Source: Patescibacteria group bacterium
GTDB taxonomy: Bacteria; Patescibacteriota; Patescibacteriia; JACRDY01
DNA length: 64,000 bases
Assembly: GCA_041653535.1 (NCBI GenBank)
Contig: JBAZFH010000003.1
Location: 2,771-66,770, forward strand
Direction of reading: 5' to 3'
Shown here: piece by piece, positions 1 through 64,000 of the stretch
Position numbering within the stretch: the first letter of the stretch is position 1
Layout of the letters: the number at the start of each line of letters is the position of its first letter
Notes under the pieces: generated by a model
Databases searched by the model: none
What the model was told of the DNA's origin: nothing
Seen by the model: only the letters and a program-made list of their open reading frames with translations
Translations under genes and position numbers: made by a program

Positions 1-825
1 TGCGGTGACGATGTTTATTGTTTGCCGCAAGATAGTGAGATTGAAGTTAATATCAAATCAGCCACCCTTTCACCTAATCCGCCAACCGCTGCTTACGACG
101 GCAGTTACGACGGCGTAACCGATTTGGCGGCAAATTCTTTTAACGGCAACGGTTTGGAGGGGGGTGTTTGTGAAATAAAGTCTTGCGTTTTTGTCGCGCC
201 AAAAGTGAACGGTTGTGATTGCACTATCGGACCGGTAGAAGATAATTATTTTTGGTATTTTAAAACTAACAACAAAATCATTCTTGATCCTCCGTATATT
301 ACCAATATCGATCCGGGTATTTTGTTTAGTGACGTTGCCCCGGATAAAAGAGTGTCGGTTGTTTTTCAACGGTTGTTAATGGGTCGTAGTCTTAATTCTT
401 CCAATATTGCCATTGCGACAAATAATAAGGTGACTTTTAACGGTAGTATTTTAAACGAAAATCTGCCGTTTTGGGTTGGCTTTAGTAATTTAGACAACGC
501 TTCTGATTCTGACAGTGTTCCTGATAACCAGAGTCAGGTATTGATTGATCACGATGATTTTTTGGAAAGCAAAATCGGGGAAAGTCGTTATGATTACTCT
601 TTGCATCTTTCCGCTGGGATAAAAGATATTTATCAAAACTGTTATTATCCGGCCGGCGCCAGTACGGAAGTGAGTGGCGGTTGTAATTATCCTTATCAGT
701 CAGCCGATAAAAACACACCTTCTTGCTGTAACGACATTTTGTATAATACGGCTGACGGCGAAAGTGATGAGTGTCCCAAGCCTTTATGGATTGAATGGCC
801 GGCTTCAGCATCGGCAACGCCATAA
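1..825 (+). CDS. 3' portion of a large secreted cysteine-rich surface protein (gene starts upstream of the window)
   Basis: The frame is open from nt 1 (CGDDVYCLPQ...) with no upstream stop, so the track's 'start' at 22 is an artefact. The C-terminal region is rich in Cys/Gly/Asn/Asp, like the downstream giant protein. Stop at 823-825. Confidence 0.5.
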   Translation, partial: CGDDVYCLPQDSEIEVNIKSATLSPNPPTAAYDGSYDGVTDLAANSFNGNGLEGGVCEIKSCVFVAPKVNGCDCTIGPVEDNYFWYFKTNNKIILDPPYITNIDPGILFSDVAPDKRVSVVFQRLLMGRSLNSSNIAIATNNKVTFNGSILNENLPFWVGFSNLDNASDSDSVPDNQSQVLIDHDDFLESKIGESRYDYSLHLSAGIKDIYQNCYYPAGASTEVSGGCNYPYQSADKNTPSCCNDILYNTADGESDECPKPLWIEWPASASATP

Positions 826-851
826 TAGCTGGTAATATAATTTTAATAAAA

Positions 852-3800
852 ATGAAAAAGACAGAAAGGTATAAAAAGATAATATTTACCGCCAGCATCG
901 TTTTGGCGTTGCTAGTGAGTTTGTTTTGGATTAATTCGATCAATGCGGCTAACAGTAATGATTTTGGTTTGAACCAGGTAGGGCAGGTAGTCAATCTTCC
1001 GACAGCTGATATTCGAGTGACGGTAGCCAATATTATCCGTTATGCTTTAGGATTTTTGGGTATTATTGCCGTCGGTATTTGTTTATATGCCGGTTTTTTG
1101 TGGATGACGTCGGCCGGCGAAGCGGAAAAAATAGAAAAAGCAAAAAGAATTTTAATTGAAGGCGTAATCGGTTTGTTGATTATTGTTTTAGCTTTTGCCA
1201 TTGTCAGTTTTGTTGTTTCCAAACTTTTAGAAGCTACCGGTACAGGAACGGAACCGGATAAAACTTGTTCGACGGAAAATTCCGGCGAAGTCAATGGCTG
1301 CTGGGTTTGTCAATCGTCTTCTTGGACTTACGACAGCAGTATCGCTGGTTGCGGTCGGACTGATGATTTTTGGGTTACCGACATTAAACCAAGAGAAAAT
1401 GCCGTTGGACCAAAAGATACTGTCGTTAGAATTTATTTTAATAAACAAGTTAATTTTGATTCTATAGATTTGGACGATGGCGATATCACTATCTCTAAAA
1501 TCGGCGAAATTGATCCAACGACCAAGGAAGTGACCACTACTTATTCTTCGCCACTAGCGGTTGCCGGAACAATACAGTTTAAATCCGGTGATAAAACAGT
1601 GGTGGAATTTCGTCCTAACGATTTGTGTGACGCTGCTTGCAGTGAAACTTCTGATAAAAAATGTAAAAAATGTTTTAGCCCCTGGGGTTTATATCAGGTT
1701 AATGTCAGGCAGGGATCGATTCAAGATGCCATAAAGGGTAAGTCAAACCAATGCGGTGTGGTTATTGATCATTGCACGAGAAAATTCAAAATAAATGATG
1801 TGATGGATGAGGAGTCACCGAAGGTTAGTATTACTTCTCTGGAACCATCACAAGGCAGGTATGTGCCGGAAAATTATGCGGTCGAAGTCAGGATTTCTGC
1901 CAAGGATAATTACGAAATTTCCGATGTTCAACTTTATATAGACGACATGAATACGCCGGTAGCAACGTTAACTAGTGAACCGTATGTTTATACTTGGCAA
2001 ACTCCGGATGGTTTGGGGTTAAAACATACGTTATTGGCTAAAGCAAGTGATACCGACGATAATCCTGCCGGAGTTTCGGCGGAGCGAGAAGCGATTGTTC
2101 GCGCTTGGCATTGTTTTAATAATCAGAAAGACACTTTTTCTTCTTCGCCGGAAAAAAACGAGTTTGAAATTGATTGCGGCGGAACCGAATGCGGTGCTTG
2201 TGTTGGTGCCGATTGCGATGCGGCTGATAAGGATACTACCACTTGTAAAACTCCGACCAACGACGTTTGTTGGACTAATTATTGCGCGCCGGCTGATTGC
2301 AAATGCGAAGGTTGGCCGGAAATTCAGACAGTAGAGCCAGGTAGAGCGCCAAAAGGAAATTTTGTTACTATTAGAGGAAGGTTTTTTGGTAAGACGTCGG
2401 GACAGGTGGTGTTTTTGGGCGGGGCAGGAGAGGCTGATGATAAGATCGGTATTAAGCCGTCGCAGATTAACAACCAGTGCGATGACGAAAGTTGCTGGAC
2501 AGATACTCAGGTGATTGTAGTGTTGCCAGACGGCGCTGTCAGCGGTCCGATAAAAATTATTACCACTGAGAATAAAGAAGATGCTACTAATGATAATCAC
2601 GGTTCTCAGTTGCTTGATTTTGATGTTTGTACCACTAGCAACGGTAATTGTTATGATTATCCCGGAATTTGTAAATTGAACCCGGCGCAAGGAGCGGCGG
2701 ATGCTTTGTTTAAAATTTACGGAATCAACTTTGGTACTACTCAAGGTAGCGCTCTGGTAAAATTCGGTGGCAAATACAGCGCGGTGATTAATTCTTGGGC
2801 AGATACCGGCAAAGAAGCAGAAGCGCGCGTGCCTAATATTCAAAGCGGGCGTCCGACGGTTACTATCGAACGCGGCGATATAAAGAGCAATCCTTTTGAA
2901 TTTTTAGTAAAATCAAGTCCTTTAGCTAATCCGATTATTTCAGATGTGCAGCCAAAAAGCGGTGGTTTTGGTCAATATGTTACTATTACCGGTCAAAATT
3001 TTGGCAGAGCCGGTGTAGTAGAGTTTATAAATAAAAACGATACCAGTAAAAAATTTCCAGCTGATTTAAACTTCCCTCAGCAGTGTCAGGATAAAATTTG
3101 GAATAATAATCAAGTAATAGTAAAAGTGCCAGATACCGGCAGTGCATTACTTGGTGATTATTTTATCGTTATTAGTCGTTCTTCCGACAATGCTTCTTCG
3201 GCAGCAGCTGATTTTATCATTAATACCGATACACCCACTCCGGGAATTTGTTTGCTCAAACCAGATAACGGTCCGGAAGCAACCCCTGTTTATGTTTTCG
3301 GCGACAGCATGGGGTCACAGAACGGCAGTGTTAATTTTTGGCAAGCAACAGTGACCGCGCCGATTATTTCTTGGAGCGAAGTGGTAAAAGTTCAGGTGCC
3401 GAAAAATACTAAAACCGGTCCGGTGGTGTTAGTTAGTGCACAGGGTAAATCCAGTAATCCTTTGAATTTCTCCGTCGGTTCTTGCCGCGCGGATGATGAT
3501 TGTACTGGTAAGCCGACGGCTGGCGAGTGTGACCAAGATCAGGAACTCGGCGTTTCACCAAAGACCAATTGTTGGGTTTGTAATAAAAGTGTTGCCACGG
3601 GGAATTATTATTGGGAATGGAGCGATACATCCTGTGGCGTTATCGACCAGTGTTGTCCTTCAGGCGTTTGTCAAACCAAAGGTACTTGTGTGGGGATCGG
3701 CGTGCTTTCTTCTTACGCTTGGGCTTTTTCTACCGGAGAGATTCCCCGCTATCCGAAAGTAGTTGAAGAATGTAATCGCGATGAAACTTGTCCGGAGGGA

Positions 3801-6800
3801 GCAAATACCCCCAGCCCCAGTCCTTGGACTCCTCGATGGGATATTAATCGCGGTTTTGATCTAGCTTGTCCCAATTCGGTTATTACTGCTCGATTTAATA
3901 TGGATATGAACCCGGATGATCTCGAAGATGTTAATAATTATAATTTTGAAAAATGCGGATATCAGACCGACGTTAATGGCGACGGTAAAGACGATCATGA
4001 TCCGTGTGTTTGCAGTCCAACGGCAAACTGCGCTTGTATTAACGGCGGCAATACCAACTGTAATCAAAAAATTAATATTACGGCTGATAATTTAATTACT
4101 TTCAACGACGGTTTTATTGTTAATTTTGCCGGAGTTGGCTTGCAGCCGGACAGCTGGTATCGCATGGCTTTACGCAAGGGGGATGCTTTGCCGGGCACAA
4201 CCGGTTTTCATTCCGCCACCGCACAAGGAGGATATCAGTTATTGGCGGATTATATCTGGCAGTTTAAAACTCGCGTTGACAGCGCTAAATGTAAAATTGG
4301 CTGCCCGACAGTGGTGCCGGTTTCTTATACTGCTAATCGTTTGGCAAAGCTTTATTTAAACTGGGATAATCCTGCTTTCCCGCGTAATCCGGTCTATCAC
4401 ACTGCCCAGGCTTCGGCGGAAAATAATCCATGTAATTTGATTGATACTTATGACTATCAGTGGTCCTGGAAGGCTACTGAAGCGGACGGTGCGAATACCA
4501 ATAAAGCCGCTTTGTACCAGATACCAAGTAATGGCTGTAGCGATAGTCGCGATAATGACAATGACGGAAAAAAAGATTATAAAGCCGGCTGTACCGTTGA
4601 CAGCGTTGATTGTGATTATAAATGCGTTTCTTCCTATGATCGATCAGAAGAGGCGGGCGAGCAATTAGTTGCTTATTTTGGCAATCTGCGTCATGCCGAA
4701 GCAATCAAGCCTACTGGTGGAAACACTTATTCTTGCGATTGTGATATTGCTCCACAATGTTCGGATAGCCTAGAAAATGACGGTGATAATAAAGTTGATT
4801 ATCCGGCTGATACGGAATGCGATACGCCTGGTGATTATAGTGAATTACTTTCTGGGTTGCAGACTCGCTCCGACGTTATTGTTGTTGCGCAAAAAGGCGT
4901 AATCACAAATTCTTCGGAAGAATGTCAGCTTTATTGTAAGGGTTTATCTAATAATACCTGGTCTTGGTATAAAACCGGTGGTTATCAAATAGCCGGTGAT
5001 CCGGTTTTAATCAGAGCGCAGGAGCTGTCTTCCGGCAAAGAAGGAAGAGCTAATTTGTTTATTAATCTGGAAGACCCTAAGGTTATTGCTAAATGGCCGG
5101 ATTGTTCACAGGCTTGTGTGAATAGTCAGGTTGGTGCTGCTTTTAATGTACCGATGGCAGAAAATACCTTGGTTGATGCTAAAAATGTCATGCTTTTTTC
5201 TTGCGGTGCCGACCTGGAATGTAAGAAAGAAAATATGTCTTCGGTCCCGATTGAAAATATTGATCCGGATTTAAGTATCGATTATCGTTACAGTGAAAGC
5301 GTTGATGACGGTCTTTATAATTCCGAGCTGACTTTTTATCCTCGCAGCACTACCCCGGGTGATTATAACGGCGGAAAACTTTTGCCAAATACTTATTATC
5401 GCGTGATACTCGGCAGTCCCGATAACGATCCGATACAAAACATCGATGGATTAAAATTGATCGGTTTAAATTACGATAATTATGCCGCTGACAATGTTCC
5501 GGATAGTTATAGCTGGATATTTAGCACCAAAAATGACTATAATTTATGTTCAGTTGATCATGTATCGGTTACTCCTAACAAGGCTTTTTTAAGCGCTATA
5601 CCGGCGTATCAATCTTATTTTAGTCAGGCATTTGGTCGGTCTGACGACTGTAGTCCTTTTGGTCAAAAACTAAACAACAGTTTTTATAGTTGGAAATGGG
5701 AGTCGGAAAAACCGACAGTTGCCCAAACCATTGGTTATAGCGTTGGTTGCGGTAATGGTATTATTGACCGCGGCGAAAATTGTGATGACGGGGTTTATCC
5801 TCCGGTTTCCGGCGACGGTTGTTCAAATAAATGTTTACGAGAGGGTAGTAGCTATTCTGTTTTCGGCTTATGTGGTAACGGGGTGGTGGAAAGCTGGGAA
5901 CAATGCGATTACGGGGTAAAAATCGGTAATCCTGCTTGGACGGAAAATAATTGTAATTCAGCGACTTGTCTATTAAATACGACCAGCAGACCGGCGGGTT
6001 CTTGCCGCGATGGCGTAATTCAGTCTTGGGAAAGCTGCGATTACGGTCCATTGATCACCGATTATTATACCGATCAAGAAGATAACCATGTTTATAATAA
6101 TTACGAAGTAAATAGTTGTAATGCCAATACTTGTTTAAATACTGGCAATACAAATCAAGGTTTGGCGGTTTGTGGTAACGGCAGGCTAGAAGGCGGGGAG
6201 GCTTGTGATGTTGTTGATGAACCAAATAATAACAACACAGACGGTTGTGCTGACAATTGTGTCAGTTCCGGTTCTGTTGATGGACGGTCTTTGTGCGGTG
6301 ATGGTCAGGTAGGTACTGGAGAAGAATGTGAATTATGTTGGAATGATGATAAAAGCGTGTTTTCTGTTATTAGAAACGGTAGTTGTTCCGCTAATAGTCT
6401 TTATGGTCATGGTGATATCGATTCCGGCACTCCAAGCTTTGCTGGTAAGACTAAAGATCCGGCGTCGGCTGAAGCCGGATGTCAGCGTGCCGGAGCGGAT
6501 AAGGTTTCTTGTGTAATTTTAAATTCAAGCGGTGGATATAAATACGATAGAAATCGTATTGGCAATTGGTGGAAATCCTCTTGCCAAAACGGTATCGTCG
6601 ACCGCGGTGAAGAATGTGACCTTGGATCGATAGTGGAAAATTATTATGGCGGTCAGAATAATTATGAAGTCAATAATTGCAATCCGACAAATTGTTTATA
6701 TAACGGTAGTAGCGAAGCAACGCCGGATTTATTAAATCGCAAGGCTTATCAGCTAGCACAATCGGTTGGAGAGGGTCGGGCTAATATCACTGCCTTTACT

Positions 6801-9800
6801 GGCGGTGTTTGTACCGGCGATCCTAAATTTACTGCTTGCATTCAGACAAGCGATTGTCCTCTTAATTCCGTCGGTAATAAATACGAGTGTGATTTGTCTG
6901 GGACTAAAAAAGGATCCTCCGATCTGACGGTGGTTTGCGGTTGGACAGATGAAGCTTGTGCTCTAAATAACGCCGGATACGGCGCTGATGCCAGCGGTTG
7001 CTGTCGAACGCGACCGGTAGTTTATTCTTCTTATCCGCATGGAGATAATGTTTGTCGTAATACTTCTATTAGCGTTCTTTTTGACAGCAATCATCCGATG
7101 GATTTTACTACTTTTAATAGTAAAAATATTTCGGTTTCCGTTGATGGTTGTGCCGTGGCGGTAAATAGTGGCGCAAATAGGTGGTGGCATTATTTGGTGA
7201 ATACTTATCAGAGGGTGAAGGATTGGGTGATTGGTGTTTTTAGTCATCAAGCAAATGCTGCGGAAATAAATGAATGTACGGTAAATTATTCCGTGACTGG
7301 AATTGAATATGTCGATAATGGCGTGGGCAGCGATGGTTTGACCCATAGTAAGATGGTAATTAATCTCTCCTCTCCCTTGCCGCCAAATAAAACGATTAAG
7401 GTTAAATTTGCCTCAGCGGTTAAAGACAGTCTGGGTGTGTCCGTTTTGCGCGGAGCAAATGTTTACGAATGGACTTTTAATACCGGAGAGGAAATTTGTA
7501 GTTTAAATTATGTTCGTCTTAGTCCGACCAGCAAATCTTTTACTCAGACCGATGAAGTAGAAAATTTTGTTGCCTCGACATTTAATGCCAACGGACAGGA
7601 AATAGAAATGGTTCCGGGATTTTATTCTTGGAACTGGAGTTGGTCGTTGACACCGGAAATAAATAATACCAGTGCAACTTTAAGCGCGGGAGTAGCTACT
7701 TATTGTTCGGTTACCAATAAGGCTTGTAACCCTGAACACGGTAATGCTGATTGTGTCGACCCGAAATATCCTAGTCAGGTTTGCGGCGCGCCGTATAATT
7801 ATCCTTATGTTAGTCGGGTTACGTCTCAAAAAACTAACGGCGAAGGACAACTGATTGCCACCGCCACCATTACCTCGGATAGTATTATAGATGCCGGAAA
7901 AACTTTTGCCGCTCAGGCAGGAGTGGTGGTGTTTGTTTGTGAAAACCCATGGCCACAGGTTTGTAGCGCGACCATTGCTTCTGGTAATTTACTTGCTTGC
8001 GAAAAAGATGACGATTGTTATACCGAAGTCGGTCATCAATATGTCGGTCCGTGTAAATTCGATGCTGTTAGTAATTTTAGCGATTCGGATAATACCATAG
8101 TTTCGCAATTCAAAAACCCGGAAAATTATACCAATTTCCGTACTTATTATTGTCGTGACGCTGGGTCTGCTGGGTTTGATGACGATTTGCCAGCTTTAGT
8201 GTATCCGCCAATATTTACCCAAACTCCCGTTTTGCCTGCACAAAAAGGATTAATTCGCCACATTCTTTTGCCACGTGATAATTTTCGCCGTGGTGGAGAG
8301 ACCGGTGGATCAAATGATGCTTTGATTATGAGTGTTGAAGCTAACCCGCAGCATATTTCCGCCGCGCAGTGGTTCTCTGACAGGTTTGATGCCAGCGCTA
8401 CTGCGGCTAAAGCAGTGGGCGGTTATTCGGCGGTTAGCAAAGACAGTACATATTATATTAATGCCGCCAATTGGAGCCGTAGTACTAATACGATGTACAC
8501 CAATATTTATATTTTGTCCCAAAGCCAGAATTCTAATGTTAATACTAAAAATATTTTTCAGCAGTTGCTGAATAATATGAAATTTAATGTTAATGTAGAT
8601 GGTCAGGGTGTGGGTACTGATTTGTGCCGTGCTGGAACGGGGCTGGTAACTAAAAAACCTTTTGTTTGCAGCAATAACAAAAAAACCTCCTGTGTCGCTG
8701 ATACTGACTGTGGCGCGGACGGTAAGTGTGAAATTTTAGGTTGGTGTAATAACGACAACAGTAAATCGTGTTCGACCTTAGATGTTGGTAATACCGTTGA
8801 TAATGAATGCGGCGACGAGGCAGTGTTGCCAAAGGCTTTTTGCGATACCAACGCTTTCGCCGAGCCGATTTCTTGTTCCAAAGATTTCGATTGCTATCGT
8901 TGCAAGGATAATACCAATGTCGTTTGCGAACTAGATTCCGATTGTCCGAACGTCTATTCAGGCGCTTGTGCCAAAGACGTCAGTGGTAATGCCGCTTATT
9001 GTGACGCGCCTAGAGCGAAATTGATTCGTAATACGCAACGTTTGGCTGATTTGCATACCATGACCAGTATTTTGAATAATTACTATCAAAAAAATAACAA
9101 ATATCCAACACTTGATGCCGGTTCTTATGTTTCTGGAAGAAGCTATAGTACCTGGCCTTCTTGGCAGGCAACTCTGGGTAACGATCTTGGTAGTGGTTTG
9201 CCCGTTGACCCAATTGATCAGTTTAACGGCTGCTATGACGCTAATTATAACTTTAACCGTCAGACTTGTTGGGATAATAAGGCGTTACTGTTTTCTTGCC
9301 CGCAAAATTCTTATACTTATTTCTATTCCAGTAATAATGGCGGTAATGAGGGTAGGGTTTTGGTGCATCTGGAAAAACCAGAAAACGGTGATATTAATGT
9401 GTATGAATCAGACTACGAAGATCAAGATTATTTTGATGCTGTATCGGATAATTGTAAAAATTTTTCCGGTTATTCGATCAATGATTCCGATCAAGACGGT
9501 GTCCCGGATTTTGGCGATAATTGTCCTTATGAGAAAAACGGATATGTCGGAAGCGATTGTCCGACGAATGCGCCGCAGTGCTGTCCTTTTACCGACAAAA
9601 AGAAATGTTGCGCTTGGTATGGTACTGCCGACGAAGAAAAATATTGCGGTCAGGCAAATACTGATGGCGATAATTTAGGCAATTCTTGTGATTGGATTTG
9701 TCCGGTCGATGGGAATAACGATTCTGATAATGATTTTGTTTGCGGCGGACAAGACAATTGTTGGTCGGTGTATAATCCTTTGCAGGTAGACAGTGATGGT

Positions 9801-11345
9801 GATTGCCAGATGATCGGTAAGCCATATTTATTAAATCCGAAATGCGGCGATGCTTGCGATGTTGATTGTTGGGGGACCGACCCAGACGACTGCAAGACAA
9901 AATGCAATGCTTTGGCAAATACTTGGTGGACCGGCTTTGGCGGCACTGCTAATTGTTGTGGTGACGACACGACTGATAATAAAGATTATGGCTGTGTAGT
10001 ACAAAAGAGTTGCGGTAATGGCGTAATCGATCAGCGAAAAGACGGTGTCTGGGAGAAGTGTGATGACGGTGATACAAACACGGCTAATGTATGCAATAAT
10101 AGCTGTACTTGGAACTGTAAAGATAACAGCAGCCAAGCAACAATTACTTTTACTCCGGAAGAAAAATCATTGGTTACACTGCAACCAAACGCCACCATGG
10201 TAAATACCACGGTTAATATTCCGGTTTGTCGTACCGCAAATAAAATAACAATGAAAGTTTATCAAGATGCTGGCGCGGTTGGTGGTAGCTCGGTTGCCTT
10301 GGTGTTTGTATCCGATCTATCTGGTAGTATGAATGAAATATTAGAATCACCAAAAACTCGTTTAGACGTTCTCAAAGAATCTCTTAAGACAGCTATTAGC
10401 ACGTTGATTGATGAGGGCGCTGGTGTGGAAGTTGGGCTGGTTAGTTATGCTCTGACGTCCGGACCAGACACTCCTGGATTTTTACCGGTGCAAGAATCGC
10501 AAAATACTTTAAATGGCGTTATAGATAGTTATGTTGCTGGTGTCGGTGGTCTGCGGGGCAGCTCCACGTATCAGGATTTAGGGCTGCAGGAAGCTCAGAA
10601 AATGTTTAATGATTATCCCAAGGATTCTTCTGGCAAAGATTTTGACAAGAAGGTGGTTGTATTTATGACTGATGGCAATTTTAGCGGTAGTCACGATGCT
10701 ATGGCGGAAGCGACCGTATTAAAAAATCCAAACATCGGCGTAGATATGTTTACCGTGGCGTTGACAGCTGATTTGGGTCTTCGTGCCTATATGAATGGGC
10801 TCTCTTCCAGTAATTGCATCTGCGGGGATAATAATTGTAAGAATAAAGTCAGCGGTACTAGCGGTGGAGATGGCGTAGTAACTTGTAGAACCGCTAATGA
10901 TTTATTAGAGGAGTGTGATCTGACGCGAGACAGTATTTATTGTAAACAAGAAACAAATGAATTAAATTGGGTTAGTTCTGGTCGTAATAGGGCTTATAGC
11001 GCTACTACCGCCAGTCAGTTGCAGGGTTTATATGAAACGATTGCCGGTGCTATTTCCGATGAAACTGTCGCAGTTACTTTTAATGGCGGTCCGCAGCTGA
11101 CATTTAATAATTATCAGTATAATCCGGTGAATAATAAATACGAAGGTACTTTGGAAATAACACTAGATTCGACATATTGTTCATCGACCATGCCGACCGA
11201 GTCAAGCGATGAGTTTAAGGCTTATAATATTTCTTTCCAAACACCTATTGTCAAACCGGTGGTCTTTAGTGCCGGTAAACTACTTTTCTGTCCTTGGAAA
11301 AATGGTTATTATGGAGAGAGCGAAATAATAAAATCAACACTTTAA
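852..11345 (+). CDS. giant (~3,497 aa) multidomain cell-surface protein: signal peptide, TrbC/VirB2-type (T4SS-pilin-like) membrane hairpin, IPT/TIG-like repeats, Myxococcus-type Cys-rich repeats, TSP3-like Ca-binding repeats, C-terminal vWA domain
   Basis: The ATG at 852 (MKKTERYKKIIFTASIVLALLVSLFWINSINAANS, signal-peptide-like) lies inside track ORF 795..11345; the frame is uninterrupted for 10.5 kb. Motifs are read directly from the translation: GFLGIIAVGICLYAGFLWMTSAGEAEKIEKAKRILIEGVIGLLIIVLAFAIVSFVV; repeated P..G..VTIxGxNFG; at least 7 CGNG(V/I)(V/I)xxGExCDxG...C modules; DxDxDGxxDxxDNCP; DLSGSM...VVVFMTDG. Confidence 0.8.
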   Translation: MKKTERYKKIIFTASIVLALLVSLFWINSINAANSNDFGLNQVGQVVNLPTADIRVTVANIIRYALGFLGIIAVGICLYAGFLWMTSAGEAEKIEKAKRILIEGVIGLLIIVLAFAIVSFVVSKLLEATGTGTEPDKTCSTENSGEVNGCWVCQSSSWTYDSSIAGCGRTDDFWVTDIKPRENAVGPKDTVVRIYFNKQVNFDSIDLDDGDITISKIGEIDPTTKEVTTTYSSPLAVAGTIQFKSGDKTVVEFRPNDLCDAACSETSDKKCKKCFSPWGLYQVNVRQGSIQDAIKGKSNQCGVVIDHCTRKFKINDVMDEESPKVSITSLEPSQGRYVPENYAVEVRISAKDNYEISDVQLYIDDMNTPVATLTSEPYVYTWQTPDGLGLKHTLLAKASDTDDNPAGVSAEREAIVRAWHCFNNQKDTFSSSPEKNEFEIDCGGTECGACVGADCDAADKDTTTCKTPTNDVCWTNYCAPADCKCEGWPEIQTVEPGRAPKGNFVTIRGRFFGKTSGQVVFLGGAGEADDKIGIKPSQINNQCDDESCWTDTQVIVVLPDGAVSGPIKIITTENKEDATNDNHGSQLLDFDVCTTSNGNCYDYPGICKLNPAQGAADALFKIYGINFGTTQGSALVKFGGKYSAVINSWADTGKEAEARVPNIQSGRPTVTIERGDIKSNPFEFLVKSSPLANPIISDVQPKSGGFGQYVTITGQNFGRAGVVEFINKNDTSKKFPADLNFPQQCQDKIWNNNQVIVKVPDTGSALLGDYFIVISRSSDNASSAAADFIINTDTPTPGICLLKPDNGPEATPVYVFGDSMGSQNGSVNFWQATVTAPIISWSEVVKVQVPKNTKTGPVVLVSAQGKSSNPLNFSVGSCRADDDCTGKPTAGECDQDQELGVSPKTNCWVCNKSVATGNYYWEWSDTSCGVIDQCCPSGVCQTKGTCVGIGVLSSYAWAFSTGEIPRYPKVVEECNRDETCPEGANTPSPSPWTPRWDINRGFDLACPNSVITARFNMDMNPDDLEDVNNYNFEKCGYQTDVNGDGKDDHDPCVCSPTANCACINGGNTNCNQKINITADNLITFNDGFIVNFAGVGLQPDSWYRMALRKGDALPGTTGFHSATAQGGYQLLADYIWQFKTRVDSAKCKIGCPTVVPVSYTANRLAKLYLNWDNPAFPRNPVYHTAQASAENNPCNLIDTYDYQWSWKATEADGANTNKAALYQIPSNGCSDSRDNDNDGKKDYKAGCTVDSVDCDYKCVSSYDRSEEAGEQLVAYFGNLRHAEAIKPTGGNTYSCDCDIAPQCSDSLENDGDNKVDYPADTECDTPGDYSELLSGLQTRSDVIVVAQKGVITNSSEECQLYCKGLSNNTWSWYKTGGYQIAGDPVLIRAQELSSGKEGRANLFINLEDPKVIAKWPDCSQACVNSQVGAAFNVPMAENTLVDAKNVMLFSCGADLECKKENMSSVPIENIDPDLSIDYRYSESVDDGLYNSELTFYPRSTTPGDYNGGKLLPNTYYRVILGSPDNDPIQNIDGLKLIGLNYDNYAADNVPDSYSWIFSTKNDYNLCSVDHVSVTPNKAFLSAIPAYQSYFSQAFGRSDDCSPFGQKLNNSFYSWKWESEKPTVAQTIGYSVGCGNGIIDRGENCDDGVYPPVSGDGCSNKCLREGSSYSVFGLCGNGVVESWEQCDYGVKIGNPAWTENNCNSATCLLNTTSRPAGSCRDGVIQSWESCDYGPLITDYYTDQEDNHVYNNYEVNSCNANTCLNTGNTNQGLAVCGNGRLEGGEACDVVDEPNNNNTDGCADNCVSSGSVDGRSLCGDGQVGTGEECELCWNDDKSVFSVIRNGSCSANSLYGHGDIDSGTPSFAGKTKDPASAEAGCQRAGADKVSCVILNSSGGYKYDRNRIGNWWKSSCQNGIVDRGEECDLGSIVENYYGGQNNYEVNNCNPTNCLYNGSSEATPDLLNRKAYQLAQSVGEGRANITAFTGGVCTGDPKFTACIQTSDCPLNSVGNKYECDLSGTKKGSSDLTVVCGWTDEACALNNAGYGADASGCCRTRPVVYSSYPHGDNVCRNTSISVLFDSNHPMDFTTFNSKNISVSVDGCAVAVNSGANRWWHYLVNTYQRVKDWVIGVFSHQANAAEINECTVNYSVTGIEYVDNGVGSDGLTHSKMVINLSSPLPPNKTIKVKFASAVKDSLGVSVLRGANVYEWTFNTGEEICSLNYVRLSPTSKSFTQTDEVENFVASTFNANGQEIEMVPGFYSWNWSWSLTPEINNTSATLSAGVATYCSVTNKACNPEHGNADCVDPKYPSQVCGAPYNYPYVSRVTSQKTNGEGQLIATATITSDSIIDAGKTFAAQAGVVVFVCENPWPQVCSATIASGNLLACEKDDDCYTEVGHQYVGPCKFDAVSNFSDSDNTIVSQFKNPENYTNFRTYYCRDAGSAGFDDDLPALVYPPIFTQTPVLPAQKGLIRHILLPRDNFRRGGETGGSNDALIMSVEANPQHISAAQWFSDRFDASATAAKAVGGYSAVSKDSTYYINAANWSRSTNTMYTNIYILSQSQNSNVNTKNIFQQLLNNMKFNVNVDGQGVGTDLCRAGTGLVTKKPFVCSNNKKTSCVADTDCGADGKCEILGWCNNDNSKSCSTLDVGNTVDNECGDEAVLPKAFCDTNAFAEPISCSKDFDCYRCKDNTNVVCELDSDCPNVYSGACAKDVSGNAAYCDAPRAKLIRNTQRLADLHTMTSILNNYYQKNNKYPTLDAGSYVSGRSYSTWPSWQATLGNDLGSGLPVDPIDQFNGCYDANYNFNRQTCWDNKALLFSCPQNSYTYFYSSNNGGNEGRVLVHLEKPENGDINVYESDYEDQDYFDAVSDNCKNFSGYSINDSDQDGVPDFGDNCPYEKNGYVGSDCPTNAPQCCPFTDKKKCCAWYGTADEEKYCGQANTDGDNLGNSCDWICPVDGNNDSDNDFVCGGQDNCWSVYNPLQVDSDGDCQMIGKPYLLNPKCGDACDVDCWGTDPDDCKTKCNALANTWWTGFGGTANCCGDDTTDNKDYGCVVQKSCGNGVIDQRKDGVWEKCDDGDTNTANVCNNSCTWNCKDNSSQATITFTPEEKSLVTLQPNATMVNTTVNIPVCRTANKITMKVYQDAGAVGGSSVALVFVSDLSGSMNEILESPKTRLDVLKESLKTAISTLIDEGAGVEVGLVSYALTSGPDTPGFLPVQESQNTLNGVIDSYVAGVGGLRGSSTYQDLGLQEAQKMFNDYPKDSSGKDFDKKVVVFMTDGNFSGSHDAMAEATVLKNPNIGVDMFTVALTADLGLRAYMNGLSSSNCICGDNNCKNKVSGTSGGDGVVTCRTANDLLEECDLTRDSIYCKQETNELNWVSSGRNRAYSATTASQLQGLYETIAGAISDETVAVTFNGGPQLTFNNYQYNPVNNKYEGTLEITLDSTYCSSTMPTESSDEFKAYNISFQTPIVKPVVFSAGKLLFCPWKNGYYGESEIIKSTL
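1017..1230 (+). other. pilin-like double-TM hairpin segment of the giant protein (TrbC/VirB2 / T4SS-pilin-like family, as seen in CPR bacteria)
   Basis: The hairpin has two hydrophobic helices separated by MTSAGEAEKIEKAKRIL, with a GFLWMTS motif typical of this conjugative-pilin-like family. Confidence 0.55.
10290..10810 (+). other. von Willebrand factor A (vWA) domain with MIDAS motif in the C-terminal region of the giant protein
   Basis: VALVFVSDLSGSM (DxSxS MIDAS) followed by ...LVSYA... and ...KKVVVFMTDGNF (second metal-coordinating T/D), giving a Rossmann-like alternation. Confidence 0.6.
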
Positions 11346-11351
11346 GATTGT

Positions 11352-12104
11352 ATGATAAAAAATAAGAAAGTAATATTAATATCGTCAGTGTTGCTTTTAG
11401 CGGTATTGCTTTTTTTTGGCTGCGCTCAAAAAGATGAAAATGGAACCGATGGTGCGCAAGTGAGAGGTGTGCAAATTGAACTAAAGCCAATCAATATTCA
11501 AAACGGTAAAATAATAAGAGACAGCAGCTATTTTGCTAACAAACAGGCAAAATGCGATACTGTATCTGATAATAAAAAAGATAACTGCTTGCAGAAAGTT
11601 AAGTTAGAACAGGCAATAGTTTTGAACCAAGTTAATCAATGTGCTGATTTGGGGGACAAAAAAGATGTCTGTTATCGTGAGTTTGCTTTTAAACAAAACA
11701 ATATTGGTTTGTGTGAATCGATAAGTGATACCACGGGTAAAGATTATTGTAAAAATGCCGTGCTTAATATTTTAGCGGCAAAACAAAAAAAGGCTGATTT
11801 TTGTTTGCAGATATCCGACGAGCAAAAAAAGATTAGTTGTTTGAGTCAGTTGATTAATGAAAACACTAAAACTGCTTTTTGCCAAACCAAGATAATAGCC
11901 GACAACAACCTTGCGGAAACCTGTGTCAATTTCATTTACTATAAACAAGCCTGGGTGAAGAAAGATCGTAAATTATGTGATAAAATTACAGTAGCGTCAA
12001 AAAGAGACGAGTGTTATCAGCTTTTTGATGTTGAGTTGAAAATATCCGCACCTTCGACAACGACAACCACCGTTACAACCAAGAGTAATACCACGGTCAA
12101 ATAA
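11352..12104 (+). CDS. lipoprotein with six tandem C-x(9-12)-C repeat modules
   Basis: Signal peptide plus lipobox (LLFFGC) and a periodic pair-of-Cys pattern (CDTVSDNKKDNC, CADLGDKKDVC, CESISDTTGKDYC, CLQISDEQKKISC, CQTKIIADNNLAETC, CDKITVASKRDEC). The Thr-rich C-terminus resembles a linker. Confidence 0.6.
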   Translation: MIKNKKVILISSVLLLAVLLFFGCAQKDENGTDGAQVRGVQIELKPINIQNGKIIRDSSYFANKQAKCDTVSDNKKDNCLQKVKLEQAIVLNQVNQCADLGDKKDVCYREFAFKQNNIGLCESISDTTGKDYCKNAVLNILAAKQKKADFCLQISDEQKKISCLSQLINENTKTAFCQTKIIADNNLAETCVNFIYYKQAWVKKDRKLCDKITVASKRDECYQLFDVELKISAPSTTTTTVTTKSNTTVK

Positions 12105-12126
12105 AATAATTATTATACCTACTATT

Positions 12127-12819
12127 ATGTTCGACGATCTAAAAAATAATCAACAGCCAAATTCTAATCAGCCGGTCAAAGAGCCCGAAGACATTTTTTC
12201 GGGAGTAGACTCTTCGGTTAGTCCTCAGGTGAAACGACCGGTTAGTCCTATTATGTCAAATATGGAAGCAATGCCTGATCCGTCGGCTAATTCCATGATG
12301 CCATCAACGGAAATACCGATAGCACCTAATTTAAAAATGAAAAAAATTATTGTTATTTTGATCGTGGTTCTAGCTATTGTTTTTGTGGTTTTAGCCGGTT
12401 GGTTGGTATATGCCAAGTATTTTAGCGCTAATCAGTCGTCGCTTGGAGAAAATAACCTTAATAATGTTTTGCCGGAATTAAATTTGAATCAAGAGGACGC
12501 CAATTTGAACGAAGAAAACAAAAATATTAATCAAGGTACCGGTCTGATTGATCAAGTAAATCAATCACAAAACATCAGCCAACCAACAAAAGATTCTGAT
12601 TCCGATGGATTGACCGATCAAGAGGAGGTAACTTTAGGCACTGATTCTTTTCTCGCAGATTCCGATTTAGACGGTTTATTTGATAAAGAAGAGGTGTATA
12701 TTTATAAAACCGATCCTTTAAATTCTGATACTGATGGTGACGGATATAAAGACGGTCAGGAGGTAAAAGGTGGCTATGATCCTAACGGTCCGGGCAGACT
12801 GTTTAGTATACCGGAGTAA
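12127..12819 (+). CDS. single-pass membrane protein with extracellular DxDxDG calcium-binding (TSP3/dockerin-like) repeats
   Basis: Cytoplasmic N-terminus, a TM helix (KKIIVILIVVLAIVFVVLAGWLVY), an N/Q-rich low-complexity region, then DSDSDGLTDQEEV...DSDLDGLFDKEEV...DTDGDGYKDGQEV. Confidence 0.6.
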   Translation: MFDDLKNNQQPNSNQPVKEPEDIFSGVDSSVSPQVKRPVSPIMSNMEAMPDPSANSMMPSTEIPIAPNLKMKKIIVILIVVLAIVFVVLAGWLVYAKYFSANQSSLGENNLNNVLPELNLNQEDANLNEENKNINQGTGLIDQVNQSQNISQPTKDSDSDGLTDQEEVTLGTDSFLADSDLDGLFDKEEVYIYKTDPLNSDTDGDGYKDGQEVKGGYDPNGPGRLFSIPE

Positions 12820-12829
12820 TTATTAAATT

Positions 12830-13882
12830 ATGGCTATATTTGATTTTTTAAAGAAAAAAATAACTGGTGATGTTCTGAAGGTCGCGCAAAAAAAACAGCC
12901 GGAAGTAAAAATTAAATCAGAAGACATTCATGTAATGCCGGAAAAATTTTTTATTGCGTCAAAACAAGGAATGAGCAGTAAAACAAAGATAATTATTGCC
13001 ATCGCAGTGGTTGTTTTATTATTTGTTATTGGAGCTATATTTTTTAGTGTTGATTGGAGTGATACCGGCGGACAAAACGTTTTAATTAGCCCCAATATTA
13101 ATGTTTTAAACACGAACCAAGATATTATTAATGGCGAAGTTTTTAGCGGATTAACAGAACAAGTCAATTCCAATCTTAACATAAATGAGTTGAATAGTAA
13201 CATTAATATAAATGCGGAGCAGTCTCGGTCAAACGAAAACATTAATAATGCGCCGAGCGTTAGTAGTCAGTCTGGTAGTGCGGTGAATACTACTGATGAT
13301 TTTTTGCCGCCGATTGTTTTTATCGCCGGCAAAGACACTGATGCTGACAATTTAACTGATTTAGAGGAAGCTATGTATGGTACTAGTCCCAATAAGCCCG
13401 ATACTGATTTGGATAGTTATTTAGACGGTCAAGAAGTGGCTGGCGGTTATGATCCAATGTTAATTAATAAAAAGATTACCGATTCTTCGCAGATAAAAAA
13501 ATATTTTAGTCAGCGTTTTTCCTTTGCTATTTTATATCCCGCCAAATGGACTTATTCTATTTCCGGAGTACGCGAAGATAGAATAATATTTTCTTCTGCC
13601 GATAATGAAACAATTAATCTTTCGGTTATTGACGGGCAGACTTCGCTTGAAGAATGGTATCGACAGAATGTAGATAATAAGCAGGTTAATATTCCTTTGC
13701 GAGTTTTACCAAACGGTGATCAGGTAATTACCAGTTTGAACGGTTTAGCAATTTACACTAAAAAGTCTGGAATAAATATAATATATTCCCTAGTTTATCA
13801 GCCGAATTCAGAGAATGAAGTTAATTATAAAACTACTTTTGAAATGATGGCGGGCAGTATTATGCAAGAAATCGGAGGTTAG
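12830..13882 (+). CDS. paralogous single-pass membrane protein with DxDxD Ca-binding repeats and a C-terminal globular domain
   Basis: Same architecture as the preceding gene (TM IIIAIAVVVLLFVIGAIFF, N-rich linker, DTDADNLTDLEE...DTDLDSYLDGQEV) with an extra C-terminal ~170 aa. Confidence 0.6.
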   Translation: MAIFDFLKKKITGDVLKVAQKKQPEVKIKSEDIHVMPEKFFIASKQGMSSKTKIIIAIAVVVLLFVIGAIFFSVDWSDTGGQNVLISPNINVLNTNQDIINGEVFSGLTEQVNSNLNINELNSNININAEQSRSNENINNAPSVSSQSGSAVNTTDDFLPPIVFIAGKDTDADNLTDLEEAMYGTSPNKPDTDLDSYLDGQEVAGGYDPMLINKKITDSSQIKKYFSQRFSFAILYPAKWTYSISGVREDRIIFSSADNETINLSVIDGQTSLEEWYRQNVDNKQVNIPLRVLPNGDQVITSLNGLAIYTKKSGINIIYSLVYQPNSENEVNYKTTFEMMAGSIMQEIGG

Positions 13883-13883
13883 A

Positions 13884-14327
13884 ATGATTAACATTGATAT
13901 TAACAATAAAGTTGTCGGAGTCAAAATTGATAAAAGATTAGTGGAAAAAGTTGCTTCAGCGGTTAGTCGTTCTTTGGTTTTAAAGAAAGAACGTTGTGTC
14001 TCTTTGGTATTAGTTGGCGATGCGGTGATTCGTAAACTAAACAAAACCTATCGCAAAAAAGATAAAATTACAGACGTTTTAAGCTTTGAATATTTAGATA
14101 AAAATTTTGTTGGTTCAACTGAAGACTATTTGGGCGAGATATTTATTTGTTATCCCCAGATAAAGCGTCAAGCTGTAAAAAATGGAAACTCAATAAAAAA
14201 AGAGTTTGCCTTATTACTTATCCATGGATTAGTCCATCTATTTGGCTATGATCATGAAAAAAGCGTCAAAGATGAAAGATTTTTTGATAAACAACAAAAA
14301 ACTATTTTACAAAAAATTGGTTTGTAA
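13884..14327 (+). CDS. ybeY: rRNA maturation endoribonuclease YbeY
   Basis: The HGxxHLxGYDH metal-binding motif (LLLIHGLVHLFGYDHEKS) is present; size is 147 aa. Confidence 0.85.
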   Translation: MINIDINNKVVGVKIDKRLVEKVASAVSRSLVLKKERCVSLVLVGDAVIRKLNKTYRKKDKITDVLSFEYLDKNFVGSTEDYLGEIFICYPQIKRQAVKNGNSIKKEFALLLIHGLVHLFGYDHEKSVKDERFFDKQQKTILQKIGL

Positions 14328-14344
14328 ATTAAATTTATATTATT

Positions 14345-15598
14345 ATGAATCACGAAGAAATCATTGCGGGGCTCGATATAGGCTCGTCTGCTGTCAGAAT
14401 GGTGGTGGGTCAGCGATCTCCTGAACAAAAATTGAATATTATTGCTGCGGCTGAAGTGCCGGCAGAAGGCATCACCAAAGGTACGGTAGTCAGTATTGAG
14501 GAGGCGGTAAATAGTATTTCTCGTTGTTTGGAGAAAACCGAAAAAATCGCTGGTGTAAAAATAGAAAGTGCTTGGGTTGGTATTTCCGGAAGCCATATTT
14601 TGTGTCAGGAATCAAAAGGAGTAGTAGCGGTTTCTCGCAGTGATGGTGAAATAAGCGAAGATGATGTCGATAGAGCTATTGAGGCAGCGAGAACAGTGGC
14701 AACGCCGTCTAATTATGAAATACTACATGTTATTCCCAAAAGTTTTACCATTGACGGTCAAACTAATATTAAAGATCCGGTTGGAATGAGTGGAATTCGT
14801 TTGGAGGTTGATTCGCAGATTATTCAAGGATTGTCCCCGCAGATTAAAATATTAACCAAATGTGTTTATCGTACCGGTTTAGATATAGACGATTTAGTCT
14901 TATCTATTTTAGCTTCTTCAGAAGCAGTGTTAACTAATCGTCAAAAAGATTTAGGCGTTGTTTTGGTCAATATCGGCGCGGCAACCACCAGTATTATCGT
15001 CTTTGAAGAGGGGAATGTGCTTCATACCAGTATTTTACCGCGCGGATCAGAAGATATTACTAAGGATTTGGCTATTATGCTACGGGTTTCCATCGATACT
15101 GCGGAAAAAATAAAAATAGATTATGGTACTGCGCTTGCTAAAGATGTTACTAAAAAAGAAGAAATCAATTTAGCTGATTTTGATTCAACGCTTAATGAAG
15201 CCGATGCCATAGCTTCTCGCAAGTATGTTGCTGAAATTATTGAAGCAAGGGTGGAAGAAATTTTTGAAAAAATTGATGTTGAGTTAAAAAAGGTTGATCG
15301 TTCCGGCAGTTTACCGGCAGGTGTAGTTTTAATCGGCGGTGGAGCTAAGCTGCCGGGAATAGTGGATGTGGCAAAAAGAAAATTGAGATTACCGGCTTGT
15401 TTAGGCTTTGCTCAAAATTTGACTGCCGCTATTGATAAGGTCCAAGATCTGGGATTTTTAACCGCTGTTGGTTTGGTGGCATGGGGTGATCAATTGACAA
15501 AAGGACAAAAAAAAGGGTTTTCTTTTTCTCGTTTTGGTGGCAGTGTTTCTCAAGTTAGGGAGAAAATTCGTGGTTGGTTTAGGGATATAATGCCCTAG
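14345..15598 (+). CDS. ftsA: cell division protein FtsA
   Basis: Actin-like ATPase N-terminus IAGLDIGSSAVRMVVG and the overall FtsA pattern; it sits immediately upstream of ftsZ. Confidence 0.9.
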   Translation: MNHEEIIAGLDIGSSAVRMVVGQRSPEQKLNIIAAAEVPAEGITKGTVVSIEEAVNSISRCLEKTEKIAGVKIESAWVGISGSHILCQESKGVVAVSRSDGEISEDDVDRAIEAARTVATPSNYEILHVIPKSFTIDGQTNIKDPVGMSGIRLEVDSQIIQGLSPQIKILTKCVYRTGLDIDDLVLSILASSEAVLTNRQKDLGVVLVNIGAATTSIIVFEEGNVLHTSILPRGSEDITKDLAIMLRVSIDTAEKIKIDYGTALAKDVTKKEEINLADFDSTLNEADAIASRKYVAEIIEARVEEIFEKIDVELKKVDRSGSLPAGVVLIGGGAKLPGIVDVAKRKLRLPACLGFAQNLTAAIDKVQDLGFLTAVGLVAWGDQLTKGQKKGFSFSRFGGSVSQVREKIRGWFRDIMP

Positions 15599-15620
15599 GT
15601 TTTTTTCTTTTAGTTTTTTA

Positions 15621-15629
15621 TGATATAAT
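15621..15629 (+). promoter_or_regulatory. extended -10 promoter element (TGaTATAAT) in the ftsA-ftsZ spacer, candidate ftsZ-proximal promoter
   Basis: tgatataat lies 58 nt upstream of the ftsZ ATG inside the 88-nt intergenic gap. Confidence 0.35.
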
Positions 15630-15686
15630 ATTACTAGTTTTAAAGACTGTTGATAAATTGAGTAATAATAGTGTTCATGCAATTTT

Positions 15687-16853
15687 ATGGCTGAAGTCAA
15701 ACCAGATATTGAAACTTTCGCAAAGATTAAGGTGTTGGGCGTCGGAGGTTCTGGCGGTTCTGCACTTAATCGAATGATTGCCGCTAAAATCAAAGGAGTG
15801 GAGTTTATTGCCGTCAATACCGATGTGCAGGCTCTTTATTATTGTCAAGCACCGCATAAAATTCATGTTGGCAAATCAGTCACTCGTGGATTGGGGGCGG
15901 GCATGGATCCTGATTTAGGGAGGTCAGCAGCAGAAGAGAATCAAAACGATATTCGTGATGCCGTGCGCGATGCTGATATGGTGTTTATTACTTGCGGGCT
16001 TGGCGGAGGTACTGGTACTGGCGCAGCGCCGGTGATTGCTGAAATATGTCGCGACACCGGAGCGTTAACGGTTGCCGTAGTAACCAAACCTTTTGCTTTT
16101 GAAGGAGCGCAACGGCGGGCAATAGCAGAAAGAGGATTAGAAGAGCTGGCTGCCAGAGTTGATACCATCATTACCATTCCTAACGATCGACTTTTACAAA
16201 TTATTGATAAAAAAACTTTGCTGCTCGATGCTTTTAATATTGTTGACGATGTTTTACGTCAGGGTGTGCAGGGAATATCCGAGCTAATTACTGTTCCTGG
16301 TCTTATCAATGTTGACTTTGCTGACGTGAAGGCGATTATGAAAGATAGCGGTTCGGCTCTTATGGGTATTGGTCAGAGCAAAGGCGAAAATCGTGCTGTT
16401 GAAGCGGCTAAATCAGCTATTGCTTCGCCGCTACTCGAACTCTCTATAGAGGGTGCTAAAGGTATATTATTTACTATTGCCGGGTCAAGCAATCTTTCAA
16501 TGCATGAAGTTAGCGAAGCAGCGAAAATTATTACTAATTCAGCTGATCCTGACGCCAAGGTTATTTTTGGAGCTATTATCAACGAGGATTTGGGCGACGA
16601 TATTAAAATTACAGTTGTGGCTACTGGATTTGAAAAAAATAAGAAATCCAGCGAGTCTTTGACTCAAGTAAACAGCTATAAACCAAGTAAATTTGTGGCT
16701 CGCAAAAAAGAGGAGGAAGAATATGAAAAAGAAGATGAGGAAGATGGCGAAAAAACCAGATTATTTGGCAAAAAGACAATAGATGAGCCAAAATGGGAAG
16801 AAGACGAAGAGGGTGAGATACCAGCGTTTATTAGAAAAAAAATAAAAAAATAG
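15687..16853 (+). CDS. ftsZ: cell division GTPase FtsZ
   Basis: The tubulin signature GGGTGTG (TCGLGGGTGTGAAPVIAE) is present, with an acidic, K-rich C-terminal tail. Confidence 0.95.
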   Translation: MAEVKPDIETFAKIKVLGVGGSGGSALNRMIAAKIKGVEFIAVNTDVQALYYCQAPHKIHVGKSVTRGLGAGMDPDLGRSAAEENQNDIRDAVRDADMVFITCGLGGGTGTGAAPVIAEICRDTGALTVAVVTKPFAFEGAQRRAIAERGLEELAARVDTIITIPNDRLLQIIDKKTLLLDAFNIVDDVLRQGVQGISELITVPGLINVDFADVKAIMKDSGSALMGIGQSKGENRAVEAAKSAIASPLLELSIEGAKGILFTIAGSSNLSMHEVSEAAKIITNSADPDAKVIFGAIINEDLGDDIKITVVATGFEKNKKSSESLTQVNSYKPSKFVARKKEEEEYEKEDEEDGEKTRLFGKKTIDEPKWEEDEEGEIPAFIRKKIKK

Positions 16854-16860
16854 ATAATAA

Positions 16861-16889
16861 AAAGACCCGCTAATTAAGCGGGTCTTTTG
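16861..16889. terminator. rho-independent (bidirectional) terminator between ftsZ (+) and the convergent membrane-protein gene (-)
   Basis: aaagacccgcTAATTAAgcgggtcttttg: an 8-bp GC-rich stem, a 7-nt loop, then a T-run. Confidence 0.7.
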
Positions 16890-16901
16890 AAATTGTTACA
16901 A

Positions 16902-19154
16902 TTATCTTTTGAAGTAAAAGATATGAACATTGCCATTATCTATCTCTTGCCAGCTATCGGCTTGAGTCATTATTTCGGAAGTTATTTTGTCAAAATCATT
17001 CCAATATTTATTGATTACAAAATATCCTTGGTTAACCCCAACCGTATCCATTGCTTGAATCATTTTTTTTCTGGTTGGTTCGCCATAAACCATTTCCAGA
17101 TAAATTTTATAAAGTGGTCCGGAAGTAGGAATAGGATAGTAAAATATTTCTCCTTTTGTTGTTTTATAATATTTTTTGAAGCCAAAAATTTTTAAGACCG
17201 CAGCTGATGTTGACTGGTTGGCTAAGACAATATAATTTCCGGTAGTATTTTGTTCCATATAACTAACGGCGAGAATATCTGATCTAGAAGTTGAGTAAAA
17301 ATGGCTGATTTGGTAGGCGTCGCTGTGCGGATAAGACAAATAAAGATTGGCGGTGATTAATAGGGCAAATATGATGCCAAAAAATATTTTGACTAACATC
17401 TTTTGGCGTAAAATTTTATGAGTGAGTTCGTAGAATGAATAAAGCGCTAGTGGAAAAAGGAAATAAAAAGATAAATTGAAAAGTCGCAAAGCATAGTCGT
17501 TTTGTTCATAATTTATTACTGATTGCCAGTCGATAAATATCCTAAGTGAAAAATAATCTGCAAGCAAAAGTAGGAAGAATAACGGGTAAAGATAGTATTT
17601 ACTTTCTTTATTATCATCTTTTTTCTTATTGATCAGGTAGTAGCCGATTGCACCGAAGACGATAGTCAGCCATTTAACATTATCGCCGAAAAAATGGAAA
17701 TAGTCGTCAAGTAGACGAAACTTGTTATCAAAAGAAGGTGCAAGAACGGAGAAAGCATTTTTTATTTCAGTCCAATTAATCTTTTCCAGTGTCAAGTTGT
17801 TAATAATATGAGGTGAGGAAAAGTTTTGAATAAAAAAAGCTCCAGGTAGCGATATTAATGATGCTAAAATGATAAAAATTATAACAACTTTGCGCCAGTA
17901 GTTGTGTTGAAAACGATAGGTGGAAAAAAATAAGATAATAGAAAAAAAGAGAATGGGAATGCCTGTTAGGGGATGAATAGCTACTGTTACAAAAGATAAA
18001 AATAGTAGCAGATAACTAAAGCTGTGGTCGACATTTTTACTAATTAATAGCGAGCTACCGATAATAATAATCAAAGCAAAAAAATTAGCCAATCCTTGTG
18101 GTGTAGTGGCAATAAAATCTGCTAAAGGGAAAAGTAGAATTACTAATGGTAAGAAGTAATATATACTGCGTTGCCTTATTTCTTCATGGTCAGGATCAAT
18201 AACGGTTAGATTTTCTCCTGTGACTTTACGGTAGACCAGGTAGATAAATGTTGGAATAAATGCGGAAAAAAGTAATGGTAGTAAAAAAGCATCTACAACA
18301 GAGGTGGGCAGTTGCAGTAGGCGGGAAAGGTTTACTACAAGTGAATATTGACCAATGTAATAAACCGTCTTTGGCAAAATAATTCCGGTGACGCTGATAA
18401 CTTTCTCTGCCGCTTGATGAATAAAAGGATCAAAGCCGTAACCAATTTGATAAATAAATAAAGCCAATCCTACAGTTAAAAAGGCATGGGAGCGAACAAG
18501 CATTAGATTTAGCCCTCTTTGTTTTTTTGTTGTAGTTATTATAATCAGGACTAGGGTGCAAAGGAAGTAGCCAGCTAAAAATTTTAGCGGGAGTACTTGC
18601 CAGAGACTATTAATAGCCTGATCGGTGATGTTGAGATAAACGATTAACCAACAGTAAATCATCAGTCCGGTATAAGTGGTTAAGAGTAGGCAATAGACTG
18701 AAAATTTTTTTAATTCGGTTTTTCTTTCTAAAGAAAAACGCCAGAGAAACCCTTTAATTTTTAGAGAGTATTTTGCGGCTTCTCTTAGCCAGACAGCTAT
18801 TGCTGGGATCGGTAGTTTGTTGGTTTGTTGAGATATCGCTTTTTGGATGGCATTAATTATAAGAGGGATGATAAATAGAATAATGGCAGTTATTTGGTTT
18901 GTTAGTTTGTACGGGTAGTATGCTGCCGTTCCTAGTAGGGAAATAACTGCTAAAATCAGAAAAGAACCAACTAACAGTTGTATTGCTAGCTGTTCTCTTT
19001 TAAAAAACGCCTTGCCTAATAGATAACCGTTCCAGAATAAATAGGTGAAGCCAAAGATTATGCCAATCGTTAGAGATTTCCAGGTTAATATGTTAGCAAT
19101 GACGATTAACGAGATAAAAGTGGATGTGAAAAGCATAGTGTTTTTATTGTACAT
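16902..19154 (-). CDS. large polytopic membrane protein with C-terminal extracytoplasmic domain (YfhO/GT-C-like, putative lipid-linked glycosyl transferase)
   Basis: The protein has at least 14 predicted TM helices and a ~170-aa hydrophilic C-terminal domain. The track's start at 19208 is a TTG that would overlap the divergent gene, so I place the start at an internal ATG (MYNKNTMLF...); the exact start is uncertain. Confidence 0.5.
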   Translation of the reverse strand: MYNKNTMLFTSTFISLIVIANILTWKSLTIGIIFGFTYLFWNGYLLGKAFFKREQLAIQLLVGSFLILAVISLLGTAAYYPYKLTNQITAIILFIIPLIINAIQKAISQQTNKLPIPAIAVWLREAAKYSLKIKGFLWRFSLERKTELKKFSVYCLLLTTYTGLMIYCWLIVYLNITDQAINSLWQVLPLKFLAGYFLCTLVLIIITTTKKQRGLNLMLVRSHAFLTVGLALFIYQIGYGFDPFIHQAAEKVISVTGIILPKTVYYIGQYSLVVNLSRLLQLPTSVVDAFLLPLLFSAFIPTFIYLVYRKVTGENLTVIDPDHEEIRQRSIYYFLPLVILLFPLADFIATTPQGLANFFALIIIIGSSLLISKNVDHSFSYLLLFLSFVTVAIHPLTGIPILFFSIILFFSTYRFQHNYWRKVVIIFIILASLISLPGAFFIQNFSSPHIINNLTLEKINWTEIKNAFSVLAPSFDNKFRLLDDYFHFFGDNVKWLTIVFGAIGYYLINKKKDDNKESKYYLYPLFFLLLLADYFSLRIFIDWQSVINYEQNDYALRLFNLSFYFLFPLALYSFYELTHKILRQKMLVKIFFGIIFALLITANLYLSYPHSDAYQISHFYSTSRSDILAVSYMEQNTTGNYIVLANQSTSAAVLKIFGFKKYYKTTKGEIFYYPIPTSGPLYKIYLEMVYGEPTRKKMIQAMDTVGVNQGYFVINKYWNDFDKITSEIMTQADSWQEIDNGNVHIFYFKR

Positions 19155-19184
19155 TTTTTGGCTTAATTTTGCTATAATTATAGC

Positions 19185-20828
19185 ATGAAAAAAATCCACA
19201 GTCACCAAATAATTTTGCTAATTTTGGGCATATTTTTTTTGCTGGTGTATAGCTGTGTTTCATTTTTTACGCCGGAGCGTTTTAATTCGCCCGATGAAGC
19301 GGCTAATTTTTACTGGTCAGAGAGAGTCGCCTTCGGCAATCGTTTGGCAAGTTTGGTTTTAGAGAATAGGGAGACCGGTAATGCAGTGCATTTACGTAGC
19401 GACAATGTTAATAATACAGGAGAGGTTGTTCCCGGTGGTTTTTTGGGTTTGCCGCTAGTTTATGGTTTTTTGGGCAAAGTATTCACACCAACGGCAATAA
19501 AATTTTTTACTTCAATATTTGCCGTAGCAGCCGTTTGGTGTTTTTATGGTTTAGTGAAAAAAATATTTAGCAGTAGTCGTGTCGCGATAATTTCCAGCAT
19601 TTTACTATTTGTAAATCCGGTTTGGTGGTATTACGCTAGCCGAGGGTTATTGCCGAACGTTTTGTTTGTTAGTTTATTATTGATTAGTGCTTGGTTGGTT
19701 TTTTGTTGCAGTAAAAATATTTATTGGCGTTACGTTTTGGGCGGATTATTCTTTGGATTGGCGCTGGCTGCTAGAACGGCCGAAATTTTTTGGTTGGCAA
19801 CAATTATCTTGGCACTTGCTGTCGTTTATCGTAAGCAGATAAATGGGCTAGCTATGATTTTATTTTTAGTTTTTACCGCCGCGCCGCTTTTGGTAGTTTT
19901 GTTTATTAATAAAGATATCTATGGCGGGTATTTTGTTACCGGGTATTCCTCTCTTGCTGCTCCCGTGGACACTACTGCTTTTATTACCGGAAACAGTATT
20001 AGTGTTTTACCATTTGGTTTTCATCCACGAACCGCTCTGATCAATTGGTGGAACTATCAAGTGCAAATGCTCTGGTGGTATTTTATTCCCATGATAGTTG
20101 GTTTGGTTTTTTCGGTACGTGATTTAGTCCGTCAGTATGATGTTAAAAAATGGTTTTATCTGATTATTTTTGTTGTTCTAAGCGATTGGTTGACTGTTTA
20201 TTATGGCAGCTGGGCAATAAAAGACAATATTTCCGGGCATTATACTATTGGTACTTCTTATTTGCGTTACTGGTTACCGATTGTTGTTTTTGCCGTGCCG
20301 TTTGTTGCTTATGCTATCAATTATTTACTAGATTGGTTAAAACAAAAGTGGTCGAAAATTTTAGTCGGGATATTATTTTTTGGAATCATAGTTTCTTTGT
20401 CAGCTCAACTTGTTTTAACTTCAGAAGAAGGCCTGATATCGGTAGTGCAAAATATTAATCAGTATCAGAAAACAAATTTGGCAGCGCAGCAGCAATTTTC
20501 GTCCAGAGACAAGGTTTTAATTGTCAGCGATCGCAGCGACAAGGTTTTTTGGCCGGAGTTTAAAGTAGTGAAATTTATGGGCGATTTTGGTGTTTTCGAG
20601 CGTCTTAGCAGCGTCGTTAGTTCTAATGACGTTTATTACTATTCGCACAACAACTTAACGGCAGAAAATCTGCAGTATTTAAATGATAATATTAAGCAAT
20701 TGGGCTTAGTGCTCGAAAGGCAAGGGACGCTAAATGGTGGGGATGAGCTGTATAAGCTGAAAGTTTCCGCCCAAGGCGGATCCCTGCCTACTGGACAGGC
20801 AGGCGCCTCTGGCGGAATAAAGTTATAA
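19185..20828 (+). CDS. GT-C family membrane glycosyltransferase (ArnT/PMT-like, lipid-phosphate-sugar dependent)
   Basis: Multi-TM protein; the first extracytoplasmic loop carries the conserved DE motif (FNSPDEAANFYW) typical of the GT39/GT83 families. TATAAT sits 6-7 nt upstream of the ATG. Confidence 0.6.
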   Translation: MKKIHSHQIILLILGIFFLLVYSCVSFFTPERFNSPDEAANFYWSERVAFGNRLASLVLENRETGNAVHLRSDNVNNTGEVVPGGFLGLPLVYGFLGKVFTPTAIKFFTSIFAVAAVWCFYGLVKKIFSSSRVAIISSILLFVNPVWWYYASRGLLPNVLFVSLLLISAWLVFCCSKNIYWRYVLGGLFFGLALAARTAEIFWLATIILALAVVYRKQINGLAMILFLVFTAAPLLVVLFINKDIYGGYFVTGYSSLAAPVDTTAFITGNSISVLPFGFHPRTALINWWNYQVQMLWWYFIPMIVGLVFSVRDLVRQYDVKKWFYLIIFVVLSDWLTVYYGSWAIKDNISGHYTIGTSYLRYWLPIVVFAVPFVAYAINYLLDWLKQKWSKILVGILFFGIIVSLSAQLVLTSEEGLISVVQNINQYQKTNLAAQQQFSSRDKVLIVSDRSDKVFWPEFKVVKFMGDFGVFERLSSVVSSNDVYYYSHNNLTAENLQYLNDNIKQLGLVLERQGTLNGGDELYKLKVSAQGGSLPTGQAGASGGIKL

Positions 20829-20844
20829 AATTAAAAGCCATATT

Positions 20845-21429
20845 ATGCCACGTTGGTACAAAGTGTTTAAAATTATATTGATACTGGTTCCGGTCATATT
20901 TTTTATTTTTTTGGTTTGCCAGGATTTGGTGGTAAGCGGCAGGCTTGAAGCTGCTTATAATTTTTCAGAGCCATCTCCTTTTGTTATGCCATTAGCGCCA
21001 AAGGCGAGAATAAGCGAGGTTAAAAAAGAGTCTAGCGACTACTATCAAACTATGTTTGACGATCCGATTTATTTTGATGTTAGGCTGCCACGCAAATTTT
21101 CCACAATCACTTTTTGGGCTAAGTTTCGACCGACAGCCGGACAAACTGTTCGTCTGGCTGCTTTTAACAACAAAGACCAGTGGAATTTTGAAGCCAAAGA
21201 TTTTTTTCAAGTAGAAGACCTGGGCGACGGTTGGTATTTGGGTAGCGTTGATTTCGACATGTCGGCTAAGAGGTTTGCCTTTCAAAAATATCAGTTTATG
21301 GTTTCTTTACCAGGGATAAGAGGGAGCGGTCGAACGGTTGATATCAGCGAGATAAAAATGCTATCCCAAAGGGAGCCGATGACATTGGGTATCTTTTGGC
21401 AAAAATTAAAAGCAAAGATTTTTAACTAA
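20845..21429 (+). CDS. membrane-anchored hypothetical protein (N-terminal TM, extracytoplasmic domain)
   Basis: ORF of 194 aa beginning with the hydrophobic anchor IILILVPVIFFIFLV; there is no recognisable catalytic motif. Confidence 0.45.
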   Translation: MPRWYKVFKIILILVPVIFFIFLVCQDLVVSGRLEAAYNFSEPSPFVMPLAPKARISEVKKESSDYYQTMFDDPIYFDVRLPRKFSTITFWAKFRPTAGQTVRLAAFNNKDQWNFEAKDFFQVEDLGDGWYLGSVDFDMSAKRFAFQKYQFMVSLPGIRGSGRTVDISEIKMLSQREPMTLGIFWQKLKAKIFN

Positions 21430-21434
21430 GGGAT

Positions 21435-21617
21435 ATGAAAGTGACGTTTTTAAAAATTTTGTATGACGTCTTCTCTGTCAGCGCCGTGTCTTGGGCTGTT
21501 TGTGTCGTCAGTGAAACAATTAAACCGGGTTTTGTGACTAATTATTTAGACATGAATATTTTTTTGCTTTGGACGGTAATTATTGGTATTATTTATACGT
21601 TGATGAATAAAAATTGA
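21435..21617 (+). CDS. small two-TM membrane protein (hypothetical)
   Basis: 60-aa ORF with two hydrophobic segments, tightly packed between its neighbours. Confidence 0.3.
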   Translation: MKVTFLKILYDVFSVSAVSWAVCVVSETIKPGFVTNYLDMNIFLLWTVIIGIIYTLMNKN

Positions 21618-21618
21618 T

Positions 21619-21966
21619 ATGAAAATAGCTATTTGCGGCAGCATGGTTTTTGCGACTAAAATGATGGAGGTAAGAGATTTTTTAACTACAGCGGGACAAG
21701 AAGTGGTCTTGCCGGCTAACGTTGATAAGTATGCCAACAACGAAATGACAGTGGAAAACAAATGGGAAAAACTAGAACTGGACGTGATTAAAAGATATTA
21801 TAATGAGATTAGACAAGCAGATGCGATTTTAGTGGTTAATGAAAGTAAAAATGGAACCGAAAATTATGTTGGTGGAAACAGTTTAATTGAAATGGCGTTC
21901 GCCCATGTTTTGGATAAAAAAAATTTTTTTACTCAATTCGATTCCTATTGGGATGAGTTATGCTGA
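21619..21966 (+). CDS. hypothetical protein (possible nucleoside 2-deoxyribosyltransferase-like Rossmann fold)
   Basis: MKIAICGSM...AILVVNES...GGNSLIEMAFA matches this fold only weakly. Confidence 0.4.
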   Translation: MKIAICGSMVFATKMMEVRDFLTTAGQEVVLPANVDKYANNEMTVENKWEKLELDVIKRYYNEIRQADAILVVNESKNGTENYVGGNSLIEMAFAHVLDKKNFFTQFDSYWDELC

Positions 21967-22020
21967 CGAGATAGAAGCGATGAAGCCCGTTATTTTAAAC
22001 GGCGATCTAACAAAAATAGT

Positions 22021-22060
22021 CTAGTCGCTAGCTGCTAGCCACTAGTTCCTAGTTACTAAT
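22021..22060 (+). repeat. 7-bp periodic CTAG direct-repeat array (CTAGnnn x5 + CTAAtca) immediately upstream of the rmlC start
   Basis: The sequence is ctagtcg ctagctg ctagcca ctagttc ctagtta ctaatca; CTAG tetramers are otherwise sparse in the window. Confidence 0.6.
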
Positions 22061-22064
22061 CAAT

Positions 22065-22514
22065 ATGATTGACGGAGTAGTAATAAAAAAAATAACTCGC
22101 TATAATGATAATAGAGGATGGCTTGGTGAGATTTATCGTTCTGATGAATTTGATTTCAAACCAGCTATGTCCTATATCTCTGTGACCAATCCCGGTGTTG
22201 TTCGTGGTCCACACGAACACCGAGCCCAAGCAGATCTTTTCGTCTTTGTTGGACCGGGGTCGTTTCGTTTGCACTTATGGGATAATAGAAAAGATAGCCA
22301 AACCTATGGCGAAAAGTATGAAGAGGAGTTTGGCGAAAATAATCCAGCGGCAGTGATAGTTCCGGCTGGTGTAGTACATGGTTATAAGTGTTCATCTGCA
22401 ATTGCTGGTTGGGTGATAAATATGCCAGATAAATTATATAAAGGTGAAGGTAAAAAGGAAGATATAGACGAAATTCGTTGGGAACAAGATGTTAATTCTC
22501 CTTTTAAAATTTAA
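22065..22514 (+). CDS. rmlC: dTDP-4-dehydrorhamnose 3,5-epimerase-like cupin (RmlC family, short form)
   Basis: NDNRGWLGEIYR matches the RmlC N-terminal (D)ERG(F)F(xE) signature. VVRGPHEHR corresponds to RGLH(F/Q), and IVPAGVVHGY corresponds to iPxGfAHGF. Confidence 0.7.
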   Translation: MIDGVVIKKITRYNDNRGWLGEIYRSDEFDFKPAMSYISVTNPGVVRGPHEHRAQADLFVFVGPGSFRLHLWDNRKDSQTYGEKYEEEFGENNPAAVIVPAGVVHGYKCSSAIAGWVINMPDKLYKGEGKKEDIDEIRWEQDVNSPFKI

Positions 22515-22529
22515 TATAGCTAATACTAT

Positions 22530-23105
22530 ATGGAACTCTTCAAACCAAAACTTCAGCCGCATGACAAGATAATGAAATATACGGTCTTGCTTTTGATTCC
22601 AAAATTTTTGCGTCCGAACCATTTTACTTATTTACGTTTTGTTTTTACGCCGCTTGTTATTTATTTTATTTTAGTTTCTGACTATCGGGCAGCTTTAGTT
22701 TCTTTTTTGTTGGTTGCTTTTACCGATGCGATCGATGGATCACTGGCTAGAACCAGGGATCAAATCACTGAGAGAGGAACGGTTTTAGATCCGATAGCGG
22801 ACAAAATATTAATCAGTTCAACAATTTTTGTTTTAATGCTTAAACATATAAATGTTTTTATTTCTCTAGCAATTATAATCCTGGAATCATTGTTTTTGGT
22901 TGGCTGGTATCTTCGTCATAAGTACGGCAAAAAAGAAAAAGTAAATGTTTGGGGCAAAATAAAGATGATTTTGCAGGTGGCGGGAGTGGCGATTTTACTT
23001 TTGGGATTATGCACGGGAAATCCGATGATGTTTTACTATTCTCAGACTACTTTGATTTTTGCTATTATTTTTGCCTTAATCAGTTTATTTAGTTACGGCA
23101 TATAG
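22530..23105 (+). CDS. CDP-alcohol phosphatidyltransferase family protein
   Basis: The family signature Dx2DGx2ARx8Gx3Dx3D is present (DAIDGSLARTRDQITERGTVLDPIADK) in a multi-TM protein. Confidence 0.8.
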   Translation: MELFKPKLQPHDKIMKYTVLLLIPKFLRPNHFTYLRFVFTPLVIYFILVSDYRAALVSFLLVAFTDAIDGSLARTRDQITERGTVLDPIADKILISSTIFVLMLKHINVFISLAIIILESLFLVGWYLRHKYGKKEKVNVWGKIKMILQVAGVAILLLGLCTGNPMMFYYSQTTLIFAIIFALISLFSYGI

Positions 23106-23109
23106 CTTT

Positions 23110-24171
23110 ATGGCTAGAATTTTGTACTCAGTCCAAGGTGTTGGCATGGGGCATGCGATGCGTAGTTTGGTGGTAATAGAGCATCTGTGTTCCGAAGGGC
23201 ATGAAGTAATTATCACCGCCAACCACAAAGCTTATGATTTTTTCAAAACTCGCTATCCGCGAGTTTATGAGTTAAAAGGATTTGATTTTGTTTTGGATAA
23301 AAACGGAATGATGCTTTGGATACCAACATTTTTGCGATGGGTGGAAAAAATGCCGGTTTATTTTTTGCAGAATACCAGGAGGTTACGAAAAATCATCAAT
23401 GAGTTTAAGCCGCAAATAGTAGTCACCGACTTCGAACCTTTTGCGCACTATATTGCTAATATTTATCGCTTGCCGCTTGTTAGTATAGACAACCAACAGC
23501 GGATAATTTTTTGCCCACTCAAATTATCAAAAGGCTATCGTGACGAAATTTTTCGTGCCAAAGCTGCGATTAAATCTTTTATCGTGAAAGCCGATTATTA
23601 TATTATTTTGGATTTTGCCGGTTGCAAGTTAAAAAAAGAAAAAAATAATGTTTTTTTGACACCACCGATTTTACGCAAAGAGATAGTACGCGCCCAGCCG
23701 ACCGATGGGAATAAAATTTTGGTTTACATGTGGGAGCGTTACGCCGATCGGGCGATACAGGTATTAAATAAAATACCAGAGCACAATTTTATTTTATATG
23801 GTTTAAATCGTGAAGGCAAAGAGGGGAATGTGGAACTGCGTTTATTTTCTACGGAAAATATGGTAAAAGACTTGGCGGCTTGTCACGCGATAATTGGCAA
23901 CGCTGGCTTTACTTTGGTTAGCGAAGCGATGTTTTTACAAAAACCGTTTCTGGTTGTGCCGATGGCTGGTCAGTTTGAGCAGATAGTTAATGCCCTGGAG
24001 ATTAAAGAAAAAAACTACGGTCTGACTGTTGATGAGCTGACGGTCGAAAACGTTAGAGAATTTTTGTCACGGCTACCGGAGTTTAAAAAATCATTACAAG
24101 GTAAAGATTTTTGTGGTAACGAAAAAGTTTTTACAATCTTAGACAAAATAATAAAAGATAATAGTAGATAA
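23110..24171 (+). CDS. GT-B glycosyltransferase (GT28 / MurG- or MGDG-synthase-like)
   Basis: The N-terminal G-loop (ILYSVQGVGMGHAMRS) and a C-terminal GNAGF...E region are typical of GT28-type enzymes. Confidence 0.6.
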   Translation: MARILYSVQGVGMGHAMRSLVVIEHLCSEGHEVIITANHKAYDFFKTRYPRVYELKGFDFVLDKNGMMLWIPTFLRWVEKMPVYFLQNTRRLRKIINEFKPQIVVTDFEPFAHYIANIYRLPLVSIDNQQRIIFCPLKLSKGYRDEIFRAKAAIKSFIVKADYYIILDFAGCKLKKEKNNVFLTPPILRKEIVRAQPTDGNKILVYMWERYADRAIQVLNKIPEHNFILYGLNREGKEGNVELRLFSTENMVKDLAACHAIIGNAGFTLVSEAMFLQKPFLVVPMAGQFEQIVNALEIKEKNYGLTVDELTVENVREFLSRLPEFKKSLQGKDFCGNEKVFTILDKIIKDNSR

Positions 24172-24172
24172 T

Positions 24173-25183
24173 ATGAAACTATTTATTACCGGCGGCGCTG
24201 GGTTTATCGGCTCCAATTTTATTCTCTATTGGGCTAAGAAATACCCCAAAGACAAGATCGTTAATTTTGATAAATTAACTTATGCCGGCAATTTGGAAAA
24301 CCTAAAAACGGTTGAAAAAAATAAAAATTATAAATTTATCAAAGGCGACATCACTGACCCGGTGGCGGTAAACAAGGCTATGGCCGGCGCTGATATCGTA
24401 GTGCATTTTGCTGCCGAAACTCACGTTGACCGATCAATACTTGGTCCAGCAGTTTTTGTTACGACCAATGTTATCGGTACTCAAGTGTTACTCGATGCCG
24501 CTCTCAAACACAAAATAAAAAGATTTCACCATGTTTCTACCGATGAAGTGTTTGGTGCGCTAAAGCTTGGCAGTAAAGAAAAGTTTAGTGAAAAAACGCC
24601 TTACAACCCGCATAGTCCTTATTCTGCGGCTAAGGCTGCGTCAGATCATCTGGTTCGCGCTTACGCCGATACTTTTGGTTTGCCGATTACTATTTCCAAT
24701 TGTGCCAATAATTACGGCCCCTATATGTTTCCGGAAAAGCTGATTTCTCTAGCCATTACTAATTTAATGGAAGGAAAACCGGTGCCGGTTTACGGTGATG
24801 GTAAATATGTTCGTGACTGGCTATATGTCGAAGATCATTGTCGGGCGATTGATTTGATTTTGAAAAAAGGCAAAGTAGGGCAAACTTATTGTATTGGCGG
24901 TATGACCCAAGACGTGAATAATTTGGAACTAATAAAAAAATTATTAAAGATTTTGGGTAAAGACGAAAGCAGTATTGTTTTTGTCAAAGACCGTCCTGGT
25001 CACGATCGTCGCTATGCTATTGATTGGTCAAAAGCTAAAAAGGAGTTAGGCTACAAACCACGGTATGATTTTAATACTTGCCTGAAGAAAACTGTTGACT
25101 GGTATGTAAAAAACGAAAAATGGTGGCGGCGAGTTAAATCAGGCGAGTATCAGAAGTATTATAAAAAGCAGTATGGAAAGTAG
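24173..25183 (+). CDS. rmlB: dTDP-glucose 4,6-dehydratase
   Basis: The NAD-binding motif TGGAGFIGSNF, the catalytic YSAAKAASD (YxxxK) and an extended short-chain dehydrogenase fold are present; size is 336 aa. Confidence 0.9.
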   Translation: MKLFITGGAGFIGSNFILYWAKKYPKDKIVNFDKLTYAGNLENLKTVEKNKNYKFIKGDITDPVAVNKAMAGADIVVHFAAETHVDRSILGPAVFVTTNVIGTQVLLDAALKHKIKRFHHVSTDEVFGALKLGSKEKFSEKTPYNPHSPYSAAKAASDHLVRAYADTFGLPITISNCANNYGPYMFPEKLISLAITNLMEGKPVPVYGDGKYVRDWLYVEDHCRAIDLILKKGKVGQTYCIGGMTQDVNNLELIKKLLKILGKDESSIVFVKDRPGHDRRYAIDWSKAKKELGYKPRYDFNTCLKKTVDWYVKNEKWWRRVKSGEYQKYYKKQYGK

Positions 25184-25189
25184 TTTGTT

Positions 25190-26050
25190 ATGAAAATATT
25201 AGTCATCCACAATTCGGTCGCTGGCAAAAAAAGAAAAGTCGTGCGCACTGCCCGACGGATTTTGCAAAATTTTGATTATGATTGGGTGGAGACGAATAAA
25301 AATGGGGACTATCTGGAAAAAATTGACGGCAAAATTTACAATCGAGTAGTTGTTTTTGGCGGTGACGGCACGGTGCACCAAACGGTAAACTGGATTTTGA
25401 AAAATAACTACGATTTGGTTTTGGGCGTGGTGCCGGTGGGTAGCGCCAATCTACTCGCTAAAAGTTTTAAAATTCCAAGTAACGTCGGACTAGCTCTTGA
25501 TCTAGCCTTAACCGGGGAGACAGAAACGATTGATGTCGGGCTGATAAATAAAGAAAAGTATTTTATAATTGCCGCCGGTCTGGGGTATGACGCTTGGGTA
25601 ATAAAAAATACCAAGCGTGCCTGGAAAAGATTATTTGGTTTTTTTGCCTATACTATTTCCGCTTGGCATGGTTTGTTTCATTTACGGGAAACTAATTTTT
25701 CGTTTACTATCGACGGTCAGCGCGTACAACATCATGCTAAAACTGTTTTTATTATGAACTTTGGCAAGTTTCTTGGTTTTGAACTTGGTCCGGATATCTC
25801 TTACAACGATGGTTGTTTTTCATTAGCCGTAGTGCGACCGGTTAAGCCAATAGATTACGTTCGAATGCTTGGGCGGCTAATCGGCAGAAAATTTAATTGG
25901 GAAAAACGGTTGGATTATTATAAATTTAAAAGATTGCAAATAAATTATGATAAAAATATTTTGTTGCAGGTTGACGGTGAGGGTTGGCAAGCGGGAAGTC
26001 CGATTGAGATTGAAGTGGCGAAGCAGAAATTGAAAGTGGTAACGAGATAA
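25190..26050 (+). CDS. diacylglycerol-kinase-catalytic-domain lipid kinase (DagK/YegS-like)
   Basis: The GGDGT motif is present (VVVFGGDGTVHQTVN) with a downstream conserved G-rich region. Confidence 0.75.
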   Translation: MKILVIHNSVAGKKRKVVRTARRILQNFDYDWVETNKNGDYLEKIDGKIYNRVVVFGGDGTVHQTVNWILKNNYDLVLGVVPVGSANLLAKSFKIPSNVGLALDLALTGETETIDVGLINKEKYFIIAAGLGYDAWVIKNTKRAWKRLFGFFAYTISAWHGLFHLRETNFSFTIDGQRVQHHAKTVFIMNFGKFLGFELGPDISYNDGCFSLAVVRPVKPIDYVRMLGRLIGRKFNWEKRLDYYKFKRLQINYDKNILLQVDGEGWQAGSPIEIEVAKQKLKVVTR

Positions 26051-26114
26051 TGCTAGTGTGCCAATAGTATATAGAAAAAAAACGATTAATTTAATTTATT
26101 TAAAAATAGCATCT

Positions 26115-26834
26115 ATGAAAGGTATTATTCTTGCTGGCGGCAAGGCAACTCGGTTACGCCCGTTAACCAAGGTGACTTCCAAGCAGCTTTTGCCGATTTA
26201 TAATAAACCGATGATTTATTATCCGTTGGAAACACTGCTCCGAGCGGGAATTAAGGATATTTTGATCATTATTTCCCCAGACAATGCCGGGCAATTTTTG
26301 CATTTGCTTGGTTCGGGCAAAGAGTTTGGTGAGGACGTGAGATTTAGTTACGAGATACAAGAAGAGCCACGGGGACTTGCCGACGCGTTTATTATCGGTG
26401 AAAAGTTTATTGGCGATGATAATGTTACTATGATACTTGGCGATAATATTTTTGAAGACGATCTAGCCAAAGATATTGCCAGTTTTGAATCCGGTGGCCG
26501 GATTTTTTGCAAAAAAGTTAATGATCCAGAACGGTTTGGTGTGGCGGTTTTTAGTCAAGATAATCAGGTTATGAAAATTGTGGAAAAACCAAAAGAATGG
26601 ATTTCTGATTATGCTATTGTTGGTGCTTATGTTTATGACAACCGAGTTATAGAGTTTGCTAAAAACGTTAAACCATCAGCGCGTGGTGAAATTGAGATTA
26701 CCGATTTGCATAATGCTTATTTGGATTTAGGTGAGCTCGATGTTCGATTTATTGAAGGCGGATATTTTGACGCCGGTACTTTTGATTCGCTTTTGGCTGC
26801 TGGAAATTTTATGGCACAAAAAGCAAAAGATTAA
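26115..26834 (+). CDS. rmlA: glucose-1-phosphate thymidylyltransferase
   Basis: MKGIILAGGKATRLRPLT...SKQLLPIYNKPMIYYPL matches the GxGxR nucleotidyltransferase signature; the start is placed at MKGII. Confidence 0.9.
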   Translation: MKGIILAGGKATRLRPLTKVTSKQLLPIYNKPMIYYPLETLLRAGIKDILIIISPDNAGQFLHLLGSGKEFGEDVRFSYEIQEEPRGLADAFIIGEKFIGDDNVTMILGDNIFEDDLAKDIASFESGGRIFCKKVNDPERFGVAVFSQDNQVMKIVEKPKEWISDYAIVGAYVYDNRVIEFAKNVKPSARGEIEITDLHNAYLDLGELDVRFIEGGYFDAGTFDSLLAAGNFMAQKAKD

Positions 26835-26891
26835 TCGGATAAAAAAAGAGCCGGAAAAAATATTCGGTTCTTTTTAATTTGAATTTGTTAT

Positions 26892-28259
26892 TTATTCTTG
26901 GATGGTTATTTCGAATATGCCTTCTTTGCTATCAAGTTTTCCGTTATAAAATATTTTATTTCCTTTTGGTGTAACCAGAAAATTCTTGATTTTTTCACCG
27001 TTAGCAATGTCTATAGAGTTTCTTTTGTCGCGGGCGTCCAGCTCGATAATTTTTACAGCATTATCAGTAGTAGTAATAATATAATCAGTATTTGGTATAA
27101 ATGAGGTTTGATTAATAATCTGACCATAGCGGTCAACCAACTGATTGGTGTTTTTTTCGTAATCATATATCCAGATTTCAAAATCGTTGTTATATAAGAG
27201 GGTTTTTTGGTTTGTTGACCAGGAAAAATTTTTTGCTTCTCCAAAAAGTAATATTTGATTAAAATTATTATTAATCAGATAAAATTTTTGTTTTTCCCTA
27301 TCAATAAGGGATATGGTTCCGTTTTGATTTTGACGGAAATCGAAATCCGCCATGGAGTCTAACTTTAAAAGCTTAGTCGGATTGGTCTGGCTTATTCCTT
27401 GATCCAGGCTGATTTTTTCCAGCCAATTTCCTTGTTCTGACCGGTGAGCGTAGTAAATTTCATTATTTAAATATAAAAAATCTTTGCCGTAATAATTTTC
27501 AATATCTGGTTTCTTGGTATAGAGAAGGCGACTTTCTTTTGTTAAAGTGTTTATCTGATAAAGATTGTTGCCAGAGCTGGCGTAAAGCAGATAGTCGACT
27601 TGGTCAGACCATTTTAGATGGTCGATCTTTTTGTTGATGATTCCGCCTGGCAATAGTTTTTTATCAGGGTTATCAAAGTTGTAAATAATAAAATTTTTTT
27701 CTACGTCTTGAGCAATAAATTGAGTAGAGCTAATAGACCATGATGATAGTTGTAATATTTTTGTTTTTTCTTCAAGAGGAGTGTTTTGCAAATTGTTAAT
27801 ATTAAAAGCAAATAAGTTGTTATCAGTGATATAAGCAAATTTTTTATTATCTGGTGATGGTAGTAACTGACTGGTTGGTTCTTCAAAAATGTTTACAGCC
27901 TTTTCTTTTTTAAAAAGCACCACTTTGTTGATAAAAGTGTTGACACTGCTAAAAACTTCTATTTCTTTCTCCCATGAATAATAACCGTCGGCACTAATAG
28001 CTATTTTATATTTTCCGGGAAGAAGATTCATGATACGCAGCGTGTTGTCTGAACGCGACTCTGTTCGCAGTTCGTTGTTAAGATAAATTTTAGCAGTCGT
28101 TGGAGATGGTTGGACGGAAATCGAGCCAACTTTTTGGATGTCATTTTTTTTGAAATTATAACGATATCCCGCCGTGTAAAAGATCAAAATCGGGGCGACG
28201 ATAAGAAAGACCGCGACAAAAATGATGGCAATAAATCTCCTGGTTCTTAAAGATAGCAT
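26892..28259 (-). CDS. membrane-anchored PEGA-domain protein with beta-propeller-like C-terminal region (hypothetical)
   Basis: N-terminal TM helix, then a PEGA-like block (AKIYLNNELRT...LPGKYKIAISADGYY), then long W/Y/N-rich repeats. Confidence 0.5.
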   Translation of the reverse strand: MLSLRTRRFIAIIFVAVFLIVAPILIFYTAGYRYNFKKNDIQKVGSISVQPSPTTAKIYLNNELRTESRSDNTLRIMNLLPGKYKIAISADGYYSWEKEIEVFSSVNTFINKVVLFKKEKAVNIFEEPTSQLLPSPDNKKFAYITDNNLFAFNINNLQNTPLEEKTKILQLSSWSISSTQFIAQDVEKNFIIYNFDNPDKKLLPGGIINKKIDHLKWSDQVDYLLYASSGNNLYQINTLTKESRLLYTKKPDIENYYGKDFLYLNNEIYYAHRSEQGNWLEKISLDQGISQTNPTKLLKLDSMADFDFRQNQNGTISLIDREKQKFYLINNNFNQILLFGEAKNFSWSTNQKTLLYNNDFEIWIYDYEKNTNQLVDRYGQIINQTSFIPNTDYIITTTDNAVKIIELDARDKRNSIDIANGEKIKNFLVTPKGNKIFYNGKLDSKEGIFEITIQE

Positions 28260-28409
28260 AAGCAGTGTTTTTTGTGATTTTATTATAGTTTATTTTCTTA
28301 GTAGTGGCAATTTTATCAATAAGTGTTTAAAATTAAGCCATAAATAATGCCATTTGCCTCAGAGGGCGAGAGTGGGGTATAATCTATACAAGAATTAGCT
28401 TCTTTTTTT

Positions 28410-29678
28410 ATGCCAAAATTTATTATCAGTGGTGGCGCAAAAATAGGCGGAGAAATTAAGGTCGGCGGCGCTAAAAACGCGGCTTTAAAAATTTTTCCCG
28501 CCGCTATTTTATTTAAAGAAAAAATTAGAATTACCAACGTTCCCGATATTGAAGATGTGCACCGTTGCGAAGAGCTGCTTAAAGATATTGGTGCACTGGT
28601 AAACAATTTAGGCAATGGCGTTTATGAGGTAGATGCAAGTAATATAAACAAAACAGATTTAAACCCAGAAATAGTAAAAAAGTTTCGTTCTTCCATAATG
28701 TTTGTCGGTCCGCTACTGGCGCGTGCCGGGCAGGCTCGCTTTCCTCATCCCGGTGGTTGTGTAATTGGTGCCGGCGGTCGACCCATCGATTTATTTTTAG
28801 ATGGTTTTTCTAAAATGGGAGTTGAACTAAAGACTGAAGATAAATTTTATCATTTATTTGCAAAAAATATTTTTGGTACGCAATATTTTTTCTCTAAAGT
28901 TACTGTTACCGGTACTGAGAGCATAATGATGACCGCTGTACTAGCAAAGGGCACGACGGTGTTAAAAAATTGTGCTCTAGAGCCGGAGATAACAGCACTT
29001 GCCGATTTTTTGAATAGTTGTGGCGCTAAAATATCCGGCGCTGGTACACCGACTATTACTATCGAGGGGGTAGACGGTTTGCGCGGGGGAGAATATAGGG
29101 TTATACCAGACAGGATCGAAACCGGCACCTTCGCTATTATGGCTGCGGTTTTAAATAATAAATTAAAAATCACTGATTGCAATCCGGAACACGTAGGAGC
29201 GTTGTGGCCGCTGTTTGATAAGATCGGGGTAAATTATGAGTTAGGTCATGATTATGTTGTTGTTCATTCTACTAAGGGTCCGCTCAAAGCTTGTAGTATG
29301 CAAACTCATGAATATCCAGGGTTTGCTACCGACCTGCAATCACCATATGTTGTTTTAGCTACTCAATGTCAGGGGCTAAGTTTGATTCATGAAACTATTT
29401 ATGATCGTCGGTTACTTTTTACCGATATGTTAACGCAAATGGGTGCAAATATTATTATGTGCGATCCGCATCGGGTGGTTGTTAGTGGTCCGACTAAACT
29501 TTACGCGAAAAAACTGGTTAGTCCCGATTTGCGTGCCGGTATTACTATGGTTATTGCTGGTATGATTGCCGAAGGGACTACGGAGATAGACAATATTTAT
29601 CAAATCGAACGTGGTTACGAGAAGATTGTTGAAAGGTTGATTCGTATCGGCGTTAATATTAAAAAAACAGAGGAATAA
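28410..29678 (+). CDS. murA: UDP-N-acetylglucosamine 1-carboxyvinyltransferase
   Basis: IISGGAKIGGEIKVGGAKNAALKI at the N-terminus, the catalytic-loop region ...GGCVIGAGGRPIDL, and the two-domain EPT fold; size is 422 aa. Confidence 0.95.
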   Translation: MPKFIISGGAKIGGEIKVGGAKNAALKIFPAAILFKEKIRITNVPDIEDVHRCEELLKDIGALVNNLGNGVYEVDASNINKTDLNPEIVKKFRSSIMFVGPLLARAGQARFPHPGGCVIGAGGRPIDLFLDGFSKMGVELKTEDKFYHLFAKNIFGTQYFFSKVTVTGTESIMMTAVLAKGTTVLKNCALEPEITALADFLNSCGAKISGAGTPTITIEGVDGLRGGEYRVIPDRIETGTFAIMAAVLNNKLKITDCNPEHVGALWPLFDKIGVNYELGHDYVVVHSTKGPLKACSMQTHEYPGFATDLQSPYVVLATQCQGLSLIHETIYDRRLLFTDMLTQMGANIIMCDPHRVVVSGPTKLYAKKLVSPDLRAGITMVIAGMIAEGTTEIDNIYQIERGYEKIVERLIRIGVNIKKTEE

Positions 29679-29686
29679 ATATTATT

Positions 29687-30910
29687 ATGAAAAATATTTT
29701 TCAGAAATATTTTGTTGTTTATATAGTGGTAATTTTGGTTTGTTTAAGTTTTATCGGCGGATTAACCGTTGGAAGAATAGAAAAAGGTTCGGAGCAAGGA
29801 AGGGTAAACAATTTTTTGCAAGATAATAAAGACAATTCTTATTTAGTGAAAAATGTTAATTTTCAGATTTTAGACGAAATTTGGAAGACGATAAAAAGTG
29901 ATTATCTTTATAAAGACAAGGTGTTAGACACGCAGATGTTTTATGGCGCTTTGCGCGGAGTAGTGGATTCCTTGGGTGATCAGCATTCGATGTTTTTTGA
30001 TCCCAAAGAAGTAAAAGAGTTTGAAGATGAAATGCGGGGAACGTTTGAGGGTATCGGCGCGGAGCTGGGAATAAAAAATAATCAGGTAGTTATAGTTTCT
30101 CCGTTAGCCGATTCACCGGCAAATAAGGCTGGTCTAAAATCGGGAGATAAAATAATGGCGGTTGACGGAAAAATGACAGCGTCGCTTGCTTTAGATGAGG
30201 TGGTAAGCATGATTCGTGGACCGAAAGGCACGAAAGTAAGTTTGTTGATTATCCGCGAAGGCTGGGATAGTCCTAAGGAAATAGAAATTATCAGAGATGA
30301 AATTCGTATTGACAGTGTTCGTTGGAGTATAAAAGAAGGTAATATTGTTTATATAGAAATGTACAGTTTTAATGATGATACGACAAAATTATTTAATAAA
30401 GCAATTAACGAAATATTACTCAAAAATCCTAAAGGAATAATTTTGGATTTGCGTAATAATCCCGGTGGGTATTTTGACGGTGCTGTTAGTGTGGCAAGCG
30501 AGTGGATTGACGAAGGTAATGTGGTTGCCAAAGAATCGTTTGATGGTACAAAACAAAACGAATATCGAGCAGAAGGTAAGAGTCGGTTAAAAGGCTACCC
30601 CACAGTAGTATTGATTAACGGAGGTTCTGCTTCCGGCGCGGAAATAGTAGCCGGGGCATTACAGGATTATAAAATAGCCACCCTGGTTGGAGAAAAGAGT
30701 TTTGGTAAGGGGTCGGTTCAGGAATTCAAAAATATTTCTGACGGTTCGGCGATTAAATTGACTATCGCCAAATGGCTCACCCCCAATAATCGGGATATCG
30801 ATAAAGAGGGTATTATTCCTGATATTGAGGTTGTGCCGACGGAAGAAGATTATAAAAATAATATAGATTCACAATTGCAAAAAGCCATCGAAATTATTAA
30901 AAGTAAATGA
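29687..30910 (+). CDS. ctpA: carboxyl-terminal processing protease (S41 family, PDZ-containing)
   Basis: N-terminal TM helix, a PDZ segment, the S41 Ser motif GGSASGAEIVAGALQD and the Lys motif KSFGKGSVQ. Confidence 0.9.
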   Translation: MKNIFQKYFVVYIVVILVCLSFIGGLTVGRIEKGSEQGRVNNFLQDNKDNSYLVKNVNFQILDEIWKTIKSDYLYKDKVLDTQMFYGALRGVVDSLGDQHSMFFDPKEVKEFEDEMRGTFEGIGAELGIKNNQVVIVSPLADSPANKAGLKSGDKIMAVDGKMTASLALDEVVSMIRGPKGTKVSLLIIREGWDSPKEIEIIRDEIRIDSVRWSIKEGNIVYIEMYSFNDDTTKLFNKAINEILLKNPKGIILDLRNNPGGYFDGAVSVASEWIDEGNVVAKESFDGTKQNEYRAEGKSRLKGYPTVVLINGGSASGAEIVAGALQDYKIATLVGEKSFGKGSVQEFKNISDGSAIKLTIAKWLTPNNRDIDKEGIIPDIEVVPTEEDYKNNIDSQLQKAIEIIKSK

Positions 30911-30934
30911 TTTTAATAAATAATTCAAAATTTT

Positions 30935-31195
30935 ATGGCCGCTGAAAAAGCTATCGGTAAAATAACCCATTATTTTCCCCATATCAACGTCGCGGTTGTT
31001 AAAATCGATGACGGCGAGCTAAAGATCGGTGATAAAATTCGTATCAAGGGAGAGAAAACTGATTTTGAGCAGGCGGTAGAATCAATACAGGTGGAACACA
31101 AGCCAGTAGACGTCGTCCAGGTTGGTGAAGATGCCGGATTAAAGGTAGAAGGGGTTGCTAAAGAAGGTGATGTAGTTTATTTAATAGAAGAATGA
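30935..31195 (+). CDS. small conserved hypothetical protein (beta-barrel-like, acidic)
   Basis: 86-aa ORF; it lies in a tightly packed operon with rplI. Confidence 0.45.
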   Translation: MAAEKAIGKITHYFPHINVAVVKIDDGELKIGDKIRIKGEKTDFEQAVESIQVEHKPVDVVQVGEDAGLKVEGVAKEGDVVYLIEE

Positions 31196-31204
31196 TTTAT
31201 TTAA

Positions 31205-31660
31205 ATGAAAGTTATTTTGACCAAACAGATTAATGGTTTGGGCGGTATTGGAGAAATCAAAGAGGTAGCTGACGGTTATGCTCGAAATTTTTTATTAAAT
31301 CGTTCTCTGGCCATAGTCGCTACACCGCAAGCAATTAATGAATGGCAGGAAAAAGTAAAAAAACAAGAAGAACAAAAGAGGATAGCCGGCAAAAACGCTT
31401 CAGCTATTGCTAAGAAATTAAGCGGTCTAGTCTTGGAATTAAAAGTAAAGACCAATGACGAGAAAAAACTTTTTGGTTCGATTCATAAAAATCAGATAAT
31501 CATCGCTTTGGCGGAGAAAGAATATTTTTTGAATGCTAAAGACTTGATTTTACCGGATCATATAAAAACCGTTGGTGATTATTTCGTTGGCTATAATTTA
31601 AAAGACGGCGGCAGCGGTAAATTTAAACTGCGCGTCATTAGTGATACAGGTAATAAGTAA
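31205..31660 (+). CDS. rplI: 50S ribosomal protein L9
   Basis: [31 protein letters not shown] matches the L9 N-domain signature. Confidence 0.9.
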
Positions 31661-31670
31661 TTTAAATATT

Positions 31671-33290
31671 ATGCAAAAATTTATTTTCGTAGTTGGCGGT
31701 GTGATGTCCGGGGTAGGCAAAGGTATTTCCGTTGCCTCGATTGCTAAGATTTTACAAGGTAAAGGTTTTCGCACGACAGCGATCAAGATTGATCCTTATG
31801 TTAATGTTGACGCTGGCACAATGAATCCGATAGAGCACGGTGAAGTATTTGTAACTGATGATGGTGATGAGACCGATCAAGACATCGGCAACTATGAACG
31901 ATTTTTAAATCAAGACATTCTGCGTATCAATTATATGACCACTGGGCGTGTTTATCAGTCAGTGATCGCCCGAGAAAGAAATTTGGAGTATGACGGTCGT
32001 TGTGTTCAGGTAGTGCCGCATATCCCAATAGAAGTAATTGACCGTATAAAAAAAGCCGCAGCCAAAGCTAAAGCCGATTTTACCATTATTGAGATTGGTG
32101 GTACGGTCGGTGAGTATGAAAACATTTTGTTTTTAGAAGCGGTTCGCATGATGAAACTAAAAAATCCCAAGGATATCGCCATAGTTTTGGTAAGCTATTT
32201 ACCGATTCCCGGCAAGTTGGGCGAGATGAAAACCAAGCCAACACAGCATGCTTCGCGCGCGCTCAACTCGGTTGGTCTGCAAGCCGATTTTATTTTAGCT
32301 CGAGCTTCAGTATCGGTTGATAAGCCTCGTCGAGAAAAGTTGGCAGTATTTTGTGGTGTGCCAGCTACCAATATTATTTCGGCTCCCGACGTTGACTCTA
32401 TATACGAAGTGCCGCTTAATTTTGAAAAAGAAGGTTTCGGTAATCAAATTCTTAAGCATTTTGGTATTAAAGCGCGTCAACGTGATCTAAAGGATTGGCA
32501 AAAAATGGTCAATCAAGTTAAAGCTGCTAAAAAAGAAGTTAATATTGGAATCGTTGGTAAGTATTTTAGCACCGGAAATTTTGTTTTGGCTGATTCTTAT
32601 ATTTCAGTTATTGAAGCAATTAAACACGCTTGTCGGGTAAACAACTGTAAGCCAAAATTGCAATGGCTGAGTACTAAGGACATTGAAGATCGTGGACCGC
32701 AAGAAGTTCTAGCCGGTTTAGACGGCGTGATAGTTCCTCAGGGCTGGGGTAAGCGCGGTGCCGAAGGAAAGATCGCCACTATTCGATATTGTCGCGAAAA
32801 AAAGGTGCCATATTTTGGTTTATGCTATGGCATGCAAATGGCGGTGATTGAATTTTCTCGCAACGTTTGCGGTTTTAAAGACGCCAATTCGGAAGAAGTT
32901 AATCCTAAGACCGAGCATCCGGTAATTCATATTATGCCGGAGCAACAAGAGTATCTCAAAAAACGGCAGTATGGCGGCACGATTCGTCTTGGTGCCTGGC
33001 CGTGCAAGCTAAAAAAAGACAGTCATATTGCCAAGGCTTATGCTAATAAATTATCTATTTCTGAACGTCATCGCCATCGTTACGAGTTTAATAATAAATT
33101 CCGTCAAATATTAGAAAAAAAAGGATTGATCGTTTGTGGTACCTCACCGGACGGAAAATTAGTTGAAGCCGTGGAAATTGCCGATCATCCATTTTTTATT
33201 GGCACTCAGTTTCATCCTGAGTATAAATCACGACCGTTGGCCCCGCATCCATTGTTTGTTGAATTTGTTAGGGTTTGTTCAAAAAAATAG
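31671..33290 (+). CDS. pyrG: CTP synthase
   Basis: KFIFVVGGVMSGVGKGI is the synthetase P-loop and GLCYGMQ is the glutaminase Cys motif; the start is placed at MQKFIF. Confidence 0.95.
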   Translation: MQKFIFVVGGVMSGVGKGISVASIAKILQGKGFRTTAIKIDPYVNVDAGTMNPIEHGEVFVTDDGDETDQDIGNYERFLNQDILRINYMTTGRVYQSVIARERNLEYDGRCVQVVPHIPIEVIDRIKKAAAKAKADFTIIEIGGTVGEYENILFLEAVRMMKLKNPKDIAIVLVSYLPIPGKLGEMKTKPTQHASRALNSVGLQADFILARASVSVDKPRREKLAVFCGVPATNIISAPDVDSIYEVPLNFEKEGFGNQILKHFGIKARQRDLKDWQKMVNQVKAAKKEVNIGIVGKYFSTGNFVLADSYISVIEAIKHACRVNNCKPKLQWLSTKDIEDRGPQEVLAGLDGVIVPQGWGKRGAEGKIATIRYCREKKVPYFGLCYGMQMAVIEFSRNVCGFKDANSEEVNPKTEHPVIHIMPEQQEYLKKRQYGGTIRLGAWPCKLKKDSHIAKAYANKLSISERHRHRYEFNNKFRQILEKKGLIVCGTSPDGKLVEAVEIADHPFFIGTQFHPEYKSRPLAPHPLFVEFVRVCSKK

Positions 33291-33323
33291 CTAAGTAAGA
33301 GATAAAAGCTGAGAGTAAGAATT

Positions 33324-33908
33324 ATGAATCAAAGCTTATTGCTGGAATTAAAACAAAGCGCAGAAAAGACTCTCGCTAAAAATAAAAGATTTCATGACTT
33401 TGCTCATGCGATGGAGGTTTTAAATAATGTTGTTGCTATTATTAAAAATGAGGGCGGTGATAAAGACATTCTTTACGCCGCCGCTTTGTTTCATGACGCT
33501 TCAAATTTTCAGGAAAAAGGGATGGAGGGCGTCGATGGGGCTAAGATAGCTCGAAAAGCATTAATTAAGATTAAGGTATTTCCTCGAAAGAAAATAAAAG
33601 GAGTAAGTGACTTAATTATAAGTCTAGATAGGCAGGCGATGAGTTTGGAAGAAACTATTTTGAGTGACGCTGACGAGCTTGCTAGTTTTAGTAGATTATC
33701 CGTTGCTCGTGGTTTTATGATTTATGGCTCGCGGGGTGTGACGGTAAAATCGGCAGTCGAAGATTTTTTACGATATATTGATAAACGTTATTACAGCTTT
33801 AAACGAAAGAAATCGCATACCAAAACCGCTAGAAAGTTAGCTGAGGTTAGATATCCAGAAATAAAAAAATTTTTGCAATCTTTATATTTATGTACCCGAT
33901 CAAAGTAA
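33324..33908 (+). CDS. HD-domain phosphohydrolase
   Basis: The H...HD...D pattern is present (FHDFAHAMEV ... LFHDAS ... DAD). Confidence 0.65.
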   Translation: MNQSLLLELKQSAEKTLAKNKRFHDFAHAMEVLNNVVAIIKNEGGDKDILYAAALFHDASNFQEKGMEGVDGAKIARKALIKIKVFPRKKIKGVSDLIISLDRQAMSLEETILSDADELASFSRLSVARGFMIYGSRGVTVKSAVEDFLRYIDKRYYSFKRKKSHTKTARKLAEVRYPEIKKFLQSLYLCTRSK

Positions 33909-34582
33909 AATTTAAAAATCAACTAGTGGGTTTGCAATATCGCGATGACGCCGACCAAAGCGTAATTAACGAAATCTATAAATATCAAGAATATCGTTGC
34001 GCGGAAGAGGCGATTATAACCGCCGTTGATTCAGTCGTTGATGTTGGAGCTCACGGCGGTTATTTTAGTTTTTATGCTCGTATTTTAAATCCGAAGGTAA
34101 AAATTTATGCGTTAGAACCGGAGCGGGAAAATATTAAGTTTTTTGCTCGTCAGATGAAGGATGGCGGTTGGAAAAATATTACTTTAATCGAGGCGGCTCT
34201 GGCGGAAAAAACCGGCAAACGTGAGTTAGTCAGAGCAACGGATAGTCATAATCATCGGCTGGCTTTGCCGGGAGAAAAAGTTGATGGCAAGATAAATATA
34301 GTACAAGTTTATTCTTTTGCGGATTTTTGTGTTTCTTATAAAATAGATAAAATTTTTTTAATGAAGATTGATATTGAAGGAGGGGAGCACGAGTTGCTTG
34401 CTTCATTAAAAGATGACGATTGGAAAAAGATCGAAGCCCTGGTTATTGAATACCATAATAAACGCAAAGATGATTTTTTGCGGCTAGAAAATATTATCCG
34501 TCAGCGCGGTTATGGCGTGCAGGTGTTTCCTTCGCGTTTTGACAAGAGTATGGGTATAATATTTGCTAGACGAAAAAAATAA
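33890..34582 (+). CDS. FkbM-family SAM-dependent methyltransferase
   Basis: VVDVGAHGGYFSFYA (a G-rich SAM motif); the FkbM-like length and pattern overlap the HD gene by 19 nt. Confidence 0.6.
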   Translation: MYPIKVKFKNQLVGLQYRDDADQSVINEIYKYQEYRCAEEAIITAVDSVVDVGAHGGYFSFYARILNPKVKIYALEPERENIKFFARQMKDGGWKNITLIEAALAEKTGKRELVRATDSHNHRLALPGEKVDGKINIVQVYSFADFCVSYKIDKIFLMKIDIEGGEHELLASLKDDDWKKIEALVIEYHNKRKDDFLRLENIIRQRGYGVQVFPSRFDKSMGIIFARRKK

Positions 34583-34583
34583 A

Positions 34584-34606
34584 AACCCCCTGACAGGGGA
34601 TTTTTT
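34584..34606. terminator. rho-independent bidirectional terminator between the methyltransferase gene (+) and rpmA (-)
   Basis: aaaaacccccTGACAggggatttttt: GC stem flanked by A-run and T-run. Confidence 0.65.
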
Positions 34607-34628
34607 AAAAAAATAAGAATTTTTTAAA

Positions 34629-34913
34629 TTATTTTTTTTCCGGATCAACAGTGACAAAATTTCTCATTTTAAGTTTGCCGTCGTAGCTGCGAGTCTTGCG
34701 ACTGTAAAATCTGACGATTCCAGTTATTTTGGCAAATAAAGTGTCATCGCCGCCTTTATTGACATTAGCTCCAGCGCGGAATTTTGAGCCGCGTTGACGT
34801 ACTAAAATAGAACCAATCTTAGCTTTTTGTCCGGCATATAGTTTAACGCCCAGTCTTTTTGCTACCGAATCTCGACCAAGCGATGTAGAGCCACCAGCTT
34901 TTTTATGCGACAT
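34629..34913 (-). CDS. rpmA: 50S ribosomal protein L27
   Basis: [29 protein letters not shown] is the L27 signature; there is no adjacent rplU in the window. Confidence 0.95.
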
Positions 34914-34998
34914 ATATTTTTTAGTAACTGGCAGTAGTCATCTGTCAGTAGTTTGGTATTAATATTAAGTGGCTGTATTTTAACTTATTATTTTTTGC

Positions 34999-35027
34999 TT
35001 GTCAAGGTTCTATGTACCGAGTATAAT
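34999..35027 (+). promoter_or_regulatory. near-consensus sigma70 promoter (TTGTCA-17 nt-TATAAT) driving an essentially leaderless mRNA for the downstream lipoprotein gene
   Basis: ttgtca at 34999-35004, a 17-nt spacer, tataat at 35022-35027, and the ATG at 35037 (about 3 nt after the predicted +1). Confidence 0.6.
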
Positions 35028-35036
35028 AAAGGTGTT

Positions 35037-35840
35037 ATGAAAAGATTAATTTGTTTGTTTTTTTGCTTATTTTTGCTGGTTTTGACCGGTTGCGACTCAG
35101 AACGAAGTGTTAATATTTCCGATTTTAACAACAATACCGCAGTAAAGGTTGATGAGCAGCCCAGACCAGTTTTAACAGAGATAAAAGACAGCGTAAAAGA
35201 GGCAGTGGATGACGGTATTGAAATGGTGGAGGAAAAAGTAGCCGATTTTAATACTGATGAAAAAGAAATTGGACTGCCGGAGATATTTGACCAGAAGATG
35301 GCTTTTTCTCGCCAAGCTCCTTTTGGCAATTGGGACACGGTTCATGAAGAAGCTTGCGAAGAAGCATCTTTGATTATGGTTAATAATTTTTTTCAGAAAA
35401 AACCACTGGACGAAAAAATAATGGATCAAGAAATAAATAAATTATTACCTTGGGAAAAAGAACGTTTTGGTTTCGTCGAGTCAACCACTATTGAAGAAAC
35501 GGCTATTATGGCGAGAGAGTATTTCGGTTTAAAAACAGAAGTAGTGGTCGATGTTACGGTTGATCGGATAAAAAAAGAGTTAATCGCTGGCAGATTAATC
35601 GTCTTGCCATTAGCTGGTCAAGAGTTGCATAACCCCAACTATACCGGTGCCGGACCGCTTTATCATATGTTGGTGGTTAGGGGTTATGATCGCGATCAGT
35701 TTATTACTAACGATCCAGGAACGCGAAAAGGAGGGGGTTATAAATATAAGTACGATGTTTTGCTGAACGCTGTGCATGATTGGAACGGTGGAGACGTACT
35801 TAATGGCAAAAAAGCAATGCTTCTCATTCAGTTTGAATAG
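35037..35840 (+). CDS. lipoprotein with papain-like / C39-like cysteine peptidase domain (putative)
   Basis: Lipobox LVLTGC; a Cys region (...NWDTVHEEACEEASLIM) and His region (PLYHMLVVRGYDRDQFITNDPG) are reminiscent of the Peptidase_C39_2 family. Confidence 0.5.
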   Translation: MKRLICLFFCLFLLVLTGCDSERSVNISDFNNNTAVKVDEQPRPVLTEIKDSVKEAVDDGIEMVEEKVADFNTDEKEIGLPEIFDQKMAFSRQAPFGNWDTVHEEACEEASLIMVNNFFQKKPLDEKIMDQEINKLLPWEKERFGFVESTTIEETAIMAREYFGLKTEVVVDVTVDRIKKELIAGRLIVLPLAGQELHNPNYTGAGPLYHMLVVRGYDRDQFITNDPGTRKGGGYKYKYDVLLNAVHDWNGGDVLNGKKAMLLIQFE

Positions 35841-35882
35841 CGTTATGATCAAAATATAAAATTTAATAAATAATTTAAAATT

Positions 35883-36107
35883 ATGAAAGACCTTTTGTCG
35901 GGATTTAAAACAGTCCTTTTAGAGATGATTTGGTTTTTTATCTTGCAGGGAATTTTCTTTTTTGCCTTTGCAATTTTCACATTATTTTATCCGTTTGCTC
36001 TGGTAATAGTAGTGGCTTTTTTTCTGGTTTGTATGGCGGTACTTTATATTTATTTTGGCTGCAAGATTTGGTTGATCAGACATAAAATAAACAAATTTCT
36101 CAAATAG
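35883..36107 (+). CDS. small two-TM membrane protein (hypothetical)
   Basis: 74-aa ORF with two long hydrophobic segments. Confidence 0.3.
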   Translation: MKDLLSGFKTVLLEMIWFFILQGIFFFAFAIFTLFYPFALVIVVAFFLVCMAVLYIYFGCKIWLIRHKINKFLK

Positions 36108-36120
36108 TTATTATAACGCT

Positions 36121-36177
36121 TGACAGGTTTTTATCATCTGCTAGTATATAAATACCTACCAATTAAGTAGGTATTTA
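36121..36177 (+). promoter_or_regulatory. promoter (-35 TTGACA) plus 10-bp perfect inverted repeat (AAATACCTAC-n7-GTAGGTATTT), candidate Rrf2/IscR autoregulatory operator
   Basis: ttgaca at 36121-36126; the palindrome at 36151-36177 lies between the promoter and the rrf2 ATG (36193). Confidence 0.5.
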
Positions 36178-36192
36178 TCTTTTGTCAAAAAT

Positions 36193-36585
36193 ATGAAATT
36201 TTCTTTGGCTAGTAGCTATGGCTTACGGACGATGATTCGTTTGGCAAGAAATTACGGTAAGGGGAGTATTTCCTTGTCTTTTATCGCTAGAGAAGAAAAA
36301 ATTTCTCTTGGTTATCTGGAGCGTTTAGCAGTTAGGCTGAAAAGCAGAGGACTGATTTCAAGCGTCAAAGGTGTTAATGGCGGTTATGCCTTGAGCATGG
36401 ATCCGCGACGAATTTCTGTAAAAAAAATTTTGGAAGCGATAGAGGGGAGTCTTTCACCTTTTTATTGCGCTAGTGAAAATAACGTCTGTAAAACTAGTGA
36501 CTGCTCGGCAAGAATAGTTTGGCAGAGACTAAATAGGGAAATCGATAAGACTTTAAATAAAATAAAGCTGCAAGACTTAATATAG
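36193..36585 (+). CDS. iscR: Rrf2-family transcriptional regulator (IscR-like, Fe-S cluster-binding)
   Basis: A winged helix-turn-helix (ISLGYLERLAVRLKSRGLISSVKGVNGGYALS) and three C-terminal Cys (CASENNVC...C); it is first in the isc-like operon. Confidence 0.8.
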   Translation: MKFSLASSYGLRTMIRLARNYGKGSISLSFIAREEKISLGYLERLAVRLKSRGLISSVKGVNGGYALSMDPRRISVKKILEAIEGSLSPFYCASENNVCKTSDCSARIVWQRLNREIDKTLNKIKLQDLI

Positions 36586-36626
36586 GGTCTGATCCAAAAT
36601 TATGGGTCTAACCACTAACCACTAAT

Positions 36627-37010
36627 ATGTTATATAATAAAACAATCATTGATCACTTTACTCATCCGCGCAATCAAGGAAAAATAAAAAATGCTGACGG
36701 TGTCGGCGAGGCAGGAAATCCTATTTGCGGCGATATCATGAAAATTTATCTCAAGGTAAAAAAACAAGGAAGTAAAGAAATTATTTCCAATATTAAATTT
36801 CAAACACTTGGTTGTGCAACGGCGATTGCCAATTCTTCGGTTTTAACCGAGATAGTAAAGGGGAGAGACGTAAAAGACGCCTTAAAAGTTACTAACAAAG
36901 ATTTGATAAAAAAACTTGGTGGCGACGTGCCAAGGGCTAAAATTCATTGTTCTTTTTTAGCTAAAGAAGCCCTGGAGGCAGCGGTTAAGGATTATCAAAG
37001 TAAAAAATAA
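36627..37010 (+). CDS. iscU: Fe-S cluster assembly scaffold IscU/NifU-like
   Basis: HPRNQG...GNPICGD...GCATAIANSS...CSFLA matches the three conserved Cys scaffold motifs. Confidence 0.9.
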   Translation: MLYNKTIIDHFTHPRNQGKIKNADGVGEAGNPICGDIMKIYLKVKKQGSKEIISNIKFQTLGCATAIANSSVLTEIVKGRDVKDALKVTNKDLIKKLGGDVPRAKIHCSFLAKEALEAAVKDYQSKK

Positions 37011-37014
37011 TTAT

Positions 37015-37305
37015 ATGATTAAAAACAAGGTTGCGAAAAAGGTTAGAACTAAAACCGGGTCAAAATTGCCGACAAGTGATTTTAAAAAATACGTTCAAGC
37101 TGCCTTAGCTGTTGCGCGACCTAGTTTACAAGCCCATGGCGGTAATATTAAGCTAGTTTCTGTAGATGAAAAAAAAGGTTTGGTTAAGGTGAAGTTGCAA
37201 GGGATGTGCGTTGGTTGTTCTATGGCGCAAGTAACACTTCAGCAAGGTATTGAAAATTTTTTGAAAGAAAAAGTAAAAGGGGTAAAAAAAGTAGAAGGGG
37301 TTTAA
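37015..37305 (+). CDS. NifU C-terminal-domain (Nfu-type) Fe-S cluster carrier
   Basis: HGGNIKLVSVDEKKGLVKVKLQGMCVGCSMA carries the CxxC Nfu motif. Confidence 0.8.
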   Translation: MIKNKVAKKVRTKTGSKLPTSDFKKYVQAALAVARPSLQAHGGNIKLVSVDEKKGLVKVKLQGMCVGCSMAQVTLQQGIENFLKEKVKGVKKVEGV

Positions 37306-37333
37306 ATTATTTTAAGGTTTGTAGCTATTATTT

Positions 37334-38521
37334 ATGGTGCAAAAAAATAAAATATATTTTGATCATGCAGCAACTACACCAATCGATCCCGAGGTATTAA
37401 GGGCGATGTTGCCGTATATGAAGGAAAATTTTGGTAATGCTTCGTCGCTTCATACTTTTGGTCAAGATGCGGTGAATGGTGTTGATCGTTCGCGTGATGC
37501 GTTAGCGCTGTTTTTTGGTTCTTCCGCGCAAGAAGTGATTTTTACTTCTGGCGCAAGCGAAGCTGATAATCTTGCTATTATTGGCATTATTAAAGCAAGT
37601 AAATTAGAAAAACCCCATATTATCACTTCCAATATTGAGCATCCGGCTGTTTTGGAAGTGTGTAAAAATCTGGAAAAAGAGGGTAAGGCTGAAATTTCTT
37701 ATGCTAAGGTAGATAAAAAAGGATTGGTTTCGGTCGAAGCGATAAAAAAATTGTTCAAAGATAATACCGTTTTAGTAACGGTTATGTATGTTAATAATGA
37801 AATTGGTACAATCCAGCCAATTCGCGATATCGGAAAGATGATAGAAAAGGAAAATGAAAAAAGAAAAAATAACAAGATTTATTTTCATACTGACGCCGTG
37901 CAAGGAGCGAATTATTTAACATGCAATGCGGATTATTTGCATGTTGACATGATTTCTTTGTCTGGGCATAAAATTTATGGTCCGAAGGGAATAGGCGCTT
38001 TGTATGTTCGCCGTGGTACGCCAATAAAAGCTTTTCAGTATGGCGGTCATCAAGAGTACGGTTTGCGACCAGGCACACTCAATGTTCCGGCCATTGTTGG
38101 TTTTGGCAAGGCAGTAGAACTTCTTGGCGATAAAAAGCATAAAAAAGATAACGAAAAAATAAAAAAACTACGTGATACCCTTTGGCATAAAATAGAGGAA
38201 AAAAAACTTAATGCCGTGCTAAATGGAGACGAAGAACAACGCGTACCCAGCAATTTGAATGTTAGTTTTAAAAACATTGAAGGCGAAAGCGCTCTTTTAA
38301 TGCTTGACATGGAAGGTTTTGCGGTGTCAACTGGATCGGCTTGTGCTTCGGGGTCATTGTTAGCCTCCCACGTTTTGTTGGCCTTGGATCTTTCTCACTT
38401 GGATGCACATGGTAGTCTGCGTATTACCCTAGGTAAATATAATACAGAAAAAGATATTGATGATTTTGTCAAAGTTATTCCAAAAATAGTAAGTAAACTG
38501 CGGAAGATAGCTTCTCAATAA
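37334..38521 (+). CDS. iscS: cysteine desulfurase (IscS/NifS class)
   Basis: The PLP-lysine region SLSGHKIYGPKGIGALYVRRG and the catalytic Cys loop STGSACASG are present. Confidence 0.9.
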   Translation: MVQKNKIYFDHAATTPIDPEVLRAMLPYMKENFGNASSLHTFGQDAVNGVDRSRDALALFFGSSAQEVIFTSGASEADNLAIIGIIKASKLEKPHIITSNIEHPAVLEVCKNLEKEGKAEISYAKVDKKGLVSVEAIKKLFKDNTVLVTVMYVNNEIGTIQPIRDIGKMIEKENEKRKNNKIYFHTDAVQGANYLTCNADYLHVDMISLSGHKIYGPKGIGALYVRRGTPIKAFQYGGHQEYGLRPGTLNVPAIVGFGKAVELLGDKKHKKDNEKIKKLRDTLWHKIEEKKLNAVLNGDEEQRVPSNLNVSFKNIEGESALLMLDMEGFAVSTGSACASGSLLASHVLLALDLSHLDAHGSLRITLGKYNTEKDIDDFVKVIPKIVSKLRKIASQ

Positions 38522-38579
38522 ATTTGGTAAAAACCGTTAATTATGTTAAAATGTCTTTGTAAGGTATAAATGGGTATTT

Positions 38580-38969
38580 ATGATTTCCCAGCTATTTATT
38601 TTTTGGTCAAATCTCAAGACCCAACTAAGAGTTATTTATTTACAGGATAAGATAGCAATTTTCCTGTTTTTATTTTCTTTGATTTTAAATCTCGCGCTTT
38701 ATATTATTTTTATTGTATTTGTCGATTCCGGGACGGATCAGATTATTCTACACTATAATATTTATTTTGGCATCGACTTACTCGGAAGTTGGTACAATCT
38801 TTATATTATGCCGGCGGTAGGAAGCTTTTTGCTGCTAACCAATTTTTGCCTCTTATTTTTTGTTTATAAGCGCGAACAGATACTTGGATATTTCTTGGGC
38901 GCGGTATCAATTTTGGTCGAGCTGCTGCTTTTAATCGGTGGCAGTCTTTTATTATGGCTTAATTTTTAA
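38580..38969 (+). CDS. hypothetical multi-TM membrane protein
   Basis: 129-aa ORF with 3-4 hydrophobic helices, upstream of mraY. Confidence 0.4.
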   Translation: MISQLFIFWSNLKTQLRVIYLQDKIAIFLFLFSLILNLALYIIFIVFVDSGTDQIILHYNIYFGIDLLGSWYNLYIMPAVGSFLLLTNFCLLFFVYKREQILGYFLGAVSILVELLLLIGGSLLLWLNF

Positions 38970-38977
38970 ACTATTTT

Positions 38978-40051
38978 ATGCAATATTTACCGGTGATAAA
39001 AATTGTTGTTCTGACCACTGCCGCTTTTGTTTTTTCTATGCTATGGACGCCGTTACTAACTCATTTTTTGTATAAATATAAATGTTGGAAAAAAACCGTT
39101 CGGACTGTCGCGCCGGACGGTAGCGCTACGCCTATTTTTAGTCAGTTGCATAAAGACAAAGAAACTAATGTTCCGCGAATGGGTGGATTACTCGTTTGGG
39201 TAACAACTTTAATTTTTTCTTTTGTTTTCATGATTTTTTGTCCGATCTTTTCTACTTGTTCCTGGTTTACTAATTTAAATTTTTTAAATAGGGCGGAAAC
39301 ATGGTTGCCGCTTTTTACTTTAATTAGCGCTTCTTTGATCGGACTGCTGGACGACATTTTGGTGGTTAAGGGTTTCGGTGAAAAAGGAAAAGGTGGCGGT
39401 ATTCGGTTTCGCCATCGGCTGTTACTGGTAGCTATTATTGGATTCGTAGGCGCCTGGTGGTTTTATTACAAACTGGGTTGGGACGTTTTACATATTCCTT
39501 TTGACGGGTCGCTGGTACTGGGTTGGACGTTTATTCCATTTTTTGTGGCGGTGATGCTGGCAATGTTTAGTACCAGTGTTACTGACGGTCTCGATGGTTT
39601 GGCTGGGGGATTGTTTGCTACGATGTTTGTGGCCTTTGGCGCGATCGCCTTTGCTTCTGGTAAATTTAACCTGGCAGCGTTTTGCGGGGTAATTGCCGGG
39701 ACGTTATTGGCTTTTCTTTGGTTTAATATTCCGCCGGCGCGGTTTTATCTAGGCGAAACCGGCATTTTAGGTCTTACGACCACTTTAGCTGTCGTTGCCT
39801 TTTTGACTAATTCAGTCTTACTTCTTCCTGTTATTGCGTTCGTTCCCTTACTTGAGTCGGTTTCTGTTATTATTCAATTATTCTCAAAAAGATTGCGCGG
39901 TGGGAAAAAAGTTTTTTTCTCTACGCCGATTCATCATCATTTTCAAGCGATTGGTTGGCCGGAATATAAGGTAGTGATGCGTTTTTGGCTGATCGGAGGG
40001 GTGACGGCGGTAGTAGGAGTAGTATTGTTTTTGATAGATAAGACGTTTTAA
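38978..40051 (+). CDS. mraY: phospho-N-acetylmuramoyl-pentapeptide transferase
   Basis: Polytopic; PRMGGLLVW... and DDxxD-like (GLLDDILVVKG) motifs are present, within mraY-murD-ftsW-murG synteny. Confidence 0.85.
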   Translation: MQYLPVIKIVVLTTAAFVFSMLWTPLLTHFLYKYKCWKKTVRTVAPDGSATPIFSQLHKDKETNVPRMGGLLVWVTTLIFSFVFMIFCPIFSTCSWFTNLNFLNRAETWLPLFTLISASLIGLLDDILVVKGFGEKGKGGGIRFRHRLLLVAIIGFVGAWWFYYKLGWDVLHIPFDGSLVLGWTFIPFFVAVMLAMFSTSVTDGLDGLAGGLFATMFVAFGAIAFASGKFNLAAFCGVIAGTLLAFLWFNIPPARFYLGETGILGLTTTLAVVAFLTNSVLLLPVIAFVPLLESVSVIIQLFSKRLRGGKKVFFSTPIHHHFQAIGWPEYKVVMRFWLIGGVTAVVGVVLFLIDKTF

Positions 40052-40115
40052 AAATAAAAGAAATTATAAATTGGAAATTAAATGTTCTGGATAATTTTCA
40101 TTTTTCAATTTTTTT

Positions 40116-41495
40116 ATGAATCTAAAAAATAAAAAAGTATTAGTCATGGGACTCGGGTTGCACGGCGGAGGAGTGGGGGTTGCTAGATGGTTGGTTAAAT
40201 CCGGAGCTAAAGTTACTATTACCGACCTTAAAAACAAGGAACAGCTTAAATCTTCGATCGCTAAGCTTAAAGGATTACCCGTCAAATATGTTCTAGGTCG
40301 GCATAACAAAAATGATTTTATCAAAACAGATTTGATTGTCAAAAATCCTGGAGTTCCTGACGATTCAGAATTTCTTAAAATAGCTGCCAGAAATAAAGTG
40401 CCGGTTGATACCGACATTGCTTTGTTTGTCAAAAATTGCCCAGCGCCAATCATTGGTATTACCGGCACTAAGGGTAAAACCACTACCACCACCTTGGTTG
40501 GTGAAATTTTTAAAGCAGCAGGTCGTGCGCCAGTGGTGGCAGGAAATATCCGTGTTTCGCCGCTTGATTTTTTATCCAAGATAAAAAAAGACGGTTCGGT
40601 GATTCTAGAGCTGTCATCTTGGCAGCTAGAGGGTTTGGATGCTTGTGGTTTTAGTCCCCATGTTAGTTTGATAACTAATATCACTCCTGACCATCTGAAT
40701 CGTTACCAGTCTTTTGATCATTATGTCGCTGCAAAAGCTATAATTTTTCGTTATCAAAAATCAGATGACGTTTGTATTTTAAATCGAGATAACGCGCCGA
40801 CTAAAAAATTTGGCGCTATCGTGCCAGGCAAAAGGTTGTGGTTTTCCCTTAAATATTTTAAGGAAGAAAATGGTAGTTATCAAAAAAACGGTTGGATTTG
40901 GTTTCGTCATAATGGTAGGGAACAAAGAATTTTACCAATTAAAGAAATTGTTTTACCGGGAAACCACAATTTTTCCAATGTTTTAGCGGCGGTAGCATTG
41001 GCATCGATTTGCGGTATTAAACCTGGTGTTATCCGTTTGGTGGTTAAAAAATTTAAAGGCATTCCCTATCGATTGGAATTAATACGTGAATTACGTGGAG
41101 TGAAATATTACAACGATACGGCGGCGACGGCGCCAGATGGAGCAATTAACGCCTTACGCACTTTAGGCAAAGGAAAAAATATTGTTTTGATTGCCGGTGG
41201 TGCCGATAAAAAACTTTTTTTTAAAGATTTTGCTGCGGCGATAAAAAAGCACGTTAAAGCCACGATTTTGTTTAAAGGGAGCGCCACGCCAAAAATAAAA
41301 AGAGAATTACTAAAGGTTAATTATTGGGCAGTGACGGAAGTGGATAGTATGGTGGCGGCGCTTACCGCGGCAAACAAATTAGCTAAAAAGGGGGATATAG
41401 TTTTGCTTTCCCCCGGCTGTGCCAGTTTTGGTTTATTTATTAATGAATTTGACCGTGGCGATCAATTTACGGCGCAGGTAAAAAAAATAAAATGA
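40116..41495 (+). CDS. murD: UDP-N-acetylmuramoylalanine--D-glutamate ligase
   Basis: VLVMGLGLHGGGVGVARWL (Rossmann) and GITGTKGKTTTT (Mur ligase P-loop). Confidence 0.9.
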   Translation: MNLKNKKVLVMGLGLHGGGVGVARWLVKSGAKVTITDLKNKEQLKSSIAKLKGLPVKYVLGRHNKNDFIKTDLIVKNPGVPDDSEFLKIAARNKVPVDTDIALFVKNCPAPIIGITGTKGKTTTTTLVGEIFKAAGRAPVVAGNIRVSPLDFLSKIKKDGSVILELSSWQLEGLDACGFSPHVSLITNITPDHLNRYQSFDHYVAAKAIIFRYQKSDDVCILNRDNAPTKKFGAIVPGKRLWFSLKYFKEENGSYQKNGWIWFRHNGREQRILPIKEIVLPGNHNFSNVLAAVALASICGIKPGVIRLVVKKFKGIPYRLELIRELRGVKYYNDTAATAPDGAINALRTLGKGKNIVLIAGGADKKLFFKDFAAAIKKHVKATILFKGSATPKIKRELLKVNYWAVTEVDSMVAALTAANKLAKKGDIVLLSPGCASFGLFINEFDRGDQFTAQVKKIK

Positions 41496-42598
41496 AATCT
41501 CTCGGACGCCAGCCAGACTATTTTCTTATCGGTGTTATTGCCATTTTGCTTTTATTTGGTTTAACTATCCTATCTTCAGCCGGCGCGCCTATTTCTTATC
41601 AGAAATTTGGCGATCCGTATTATCTGGTGAAACATCAAATATTGGTTGGCTTATTGCCTGGAATTTTTTTCTTTTTTTTCTTTTTACGCCTTGACTATGA
41701 TAAATTAAAAAAAATTGCTTTTCCCTTGCTGGTTGGCTCAATTATTCTTTTATCCGTAGTTTTTATTCCAGGATTACGTTCGGAATACGGTACGGCGCGA
41801 AGCTGGATAAATATATTTGGTTTTTCCCTCCAGCCGGCGGAAATAGTAAAGTTGTCTTTTTTGATTTATTTGGCTGCCTGGCTTGATAGTCGTAGCGAGC
41901 GAAAGGTACAAGACCTGAAAAGCGGATTTATTCCTTTTGTCTTGGTTCTAGGCATTATCTCGATATTGATGCTTTTACAACCAGATGTAGGTACGTTGTC
42001 GATTATTATTTTGTCTGCTTTGGTGGTTTATTTTGTCGGCGGGGGTAGCTGGCGACATATGATAATTATCGCAGTCGCTGGACTGGCTGGTTTATTAGCG
42101 TTAATAAAAATAGCCCCTTATCGTATGGCTCGTTTTACCGCTTTTTTGCATCCAGAAAAAGATCCGCAAGGGCAAGCTTATCATATTTGGCAGTCACTTA
42201 TTGCCATTGGCTCCGGCGGTTTTTGGGGTGTCGGGCTGGGGCACTCGCGACAAAAATTTTCTTATTTACCCGAGGTAACCGGTGATTCTATTTTTGCCGT
42301 GATTAGCGAGGAGTTTGGTTTTATCTTTACAATAATCTTTATCTTTTTACTTTTAGTTTTTGCTTATCGCGGAATACGGTTAGCCAAGTCCGCTCCCGAT
42401 CGTTTTGCCAGATTGTTAACCATTGGTATTATTTCCTGGCTAGTACTACAGTCTTTTGTGAATATTGCCTCCATGCTTTCGTTGATGCCGATGACTGGTG
42501 TCCCACTGCCTTTTGTCAGCTATGGTGGAACGGCGTTGATGACTTCACTTGCAGCAATAGGGATATTGGCAAATATTTCAAAGTTTAGTAAGATGTAA
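41492..42598 (+). CDS. ftsW: SEDS-family peptidoglycan polymerase FtsW
   Basis: A 10-TM FtsW/RodA pattern (...IGSGGFWGVGLGHSRQKFSYLPE...) between murD and murG. Confidence 0.85.
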   Translation: MKSLGRQPDYFLIGVIAILLLFGLTILSSAGAPISYQKFGDPYYLVKHQILVGLLPGIFFFFFFLRLDYDKLKKIAFPLLVGSIILLSVVFIPGLRSEYGTARSWINIFGFSLQPAEIVKLSFLIYLAAWLDSRSERKVQDLKSGFIPFVLVLGIISILMLLQPDVGTLSIIILSALVVYFVGGGSWRHMIIIAVAGLAGLLALIKIAPYRMARFTAFLHPEKDPQGQAYHIWQSLIAIGSGGFWGVGLGHSRQKFSYLPEVTGDSIFAVISEEFGFIFTIIFIFLLLVFAYRGIRLAKSAPDRFARLLTIGIISWLVLQSFVNIASMLSLMPMTGVPLPFVSYGGTALMTSLAAIGILANISKFSKM

Positions 42599-42602
42599 TC
42601 CT

Positions 42603-43661
42603 ATGAAGATATTACTGACCGGTGGCGGGACTATGGGATCGGTTACGCCGCTGCTAGCAATAGTGGAAAATATGCGTGTTAAATATCCGGAGACGGAGTT
42701 TTTTTGGATTGGGACTGTAGATGGTCCGGAAAAGATGGTAGTGGATTCTTACAATATTTCCTTTGCGGCGATAAACAGCGGTAAGCTACGTCGATATTTT
42801 TCCTGGCAAAATTTTGTTGACCCGTTTAGAATACTTGCCGGTTATTTTCAGAGCCGCAAGATTATCAAGCAGTGGCAGCCAGATATTATTTTGTCAGCCG
42901 GTTCTTTTGTCTCTGTGCCTGTGGTCTATGCTAGCGGAAAAATTCCAGTGTTGATCCATCAGCAGGATATTGTTCCGGGATTAGCTAATAAGTTAATGGC
43001 AAAAAGAGCTGAGAAAATTACTGTAACCTTTTCTGAATCAGCGGTAATATATTCTAAAAATAAAACAGAAGTGGTTGGAAATCCGGTGCGACAAAGTCTG
43101 ATGTCTGGCAGTGTAGAAGCGGCGACAGAAATTTTTAGCCTTGAAGGTGGTTTACCGACTTTGTTGGTAGTCGGTGGCGGTACGGGCTCTTTGGTGTTAA
43201 ACGAAGCGGTGGTTGGCGCTGTACCGCAACTCACTACATTTTGCCAAGTGATTCATATTACTGGTGATGGTCGCGCTGTAGGGGGAGAAGTGGCGACGCC
43301 ACGATATCATCATTATGATTTTTTAGTTGATGAAATGAAAGACGCGTTAGCAGTTGCTGATGTAGTCATTTCTCGAGCAGGACTTGGTTTTTTGACTGAA
43401 CTGGCGGTTTTAGGAAAAGCAACAATATTAGTGCCGATGGCTGATAGTCATCAGGAGACTAATGCCAGTTATTTTGCTAAAAAAAACGCGGCGGTGATAT
43501 TGCCTCAGGGGCAGCTTGGTCCGGAAAGCATCGTCTCTTTTGTAAAATCTTTATTGGATAATCAATCAGATTTAGCCAACCTGCAACGTAATATCCGGTC
43601 ATTAGTAAAACCAGATGCTGCCAGCCGGTTAGTCGAGATAATTTTACAGTTGACAGCTTAG
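42603..43661 (+). CDS. murG: undecaprenyldiphospho-muramoylpentapeptide beta-N-acetylglucosaminyltransferase
   Basis: MKILLTGGGTMGSVTPLLAI at the N-terminus and the C-terminal GGGTGS...ISRAG..T..E pattern. Confidence 0.9.
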   Translation: MKILLTGGGTMGSVTPLLAIVENMRVKYPETEFFWIGTVDGPEKMVVDSYNISFAAINSGKLRRYFSWQNFVDPFRILAGYFQSRKIIKQWQPDIILSAGSFVSVPVVYASGKIPVLIHQQDIVPGLANKLMAKRAEKITVTFSESAVIYSKNKTEVVGNPVRQSLMSGSVEAATEIFSLEGGLPTLLVVGGGTGSLVLNEAVVGAVPQLTTFCQVIHITGDGRAVGGEVATPRYHHYDFLVDEMKDALAVADVVISRAGLGFLTELAVLGKATILVPMADSHQETNASYFAKKNAAVILPQGQLGPESIVSFVKSLLDNQSDLANLQRNIRSLVKPDAASRLVEIILQLTA

Positions 43662-43763
43662 TGGTAAAAATGTAGAATAACGCCGTGTTATTAAGTTGAG
43701 ACGATTAGTTGTTTTTTAGGCGTTATGTGGCTAAAAGCTGTGTAGTTTTTTCTAAAAGTTTTT

Positions 43764-43794
43764 AATTACTAATTATTAATTAATAATTAGTAAT
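43764..43794. promoter_or_regulatory. AT-rich 30-bp perfect palindrome containing the 20-mer TAATTACTAATTATTAATTA shared with the tRNA-Gln upstream region (candidate tRNA promoter/UP element)
   Basis: attactaattattaat|taataattagtaat is a perfect inverted repeat with no spacer; it ends 9 nt before the tRNA-like sequence at 43803. Confidence 0.4.
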
Positions 43795-43802
43795 CGTTGT
43801 TT

Positions 43803-43860
43803 GGGTGCTTAGCTCAGTGGTAGAGCGGGCCGATTTATCGGCCGCGTCGAGAGTCTCCGC
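43803..43860 (+). pseudogene. degenerate tRNA copy (5' 25 nt identical to tRNA-Lys; 6-nt 'anticodon' loop; T-arm destroyed; no 3' acceptor strand)
   Basis: gggtgcttagctcagtggtagagcg is identical to the 5' part of the tRNA at 44153. The compensated stem ggccg/cggcc carries the loop atttat, gcgtcgagag is shared, and what follows does not fold as a T-arm. Confidence 0.6.
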
Positions 43861-43878
43861 CTCGGCTTTCGCCGTAGG
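43844..43878 (+). repeat. copy A of a ~34-nt direct repeat (gcgtYgagaRtYtccgYctMggcttt(c)gccgta) flanking the GIY-YIG/tRNA-Lys unit
   Basis: About 82% identical to copy B, with one indel; it begins with the variable-loop/T-stem sequence of tRNA-Lys. Confidence 0.5.
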
Positions 43879-43900
43879 CGAAATAGGCGATTTTCTAGGT

Positions 43901-44143
43901 ATGTATTTTATTTATATATTGAAAAGTTTGAAAGATTATGGTTATTATGTCGGTAGCACGGCAAATTTGGAAGAAAGACTTAAAAGACATAATCAAGGTC
44001 GTTCAGCGGCTACTAAAAGCAGGAGACCGTGGGAGTTGGTTTATTCTAAAAGGTTTAAAAGTAAAAACGAGGCAATAAAATTAGAGTATTATATCAAGAA
44101 GCAAAAAAGCAGTAAGTTTATAAAAGAGTTTATTAAAAAATAA
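43901..44143 (+). CDS. small GIY-YIG nuclease-domain protein (COG2827/URI-type)
   Basis: MYFIYILKS..DYGYYVGSTANLEERLKRHNQG...RPWELVY...NEAIKLEYYIKK is the canonical GIY-(x10)-YVG...R...H..G...E core. The track ORF's 5' extension (43805) is read across the tRNA-like sequence and is rejected. Confidence 0.7.
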   Translation: MYFIYILKSLKDYGYYVGSTANLEERLKRHNQGRSAATKSRRPWELVYSKRFKSKNEAIKLEYYIKKQKSSKFIKEFIKK

Positions 44144-44152
44144 TATTGTCGT

Positions 44153-44224
44153 GGGTGCTTAGCTCAGTGGTAGAGCGCCAGCCTTTTAAGCTGGGCGTCG
44201 AGAGTTCGATCCTCTCAGCACCCA
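44153..44224 (+). tRNA. tRNA-Lys (anticodon UUU)
   Basis: Cloverleaf: gggtgct/agcaccc acceptor; gctc-agtggta-gagc D-arm; ccagc-CTTTTAA-gctgg anticodon arm; gagag-ttcgatc-ctctc T-arm; discriminator A. CCA is not encoded. Confidence 0.9.
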
Positions 44225-44279
44225 TTTTTTATTTGTTTAAATCTAAGTTAAGGCAGTGGGGCGGATGGATTTTTCGGTA

Positions 44280-44313
44280 GCGTTGAGAATTTCCGTCTAG
44301 GCTTTGCCGTAAC
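44280..44313 (+). repeat. copy B of the ~34-nt direct repeat, 56 nt downstream of tRNA-Lys
   Basis: Alignment with copy A was done by eye; it is preceded by ggtag, as in the tRNA D-loop. Confidence 0.5.
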
Positions 44314-44339
44314 TGGGTAGCCAAAGTACCCGGTTTTTT
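44313..44339 (+). terminator. hairpin + T-run terminator after the tRNA-Lys locus, directly followed by the TATAAT box (44342-44347) of the ATPase gene
   Basis: ctgggtaGCCAAAGtacccgg followed by tttttt, then tataat 10 nt before the ATG at 44358 (leaderless-type arrangement). Confidence 0.5.
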
Positions 44340-44357
44340 GTTATAATACAAATAATT

Positions 44358-47012
44358 ATGAGCGAAAAACCATGGCACTCTTTGTCGATTTCAGAGGTAT
44401 TTCGGGTGTTAAAAACCTCAGACGTGGGTTTGTCGGAAAAAGAAGTCAACAAGCGGATTTTTAAATTTGGTAAAAACACACTGCCGGAAGAAAAAAAGAC
44501 CACGGCTTTTACTATAATTTTTAACCAAGTGAAAAGTCCGCTGGTTTTTATTTTATTTCTGGCAAGTATTGTTTCTGCTGCTTTAGGGCACTGGTTAGAC
44601 GCTCTGGTAATTTTAGCCGTGGTTATTTTTAACAGCATTATTGGATTTTTTCAGGAGTACAAAGCAAGCCAGGCTATAGCACAGTTGAAAAAAATAGTCA
44701 GCTATCAAGCGCTGGTTATCCGTGGTGGAGCTAAAATAATGATTGATGCTAGCTCGATTGTACCTGGAGATATTGTAGTTTTAGAGCCTGGCATGAAGGT
44801 GCCGGCTGATTGTCGTTTGATAAAAATAAACGATCTCCAAATGGTGGAGGCGGCTTTGACGGGAGAATCGGAACCAGCCGATAAAAAATTGAGAATTTTA
44901 TCTATTCAAACAGTGATTTCCGATCGAGATAATATGGTTTTTATGGGAACGGTAGTAGCTCGGGGCAAAGGTCTGGCGGTTGTTTGTGCTACGGGAGGCG
45001 CTACCGAGATCGGTAAAATTGCCGAAATGGTGAAAGAAACAGAAGAGGAACAAACACCATTACAGGAAAGTATAAATCGTTTGGCGATTTTTCTTTCTTG
45101 GCTCGCGGTTACTGTTTGCGTTATTCTATTTATTGCCGGAGTTTTAGCCGGCAGAGATAAGCTAGAGATGTTTTTGGTCAGCGTGGCGATAGCGGTAGCC
45201 GCTATTCCGGAAGGATTAGCGATAGCATTGACGGTTATTTTGGTTATTGGAATGAAAAAGATTTTGAAACAAAAATCATTGGTAAGAAAACTGATAGCGG
45301 CAGAGACTCTCGGCGGAACGACGGTGATTTGTAGCGACAAAACTGGTACCTTGACCGAAGGGAAAATGGAGGTGGCAAAGTTAATATTGCCGGGTCATGA
45401 AATTTTTTTAGAAAAAAAGAAAATTGAGATTAGTGATAAATCAACCTTGGCTTTCAAAATTGCGGTTTTATGCAACGACAGTTTCATCCAGAAAAACGGT
45501 AAAGAAGAGTTGTTGGTGGGTGATTCAACAGAGCAGGCATTATTACGGGCCGGAATTAAAGTAGGCATTAATCCGGAAAAACTGCAGTCTGGTTTTTCTC
45601 GTTTGGACGAGGTGCCCTTTTCTTCCGAAAGTATGTTTATGGCAACTCTTAACAAAGGTTTTTTAGCTGATCAGATGACGCTATTAGTTAAAGGAGCGCC
45701 AGAAGTCGTATTGTCGCGTTGTACCAATATTTTGGTTGATTCGCAAATAAAATCGATTAATTCTCAAGATAGTCTGGTGTGGAAGAAAAGAATCGCCCAA
45801 CTTACCGCTCGTGGCTATAGGACTTTGGCGGTGGCTTATAAAGAAGTGGCTAAAGACGGTAAGGTTAAAATAAAAGACAGAGTAAAAGATTTGGTTTTTG
45901 TTGGCATTTTTATTTTGCGCGATCCGTTACGCGCCGATGCCAGGGAAACTATCGAAATTTGTCGTCGTGCGGGTATTAGGCCGATACTTATTACCGGTGA
46001 TCATCGTTTAACCGCTGTTAGGATCGCTCAAGATGTCGGGATTGAAGCAAATGATAAGACAGCGCTAGAGGGTATTGATCTGGATAAAATGGACGAAAAG
46101 TCTCTGATTAAAGTAGTTAGTCGAATCAATGTTTATGCGAGAGTTGAGCCGCGGCACAAGATTAGAATTGTCGAAGCGTTACGCGACAGAGGCGAAGTGG
46201 TGGCAATGACTGGCGATGGCGTTAATGATGCGCCGGCGATTAAAGCAGCCGATATCGGTATTGCTCTTGGATCCGGTACTGACGTTGCCAAGGAAACGGC
46301 GGATTTGATTTTACTTGATGATAATTTTCGTACCATTGTTGATGCTGTCCGTGGCGGACGAGTGATACTTGATAATTTGCGTAAAGTTTTAGTTTATCTT
46401 TTGTCTAGTACGGTAACAGAAATGTTTTTGATCGGCGCTTCGATAGTTTTTGGTTTACCCTTACCGTTGATTGCGATCCAGATTTTGTGGGTCAATATCG
46501 TCGAAGACGCTTTTCCTGTTTTTGCTCTGACTACCGATCCTGAAGAAAAAGGTATTATGTCTGAGCGCCCACGCGGTCGCGACAAGTCTTTGGTTGATAG
46601 AAAGATGAAATCAATTATTATCTCAATGTCGGTTTTAAACAACCTTTTTTTATTTTCAATATTTTATTTTTTCTTACATTTTAGGGTTTATAGTTTGGAC
46701 GAAATAAGGACAGTGGTGTTTGTTGGTTTGGCTAGCGGTTCGTTATTTTACGTTTTTGCTTGTCGTTCTTTACGTTATCCGATTTGGAAGTATAACCCTT
46801 TTGCCAACGGCTATGTCAACCTTTCGGTGGTTGTTGGTTTTTGTTTGATGGCTTTAGCGGTTTATTGGTCTCCGTTACAATTGGTTTTAAAAACCGTACC
46901 GCTTCATTTTGAGTTATGGCTGATTTTGCTTGCTTTCGGCGTTTTAGCTTTGCTTTGTATAGAGATGGTAAAATATTTTTTCATTTCAAAAAATAATGGT
47001 AAAAAAATATGA
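44358..47012 (+). CDS. P-type cation-transporting ATPase (P2/Ca2+- or Mg2+-type)
   Basis: DKTGTLT (phosphorylation site), TGES, MTGDGVNDAPAIK and GDGVND hinge are present; 10 TM helices, 884 aa. Confidence 0.95.
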   Translation: MSEKPWHSLSISEVFRVLKTSDVGLSEKEVNKRIFKFGKNTLPEEKKTTAFTIIFNQVKSPLVFILFLASIVSAALGHWLDALVILAVVIFNSIIGFFQEYKASQAIAQLKKIVSYQALVIRGGAKIMIDASSIVPGDIVVLEPGMKVPADCRLIKINDLQMVEAALTGESEPADKKLRILSIQTVISDRDNMVFMGTVVARGKGLAVVCATGGATEIGKIAEMVKETEEEQTPLQESINRLAIFLSWLAVTVCVILFIAGVLAGRDKLEMFLVSVAIAVAAIPEGLAIALTVILVIGMKKILKQKSLVRKLIAAETLGGTTVICSDKTGTLTEGKMEVAKLILPGHEIFLEKKKIEISDKSTLAFKIAVLCNDSFIQKNGKEELLVGDSTEQALLRAGIKVGINPEKLQSGFSRLDEVPFSSESMFMATLNKGFLADQMTLLVKGAPEVVLSRCTNILVDSQIKSINSQDSLVWKKRIAQLTARGYRTLAVAYKEVAKDGKVKIKDRVKDLVFVGIFILRDPLRADARETIEICRRAGIRPILITGDHRLTAVRIAQDVGIEANDKTALEGIDLDKMDEKSLIKVVSRINVYARVEPRHKIRIVEALRDRGEVVAMTGDGVNDAPAIKAADIGIALGSGTDVAKETADLILLDDNFRTIVDAVRGGRVILDNLRKVLVYLLSSTVTEMFLIGASIVFGLPLPLIAIQILWVNIVEDAFPVFALTTDPEEKGIMSERPRGRDKSLVDRKMKSIIISMSVLNNLFLFSIFYFFLHFRVYSLDEIRTVVFVGLASGSLFYVFACRSLRYPIWKYNPFANGYVNLSVVVGFCLMALAVYWSPLQLVLKTVPLHFELWLILLAFGVLALLCIEMVKYFFISKNNGKKI

Positions 47013-47656
47013 CAAATGAAAGGTTGATTAGAAATATCGAACTGGCTTCGGATGAGTCGGTGCAGATGATTGTTCGCCGGTATTTATTGATTTATTGGTG
47101 GCAAATATTGTTAGTCATAATTTTTCTTTTGCTGCCATTTTTTTTGCTCTATCCTTTGTTGCAATGGGATACGTGGGGACCGGTGATTTTTTCCTTGCTT
47201 TTGGCTTTTAGTTTGTATTATCTGTGTCGATTTTATGTTAAATGGTATTTTGGTTGTTTAGTGGTGACAAGTCAACGCTTGATTGATTTTGATCAGCGAG
47301 GAATGTTTGATCGAACCGTATCTCCAGCACCGCTTGATCTTATCGAAGACCTTGGTTACCAACGGCGTGGTTTTTTTCAGTCAATATTAAAATATGGAAC
47401 GGTTCATTATTCCTTGCCCCAAGGACAGGCAAGGATTATTATTTTCGGTATAAAAAACCCGCAAAATATTTGTCAAAAAATAGAATTATTGATAACTGAT
47501 GCAAGAAATCATCGGTTGTCTCGTGCTTTAAATGTGGATCAGCGCTCTATTGGCGAAGACGACGCGGTTTTGGGGCGCAAAAAAGACGGTCTGGAACAGG
47601 AGAATTTTAAAAAGACAATTAATGAAATACGGAGCCTAGACGATGACCAGATTTAA
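47009..47656 (+). CDS. hypothetical membrane protein (two N-terminal TM helices, cytoplasmic C-domain; possibly bacterial PH-like)
   Basis: 215-aa ORF overlapping the ATPase stop by 4 nt; no catalytic motif is recognised. Confidence 0.45.
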   Translation: MTNERLIRNIELASDESVQMIVRRYLLIYWWQILLVIIFLLLPFFLLYPLLQWDTWGPVIFSLLLAFSLYYLCRFYVKWYFGCLVVTSQRLIDFDQRGMFDRTVSPAPLDLIEDLGYQRRGFFQSILKYGTVHYSLPQGQARIIIFGIKNPQNICQKIELLITDARNHRLSRALNVDQRSIGEDDAVLGRKKDGLEQENFKKTINEIRSLDDDQI

Positions 47657-47733
47657 TTTTTTTGGCTTAGAAACGTTATATTGATAAAGCCTTATAAGGT
47701 AGTTAACCATTTTTTGTTTTTTTGCTATAATAA

Positions 47734-48126
47734 ATGGGTATGAAAAATTGGTCACGCCGCATACTGACATCAAAATGGTTTTTGGTCGTTTGTTTATTAT
47801 TTTTAATATTTTTATCATATTCCTTTATTAGAGAGTTTTCTCGTCGTTATTATCTTCAAAAACAGGTAAATGCTCTAGAGGAACAAGTAAATAAAATCGA
47901 AAAAGAAAATCAGGAATTTTCTCAGTTAATAGAATATTTTGACACACAAAACTTTACCGAAGAAGAGGCAAGGGTAAAAATGGGACTAAAAAAACCGGGA
48001 GAAGAGGTTGTGGTCATAAATCAATCAGGTAAAAACGAAGTTAATAATCAAGAACAAGACGGTTTTGCCGGTCTTTCCAATCCGTCAAAATGGTGGTATT
48101 ATTTTTTTAAACAAAACAAGTCTTAA
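47734..48126 (+). CDS. ftsB: septum formation initiator family protein (FtsB/DivIC-like)
   Basis: N-terminal TM helix, a coiled coil (LQKQVNALEEQVNKIEKENQEF) and the conserved EEEARVKMGLKKPGEEVVVI C-terminal motif. Confidence 0.65.
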   Translation: MGMKNWSRRILTSKWFLVVCLLFLIFLSYSFIREFSRRYYLQKQVNALEEQVNKIEKENQEFSQLIEYFDTQNFTEEEARVKMGLKKPGEEVVVINQSGKNEVNNQEQDGFAGLSNPSKWWYYFFKQNKS

Positions 48127-48153
48127 ATCAAATAATAATAAATAAACAATAGT

Positions 48154-49206
48154 ATGATCAAAAAGAAAAATGTCCTTAAAAAAGAGGATATGAAGTCGAT
48201 AAAATCCGCAGAAACAAAAGATGAGGAGATGACTAGTCCCGAGGTTGTCGGCAGCGACAATGATTTTTCGTTTCGTGGGTTATTTCGTAAGAAATTTATT
48301 ATCGGTTTGGTTATTGGTTTAGTGGTGGCTTTGGCGATTGTTGTGGCGGCAGCGTCTTTTATGTTCTATGGCAATCCGGGAAAATATTTGGTTTTAGAAA
48401 AAATTGCCGCAGCGTTTCATTTTCCTATGGCTAAGGCTAATGGACAATATATCGCTTATTCTGATTTTTATAATGAGTATAAGATTTTAAATCACTATTA
48501 CAATCAACAAGTGAAGCTTGGAGCTATTTCCGCCAATCAAGTGCCACCAGATAGTCAAAATCGTAAAGATCTTGAAGAGCAGTTAATAAGTAAAACATTA
48601 ATAGAACAACTAGCTCGTAAATATAAAATAGTTGTTACTGATATAGAAATCGAGCAGAGTTGGACAAAAGATGTATTACCTTACTTTGATAATGATGAGA
48701 AGAAGGCAGAAGAAAAAATCAAAGAAGATTATAATATGTCTGTCAGCGAGTTTAAGGAAAAAATGATCAGAGAAAATTTGCTTTATAATAAGGTTGATGA
48801 AATAGCGGAGATGGATCCCGATGTTCAGGAATTTACCCGTGTTCGAGCCGAGGGTGTTTTGAAAGAGGTTAAAGATGGTAAGCAGGATTTTGCTGCTTTA
48901 GTCAAACAGTACAGCGACGACACCGGCACTAAGGCAAACGGTGGTGATTTGGACTGGTTCGGTAAGGGTCAGATGGTTTCCGGTTTTGAAGAAGCCGCGT
49001 TTAAATTGCAGCCAGGTGAAATTAGCGATTTAGTAAAAACCATTTACGGATACCATATTATTAAGGTGGCTGAAAAAAAAGGTTCTGCTGAAGGCGGTGA
49101 TGAACAAATAAAAGCCAGTCATATTTTGATTAAGCCAAGTCTGGCGACATATCTTCAGGAGGTTAAGGATTCAGATAGTATTAAGCGATATATTGATTTC
49201 AAATAA
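48154..49206 (+). CDS. membrane-anchored parvulin-type peptidyl-prolyl isomerase (PrsA/SurA-like)
   Basis: TM anchor, then the PpiC domain (DDTGTKANGGDLDWFGKGQMVSGFEEAAFKL...GYHIIKV) and ASHILIKP. Confidence 0.85.
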   Translation: MIKKKNVLKKEDMKSIKSAETKDEEMTSPEVVGSDNDFSFRGLFRKKFIIGLVIGLVVALAIVVAAASFMFYGNPGKYLVLEKIAAAFHFPMAKANGQYIAYSDFYNEYKILNHYYNQQVKLGAISANQVPPDSQNRKDLEEQLISKTLIEQLARKYKIVVTDIEIEQSWTKDVLPYFDNDEKKAEEKIKEDYNMSVSEFKEKMIRENLLYNKVDEIAEMDPDVQEFTRVRAEGVLKEVKDGKQDFAALVKQYSDDTGTKANGGDLDWFGKGQMVSGFEEAAFKLQPGEISDLVKTIYGYHIIKVAEKKGSAEGGDEQIKASHILIKPSLATYLQEVKDSDSIKRYIDFK

Positions 49207-49262
49207 AAATTGTTAATACTAAAAAAGCCGCCTCATTCTATCGAGACGGCTTTCACTGGTTT

Positions 49263-49321
49263 TGGAGTCACCTATTGGGTTTGAACCCACGACTTGCAGT
49301 TTATCCGTCTGCCAAAGCCTC
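49263..49321 (-). pseudogene. 59-nt tRNA 3' remnant (anticodon-arm-like hairpin, T-arm, acceptor 3' strand, discriminator and encoded CCA) abutting tRNA-Thr; no 5' acceptor/D-arm
   Basis: The minus-strand sequence is gaggctttggcagacggataaactgcaagtcGTGGGttcaaacCCAATaggtgacTCCA. Its T-loop TTCAAAC is canonical, but the anticodon-region loop is non-canonical (G at position 33 or a 9-nt loop). Confidence 0.5.
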
Positions 49322-49394
49322 AGCCCACGGCCGGAGTTGAACCGGCAACCTACGGTTTACGATACCGTTGCTCTGCCAATTGAGCTACATGGGC
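49322..49394 (-). tRNA. tRNA-Thr (anticodon CGU)
   Basis: Minus-strand cloverleaf: gcccatg/cgtgggc acceptor (one G-U); gctc..gagc D-arm; acggt-ATCGTAA-accgt anticodon arm; gccgg-ttcaact-ccggc T-arm. Confidence 0.85.
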
Positions 49395-49467
49395 TTAGGT
49401 TATGGCGGTCGGGCGATACTGTTACTTTGTCAATCGAATTAAGGTGACCGGCAAAAATAGTGAATTA

Positions 49468-49542
49468 TGGAGCGGGAGACGGGGATCGAACCCGCGACCT
49501 TCTGCTTGGGAAGCAGACATTCTACCACTGAACTACTCCCGC
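49468..49542 (-). tRNA. tRNA-Gly (anticodon CCC), CCA encoded
   Basis: Minus strand: gcgggag/ctcccgc acceptor; gttc-agtggta-gaat D-arm; tctgc-TTCCCAA-gcaga anticodon arm; gcggg-ttcgatc-cccgt T-arm; discriminator T followed by CCA. Confidence 0.85.
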
Positions 49543-49593
49543 GAACAATAGATTGCACCCGTGAAATAGGTGCCTAAATTATATAGATTTAAG

Positions 49594-50385
49594 ATGAAAA
49601 AATCAATATCACTTATATTATTAATGATTGTTTTGCTTTGCGGTTTTCCGGGGAAAATATATAGCCAGGACGCATCGGTCGATGTTAGCGAAGACGGAAT
49701 AAGTATCTATTCATCTATAATTGATCCGATCTTAAAGAAAAGACAACACGTCGTCGCTTTGCCTGACGATGGGTTTTATCTAGAAATTAGCAACAGTGCT
49801 TTTAAAAAATCCACCGAGATTGTGATAAAAAAGCGAAAAGAAATTTTGTATCAGTTGCCGGAAAATTTTGTAGCACTAAGCGATTTTTGGGAGTATGATA
49901 TAGTTGGAAAGAATGAATATGACAAAAAGACAGCTATTTTATTTCGTCTTGATAGTGCCAAAAGTGACTATTTGAAAAAAATTATATTTTGGAACGGAAA
50001 AAGCTGGCAGGAATTGCCGAGTAAGATCGTAGATATAGAATCGGGAAAGGTGGAGGCAAAGGCGTATTTACCTTTCCTTCGTTTTTTGGTCGTAGCCGAC
50101 ATGACAAAAATATCTCAGGGACAAGCGAGTTGGTATCGTTATAAAAGTTGTTTATGCGCGGCTTCACCTGATTATCCTAAAGGAAGTATTTTGCGGGTAA
50201 CTAATATTGAAAATAGTAAATCGGTGGAAGTAAAAGTAAACGATTTTGGTCCGGACAGATCCGTGCATCCAGACAGGGTGATCGATCTTGATCTGGTGGC
50301 TTTTGGGAAAATAGCAAAAAAAGGAGCTGGGCTGGTTAGCGTTTTGGTTGAACCGATAAAGGTTAATACAAAAAATAAATTATGA
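49594..50385 (+). CDS. rlpA: secreted RlpA-like double-psi beta-barrel (lytic transglycosylase-like) protein
   Basis: Signal peptide (MKKSISLILLMIVLLCGF) and a C-terminal DPBB (GQASWYRYKS...RVTNIENSKSVEVKVNDFGPD...VIDLDLVAFGKI). Its stop overlaps the ftsE start. Confidence 0.65.
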   Translation: MKKSISLILLMIVLLCGFPGKIYSQDASVDVSEDGISIYSSIIDPILKKRQHVVALPDDGFYLEISNSAFKKSTEIVIKKRKEILYQLPENFVALSDFWEYDIVGKNEYDKKTAILFRLDSAKSDYLKKIIFWNGKSWQELPSKIVDIESGKVEAKAYLPFLRFLVVADMTKISQGQASWYRYKSCLCAASPDYPKGSILRVTNIENSKSVEVKVNDFGPDRSVHPDRVIDLDLVAFGKIAKKGAGLVSVLVEPIKVNTKNKL

Positions 50386-51062
50386 TCAAGTTTAAAAATA
50401 TTAGCAAAAGTTATCCGGGTAACATATTGGCGGTAAAAAACATCAACCTTCATATTAAGCCGAAAGAGTTTGTTTCTATCGTTGGTCAGAGTGGCACCGG
50501 TAAAACAACTTTAGTTCGTTTGCTGATAGCCGAAGAAACACCTGATCGAGGAGAGATAACGGTTGGTGGCTGGAACATCACTGATATTAAGCGCAGTGAA
50601 GTGCCGTTTTTGCGCCGGCAGATCGGAGTGGTTTTTCAAGACTACAAACTTTTGCCGCAAAAAACCGCTTATGAAAATGTCGCTTTTGCGCTAGAGGTTT
50701 GCGGTACTCCAACTAAACGTATTCATACGGTTGTTCCGCAAGTGTTGCGGATAGTGGGATTGGAAGGAAAGGGCGGTCGTTATCCGAAACAATTATCCGG
50801 CGGTGAAGCGCAACGCGTGGCGATCGCTCGAGCGTTGGTGCATCGGCCGAAGATTTTAGTTGCTGACGAACCGACGGGCAACCTCGATACGATTAATACT
50901 AGGGAAATTGCCGATTTACTTTTAAAAATTAATGAATTTGGTACTACTGTTTTGTTGGTTACTCACGACAGGGAAGTGGTTAACTATGTTAAACGCAGGG
51001 TGATAACCATGGAAAACGGGGAAGTGATTGGCGACCAACATAGCGGTAAATACGTATTATAA
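50382..51062 (+). CDS. ftsE: cell division ABC transporter ATP-binding protein FtsE
   Basis: Walker A GQSGTGKTT, ABC signature LSGGEAQRVAIARAL and Walker B ILVADEPTGNLD; size is 226 aa. Confidence 0.9.
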   Translation: MIKFKNISKSYPGNILAVKNINLHIKPKEFVSIVGQSGTGKTTLVRLLIAEETPDRGEITVGGWNITDIKRSEVPFLRRQIGVVFQDYKLLPQKTAYENVAFALEVCGTPTKRIHTVVPQVLRIVGLEGKGGRYPKQLSGGEAQRVAIARALVHRPKILVADEPTGNLDTINTREIADLLLKINEFGTTVLLVTHDREVVNYVKRRVITMENGEVIGDQHSGKYVL

Positions 51063-51070
51063 ATTTTTTT

Positions 51071-51982
51071 ATGTCTTTTATCTATCGCATCATCAAATTT
51101 GCCGTTCAGGATTTTTACCGCAATATTTGGCTGTCAGTAGTTACTATCAGTATTTTGATTTTGACCCTGCTTTCCATTAATGTTTTAGTGGTTTTTAACA
51201 ATCTGGCTAACACCGCTGCGGCAATTATCGAAAGCAAGGTTGATGTCAGTATTTATTTTAAACCAAACACTTCCATTGATGACATAAACAAGGTGAAAAG
51301 CTATATCATGGATTTGTCGGAGGTGGACAGTGTAGAATTTGTTTCCCAAGACGATGCCTTGGCGAGATTTAAAGAAACTCACAAAGACAATTCAACCATT
51401 TTAGAGGCGATTGACGAACTGGGAGATAATCCTTTGGGGGCTACGCTTAAGATCAGGGCTAACAAAATAGAAAATTATCCCGTGATTCTAAGCGCTCTTG
51501 ATAAGCCGGAGTTTAACCAGTCTATTACCAGTAAAAACTACGAAGATCGGCAGGAAATGATCAGTAAAATTTCTTATTGGACTAAAACCGGAGAAAAAGT
51601 GGCGTTTATATTTATATTGATTTTTGTTTTGATTTCGGCGTTGATTGTTTTTAACACAGTCAGGGTGGCGATTTATACTCATCGAGAGGAAATCGGTATC
51701 GAAAAACTGGTCGGAGCGACCAACTGGTTTGTTCGTTTGCCGTTTATTTTGGAGAGTGTTATTTTTAGTTTTGTCAGTTGCGTGATTACTATTGTTATTA
51801 TTTATCCGTTGCTCGGTTTTATTCAGCCGCATTTAGCGCAGTTTTTTTCTTCCAGTAGTTTTGATATTATCGGTTATTTTAATAACAATTTTATTGTTAT
51901 TTTCGGCGCTGAGTTTTTGGCGATTTGCATGTTGAACACCGCAGCCAGTCTAATGGCGGTAGGAAAGTATTTAAGAGTGTAA
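51071..51982 (+). CDS. ftsX: cell division permease-like protein FtsX
   Basis: One TM helix, a periplasmic domain and three TM helices, with the conserved FtsX C-terminal core (REEIGIEKLVGATNWFVRLPF). Confidence 0.9.
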   Translation: MSFIYRIIKFAVQDFYRNIWLSVVTISILILTLLSINVLVVFNNLANTAAAIIESKVDVSIYFKPNTSIDDINKVKSYIMDLSEVDSVEFVSQDDALARFKETHKDNSTILEAIDELGDNPLGATLKIRANKIENYPVILSALDKPEFNQSITSKNYEDRQEMISKISYWTKTGEKVAFIFILIFVLISALIVFNTVRVAIYTHREEIGIEKLVGATNWFVRLPFILESVIFSFVSCVITIVIIYPLLGFIQPHLAQFFSSSSFDIIGYFNNNFIVIFGAEFLAICMLNTAASLMAVGKYLRV

Positions 51983-52020
51983 TCGTTATCTCTTGACTTT
52001 AGGTTCTAATCCGTATAAAA

Positions 52021-52040
52021 TAATTACTAATTATTAATTA
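52021..52040. promoter_or_regulatory. second copy of AT-rich 20-mer TAATTACTAATTATTAATTA, 78 nt upstream of tRNA-Gln; preceded by TTGACT (51996) ... TATAAA
   Basis: Exact 20/20 match to 43764-43783. Confidence 0.4.
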
Positions 52041-52117
52041 GTAATTATTAATTAATGCGTTGCAGGCGGGCAAACTGTAAGGTACTATTGTTGATTTGTA
52101 ATTAATAATTGTTTCGT

Positions 52118-52192
52118 TGGGGAGTCGCCAAGCGGTAAGGCACCGCCCTTTGGAGGCGGCATTCGAAGGTTCGAATCCTTCCTCCCCAGCCA
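52118..52192 (+). tRNA. tRNA-Gln (anticodon UUG), CCA encoded
   Basis: U1:A72 acceptor (tggggag/ctcccca), a 3-bp D-stem as in bacterial tRNA-Gln, ccgcc-CTTTGGA-ggcgg anticodon arm, gaagg-ttcgaat-ccttc T-arm, and G73 followed by CCA. Confidence 0.85.
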
Positions 52193-52255
52193 TAAATTAT
52201 AATTTTAGTTGTAAATAATGATTTTTGATGTTAAACTCTATAGAGACAGTGAAAC

Positions 52256-52972
52256 TTGGTAGGGAATTTAAATTTAGATATGAATTACGTTAGCGTCATA
52301 AATAATGTTAAGAATAGTATAGCTTTTATTGCTACCCTTGATGCCAATAACAAACCAATGGGTACGGGTAGCGGTTTTATTTTTTCAAAGAAGGGAATAT
52401 TAGTCACATGCAACCATGTTATAAAGGGATCAAATACTATATTTATAAAATTTGATGGAGGCGAATTTATTCCTGCTAAGGTTGTGATAAAGGATGAAGA
52501 GCACGACTTAGCTTTGTTGAAGTTTGAAGGAACAACTGAACCATTACTACCTTCTAATATAACTAAGGTCGAAGAGGGGTTGGAGGTTTTATTTGCAGGT
52601 TACCCTCTGAGCTTGCAGAATTTAACTACACATCAAGGTATAATTTCGGCAATAACAAAAGATCTGTCGGGAATAACGACCTATTTAATAGACGGTACTG
52701 TAAATTCTGGTAACAGTGGTTGTCCATTATTGGATATCGACGGTGGGGTGTTGGGTATTGTTAACGCAAAAAGGAGGGAACAGTCTGATCTACTGTCGAA
52801 AGTCGAAGATATGAGAGTCGGTGCCGTTTCGCTTCATGGCATAGATCTTGTTAAGATTTATGGGGCGATAATAAATAATTTACAACTAGGAATCGGATAT
52901 GCTATACCGGTAAAATATATTCCTGAGCATAAAGAGATTGTTGAACCTGTTAATTCTAAAAACGATAAATAA
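52256..52972 (+). CDS. trypsin-like (S1/HtrA-core) serine protease without PDZ domain
   Basis: Catalytic triad context: His (GILVTCNHVI), Asp (DLALLKF) and Ser (GNSGCPL). There is no obvious signal peptide; the start may be at MNYVS (52280). Confidence 0.7.
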   Translation: MVGNLNLDMNYVSVINNVKNSIAFIATLDANNKPMGTGSGFIFSKKGILVTCNHVIKGSNTIFIKFDGGEFIPAKVVIKDEEHDLALLKFEGTTEPLLPSNITKVEEGLEVLFAGYPLSLQNLTTHQGIISAITKDLSGITTYLIDGTVNSGNSGCPLLDIDGGVLGIVNAKRREQSDLLSKVEDMRVGAVSLHGIDLVKIYGAIINNLQLGIGYAIPVKYIPEHKEIVEPVNSKNDK

Positions 52973-52981
52973 TTTAAATTT

Positions 52982-53278
52982 ATGTATATATTTAGATCGG
53001 ATGGTAATTATGTAGGCTTTATTTACAACAATAATGTTTTTTCCCGTGACGGGGTTTATTTGGGGTGGGTGGAAAATAATTTAGTGTGGGACTATCAAGG
53101 GAATTTTAAAGGACAGATATTTAAAATAAACGGCAATGATTATATATTAAAAAACTCCTTCTCTATACCACCAATTCCAAGGATCCCCAAAGTTTCTCCC
53201 GTACCGCCCGTTCCTCCGGTGCCCCCAGTTAATATTTTACCCATATCGTTACCTATAGGGTTAGTTGATTCTTTCTAA
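52982..53278 (+). CDS. small hypothetical protein with internal G-Y/W-N beta-repeat and proline-rich (PPVPPVPP) C-terminal tail
   Basis: A repeated GxYxGxIxNNxVxxxDGxYLGWVENNxVWDYxGNFxGQI pattern, then IPPIPRIPKVSPVPPVPPVPP. Confidence 0.45.
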   Translation: MYIFRSDGNYVGFIYNNNVFSRDGVYLGWVENNLVWDYQGNFKGQIFKINGNDYILKNSFSIPPIPRIPKVSPVPPVPPVPPVNILPISLPIGLVDSF

Positions 53279-53359
53279 TCTATAGTTTTATAAAAATATC
53301 GCCAACCTGGCGATTTTTTGTTATAATAGTTATATTCTAAGAAATAAGATTTTTATTAT

Positions 53360-53869
53360 ATGAGAAAGTTTTTTGCCGTGTTTGGTGCGGTTTTTGTAAG
53401 TTTTTTGGTCGGGGCGAAGGCTTTGGCTGTCTGCCCTGTTTGTACCGTGACTGTTGGCGTTGGTATTGAGCTTTCGCGTTGGTGCGGAGTGGACGATAGT
53501 ATTATAGGACTGTGGGTTGGAGGATTGATCGTATCAATGATTTTTTGGACTATTGGTTGGCTGAATAGAAAAAATATTCGTTTTATCGGCAAAAAAATAA
53601 TCACGGTATTGTTTTATTATCTTATTATTGTTATCCCTCTCTACTACAAAGGTGTTTTTGACAAGCCGTGCAGCGATCTTTGGGGACTAAATAAAATGGT
53701 GGTTGGCATTACTCTTGGTAGTATTTTATTTTTTTCCGGAGTAATGCTTTATGAATATTTAAAGAAAAGAAACGGCGGCAAGGCTTATTTTCCTTTTCAG
53801 AAGGTAGTGATGCCGATTTTGCCGTTAATTATTTTGAGTGTGGTATTTTATTTTATAATTTCTAGATAA
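53360..53869 (+). CDS. hypothetical 4-5 TM membrane protein with CPVC motif
   Basis: 169-aa ORF; it is hydrophobic, with a CPVCTVTVG segment near the N-terminus. Confidence 0.45.
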   Translation: MRKFFAVFGAVFVSFLVGAKALAVCPVCTVTVGVGIELSRWCGVDDSIIGLWVGGLIVSMIFWTIGWLNRKNIRFIGKKIITVLFYYLIIVIPLYYKGVFDKPCSDLWGLNKMVVGITLGSILFFSGVMLYEYLKKRNGGKAYFPFQKVVMPILPLIILSVVFYFIISR

Positions 53870-53873
53870 AAAT

Positions 53874-54419
53874 ATGATTGAGGGTCAAGAAAACAGTTTG
53901 GTAAAAAATCTGAACGAGTTAATCGAAAAAGTCGATACTATGAAAAAGAAAGACAAACTTGATTTGTCCTCGGATCAAGATTTGTCGATAGCGATTATGA
54001 ATTTGGTTAGTATTGAAGAGCATTTCTTTTTTACCGGCGCTAAATTGGGCAAGCCGGAGTATTTTGACTTGCTGCAAGAGGTCAGGCAGATGAGAGGTGA
54101 TTTGCTGCGCAAGATTGTCAAAAATCCCGAAGGCGAACAGTGGTGTATTTCCAAACATTTGCTCGCCGCTTCGATGCGTTTGATGGAAGTCGGTACTAAA
54201 CAGCACAAGATGGGTAATAAAGACGAAGCGCTGGAATTGTTTCAAAAAGCTTACGATTTGTATTCTCTTTTTTGGGGGATTAACATGAACGTGGTTAAGA
54301 CTGATGATTTACAGAAAATTGACGGCGAAGCTCTGGATAAGCACGATAAAGAACGTAAAGGTTTTATGGGTAAACTCGGCGAACTGGTAAAAAAAGCGAT
54401 CGATTGTTGTATCGAGTAG
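53874..54419 (+). CDS. hypothetical cytoplasmic protein
   Basis: 181-aa ORF starting 4 nt after the preceding gene; no motif is recognised. Confidence 0.45.
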   Translation: MIEGQENSLVKNLNELIEKVDTMKKKDKLDLSSDQDLSIAIMNLVSIEEHFFFTGAKLGKPEYFDLLQEVRQMRGDLLRKIVKNPEGEQWCISKHLLAASMRLMEVGTKQHKMGNKDEALELFQKAYDLYSLFWGINMNVVKTDDLQKIDGEALDKHDKERKGFMGKLGELVKKAIDCCIE

Positions 54420-54427
54420 TAATATCT

Positions 54428-54622
54428 ATGGTCGATGGAACTAATAGAAAAATTATAAAACCAGGAATAAAAGTTTTGATAGTACTTAAAGAAGATCAGC
54501 CAACGGGGAAATTGACTCTTGGCGTGGTTAAAGACATTTTAACTAGTAAAACCATTCATCCTCGAGGCATTAAAGTTCGTCTGACTAACGGTTTAGTGGG
54601 TAGGGTGCAGGAAATATTATAA
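54428..54622 (+). CDS. YwbE-family small conserved protein (DUF2196-like)
   Basis: GIKVLIVLKEDQPTGKLTLGVVKDILTSKTIHPRGIKVRLTNGLVGRV matches the conserved YwbE core; the start is placed at MVDG. Confidence 0.55.
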   Translation: MVDGTNRKIIKPGIKVLIVLKEDQPTGKLTLGVVKDILTSKTIHPRGIKVRLTNGLVGRVQEIL

Positions 54623-54626
54623 ACAT

Positions 54627-54884
54627 ATGGCGGTATTATTTAAAATTTGCGGCGTTATTGGTTTAGTAGGAATTATCATCGGTGTTTTGGTGAAAAATGA
54701 AAAAAGACAAGACTGGTTTTTTGTTTTTGGCGGAGCCTTTTTACTTGCTTATAGCGGTTATTTGCGTGATGTTATATTTATTGTTTTGCAGATTGTATTT
54801 ATTTTAGTGGCGCTGGCTGAGCTGGTAAAACTCAGCCGTCATCGTGGTATTTGGAAAAGAGTAAAAGACAAAGTAAGGAGCTGA
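54627..54884 (+). CDS. small two-TM membrane protein (hypothetical)
   Basis: 85-aa ORF with two hydrophobic helices. Confidence 0.35.
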   Translation: MAVLFKICGVIGLVGIIIGVLVKNEKRQDWFFVFGGAFLLAYSGYLRDVIFIVLQIVFILVALAELVKLSRHRGIWKRVKDKVRS

Positions 54885-54911
54885 GCTTTTTTGTTTTATA
54901 ACTTATAGTGT

Positions 54912-56276
54912 ATGAAGATATCTTTTTATGGTGCTTGCGGCGAGGTAACCGGCTCTTGCTATTTAGTGCAAACTGAGCAGAGCCGTTTTTTAGTTGATTG
55001 CGGGATGTTTCAAGGGGGTAAGTTTGCAGAAGACAAAAATTTTGAACCATTCGGCTTTGATCCCAAAAGCATTGATTTTGTCGTTTTGACGCATGTTCAT
55101 ATGGATCATATTGGTCGTCTGCCCCGGCTTTATAAAGAAGGTTTTCGCGGTAAGATTTATAGCACAGAGCCAACGGCTGATTTTGCCAGGATCATGCTGT
55201 TAGACTCGGCTAGGGTGATTTTTGAAGAAGCGCTTGCCAATAACGCCCTGCCTCTTTATTTAGATAAATATGTTAATGAGTTAATGAAGCAATTTGTCGC
55301 ATTGTCGTATCGTAAACAAGAAAATATTTCCGCGGATATTAAAATAACAATGCGTGATGCCGGTCATATTTTAGGATCGGCGATTGTTGAAATAGTTGTC
55401 GCTGATAAAGCTGGCGATAAAAAAATTGTTTTCTCTGGAGATTTGGGCAATCCGCCGGCGCCTTTAGTGGAAGATACGGAATTCATCTCTGGTGCTGATT
55501 ATGTGGTTATGGAGTCGACTTATGGCGGTATTATTCATGAACCGGCAGAAATGCGTATAAAAATGCTTCATAATGCGGTTGTTGAGTCTGTGGGTAAGGG
55601 TGGAGTGCTGATGATTCCCGCTTTTGCCCTGGAACGGACGCAGGAAGTCTTGTATGAAATGAATTATTTAGTGGAAAATAAAAAAGTTCCCCCAGTGTCT
55701 ATGTTTGTTGATAGTCCATTAGCTATTTCCGCGACGGATATCTATAAAAAATATGTCGCGATGTATGATAAAGAGTCGCGAGCGTTAATTGAGGCGGGGG
55801 ATGATTTATTTAATTTTCGCGGTCTGGTTTATACAAAAACCAGAGAGGAGTCAAAGAAAATCAACCAGATATTAGCGCCAAAAATAATATTGGCCGGCAG
55901 CGGCATGTGTACCGGTGGGCGAATAGTTTATCATTTGCAGCGCTATCTGGGAAGTCCGCAAAATCATCTTTTGATTATAGGCTATCAAGTAGAAGGGTCG
56001 CTGGGTCGCAAACTTTTAGATGGAGCTAAGGTGGTGGAAATAGGTACGGAAAAAATAGAAGTTAAGGCAAAAGTGTCGGCAATTGGTGCTTATTCTTCTC
56101 ATGCCGATCAGCCAAAATTATTACACTGGGTGAAAATGATGAGCGCGCCAAAACCCAAAAAGGTATTTGTTGTTCATGGCGAGGAAAAACGCAGATCAAT
56201 GCTTGTCGACGGGTTGAGGCAGAAACTGGGAATCGACGCGGTAATGCCAAGATACGGAGAGAGTTTTGATTTATAA
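54912..56276 (+). CDS. metallo-beta-lactamase fold beta-CASP RNA-processing nuclease (CPSF/RNase J-like)
   Basis: The MBL motif HVHMDHIGRLP is preceded by ISFYGACGEVTGSCYLV, and downstream D/H motifs match the beta-CASP family; size is 454 aa. Confidence 0.8.
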   Translation: MKISFYGACGEVTGSCYLVQTEQSRFLVDCGMFQGGKFAEDKNFEPFGFDPKSIDFVVLTHVHMDHIGRLPRLYKEGFRGKIYSTEPTADFARIMLLDSARVIFEEALANNALPLYLDKYVNELMKQFVALSYRKQENISADIKITMRDAGHILGSAIVEIVVADKAGDKKIVFSGDLGNPPAPLVEDTEFISGADYVVMESTYGGIIHEPAEMRIKMLHNAVVESVGKGGVLMIPAFALERTQEVLYEMNYLVENKKVPPVSMFVDSPLAISATDIYKKYVAMYDKESRALIEAGDDLFNFRGLVYTKTREESKKINQILAPKIILAGSGMCTGGRIVYHLQRYLGSPQNHLLIIGYQVEGSLGRKLLDGAKVVEIGTEKIEVKAKVSAIGAYSSHADQPKLLHWVKMMSAPKPKKVFVVHGEEKRRSMLVDGLRQKLGIDAVMPRYGESFDL

Positions 56277-56282
56277 TTTTTT

Positions 56283-57464
56283 ATGCGTCAAGCTTTTATC
56301 ATTCACTATAACGAGATTGCCCTCAAGGGCGGCAATCGTGATTATTTTGAAAAAAAATTAATTACTAATATCAAAAGGTCTTTAACCGAGGTCGGGGATG
56401 TTAAAATCAAAAAACTTTACGGTCGGATTTTGGTACTTTTTGGCGGTGAAATAAACGGAGAAGTTATTGCTCGAAAGTTATCTCAAATTTTTGGCATTGC
56501 CAATTACGGGTCAGTATTTATTTCCGATGTTAGTCTTAAACTGGGTAAAGACGTTATTGAGCCGTTAGCCAAAGAAATTATAATTTTAATCAAAGACAAG
56601 CAGTTTGAAAATTTTGCCGTAACGGTCAAACGAGGAGATAAAAAATTTCCTTTGCACTCGCCACAAGTCGAAAAAGAAATCGGCGGATATATTTATGAAC
56701 AAATGCAAAGAGAAAAAAGGGTTAAGCTTAAAAATCCCGAGTTAGAAATTTTTATTGAGATTGTTGAAAAAGATATTTTTATTTATTTTGATAAAATTTC
56801 CGGTGCTGGCGGATTGCCGGCTGGATCAAGCGGCAGAGGGCTGTGTTTGATATCTTCCGGGTTTGATTCTCCGGTCGCCGCTTACAAAATGGCTAGGCGC
56901 GGAGTGATTGTAGATTTTTTGCACTTTCACAGCTATCCCCATACCAGTCGCGCTTCTTTGGATAATGTTAAACGTATCGTCGAAGTTTTAAATAGTTATC
57001 AATATGACGGTCGGTTGTTTACCTCTGCTTTCGGTGATTTTCAGAAAAAAGTAGTGATGTCTGCGCCGGCTAAACTACGGGTAGTACTTTATCGTCGGAT
57101 GATGTTGCGAGTGGCGCAAGAACTTGCTCGTAAGCTAAAAATAAAAATATTAATTACCGGTGATAGTGTTGGTCAGGTGGCATCTCAGACGATAGATAAT
57201 ATTACGGCTGTTTCTGCTGCGGTTGATATGCCGATATTGCGACCACTCTGCGGAGACGATAAGCAAGATATCGTTAATTTGGCAGTCAAGATAGGCACTC
57301 ATGATATTTCCGCTCAGCCGTATGATGACTGCTGTTCGATGTTTGTACCGCCAAATCCCGAGACTCACGCGCGAATAGCAGAAGTTGAGGCGGCGGAAAA
57401 AGGGCTGGAGATAGAGAAATTAACAAAAGATATTGTCGATAATATCAAAGAAGAAAAAATATAA
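56283..57464 (+). CDS. thiI: tRNA 4-thiouridine(8) synthase ThiI
   Basis: N-terminal ferredoxin-like/THUMP region and the PP-loop SGGxDS (LISSGFDSPVAAY); size is 393 aa. Confidence 0.9.
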   Translation: MRQAFIIHYNEIALKGGNRDYFEKKLITNIKRSLTEVGDVKIKKLYGRILVLFGGEINGEVIARKLSQIFGIANYGSVFISDVSLKLGKDVIEPLAKEIIILIKDKQFENFAVTVKRGDKKFPLHSPQVEKEIGGYIYEQMQREKRVKLKNPELEIFIEIVEKDIFIYFDKISGAGGLPAGSSGRGLCLISSGFDSPVAAYKMARRGVIVDFLHFHSYPHTSRASLDNVKRIVEVLNSYQYDGRLFTSAFGDFQKKVVMSAPAKLRVVLYRRMMLRVAQELARKLKIKILITGDSVGQVASQTIDNITAVSAAVDMPILRPLCGDDKQDIVNLAVKIGTHDISAQPYDDCCSMFVPPNPETHARIAEVEAAEKGLEIEKLTKDIVDNIKEEKI

Positions 57465-57471
57465 AAATAAA

Positions 57472-57499
57472 AAAGGTAACGACGGCACGTTACCTTTTT
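57472..57499 (+). terminator. rho-independent terminator after thiI
   Basis: aaggtaacgACGGCAcgttacctttttg: a 9-bp stem followed by a T-run. Confidence 0.75.
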
Positions 57500-57504
57500 G
57501 ATGT

Positions 57505-58191
57505 TTAGGCGGTGATTTTTTTGACGATGGTCGATCCTTCCTTAAGCGGAGTAAAATACAGAGCAATGTTCCAGCGACGGCAGTTTTCTGCTAGAGCATC
57601 AAATTGAACAGCGTCATGATGTCTGTCGTTGGTCCAAATACGGGTTTGCAAATCTTTATCCCATGCTTTTTCCACCAATCCAACTGCTGTTTTACTAAAT
57701 TTTGGCGTCAATGAAGTCCTGATTATCAAAAATAAAGCATTGGCATTAGCCAAGATTTTGAATTTAGGAAGTATCGGGGCGTCTTTGTCTAGCAGTTGGA
57801 TGATGTCTTGCGGGCTAAAAGGCTTGAAGTCCATATGGGTGTGAATATTTCCGATTGATTGACGTTTGTGGTTGTTCGCCTGTATTATTATTTCTTCAAT
57901 TACAGTTAGTCCCGACAGACTATCTTGATACCACGAAAGGGAAACTTCTCTTTCCGATCCCAGGGTGTCTTGATTGTCAATTAGTATTTTTCGTTGCAAA
58001 AAATTTCCACCGATATGTATTACCCTGCCTCTTTCGCGGTGGTCTGTTTTTTGTTGTCGCCAGGACATTTCTTGGGCAATTTGACCAATCAGACCAAGGT
58101 TGATTTGTCCGGGCAGCGTTTCAACGTTTTTGGGAATCTTTTTACCCCTTAGGTCTTTTAAAAATTTAATGAACTGTTCATATGACCACAT
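57505..58191 (-). CDS. hypothetical protein with JAMM-like HxHx6SxxD motif (possible JAB/MPN-type metallopeptidase); perfect SD
   Basis: The track ORF begins at a TTG inside the gyrB terminator hairpin, so I place the start at the ATG (MWSYEQF...), which is preceded by AAGGAGG and a 5-nt spacer. The motif GNIHTHMDFKPFSPQD sits ~70 aa after ERGRVIHIGG. Confidence 0.5.
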   Translation of the reverse strand: MWSYEQFIKFLKDLRGKKIPKNVETLPGQINLGLIGQIAQEMSWRQQKTDHRERGRVIHIGGNFLQRKILIDNQDTLGSEREVSLSWYQDSLSGLTVIEEIIIQANNHKRQSIGNIHTHMDFKPFSPQDIIQLLDKDAPILPKFKILANANALFLIIRTSLTPKFSKTAVGLVEKAWDKDLQTRIWTNDRHHDAVQFDALAENCRRWNIALYFTPLKEGSTIVKKITA

Positions 58192-58235
58192 TACGTCCTC
58201 CTTGTAATGTTTTTGTTGATTTTTAAAGTTATCAA

Positions 58236-58271
58236 AAAAGACCGATTTGGTCAAATCGTCGGTCTTTTTTT
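58236..58271 (-). terminator. rho-independent terminator downstream of gyrB (minus strand)
   Basis: aagaccgatttgGTCAaatcg(tc)ggtctttttt: a long imperfect hairpin with T-runs on both strands. Confidence 0.65.
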
Positions 58272-58294
58272 AGATAGGCAGATTTTTAATATTT

Positions 58295-60418
<2,124 letters not shown>

Positions 60419-60727
60419 TTATTAAAAATTACGTTATTATTTTAGCATAATTTTATCCTTTTTTCCACTTTTTATGGTGTTTTAATTTATCTAAATTTAG
60501 ACGAAAAAACAGTGTGGATAAGATGGTATTAATAGTTGGTTAAACAATAGTCGTTTGCAGTGATTCAATTCAAGTGACAGACGGGGGTAAACAAACATTT
60601 TAACAAGTTAAGCACTTTACGGGAATAAAGTTTTATACTATATTTTAGTATTACCCATGTTGGGTAAACCCGGGCCTCGGGGAGGGGCAAAATTTCGGGC
60701 AACGAGCCTGAAAAAGGAGGAATGATT

Positions 60728-61672
60728 ATGGGTTCTTTAAAAAGAGTTAAAAGTTTTGATGATCTTACACACAAGCAATGGATTGCCTTGGGTACTAAGA
60801 TGGGTGGAGTGCAAAAAGTGATTGCCGTTCTTCAAGGTGATAAAAATGTTATTCTTGAAGATATTTGTGTGCTCGTGGATAAGAACGGTCGTTGCATTCC
60901 CCAGCGGGGAGTAGTAACCGCGAACGTCTGCGATCCGAGCGCTGATTATCGCTTTGAAGGTTTGACTGGCTATGTGAATTACGCAACTATTATTCTGATG
61001 TGGGAAGCGCTTTTTGAGCAGAAGGCTGGGATGACTCCGGTCGAGTTTGAACAACGCATTGAGGCAATCAAGCAGCGGGTTGCGACCTGGTCAATGGCGA
61101 GCAAACCGCAGATCGCGAATTTATTTGCCGGTCCGCACTTTCCAATAATTTTGCCGCAGTTGCCGGCTGGTGACCACGGCATTATCATCAGAAACCACAT
61201 TTTACCGGTAGTGGAGCGCGCGTATTTAATGGCGTTCCACAACGGAGAATTTACCAGTAACCGGCATGAAGACCTCGCGGAAAACACGAAGATCGTGGAC
61301 GAACGGCACGCGAAACTGGTCGCCGATTTGGAGCAAGGCCCGATCCCGGGCATCATGTGCTATCCGCTTCAGGGCTTCGATATTATTGCCCAGCAGCAGA
61401 TGGCAGCTTTAATGCCGGATTTTATTTCGTTGGCAGGCGCCATTGAGCCGGGTGTGACCCTGGCTCTGTATCCAAAGCTTCTGGCTGGAGCTAAAACGCC
61501 CAACCAGGATTGCTCCGCGATTAGATGGCAGCCTGGTTTATTAGATCCTTCAACGCTCTTATACATCAGTCGTAGCTATCCCGATGGTGACGATGAATGC
61601 TCTTTTGATGGTCCATACAATCTTAATGATGTTTATGGTCACCATTCAGGTGGGTTCTTCGTCCGTGGATAG
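60728..61672 (+). CDS. hypothetical protein encoded by a GC-rich (about 50-55% by eye) gene with consensus Shine-Dalgarno; probable horizontally acquired cassette
   Basis: AAGGAGG at 60714-60720 lies 7 nt before the ATG at 60728. Codon usage is GC-rich (gcg/ccg/cgc) unlike its neighbours, and spurious antisense ORFs appear, as expected for GC-rich DNA. No motif is recognised. Confidence 0.6.
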   Translation: MGSLKRVKSFDDLTHKQWIALGTKMGGVQKVIAVLQGDKNVILEDICVLVDKNGRCIPQRGVVTANVCDPSADYRFEGLTGYVNYATIILMWEALFEQKAGMTPVEFEQRIEAIKQRVATWSMASKPQIANLFAGPHFPIILPQLPAGDHGIIIRNHILPVVERAYLMAFHNGEFTSNRHEDLAENTKIVDERHAKLVADLEQGPIPGIMCYPLQGFDIIAQQQMAALMPDFISLAGAIEPGVTLALYPKLLAGAKTPNQDCSAIRWQPGLLDPSTLLYISRSYPDGDDECSFDGPYNLNDVYGHHSGGFFVRG

Positions 61673-61733
61673 TATTGGTTTTTGACTTTACGTTCGCCTG
61701 CTTGGTGAACGGTCGCCACAAAAACGGTAATTC

Positions 61734-61763
61734 GGGGGCGTATTCGTACGCTCCCTTTTCTTT
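61734..61763 (+). terminator. strong GC-rich rho-independent terminator after the GC-rich gene
   Basis: gggggcgtaTTCgtacgctccc followed by ttttctttta. Confidence 0.7.
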
Positions 61764-61872
61764 TATAAAAAATTAATACACTTAAAATCGCCAGCAGATA
61801 AATTATAAGCGAATCAACCGCAATTTTAGCTTTAATAAATTTTATGTTATAATTTAGGTATTAATCTATTTT

Positions 61873-62769
61873 ATGAATATATCCAACCAGCAGATTAATG
61901 ATTTTACGGAAAAAGAGCTGAAAATAAGCTATTGGTATGTCGCTCATCAGGCGCAAATGTTGGCGATTGTTAAAATCCTCCTCATTGCTTTATGCGTTAT
62001 TTTTTGGGGTTATGTTTTTTATGGAACGATTAATTATTTTTTTATAGATCAAGTCAGGTTTGATCGGGCAATGTCGCAGCTGACTGCCGGTTACGGTACG
62101 GCGCGACTGCAGGATTTTTGGCGTCCCGTCCAACTAGAGTTGTCCGATATTAAAGTAATGTCGTCCGGCGCTAATCGTTATGATTTTCTTGTTTTTGCTT
62201 TTAACGCCAATAAAAATTGGGCGGTAGCATCAATAAAATATTATTTTACTTACAACGGACAGCAAGAGGCGGGGATAGAGCCGAAAATTTACGAAGCCTT
62301 TATTTTGCCCGGGCAGGAAAAATATTTATTTGATTTTGGAGTTGAGTTTTCCGCTCGTCCTACTAATGTTGGTTTTGAAGTAGTGAGTATTGGTTGGAAA
62401 CATATTTCCAATTTTGAACAGTTAGCTGCCGAAAAATCGTTGTTTACGGTAAGTGATATACAATTTGTTGAGCCGAGCAATACTGACTCCGGGATTAACA
62501 TATCAAAGACAAAATTTAAGGTACGCAATGACTCGGTTTTTAATTATTGGGAAATGGGTTTTTATATTTTACTTTATCGGGGCAGCGATTTGGCGGCGAT
62601 AAATTATGTTGTTTTGCCGGGTTTGGCGTCTGGCGAAAGTCGGGAGGCGGAAACCTTGTGGTATCAAAATTTATCCACTCCGTCGAAGACAGAGGTGATT
62701 CCAGATGTTGATATTTTAAATGAAAAAGTTTTTCGTCAAATAGAGGGCGGATCCGGCGAGAAAAAATAA
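61873..62769 (+). CDS. membrane-anchored hypothetical protein (N-terminal TM hairpin, extracytoplasmic domain)
   Basis: 298-aa ORF with a hydrophobic segment MLAIVKILLIALCVIFWGYVFYG, immediately upstream of the rodA-like gene. Confidence 0.45.
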   Translation: MNISNQQINDFTEKELKISYWYVAHQAQMLAIVKILLIALCVIFWGYVFYGTINYFFIDQVRFDRAMSQLTAGYGTARLQDFWRPVQLELSDIKVMSSGANRYDFLVFAFNANKNWAVASIKYYFTYNGQQEAGIEPKIYEAFILPGQEKYLFDFGVEFSARPTNVGFEVVSIGWKHISNFEQLAAEKSLFTVSDIQFVEPSNTDSGINISKTKFKVRNDSVFNYWEMGFYILLYRGSDLAAINYVVLPGLASGESREAETLWYQNLSTPSKTEVIPDVDILNEKVFRQIEGGSGEKK

Positions 62770-62772
62770 AAT

Positions 62773-63864
62773 ATGATTAATTTTTTTTCCAGACCCCGAG
62801 GTTTTGATTGGGTGCTTGCATTAAGCACTTTTTTGCTAATTTGTTTTGGCTTGGTGGCTATATACGGCGTAACTCTGGCGGGTGAAACGCCAAATTGGGA
62901 TTTACTGACTAAACAGCTCGTGGCTTTTGGATTAGGTTTGATTTTATTTTTCATTTTTTCCAGTATTGATTATCAGATCTTGAAGAGCTATGCCCGATAT
63001 TTTTATGTTTTTGGGCTGATATTAATGGCTGCCGTATTGCTTTTTGGTTCCACGATCCGCGGTACTAAAGGTTGGTTCTCTTTCGGAGTTTTAAATTTTC
63101 AGCCGGTGGAGCTGGTAAAAATAGCTGTAATTGTCATACTGGCTTATTATTTTTCTCACCGACCGCGACCGTTAAATCAATTTAAGTATTTTTTTGTCAG
63201 TGGTTTGATTGTTTTGGTACCATTTGTTCTGACTATGTTGCAGCCAGACTTTGGTTCGGCTTTAATTTTATTTTTTATTTGGTTAGGATTGATTTTTTTG
63301 ATCGGTCCGCGCAAATATCAATGGCTTATTTTTATTATCGGCGGGCTGTTAACATTTGTCGTTTTGTGGGATTTTGTTTTTTTAGATTATCAAAAAGACC
63401 GCCTGACTACTTTTCTCAATCCGGCGGCAGATCCTTTGGGGTCGGGCTACAACGTTACCCAGTCGATGATCGCCATCGGTTCCGGTGGTTGGACTGGTAT
63501 GGGAATTTCTTTTGGTTCTCAGTCGCAGCTGAAATTTTTGCCTGAGGCGCAAACCGATTTTGTCTTTGCGGTTATTGCCGAAGAACTGGGTTTACTAGGC
63601 GTGATATTTTTACTCACGATATTTTTATTTTTGTTTTATCGTTTGGGTCAGATCGCTAAAAAATGCCGTGACGATTTTGCTTTGTTTTTAATTTTGGGAA
63701 TCATGGTTTTACTTTTTATTCAAATGATCATGAATATTGGAATGAACCTGGGTATCGCGCCGGTTACCGGCGTTACGCTACCTTTGGTTAGCTACGGCGG
63801 CAGTTCTTTGATTTTTACTTTAATGTTGTTAGGGATAGCAGAAAGCGTGAAAATAAGAAGTTAG
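62773..63864 (+). CDS. rodA: SEDS-family peptidoglycan polymerase (RodA-like; second FtsW/RodA paralogue in window)
   Basis: A 10-TM SEDS pattern (...IGSGGWTGMGISFGSQSQLKFLPE...) outside the mur/fts cluster. Confidence 0.8.
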   Translation: MINFFSRPRGFDWVLALSTFLLICFGLVAIYGVTLAGETPNWDLLTKQLVAFGLGLILFFIFSSIDYQILKSYARYFYVFGLILMAAVLLFGSTIRGTKGWFSFGVLNFQPVELVKIAVIVILAYYFSHRPRPLNQFKYFFVSGLIVLVPFVLTMLQPDFGSALILFFIWLGLIFLIGPRKYQWLIFIIGGLLTFVVLWDFVFLDYQKDRLTTFLNPAADPLGSGYNVTQSMIAIGSGGWTGMGISFGSQSQLKFLPEAQTDFVFAVIAEELGLLGVIFLLTIFLFLFYRLGQIAKKCRDDFALFLILGIMVLLFIQMIMNIGMNLGIAPVTGVTLPLVSYGGSSLIFTLMLLGIAESVKIRS

Positions 63865-64000
63865 GATAAGATGCTGAGGCTAAAAATAACAATTTAAAAA
63901 TTTTGGTTTGACTGTAAGGAACTAAAATGATATAATTAAAGTATAGAAAATAATTTATTTAGAGATATGTTACCAAATAATTCACATCGTCGGTTGCCGC

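Follow-up and report, generated by a model that had tools for sequence, protein, structure and literature searches.

A complete tRNA-Thr gene in the genome of a Patescibacteria group bacterium is followed, with no gap, by 59 nt that end as a tRNA does, in a T arm, an acceptor strand and an encoded CCA, and the question raised by this locus is where such an element comes from and where the rest of the tRNA is. A sequence-only reading of the 64,000-nt stretch analysed here (the window) had taken the element for a truncated tRNA pseudogene left by recombination or by integration of a mobile element or, less likely, for one half of a split or permuted tRNA whose halves flank the tRNA-Thr. The best explanation, which we consider quite probable, is that an outer tRNA-Thr(CGU) gene is interrupted by a 110-nt cassette, that the 59-nt element is made up of the 3' arm of this cassette and, after it, the 3' part of the outer gene, and that the arrangement belongs to a recurrent family.

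Organization of the locus

All features of the locus are on the minus strand. A promoter-like site, TTGATT-17-TATAAT (49578..49606), lies upstream of tRNA-Gly; by its match to the consensus at 10 of 12 positions it is the probable start of a Gly/nested-Thr transcription unit. The first gene of the unit is tRNA-Gly(CCC), with an encoded CCA (49468..49542; ARAGORN; Rfam RF00005, 71.2 bits). It is followed by the 35-nt 5' part of the outer tRNA-Thr(CGU)-like gene (49414..49448), recognized by its sequence and its match to the 5' half of the inner gene, and by the 19-nt 5' arm of the insert, CCCGACCGCCATAACCTAA (49395..49413; family consensus CCTGCCCGCCATAGCCTGA). Next come the inner, complete tRNA-Thr(CGU) of 73 nt, without an encoded CCA (49322..49394; ARAGORN; Rfam, 66.8 bits; stem covariation within the family), and the 18-nt 3' arm, GAGGCTTTGGCAGACGGA (49304..49321; family consensus GAGGCGATGGCAGGCGGG), which pairs with the 5' arm. 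The 41-nt 3' part of the outer gene, with its encoded CCA (49263..49303), is identified by its sequence and by in-silico joining, and an intrinsic-terminator-like hairpin with a T run begins 8 nt past the CCA (49223..49254; 13-pair stem, 6 G-C). A single promoter-like and a single terminator-like site therefore enclose the Gly gene, the outer 5' part, both arms, the inner Thr gene and the outer 3' part. The insert amounts to 110 nt (19-nt arm, 73-nt inner tRNA-Thr, 18-nt complementary arm), and the 59-nt element, which runs from 49321 to 49263 at a distance of 0 nt from the 3' end of the inner tRNA-Thr, consists of the 18 nt of the 3' arm and of the outer 3' part. Both tRNA genes and the abutting CCA-ended stretch had thus been correctly perceived from the letters alone; the supposed anticodon "cgGATaa" was a misassignment, since GAGGCTTTGGCAGACGGA is the insert arm and the outer loop resumes at TAA. 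A proposed tool check for a complete canonical tRNA in the element gave none at the normal thresholds of ARAGORN and Rfam.

A second, independent assembly, made from a different sample (L015), contains the identical sequence, so the locus is not an assembly artefact. Its neighbors are housekeeping genes (P-type ATPase, DivIC, PrsA/SurA-like isomerase, RlpA, FtsE, FtsX), and their order is kept in relatives; proteins encoded next to the locus bear the name Patescibacteria at NCBI. In the minimum free energy fold, the 59-nt element and the Gly-Thr spacer are paired to each other, enclosing the inner tRNA-Thr.

The two parts of the outer gene

The outer 5' part reads GTCACCT TA ATTC GATTGACA AAGT A ACAGT ATCG and spans the acceptor 5' strand, TA, the D arm, the 5' strand of the anticodon stem and loop positions 32-35. 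The outer 3' part reads TAA ACTGC AAGTC GTGGG TTCAAAC CCAAT AGGTGAC T CCA, from GTGGG onward the 3' end of the 59-nt element as first noticed, and spans loop positions 36-38, the 3' strand of the anticodon stem, the variable loop, the T arm, the acceptor 3' strand, the discriminator and CCA. An upstream complement of the acceptor strand had already been pointed out; it is perfect, with GTCACCT at 49448..49442 complementing 49273..49267 at 7/7 positions, and the chance of a given 7-mer inside the 72-nt spacer is roughly estimated at 0.4%. It is, however, more than a 7-mer, being the start of a whole 35-nt tRNA-Thr 5' half: in a position-for-position hand alignment, 49448..49414 agrees with the 5' half of the inner gene at 23/35 positions (21/28 outside the acceptor stem), and the identity is 79% over 24 nt. 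The upstream UAAUUCGAUUGAC, which resembles a tmRNA D loop, had suggested a tmRNA-like domain, an idea dropped on this alignment; ARAGORN and Rfam found no tmRNA in the window. A second acceptor partner, a stretch at the start of the transcript (49575..49565) that complements the end of the element at 10/11 positions, was also discarded, such a match being at chance level in 500 nt by our estimate.

The outer gene is broken after anticodon nucleotide 35, between loop positions 35 and 36. Joining the parts in silico (AUCG|UAA; predicted exon-exon junction ...ACAGUAUCG|UAAACUGC...) gives an exact 7-nt loop, AUCGUAA, with the anticodon CGU (Thr), in a 76-nt tRNA-Thr(cgt). Of the earlier alternative of a split or permuted tRNA, the split halves hold, and recur in many contigs; permutation does not, since the order is collinear (5' half, insert, 3' half). 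ARAGORN calls the joined tRNA at -ps85 or lower only, and this call is weak on its own, random 35-mers placed before the true 3' part being called in 2.7% of trials. The false-call rate of 1.6-2.7% for the joined construct at the relaxed threshold, together with relics of further Thr copies seen downstream of Thr in two relatives (L026, L031), could be taken to favor a chance resemblance or a decayed simple tandem duplication of tRNA-Thr. Such an origin is extremely improbable. Tandem duplication would give side-by-side copies, not halves bracketing a full gene; moreover, the halves share a compensated acceptor stem unlike that of the inner gene, and the two window arms together match the family consensus at 29/37 fixed positions, against an average of 8.3 for random 110-mers from the window.

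The position of the element is reminiscent of attachment sites. Integrases often target tRNA 3' halves and leave CCA-ended duplicates of 40-60 nt, and here too a CCA-ended partial tRNA, beginning near the anticodon arm, adjoins an intact tRNA. The window nevertheless has no direct repeat, integrase, island or foreign cargo: neither the fragment nor the halves have a second copy in the 64 kb (at up to 3 mismatches), the neighbors are housekeeping genes in conserved order, and the fragment does not repeat the 3' end of the tRNA next to it. Its complementary 5' half is present 121 nt upstream, and the same design with conserved arms occurs in unrelated contigs. A remnant of an integrase-type element or genomic island is thus very improbable, and with it the pseudogene left by recombination or integration that had first been preferred.

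The arms of the insert

In the window, 12/17 positions of the arm helix are paired (random mean 6.4), and five of the 17 pairs are lost, among them the end pair next to the junction; the scored members with intact arms (L029, L030, L040) have 15/17. The leader-trailer duplex energy is -14.1 kcal/mol in the window versus -18 to -33 kcal/mol in other members. Across the 17 family members, 13 of the 17 arm positions are paired in 13-17 of them, and the arm sequence is near-invariant, almost without covariation, while the stems of the inner tRNA covary freely. The two arms can form a helix stacking on the inner acceptor stem, and the window junction ...ATCG|CCCG fits the family 35/36 junction ...TTTG|CCTG. 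A covariance model of the arms plus inner tRNA (R1) matches the window over its full length with 104.5 bits; this is no test of the arms, because scores of 69-102 bits are reached by Thr genes that have no arms. K-turn, box C/D and hammerhead motifs in the arms were rejected by eye, as the pairing registers do not fit.

State of preservation in the window

Is the outer gene of the window still functional, its insert excised and its halves ligated, so that two tRNA-Thr(CGU) would come from a single nested gene? Several features are those expected of such a gene: the 7-bp acceptor stem is perfect, with five compensated differences from the inner gene; the T loop is canonical (TTCAAAC), the CCA is encoded and joining restores the 7-nt loop; the gene lies within the transcription unit, and a selection signal exists at the family level (see below). 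Against this, the joined tRNA has three stem mismatches (C13.A22, A27.C43 and G51.A63, the last a G.A pair in the T stem, so that the T arm earlier described as proper is so in sequence but for this pair), its D loop (GATTGACA) lacks the GG motif, and ARAGORN calls it at 85% of the threshold only. The arm pairs lost at this locus point the same way, as does the identity to other Thr(CGU) genes, which is 60-71% for the outer gene and about 69-82% for the inner one. The cofold of the two halves reaches a z-score of only -2.5. Sub-threshold score, broken stems and loss of invariant bases are marks of tRNA pseudogenes, and we regard continued function of this copy as unlikely; it is probably a decaying gene, in which respect the earlier talk of a decayed copy was right.

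A recurrent family in relatives and metagenomes

Comparison with the tRNA cluster of relatives, proposed earlier as a check, was informative. Two syntenic relatives and a metagenome pattern scan added at least 17 loci to that of the window; in each, a tRNA-Thr (CGU, UGU or GGU) lies between the same GC-rich arms, and most of these loci also have a split outer Thr gene. The scan for Thr plus 3' arm returned 15 contigs, all with the inner Thr followed by the arm and most with a further arm before it and an outer Thr gene that is split; the exceptions are L041, without an outer gene, L044, which is complex, and L036 and L043, which are cut by the contig end. Among the syntenic relatives, L029 repeats the arrangement at the corresponding PPIase-RlpA locus, and L030 has kept the arm-flanked Thr with a decayed 3' relic as its only outer sequence, plus a nested tRNA-Gly known from this one locus. 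The window copy is one member of this family of tRNA-in-tRNA cassettes, which recurs in Patescibacteria-like genomes. Relatives' loci were found better through RlpA than through the isomerase, whose homologs led to four relatives only, the closest contig (L016) ending inside the region; a protein scan of species-representative genomes with the flanking isomerase gave distant domain matches only and no useful locus. In viral contigs, neither the cassette nor the arm pattern was matched.

The inserts occupy three positions, 23/24, 30/31 and 35/36, the window belonging to the last class; some therefore lie within the D and anticodon stems, and hairpins in D and T loops are also seen. At its default threshold, ARAGORN recognizes a tRNA-Thr in eight outer genes spliced in silico (L046, L047, L045, L039, L034, L042, L029, L035), and the anticodon is in every case that of the inner gene of the same locus. 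Two of them, L029 and L035, have three or four separate inserts, the exact removal of which still gives canonical tRNAs. The outers of L046 (predicted exon-exon junction ...ACGGUUUUG|UAAACCGU...) and L039 are called directly by the ARAGORN intron mode, whose calls were accepted only if they matched the manual parse, because this mode fuses neighboring Gly and Thr genes into chimeras. Other outer genes are eroded (window, L030, L037, L038, L040, L041, L048), up to arm-flanked tRNAs without any outer gene (L041, L040), and extra GC-rich hairpins accumulate in outer genes. Deletion of every GC-rich hairpin followed by an ARAGORN rerun gave no convincing interrupted non-Thr tRNA in any of the contigs examined; a tRNA-Trp match in L044 after such deletion was an artefact of an intact gene. 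The nested tRNA-Gly of L030 came to light by a different route.

Possible mobility of the arms and selection on the outer genes

GC-rich inverted repeats resembling the arms are found between genes as well, where no tRNA accompanies them (L046 6288..6392; L042 5106..5135), which points to mobility at the DNA level rather than to an RNA intron; the L042 hairpin is flanked by a 7-bp direct repeat, CAATTTT. The distal 10-bp module of the arms is found in both orientations (CCTGCCCGCC/GGCAGGCGGG versus CCCGCCTGCC/GGCGGGCAGG), in which U.G and C.A exchange places, as is characteristic of DNA strands that have been flipped. The window itself shows only marginal enrichment of the arm motif (11 matches versus 5.6 expected). 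A second relic lies at 52062..52083.

These observations suggest another reading of the family, in which the cassette is a purely selfish MITE- or REP-like insertion with palindromic ends, tolerated in tRNA genes by virtue of a replacement tRNA of the same identity; the outers would be dead on arrival, nothing would be spliced, and the window would hold an old insertion. Arms conserved without covariation while the cargo tRNA stems covary, the module in both orientations, the same ends in tRNA-less DNA, three insert positions including some inside stems, the many eroded or missing outers, the accumulation of hairpins and the lack of such inserts in non-Thr tRNAs of the contigs examined are all in keeping with it. 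However, no target-site duplication is present at any tRNA insertion site examined (nor at L046 6288), the cassettes are not accompanied by a transposase or any other gene for mobility, and the multi-insert outers of L029 and L035 still yield canonical tRNAs.

A further contrary observation is the comparison of L046 with L047. Their outer exons are identical at 72/73 positions, although identity is 49-57% in the flanks and 42% at the third codon positions of L33, values at which flanking and synonymous sites have reached saturation. Since the outer exons differ from their own inner genes, this match cannot be ascribed to gene conversion by the inner copy. The argument concerns one orthologous pair, and recent transfer of the whole cassette would look alike. 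We infer that purifying selection acts on well-preserved outers in one lineage or more and, in consequence, that the transcript would lose its insert in such lineages. We regard the purely selfish element as a serious possibility, though one that we lean against.

Proposed fate of the transcript and implications

The interrupted outer gene remains the preferred explanation of the locus. RNase P and RNase Z would release tRNA-Gly and the inner tRNA-Thr, the latter presumably receiving its CCA after release, and the outer halves left over would remain attached to each other by base pairing of the arms and of the 7-bp acceptor stem. In the window, the outer halves are most likely a relic in decay that is co-transcribed with the rest, since the arms are eroded and the outer gene has ceased to encode a good tRNA; Thr(CGU) function would then be carried by the inner gene. 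Where outers are under selection, the insert would be removed from the transcript by a mechanism presumably other than a group I ribozyme or a bulge-helix-bulge cut. Candidate processing or mobility factors are RtcB, EndA-like and Cas6-like enzymes, extra RNase III paralogues and GIY-YIG nucleases, one of which is encoded at 43805..44143 in the window. As a speculative proposal, which we consider somewhat less likely than not, Patescibacteria may possess a new class of non-ribozyme tRNA inserts, GC-rich and helical, mobile as DNA and exactly removed as RNA by an endonuclease and ligase acting without a bulge-helix-bulge, some of them carrying a second tRNA, with the window as an eroding example. 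If so, one nested gene would give two tRNAs.

The nested design with two tRNAs of the same identity would represent either an unrecognized bacterial tRNA splicing pathway or a new selfish element, the damage of which is neutralized by bringing a replacement tRNA. Furthermore, tRNA counts and statements on a "missing isoacceptor" for these small genomes can err, because standard finders see the inner gene only.

Comparison with known systems

In the full-text literature searched, we found no nested, split or intron-bearing tRNAs in Patescibacteria/CPR, and no splicing endonuclease (EndA) or RtcB-type ligase linked to Patescibacteria. Group I introns are the only intron type listed for bacterial tRNA genes, and protein-spliced, split and multiply interrupted tRNA genes have been described for archaea and eukaryotes (PMC4090602). 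Like bacterial group I introns, for instance that of cyanobacterial tRNA-Leu(UAA), the cassette breaks a bacterial tRNA in the anticodon loop (35/36 in the window); the family breaks at 23/24 and 30/31, in D and anticodon stems, are atypical of them. A group I ribozyme core (P3-P9) usually takes over 200 nt, for which there is no room, because only 37 nt of the insert are not tRNA. At Rfam gathering thresholds, the window and seven family loci gave tRNA matches only, and no intron family was matched at E<=10 in 49000..49800.

Archaeal tRNA introns, of 11-129 nt, occupy non-canonical positions, occur several to a gene and are "transposing" in Thermoproteales (PMC4090602; PMC10714607). The family resembles them in its short, helical, ribozyme-free inserts, in the anticodon loop and at non-canonical positions, in the presence of up to four inserts per gene, in near-identical inserts in different tRNA genes and in insert lengths within the archaeal range. 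Exact removal, typical of protein-spliced introns, restores a tRNA called at the ARAGORN default in the eight loci described above. Unlike the archaeal introns, the cassette has a bacterial host and carries a whole tRNA, and it folds into a single unbroken helix, at the end of which its first base pairs with its last; by inspection, neither a bulge-helix-bulge nor its relaxed hBH/HBh' forms are found at the junctions. A weak alternative 4-bp, G.U-rich helix is possible in the 35/36 class only, and none in the 23/24 class. The nesting itself has a parallel in an archaeal tRNA-Trp intron that contains a box C/D small RNA (PMC4090602), likewise a functional small RNA inside a tRNA intervening sequence; the cargo here is a complete tRNA with the amino-acid identity and anticodon of its host, not a guide RNA.

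The split tRNAs of Nanoarchaeum equitans and the tri-split tRNAs of Caldivirga offer a further archaeal precedent (PMC4090602). As in these, the outer halves would be joined by a GC-rich helix beside the break, the arm helix standing for the GC-rich leader and trailer, and the break positions (30/31, the anticodon loop, near 25/26) echo archaeal ones. The window halves are nonetheless only 110 nt apart, on one strand and in one unit rather than at separate loci with their own promoters, and the halves of the cassette family flank another tRNA and lack the bulge-helix-bulge motif.

Finally, the cassette shares with MITE/REP-like elements its GC-rich, imperfect terminal inverted repeats, its non-coding nature and its occurrence in both orientations, and related genomes hold intergenic copies, one with a 7-bp flanking direct repeat; such copies are found in L046 and L042. 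It departs from such elements in carrying a tRNA gene as cargo, in residing inside tRNA genes of the same identity without target duplication and in that at least some of the interrupted host genes appear to stay under selection.

The tRNA unit of the window

A compact tRNA unit on the minus strand begins with a promoter-like site (49606..49578) and comprises tRNA-Gly(CCC) with an encoded CCA (49542..49468), a 73-nt spacer, tRNA-Thr(CGU) without an encoded CCA (49394..49322) and, at 0 nt from the latter, a 59-nt element (49321..49263) ending in GTGGG TTCAAAC CCAAT AGGTGAC T CCA; a terminator-like hairpin follows 8 nt further on (49254..49223). The sequence-only reading had described this element as a CCA-bearing tRNA 3' remnant and had noticed an exact complement of its acceptor strand, GTCACCT, upstream. 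Both observations stand, since the element and its complement (49448..49442) are in place and L015, a contig of an independent assembly from a different sample, carries the identical sequence. ARAGORN and Rfam call no complete third tRNA here, tRNA-Gly and tRNA-Thr being the sole calls even at E<=10. The presumed 5' end of the transcript (49575..49565, AGGCACCTATT) is complementary at 10 of 11 positions to 49266..49276 (AATAGGTGACT), near the end of the element, which by our estimate is about chance level in 500 nt.

In the Gly-Thr spacer a repeat finder picks out 24 nt that match the adjacent tRNA-Thr, from D arm to anticodon, with 79% identity. Read in register, 49448..49414 (GTCACCT TA ATTC GATTGACA AAGT A ACAGT ATCG) spans an acceptor 5' strand, positions 8-9, a D arm, position 26, the 5' strand of the anticodon stem and loop positions 32-35, and the last 41 nt of the 59-nt element, ending at 49263, continue from loop positions 36-38 onward (TAA ACTGC AAGTC GTGGG TTCAAAC CCAAT AGGTGAC T CCA). 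The two parts of this outer gene enclose a 19-nt 5' arm (CCCGACCGCCATAACCTAA), the inner tRNA-Thr(CGU) and an 18-nt 3' arm (GAGGCTTTGGCAGACGGA); the arms base-pair, and the same long-range helix, enclosing the inner tRNA, appears when the entire region is folded for minimum energy. The bases earlier taken for a non-canonical anticodon, cgGATaa, are therefore mostly insert arm, and the true outer anticodon is divided CG|U. Joining the two halves in silico gives a 76-nt cloverleaf whose anticodon is CGU. Very probably, the 59-nt element begins as the 3' arm of an insert, continues as the 3' portion of an outer tRNA-Thr(CGU) and belongs to the cassette family described below. The halves do flank tRNA-Thr, as had been entertained, but they are collinear, which rules out a permuted gene; a Nanoarchaeum-type split gene is ruled out by the single transcription unit.

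The joined outer gene has three stem mismatches (C13.A22, A27.C43, G51.A63) and a D loop without GG, and five arm pairs, the terminal one among them, have been lost. It is 60-71% identical to other Thr(CGU) genes, which are themselves ~69-82% identical to the inner gene. To be called by ARAGORN it needs a threshold reduced to 85%, and the call is weak alone because 2.7% of trials with a random 35-mer in front of the true 3' part also give a call. The mismatches, the D loop, the lost pairs and the divergence indicate an eroded copy, most likely a co-transcribed relic that is probably non-functional; tRNA-Thr(CGU) would be provided by the inner gene. The proposal of a truncated pseudogene was accordingly right about decay and wrong about truncation, the 5' half being present at 49448..49414.

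Two further sites in the window deserve mention. At 52062..52083 on the plus strand, upstream of tRNA-Gln (52118..52192), GCAGGCGGG CAAACTGTAAGGT resembles a distal 3' arm running into the first bases of the 3' portion of an outer Thr(UGU) gene (family GGCAGGCGGG|TAAACTGTAGGT) and is probably what remains of a second cassette in this genome. Upstream of an intact tRNA-Lys(UUU) (44152..44225, plus strand), the 5' part of this gene is partly duplicated (43802..~43856); the duplicate is identical in acceptor, D arm, variable loop and T-stem 5' strand and different in the anticodon arm, and is followed by a GC-rich hairpin-like sequence and a small ORF (43805..44143) with a GIY-YIG nuclease domain (Pfam E=3e-19). 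ARAGORN in intron mode joins these pieces as 'tRNA-Stop(tta)' with a 334-nt intron; besides the nested Thr locus, the window has at 43802..44225 another tRNA gene that is disrupted or duplicated, here with a nuclease gene.

The locus in relatives

The flanking genes are housekeeping genes (P-type ATPase, DivIC, PrsA/SurA-like isomerase, RlpA, FtsE, FtsX), and proteins identical to the isomerase and RlpA are labelled 'Patescibacteria group bacterium' MAG at NCBI. Gene order is kept in the relatives retrieved through homologues of these two proteins; the tRNA content of the locus varies. Contigs L017, L020, L023 and L031 have Gly and an uninterrupted Thr(CGU), and in L026 and L031 Gly and an intact Thr precede a decayed second Thr copy on the minus strand (~2045..2160 and ~790..865, respectively). 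The L026 copy ends in an arm (...CCGACTATCGACT AAGGCGATGGCAG), and L044 has a near-identical stretch; the L031 copy extends into a T tract and may now act as a terminator. L022, whose RlpA is the most similar (55%), has only an 18-nt gap (2483..2501) and no tRNA gene between isomerase and rlpA, so the Gly-Thr cluster is gained or lost as a block. Within the 64 kb neither an integrase or island nor another copy of the 59-nt fragment was found, which, with the conserved housekeeping neighbours, speaks against the scar of mobile-element integration suggested earlier and rules out an attachment-site remnant.

The nested design recurs at this locus in L029 (RlpA 50% identical). On the minus strand, Gly is followed by GCCACCG TA GCTC AGCTGGTA GA, then CTCGCCCGCCATAGCCTGA, an inner tRNA-Thr(CGU) and AAGGCGATGGCAGGCGGG, after which the outer gene continues (GC A ATGCT TTCG ... 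TAA AGCAG AGGTC GTCGG ... TTCAAAT CCGAC CGGTGGC T CCA). Its arms and the window arms are plainly homologous. L030 holds the design in part, with arms and inner Thr present and the outer gene reduced to a decayed 3' relic.

A family of nested cassettes

A metagenome scan for a Thr-type D arm followed, after 43-48 nt, by CT RR GGC NN TGG NRG returned 15 contigs; the window sequence fits this pattern, its contig lying outside the scanned collection. All 15 have an inner tRNA-Thr and then the 3' arm; in the majority the 5' arm is present too, and an outer tRNA-Thr is divided by the cassette. In L044 the upstream flank differs, in L041 an outer gene is not recognisable, and L036 and L043 are truncated by the contig end. 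The anticodons CGU, UGU and GGU cover all three Thr families, and inner and outer anticodons agree at every locus where the outer one is still intact. Insertion occurs at 23/24 in the D stem (...GGTAGA|CCTGCC...GCGGG|GCA...; L029, L034, L042, L048, L035, L036), at 30/31 (...CATC|CCCGCCTGCC...GGCGGGCAGG|CATGGTAA...; L039, L043, L037) or at 35/36 in the anticodon loop (...TTTG|CCTGCC...GCGGG|TAA...; L046, L047, L045, L038, L030 and the window, whose junction is ATCG|CCCG...CGGA|TAA). One L33 protein adjoining a family locus is labelled Patescibacteria at NCBI; viral contigs gave no cassette match. The Thr(UGU) T loops of L035 (inner and outer) and L041 (inner) read TCCGA, not TTCGA, with C at the near-universal U55 position.

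The cassette is not confined to Thr, since L030 (264..411, minus strand) holds a complete tRNA-Gly(CCC) between arms, inserted in the anticodon loop, after position 35, of a second, different tRNA-Gly(CCC) (5' part GCGGATG TA GTTC AGTGGTA GAAC A TCTGC TTCC). No outer Gly 3' part is recognisable in L030, and the Thr cassette lies directly 3' of the nested Gly.

In an alignment of 17 cassettes (110 columns), the arm helix has 17 positions, most holding the same pair in 13-17 of the 17 sequences and two being conserved wobble or mismatch sites. The arms are almost without covariation, in contrast to the heavily covarying stems of the cargo tRNA; 92.3% of cells are paired over the entire cassette structure, and none of 500 shuffles attains the observed values. 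The distal 10-bp module has two forms, CCTGCCCGCC/GGCAGGCGGG and CCCGCCTGCC/GGCGGGCAGG, which are the same duplex from opposite strands, with U.G and C.A swapped, as would result from DNA inversion. In the window, 29 of the 37 fixed arm positions agree with the consensus (random window 110-mers average 8.3), and the arms pair at 12 of 17 (random mean 6.4; 0.9% of random cases attain 12). Their leader-trailer duplex, at -14.1 kcal/mol, compares with -18 to -33 in other arm-bearing Thr genes and above -10 in most ordinary tRNAs. A covariance model built without the window matches 49304..49413 at full length with 104.5 bits, a score that says nothing about the arms because arm-less Thr genes also reach 69-102.

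Condition of the outer genes

Exact removal of the insert yields a default ARAGORN tRNA-Thr in L046, L047, L045, L039, L034, L042, L029 (three inserts removed) and L035 (four); the window copy alone fails. Intron mode, used as confirmation only as it also yields Gly/Thr chimeras elsewhere, finds a 119-nt intron in the outer gene of L046, named tRNA-Thr(tgt), and one of 110 nt in that of L039, named tRNA-Thr(ggt). Outer genes are eroded or partly deleted in L030, L037, L038, L040, L041 and L048. Extra short GC-rich hairpins occur in the outer D loop, T loop or anticodon arm of L029, L035, L036, L037, L038, L045 and L048. They measure 15-115 nt (L029 2044..2063; L035, L037, L038, L045, L048), with examples such as CCTGCCCGCCGGTAGGCAGG at the boundary of T-stem and T-loop or, in D loops, TCCGCC-NNN-GGCGGA, and their exact removal restores canonical tRNAs in L029 and L035.

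The orthologous loci L046 and L047, both upstream of rpmG, were compared segment by segment. Intergenic flanks are 49-57% identical and the third codon positions of L33 42%; the outer exons match at 72 of 73 positions, the arms with a 9-nt relic at 44 of 46 and the inner tRNA at 68 of 73, two compensated stem pairs included. Conversion from the inner copy cannot explain the outer match, since both outer genes differ from their own inner genes in acceptor and T stems. By our Poisson estimate, at most one change has P ~0.04 if the outer gene evolves no slower than the selected inner one. This argues that the outer gene is, or recently was, a working tRNA, for this one pair, where the pattern would also arise if the entire cassette had been transferred recently; a working outer gene requires that the insert be taken out of the RNA. 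The 9-nt relic, between 5' arm and inner tRNA on the minus strand (L046 ~2986..2994, GCCGATGAA; L047 ~542..550, GCCGATTAA), resembles the beginning (7 nt) of a different Thr acceptor stem, which suggests a past replacement of the cargo tRNA.

Possible splicing and mobility, and known tRNA introns

Two mutually compatible readings divide the evidence. The family may be a spliced intervening sequence that hosts a tRNA, as favoured by the near-identity of the L046/L047 outer exons despite their diverged flanks, or a selfish palindromic insertion that brings a replacement tRNA. Mobility at the DNA level is suggested by the same GC-rich ends away from tRNA genes, on a 105-nt element with an AT-rich interior between two ORFs (L046 6288..6392) and as a 30-nt hairpin (L042 5106..5135), in both cases without a tRNA inside. 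The direct repeat CAATTTT (7 bp) on either side of the L042 hairpin may be a target-site duplication. No target duplication was seen at the tRNA insertion sites, and no mobility gene linked to the cassettes. The inner gene of L041 is similar to the outer gene of L046, as is that of L036 to the outer gene of L039, and inner and outer are nearly identical in L045 and L038, resemblances that suggest a dynamic system in which inner-outer recombination is likely.

A full-text literature search with partial journal coverage, so that an earlier report is possible, returned no account of nested or interrupted tRNA genes from Patescibacteria. According to a review, the introns of bacterial tRNAs belong to group I (PMC4090602), a class ruled out here by the 37 nt of non-tRNA insert and by the lack of an Rfam intron match in the window and seven family loci. 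Protein-spliced tRNA introns of 11-129 nt are described as archaeal (PMC4090602); an archaeal-type bulge-helix-bulge is ruled out by inspection of the junctions, where the first and last insert bases pair in a continuous helix, a weak G.U-rich alternative pairing being possible in the 35/36 class only. Split genes joined via complementary leader and trailer and intron-nested C/D RNA are likewise described as archaeal (PMC4090602), and 'transposing' tRNA introns of Thermoproteales are summarised in a meeting report (PMC10714607).
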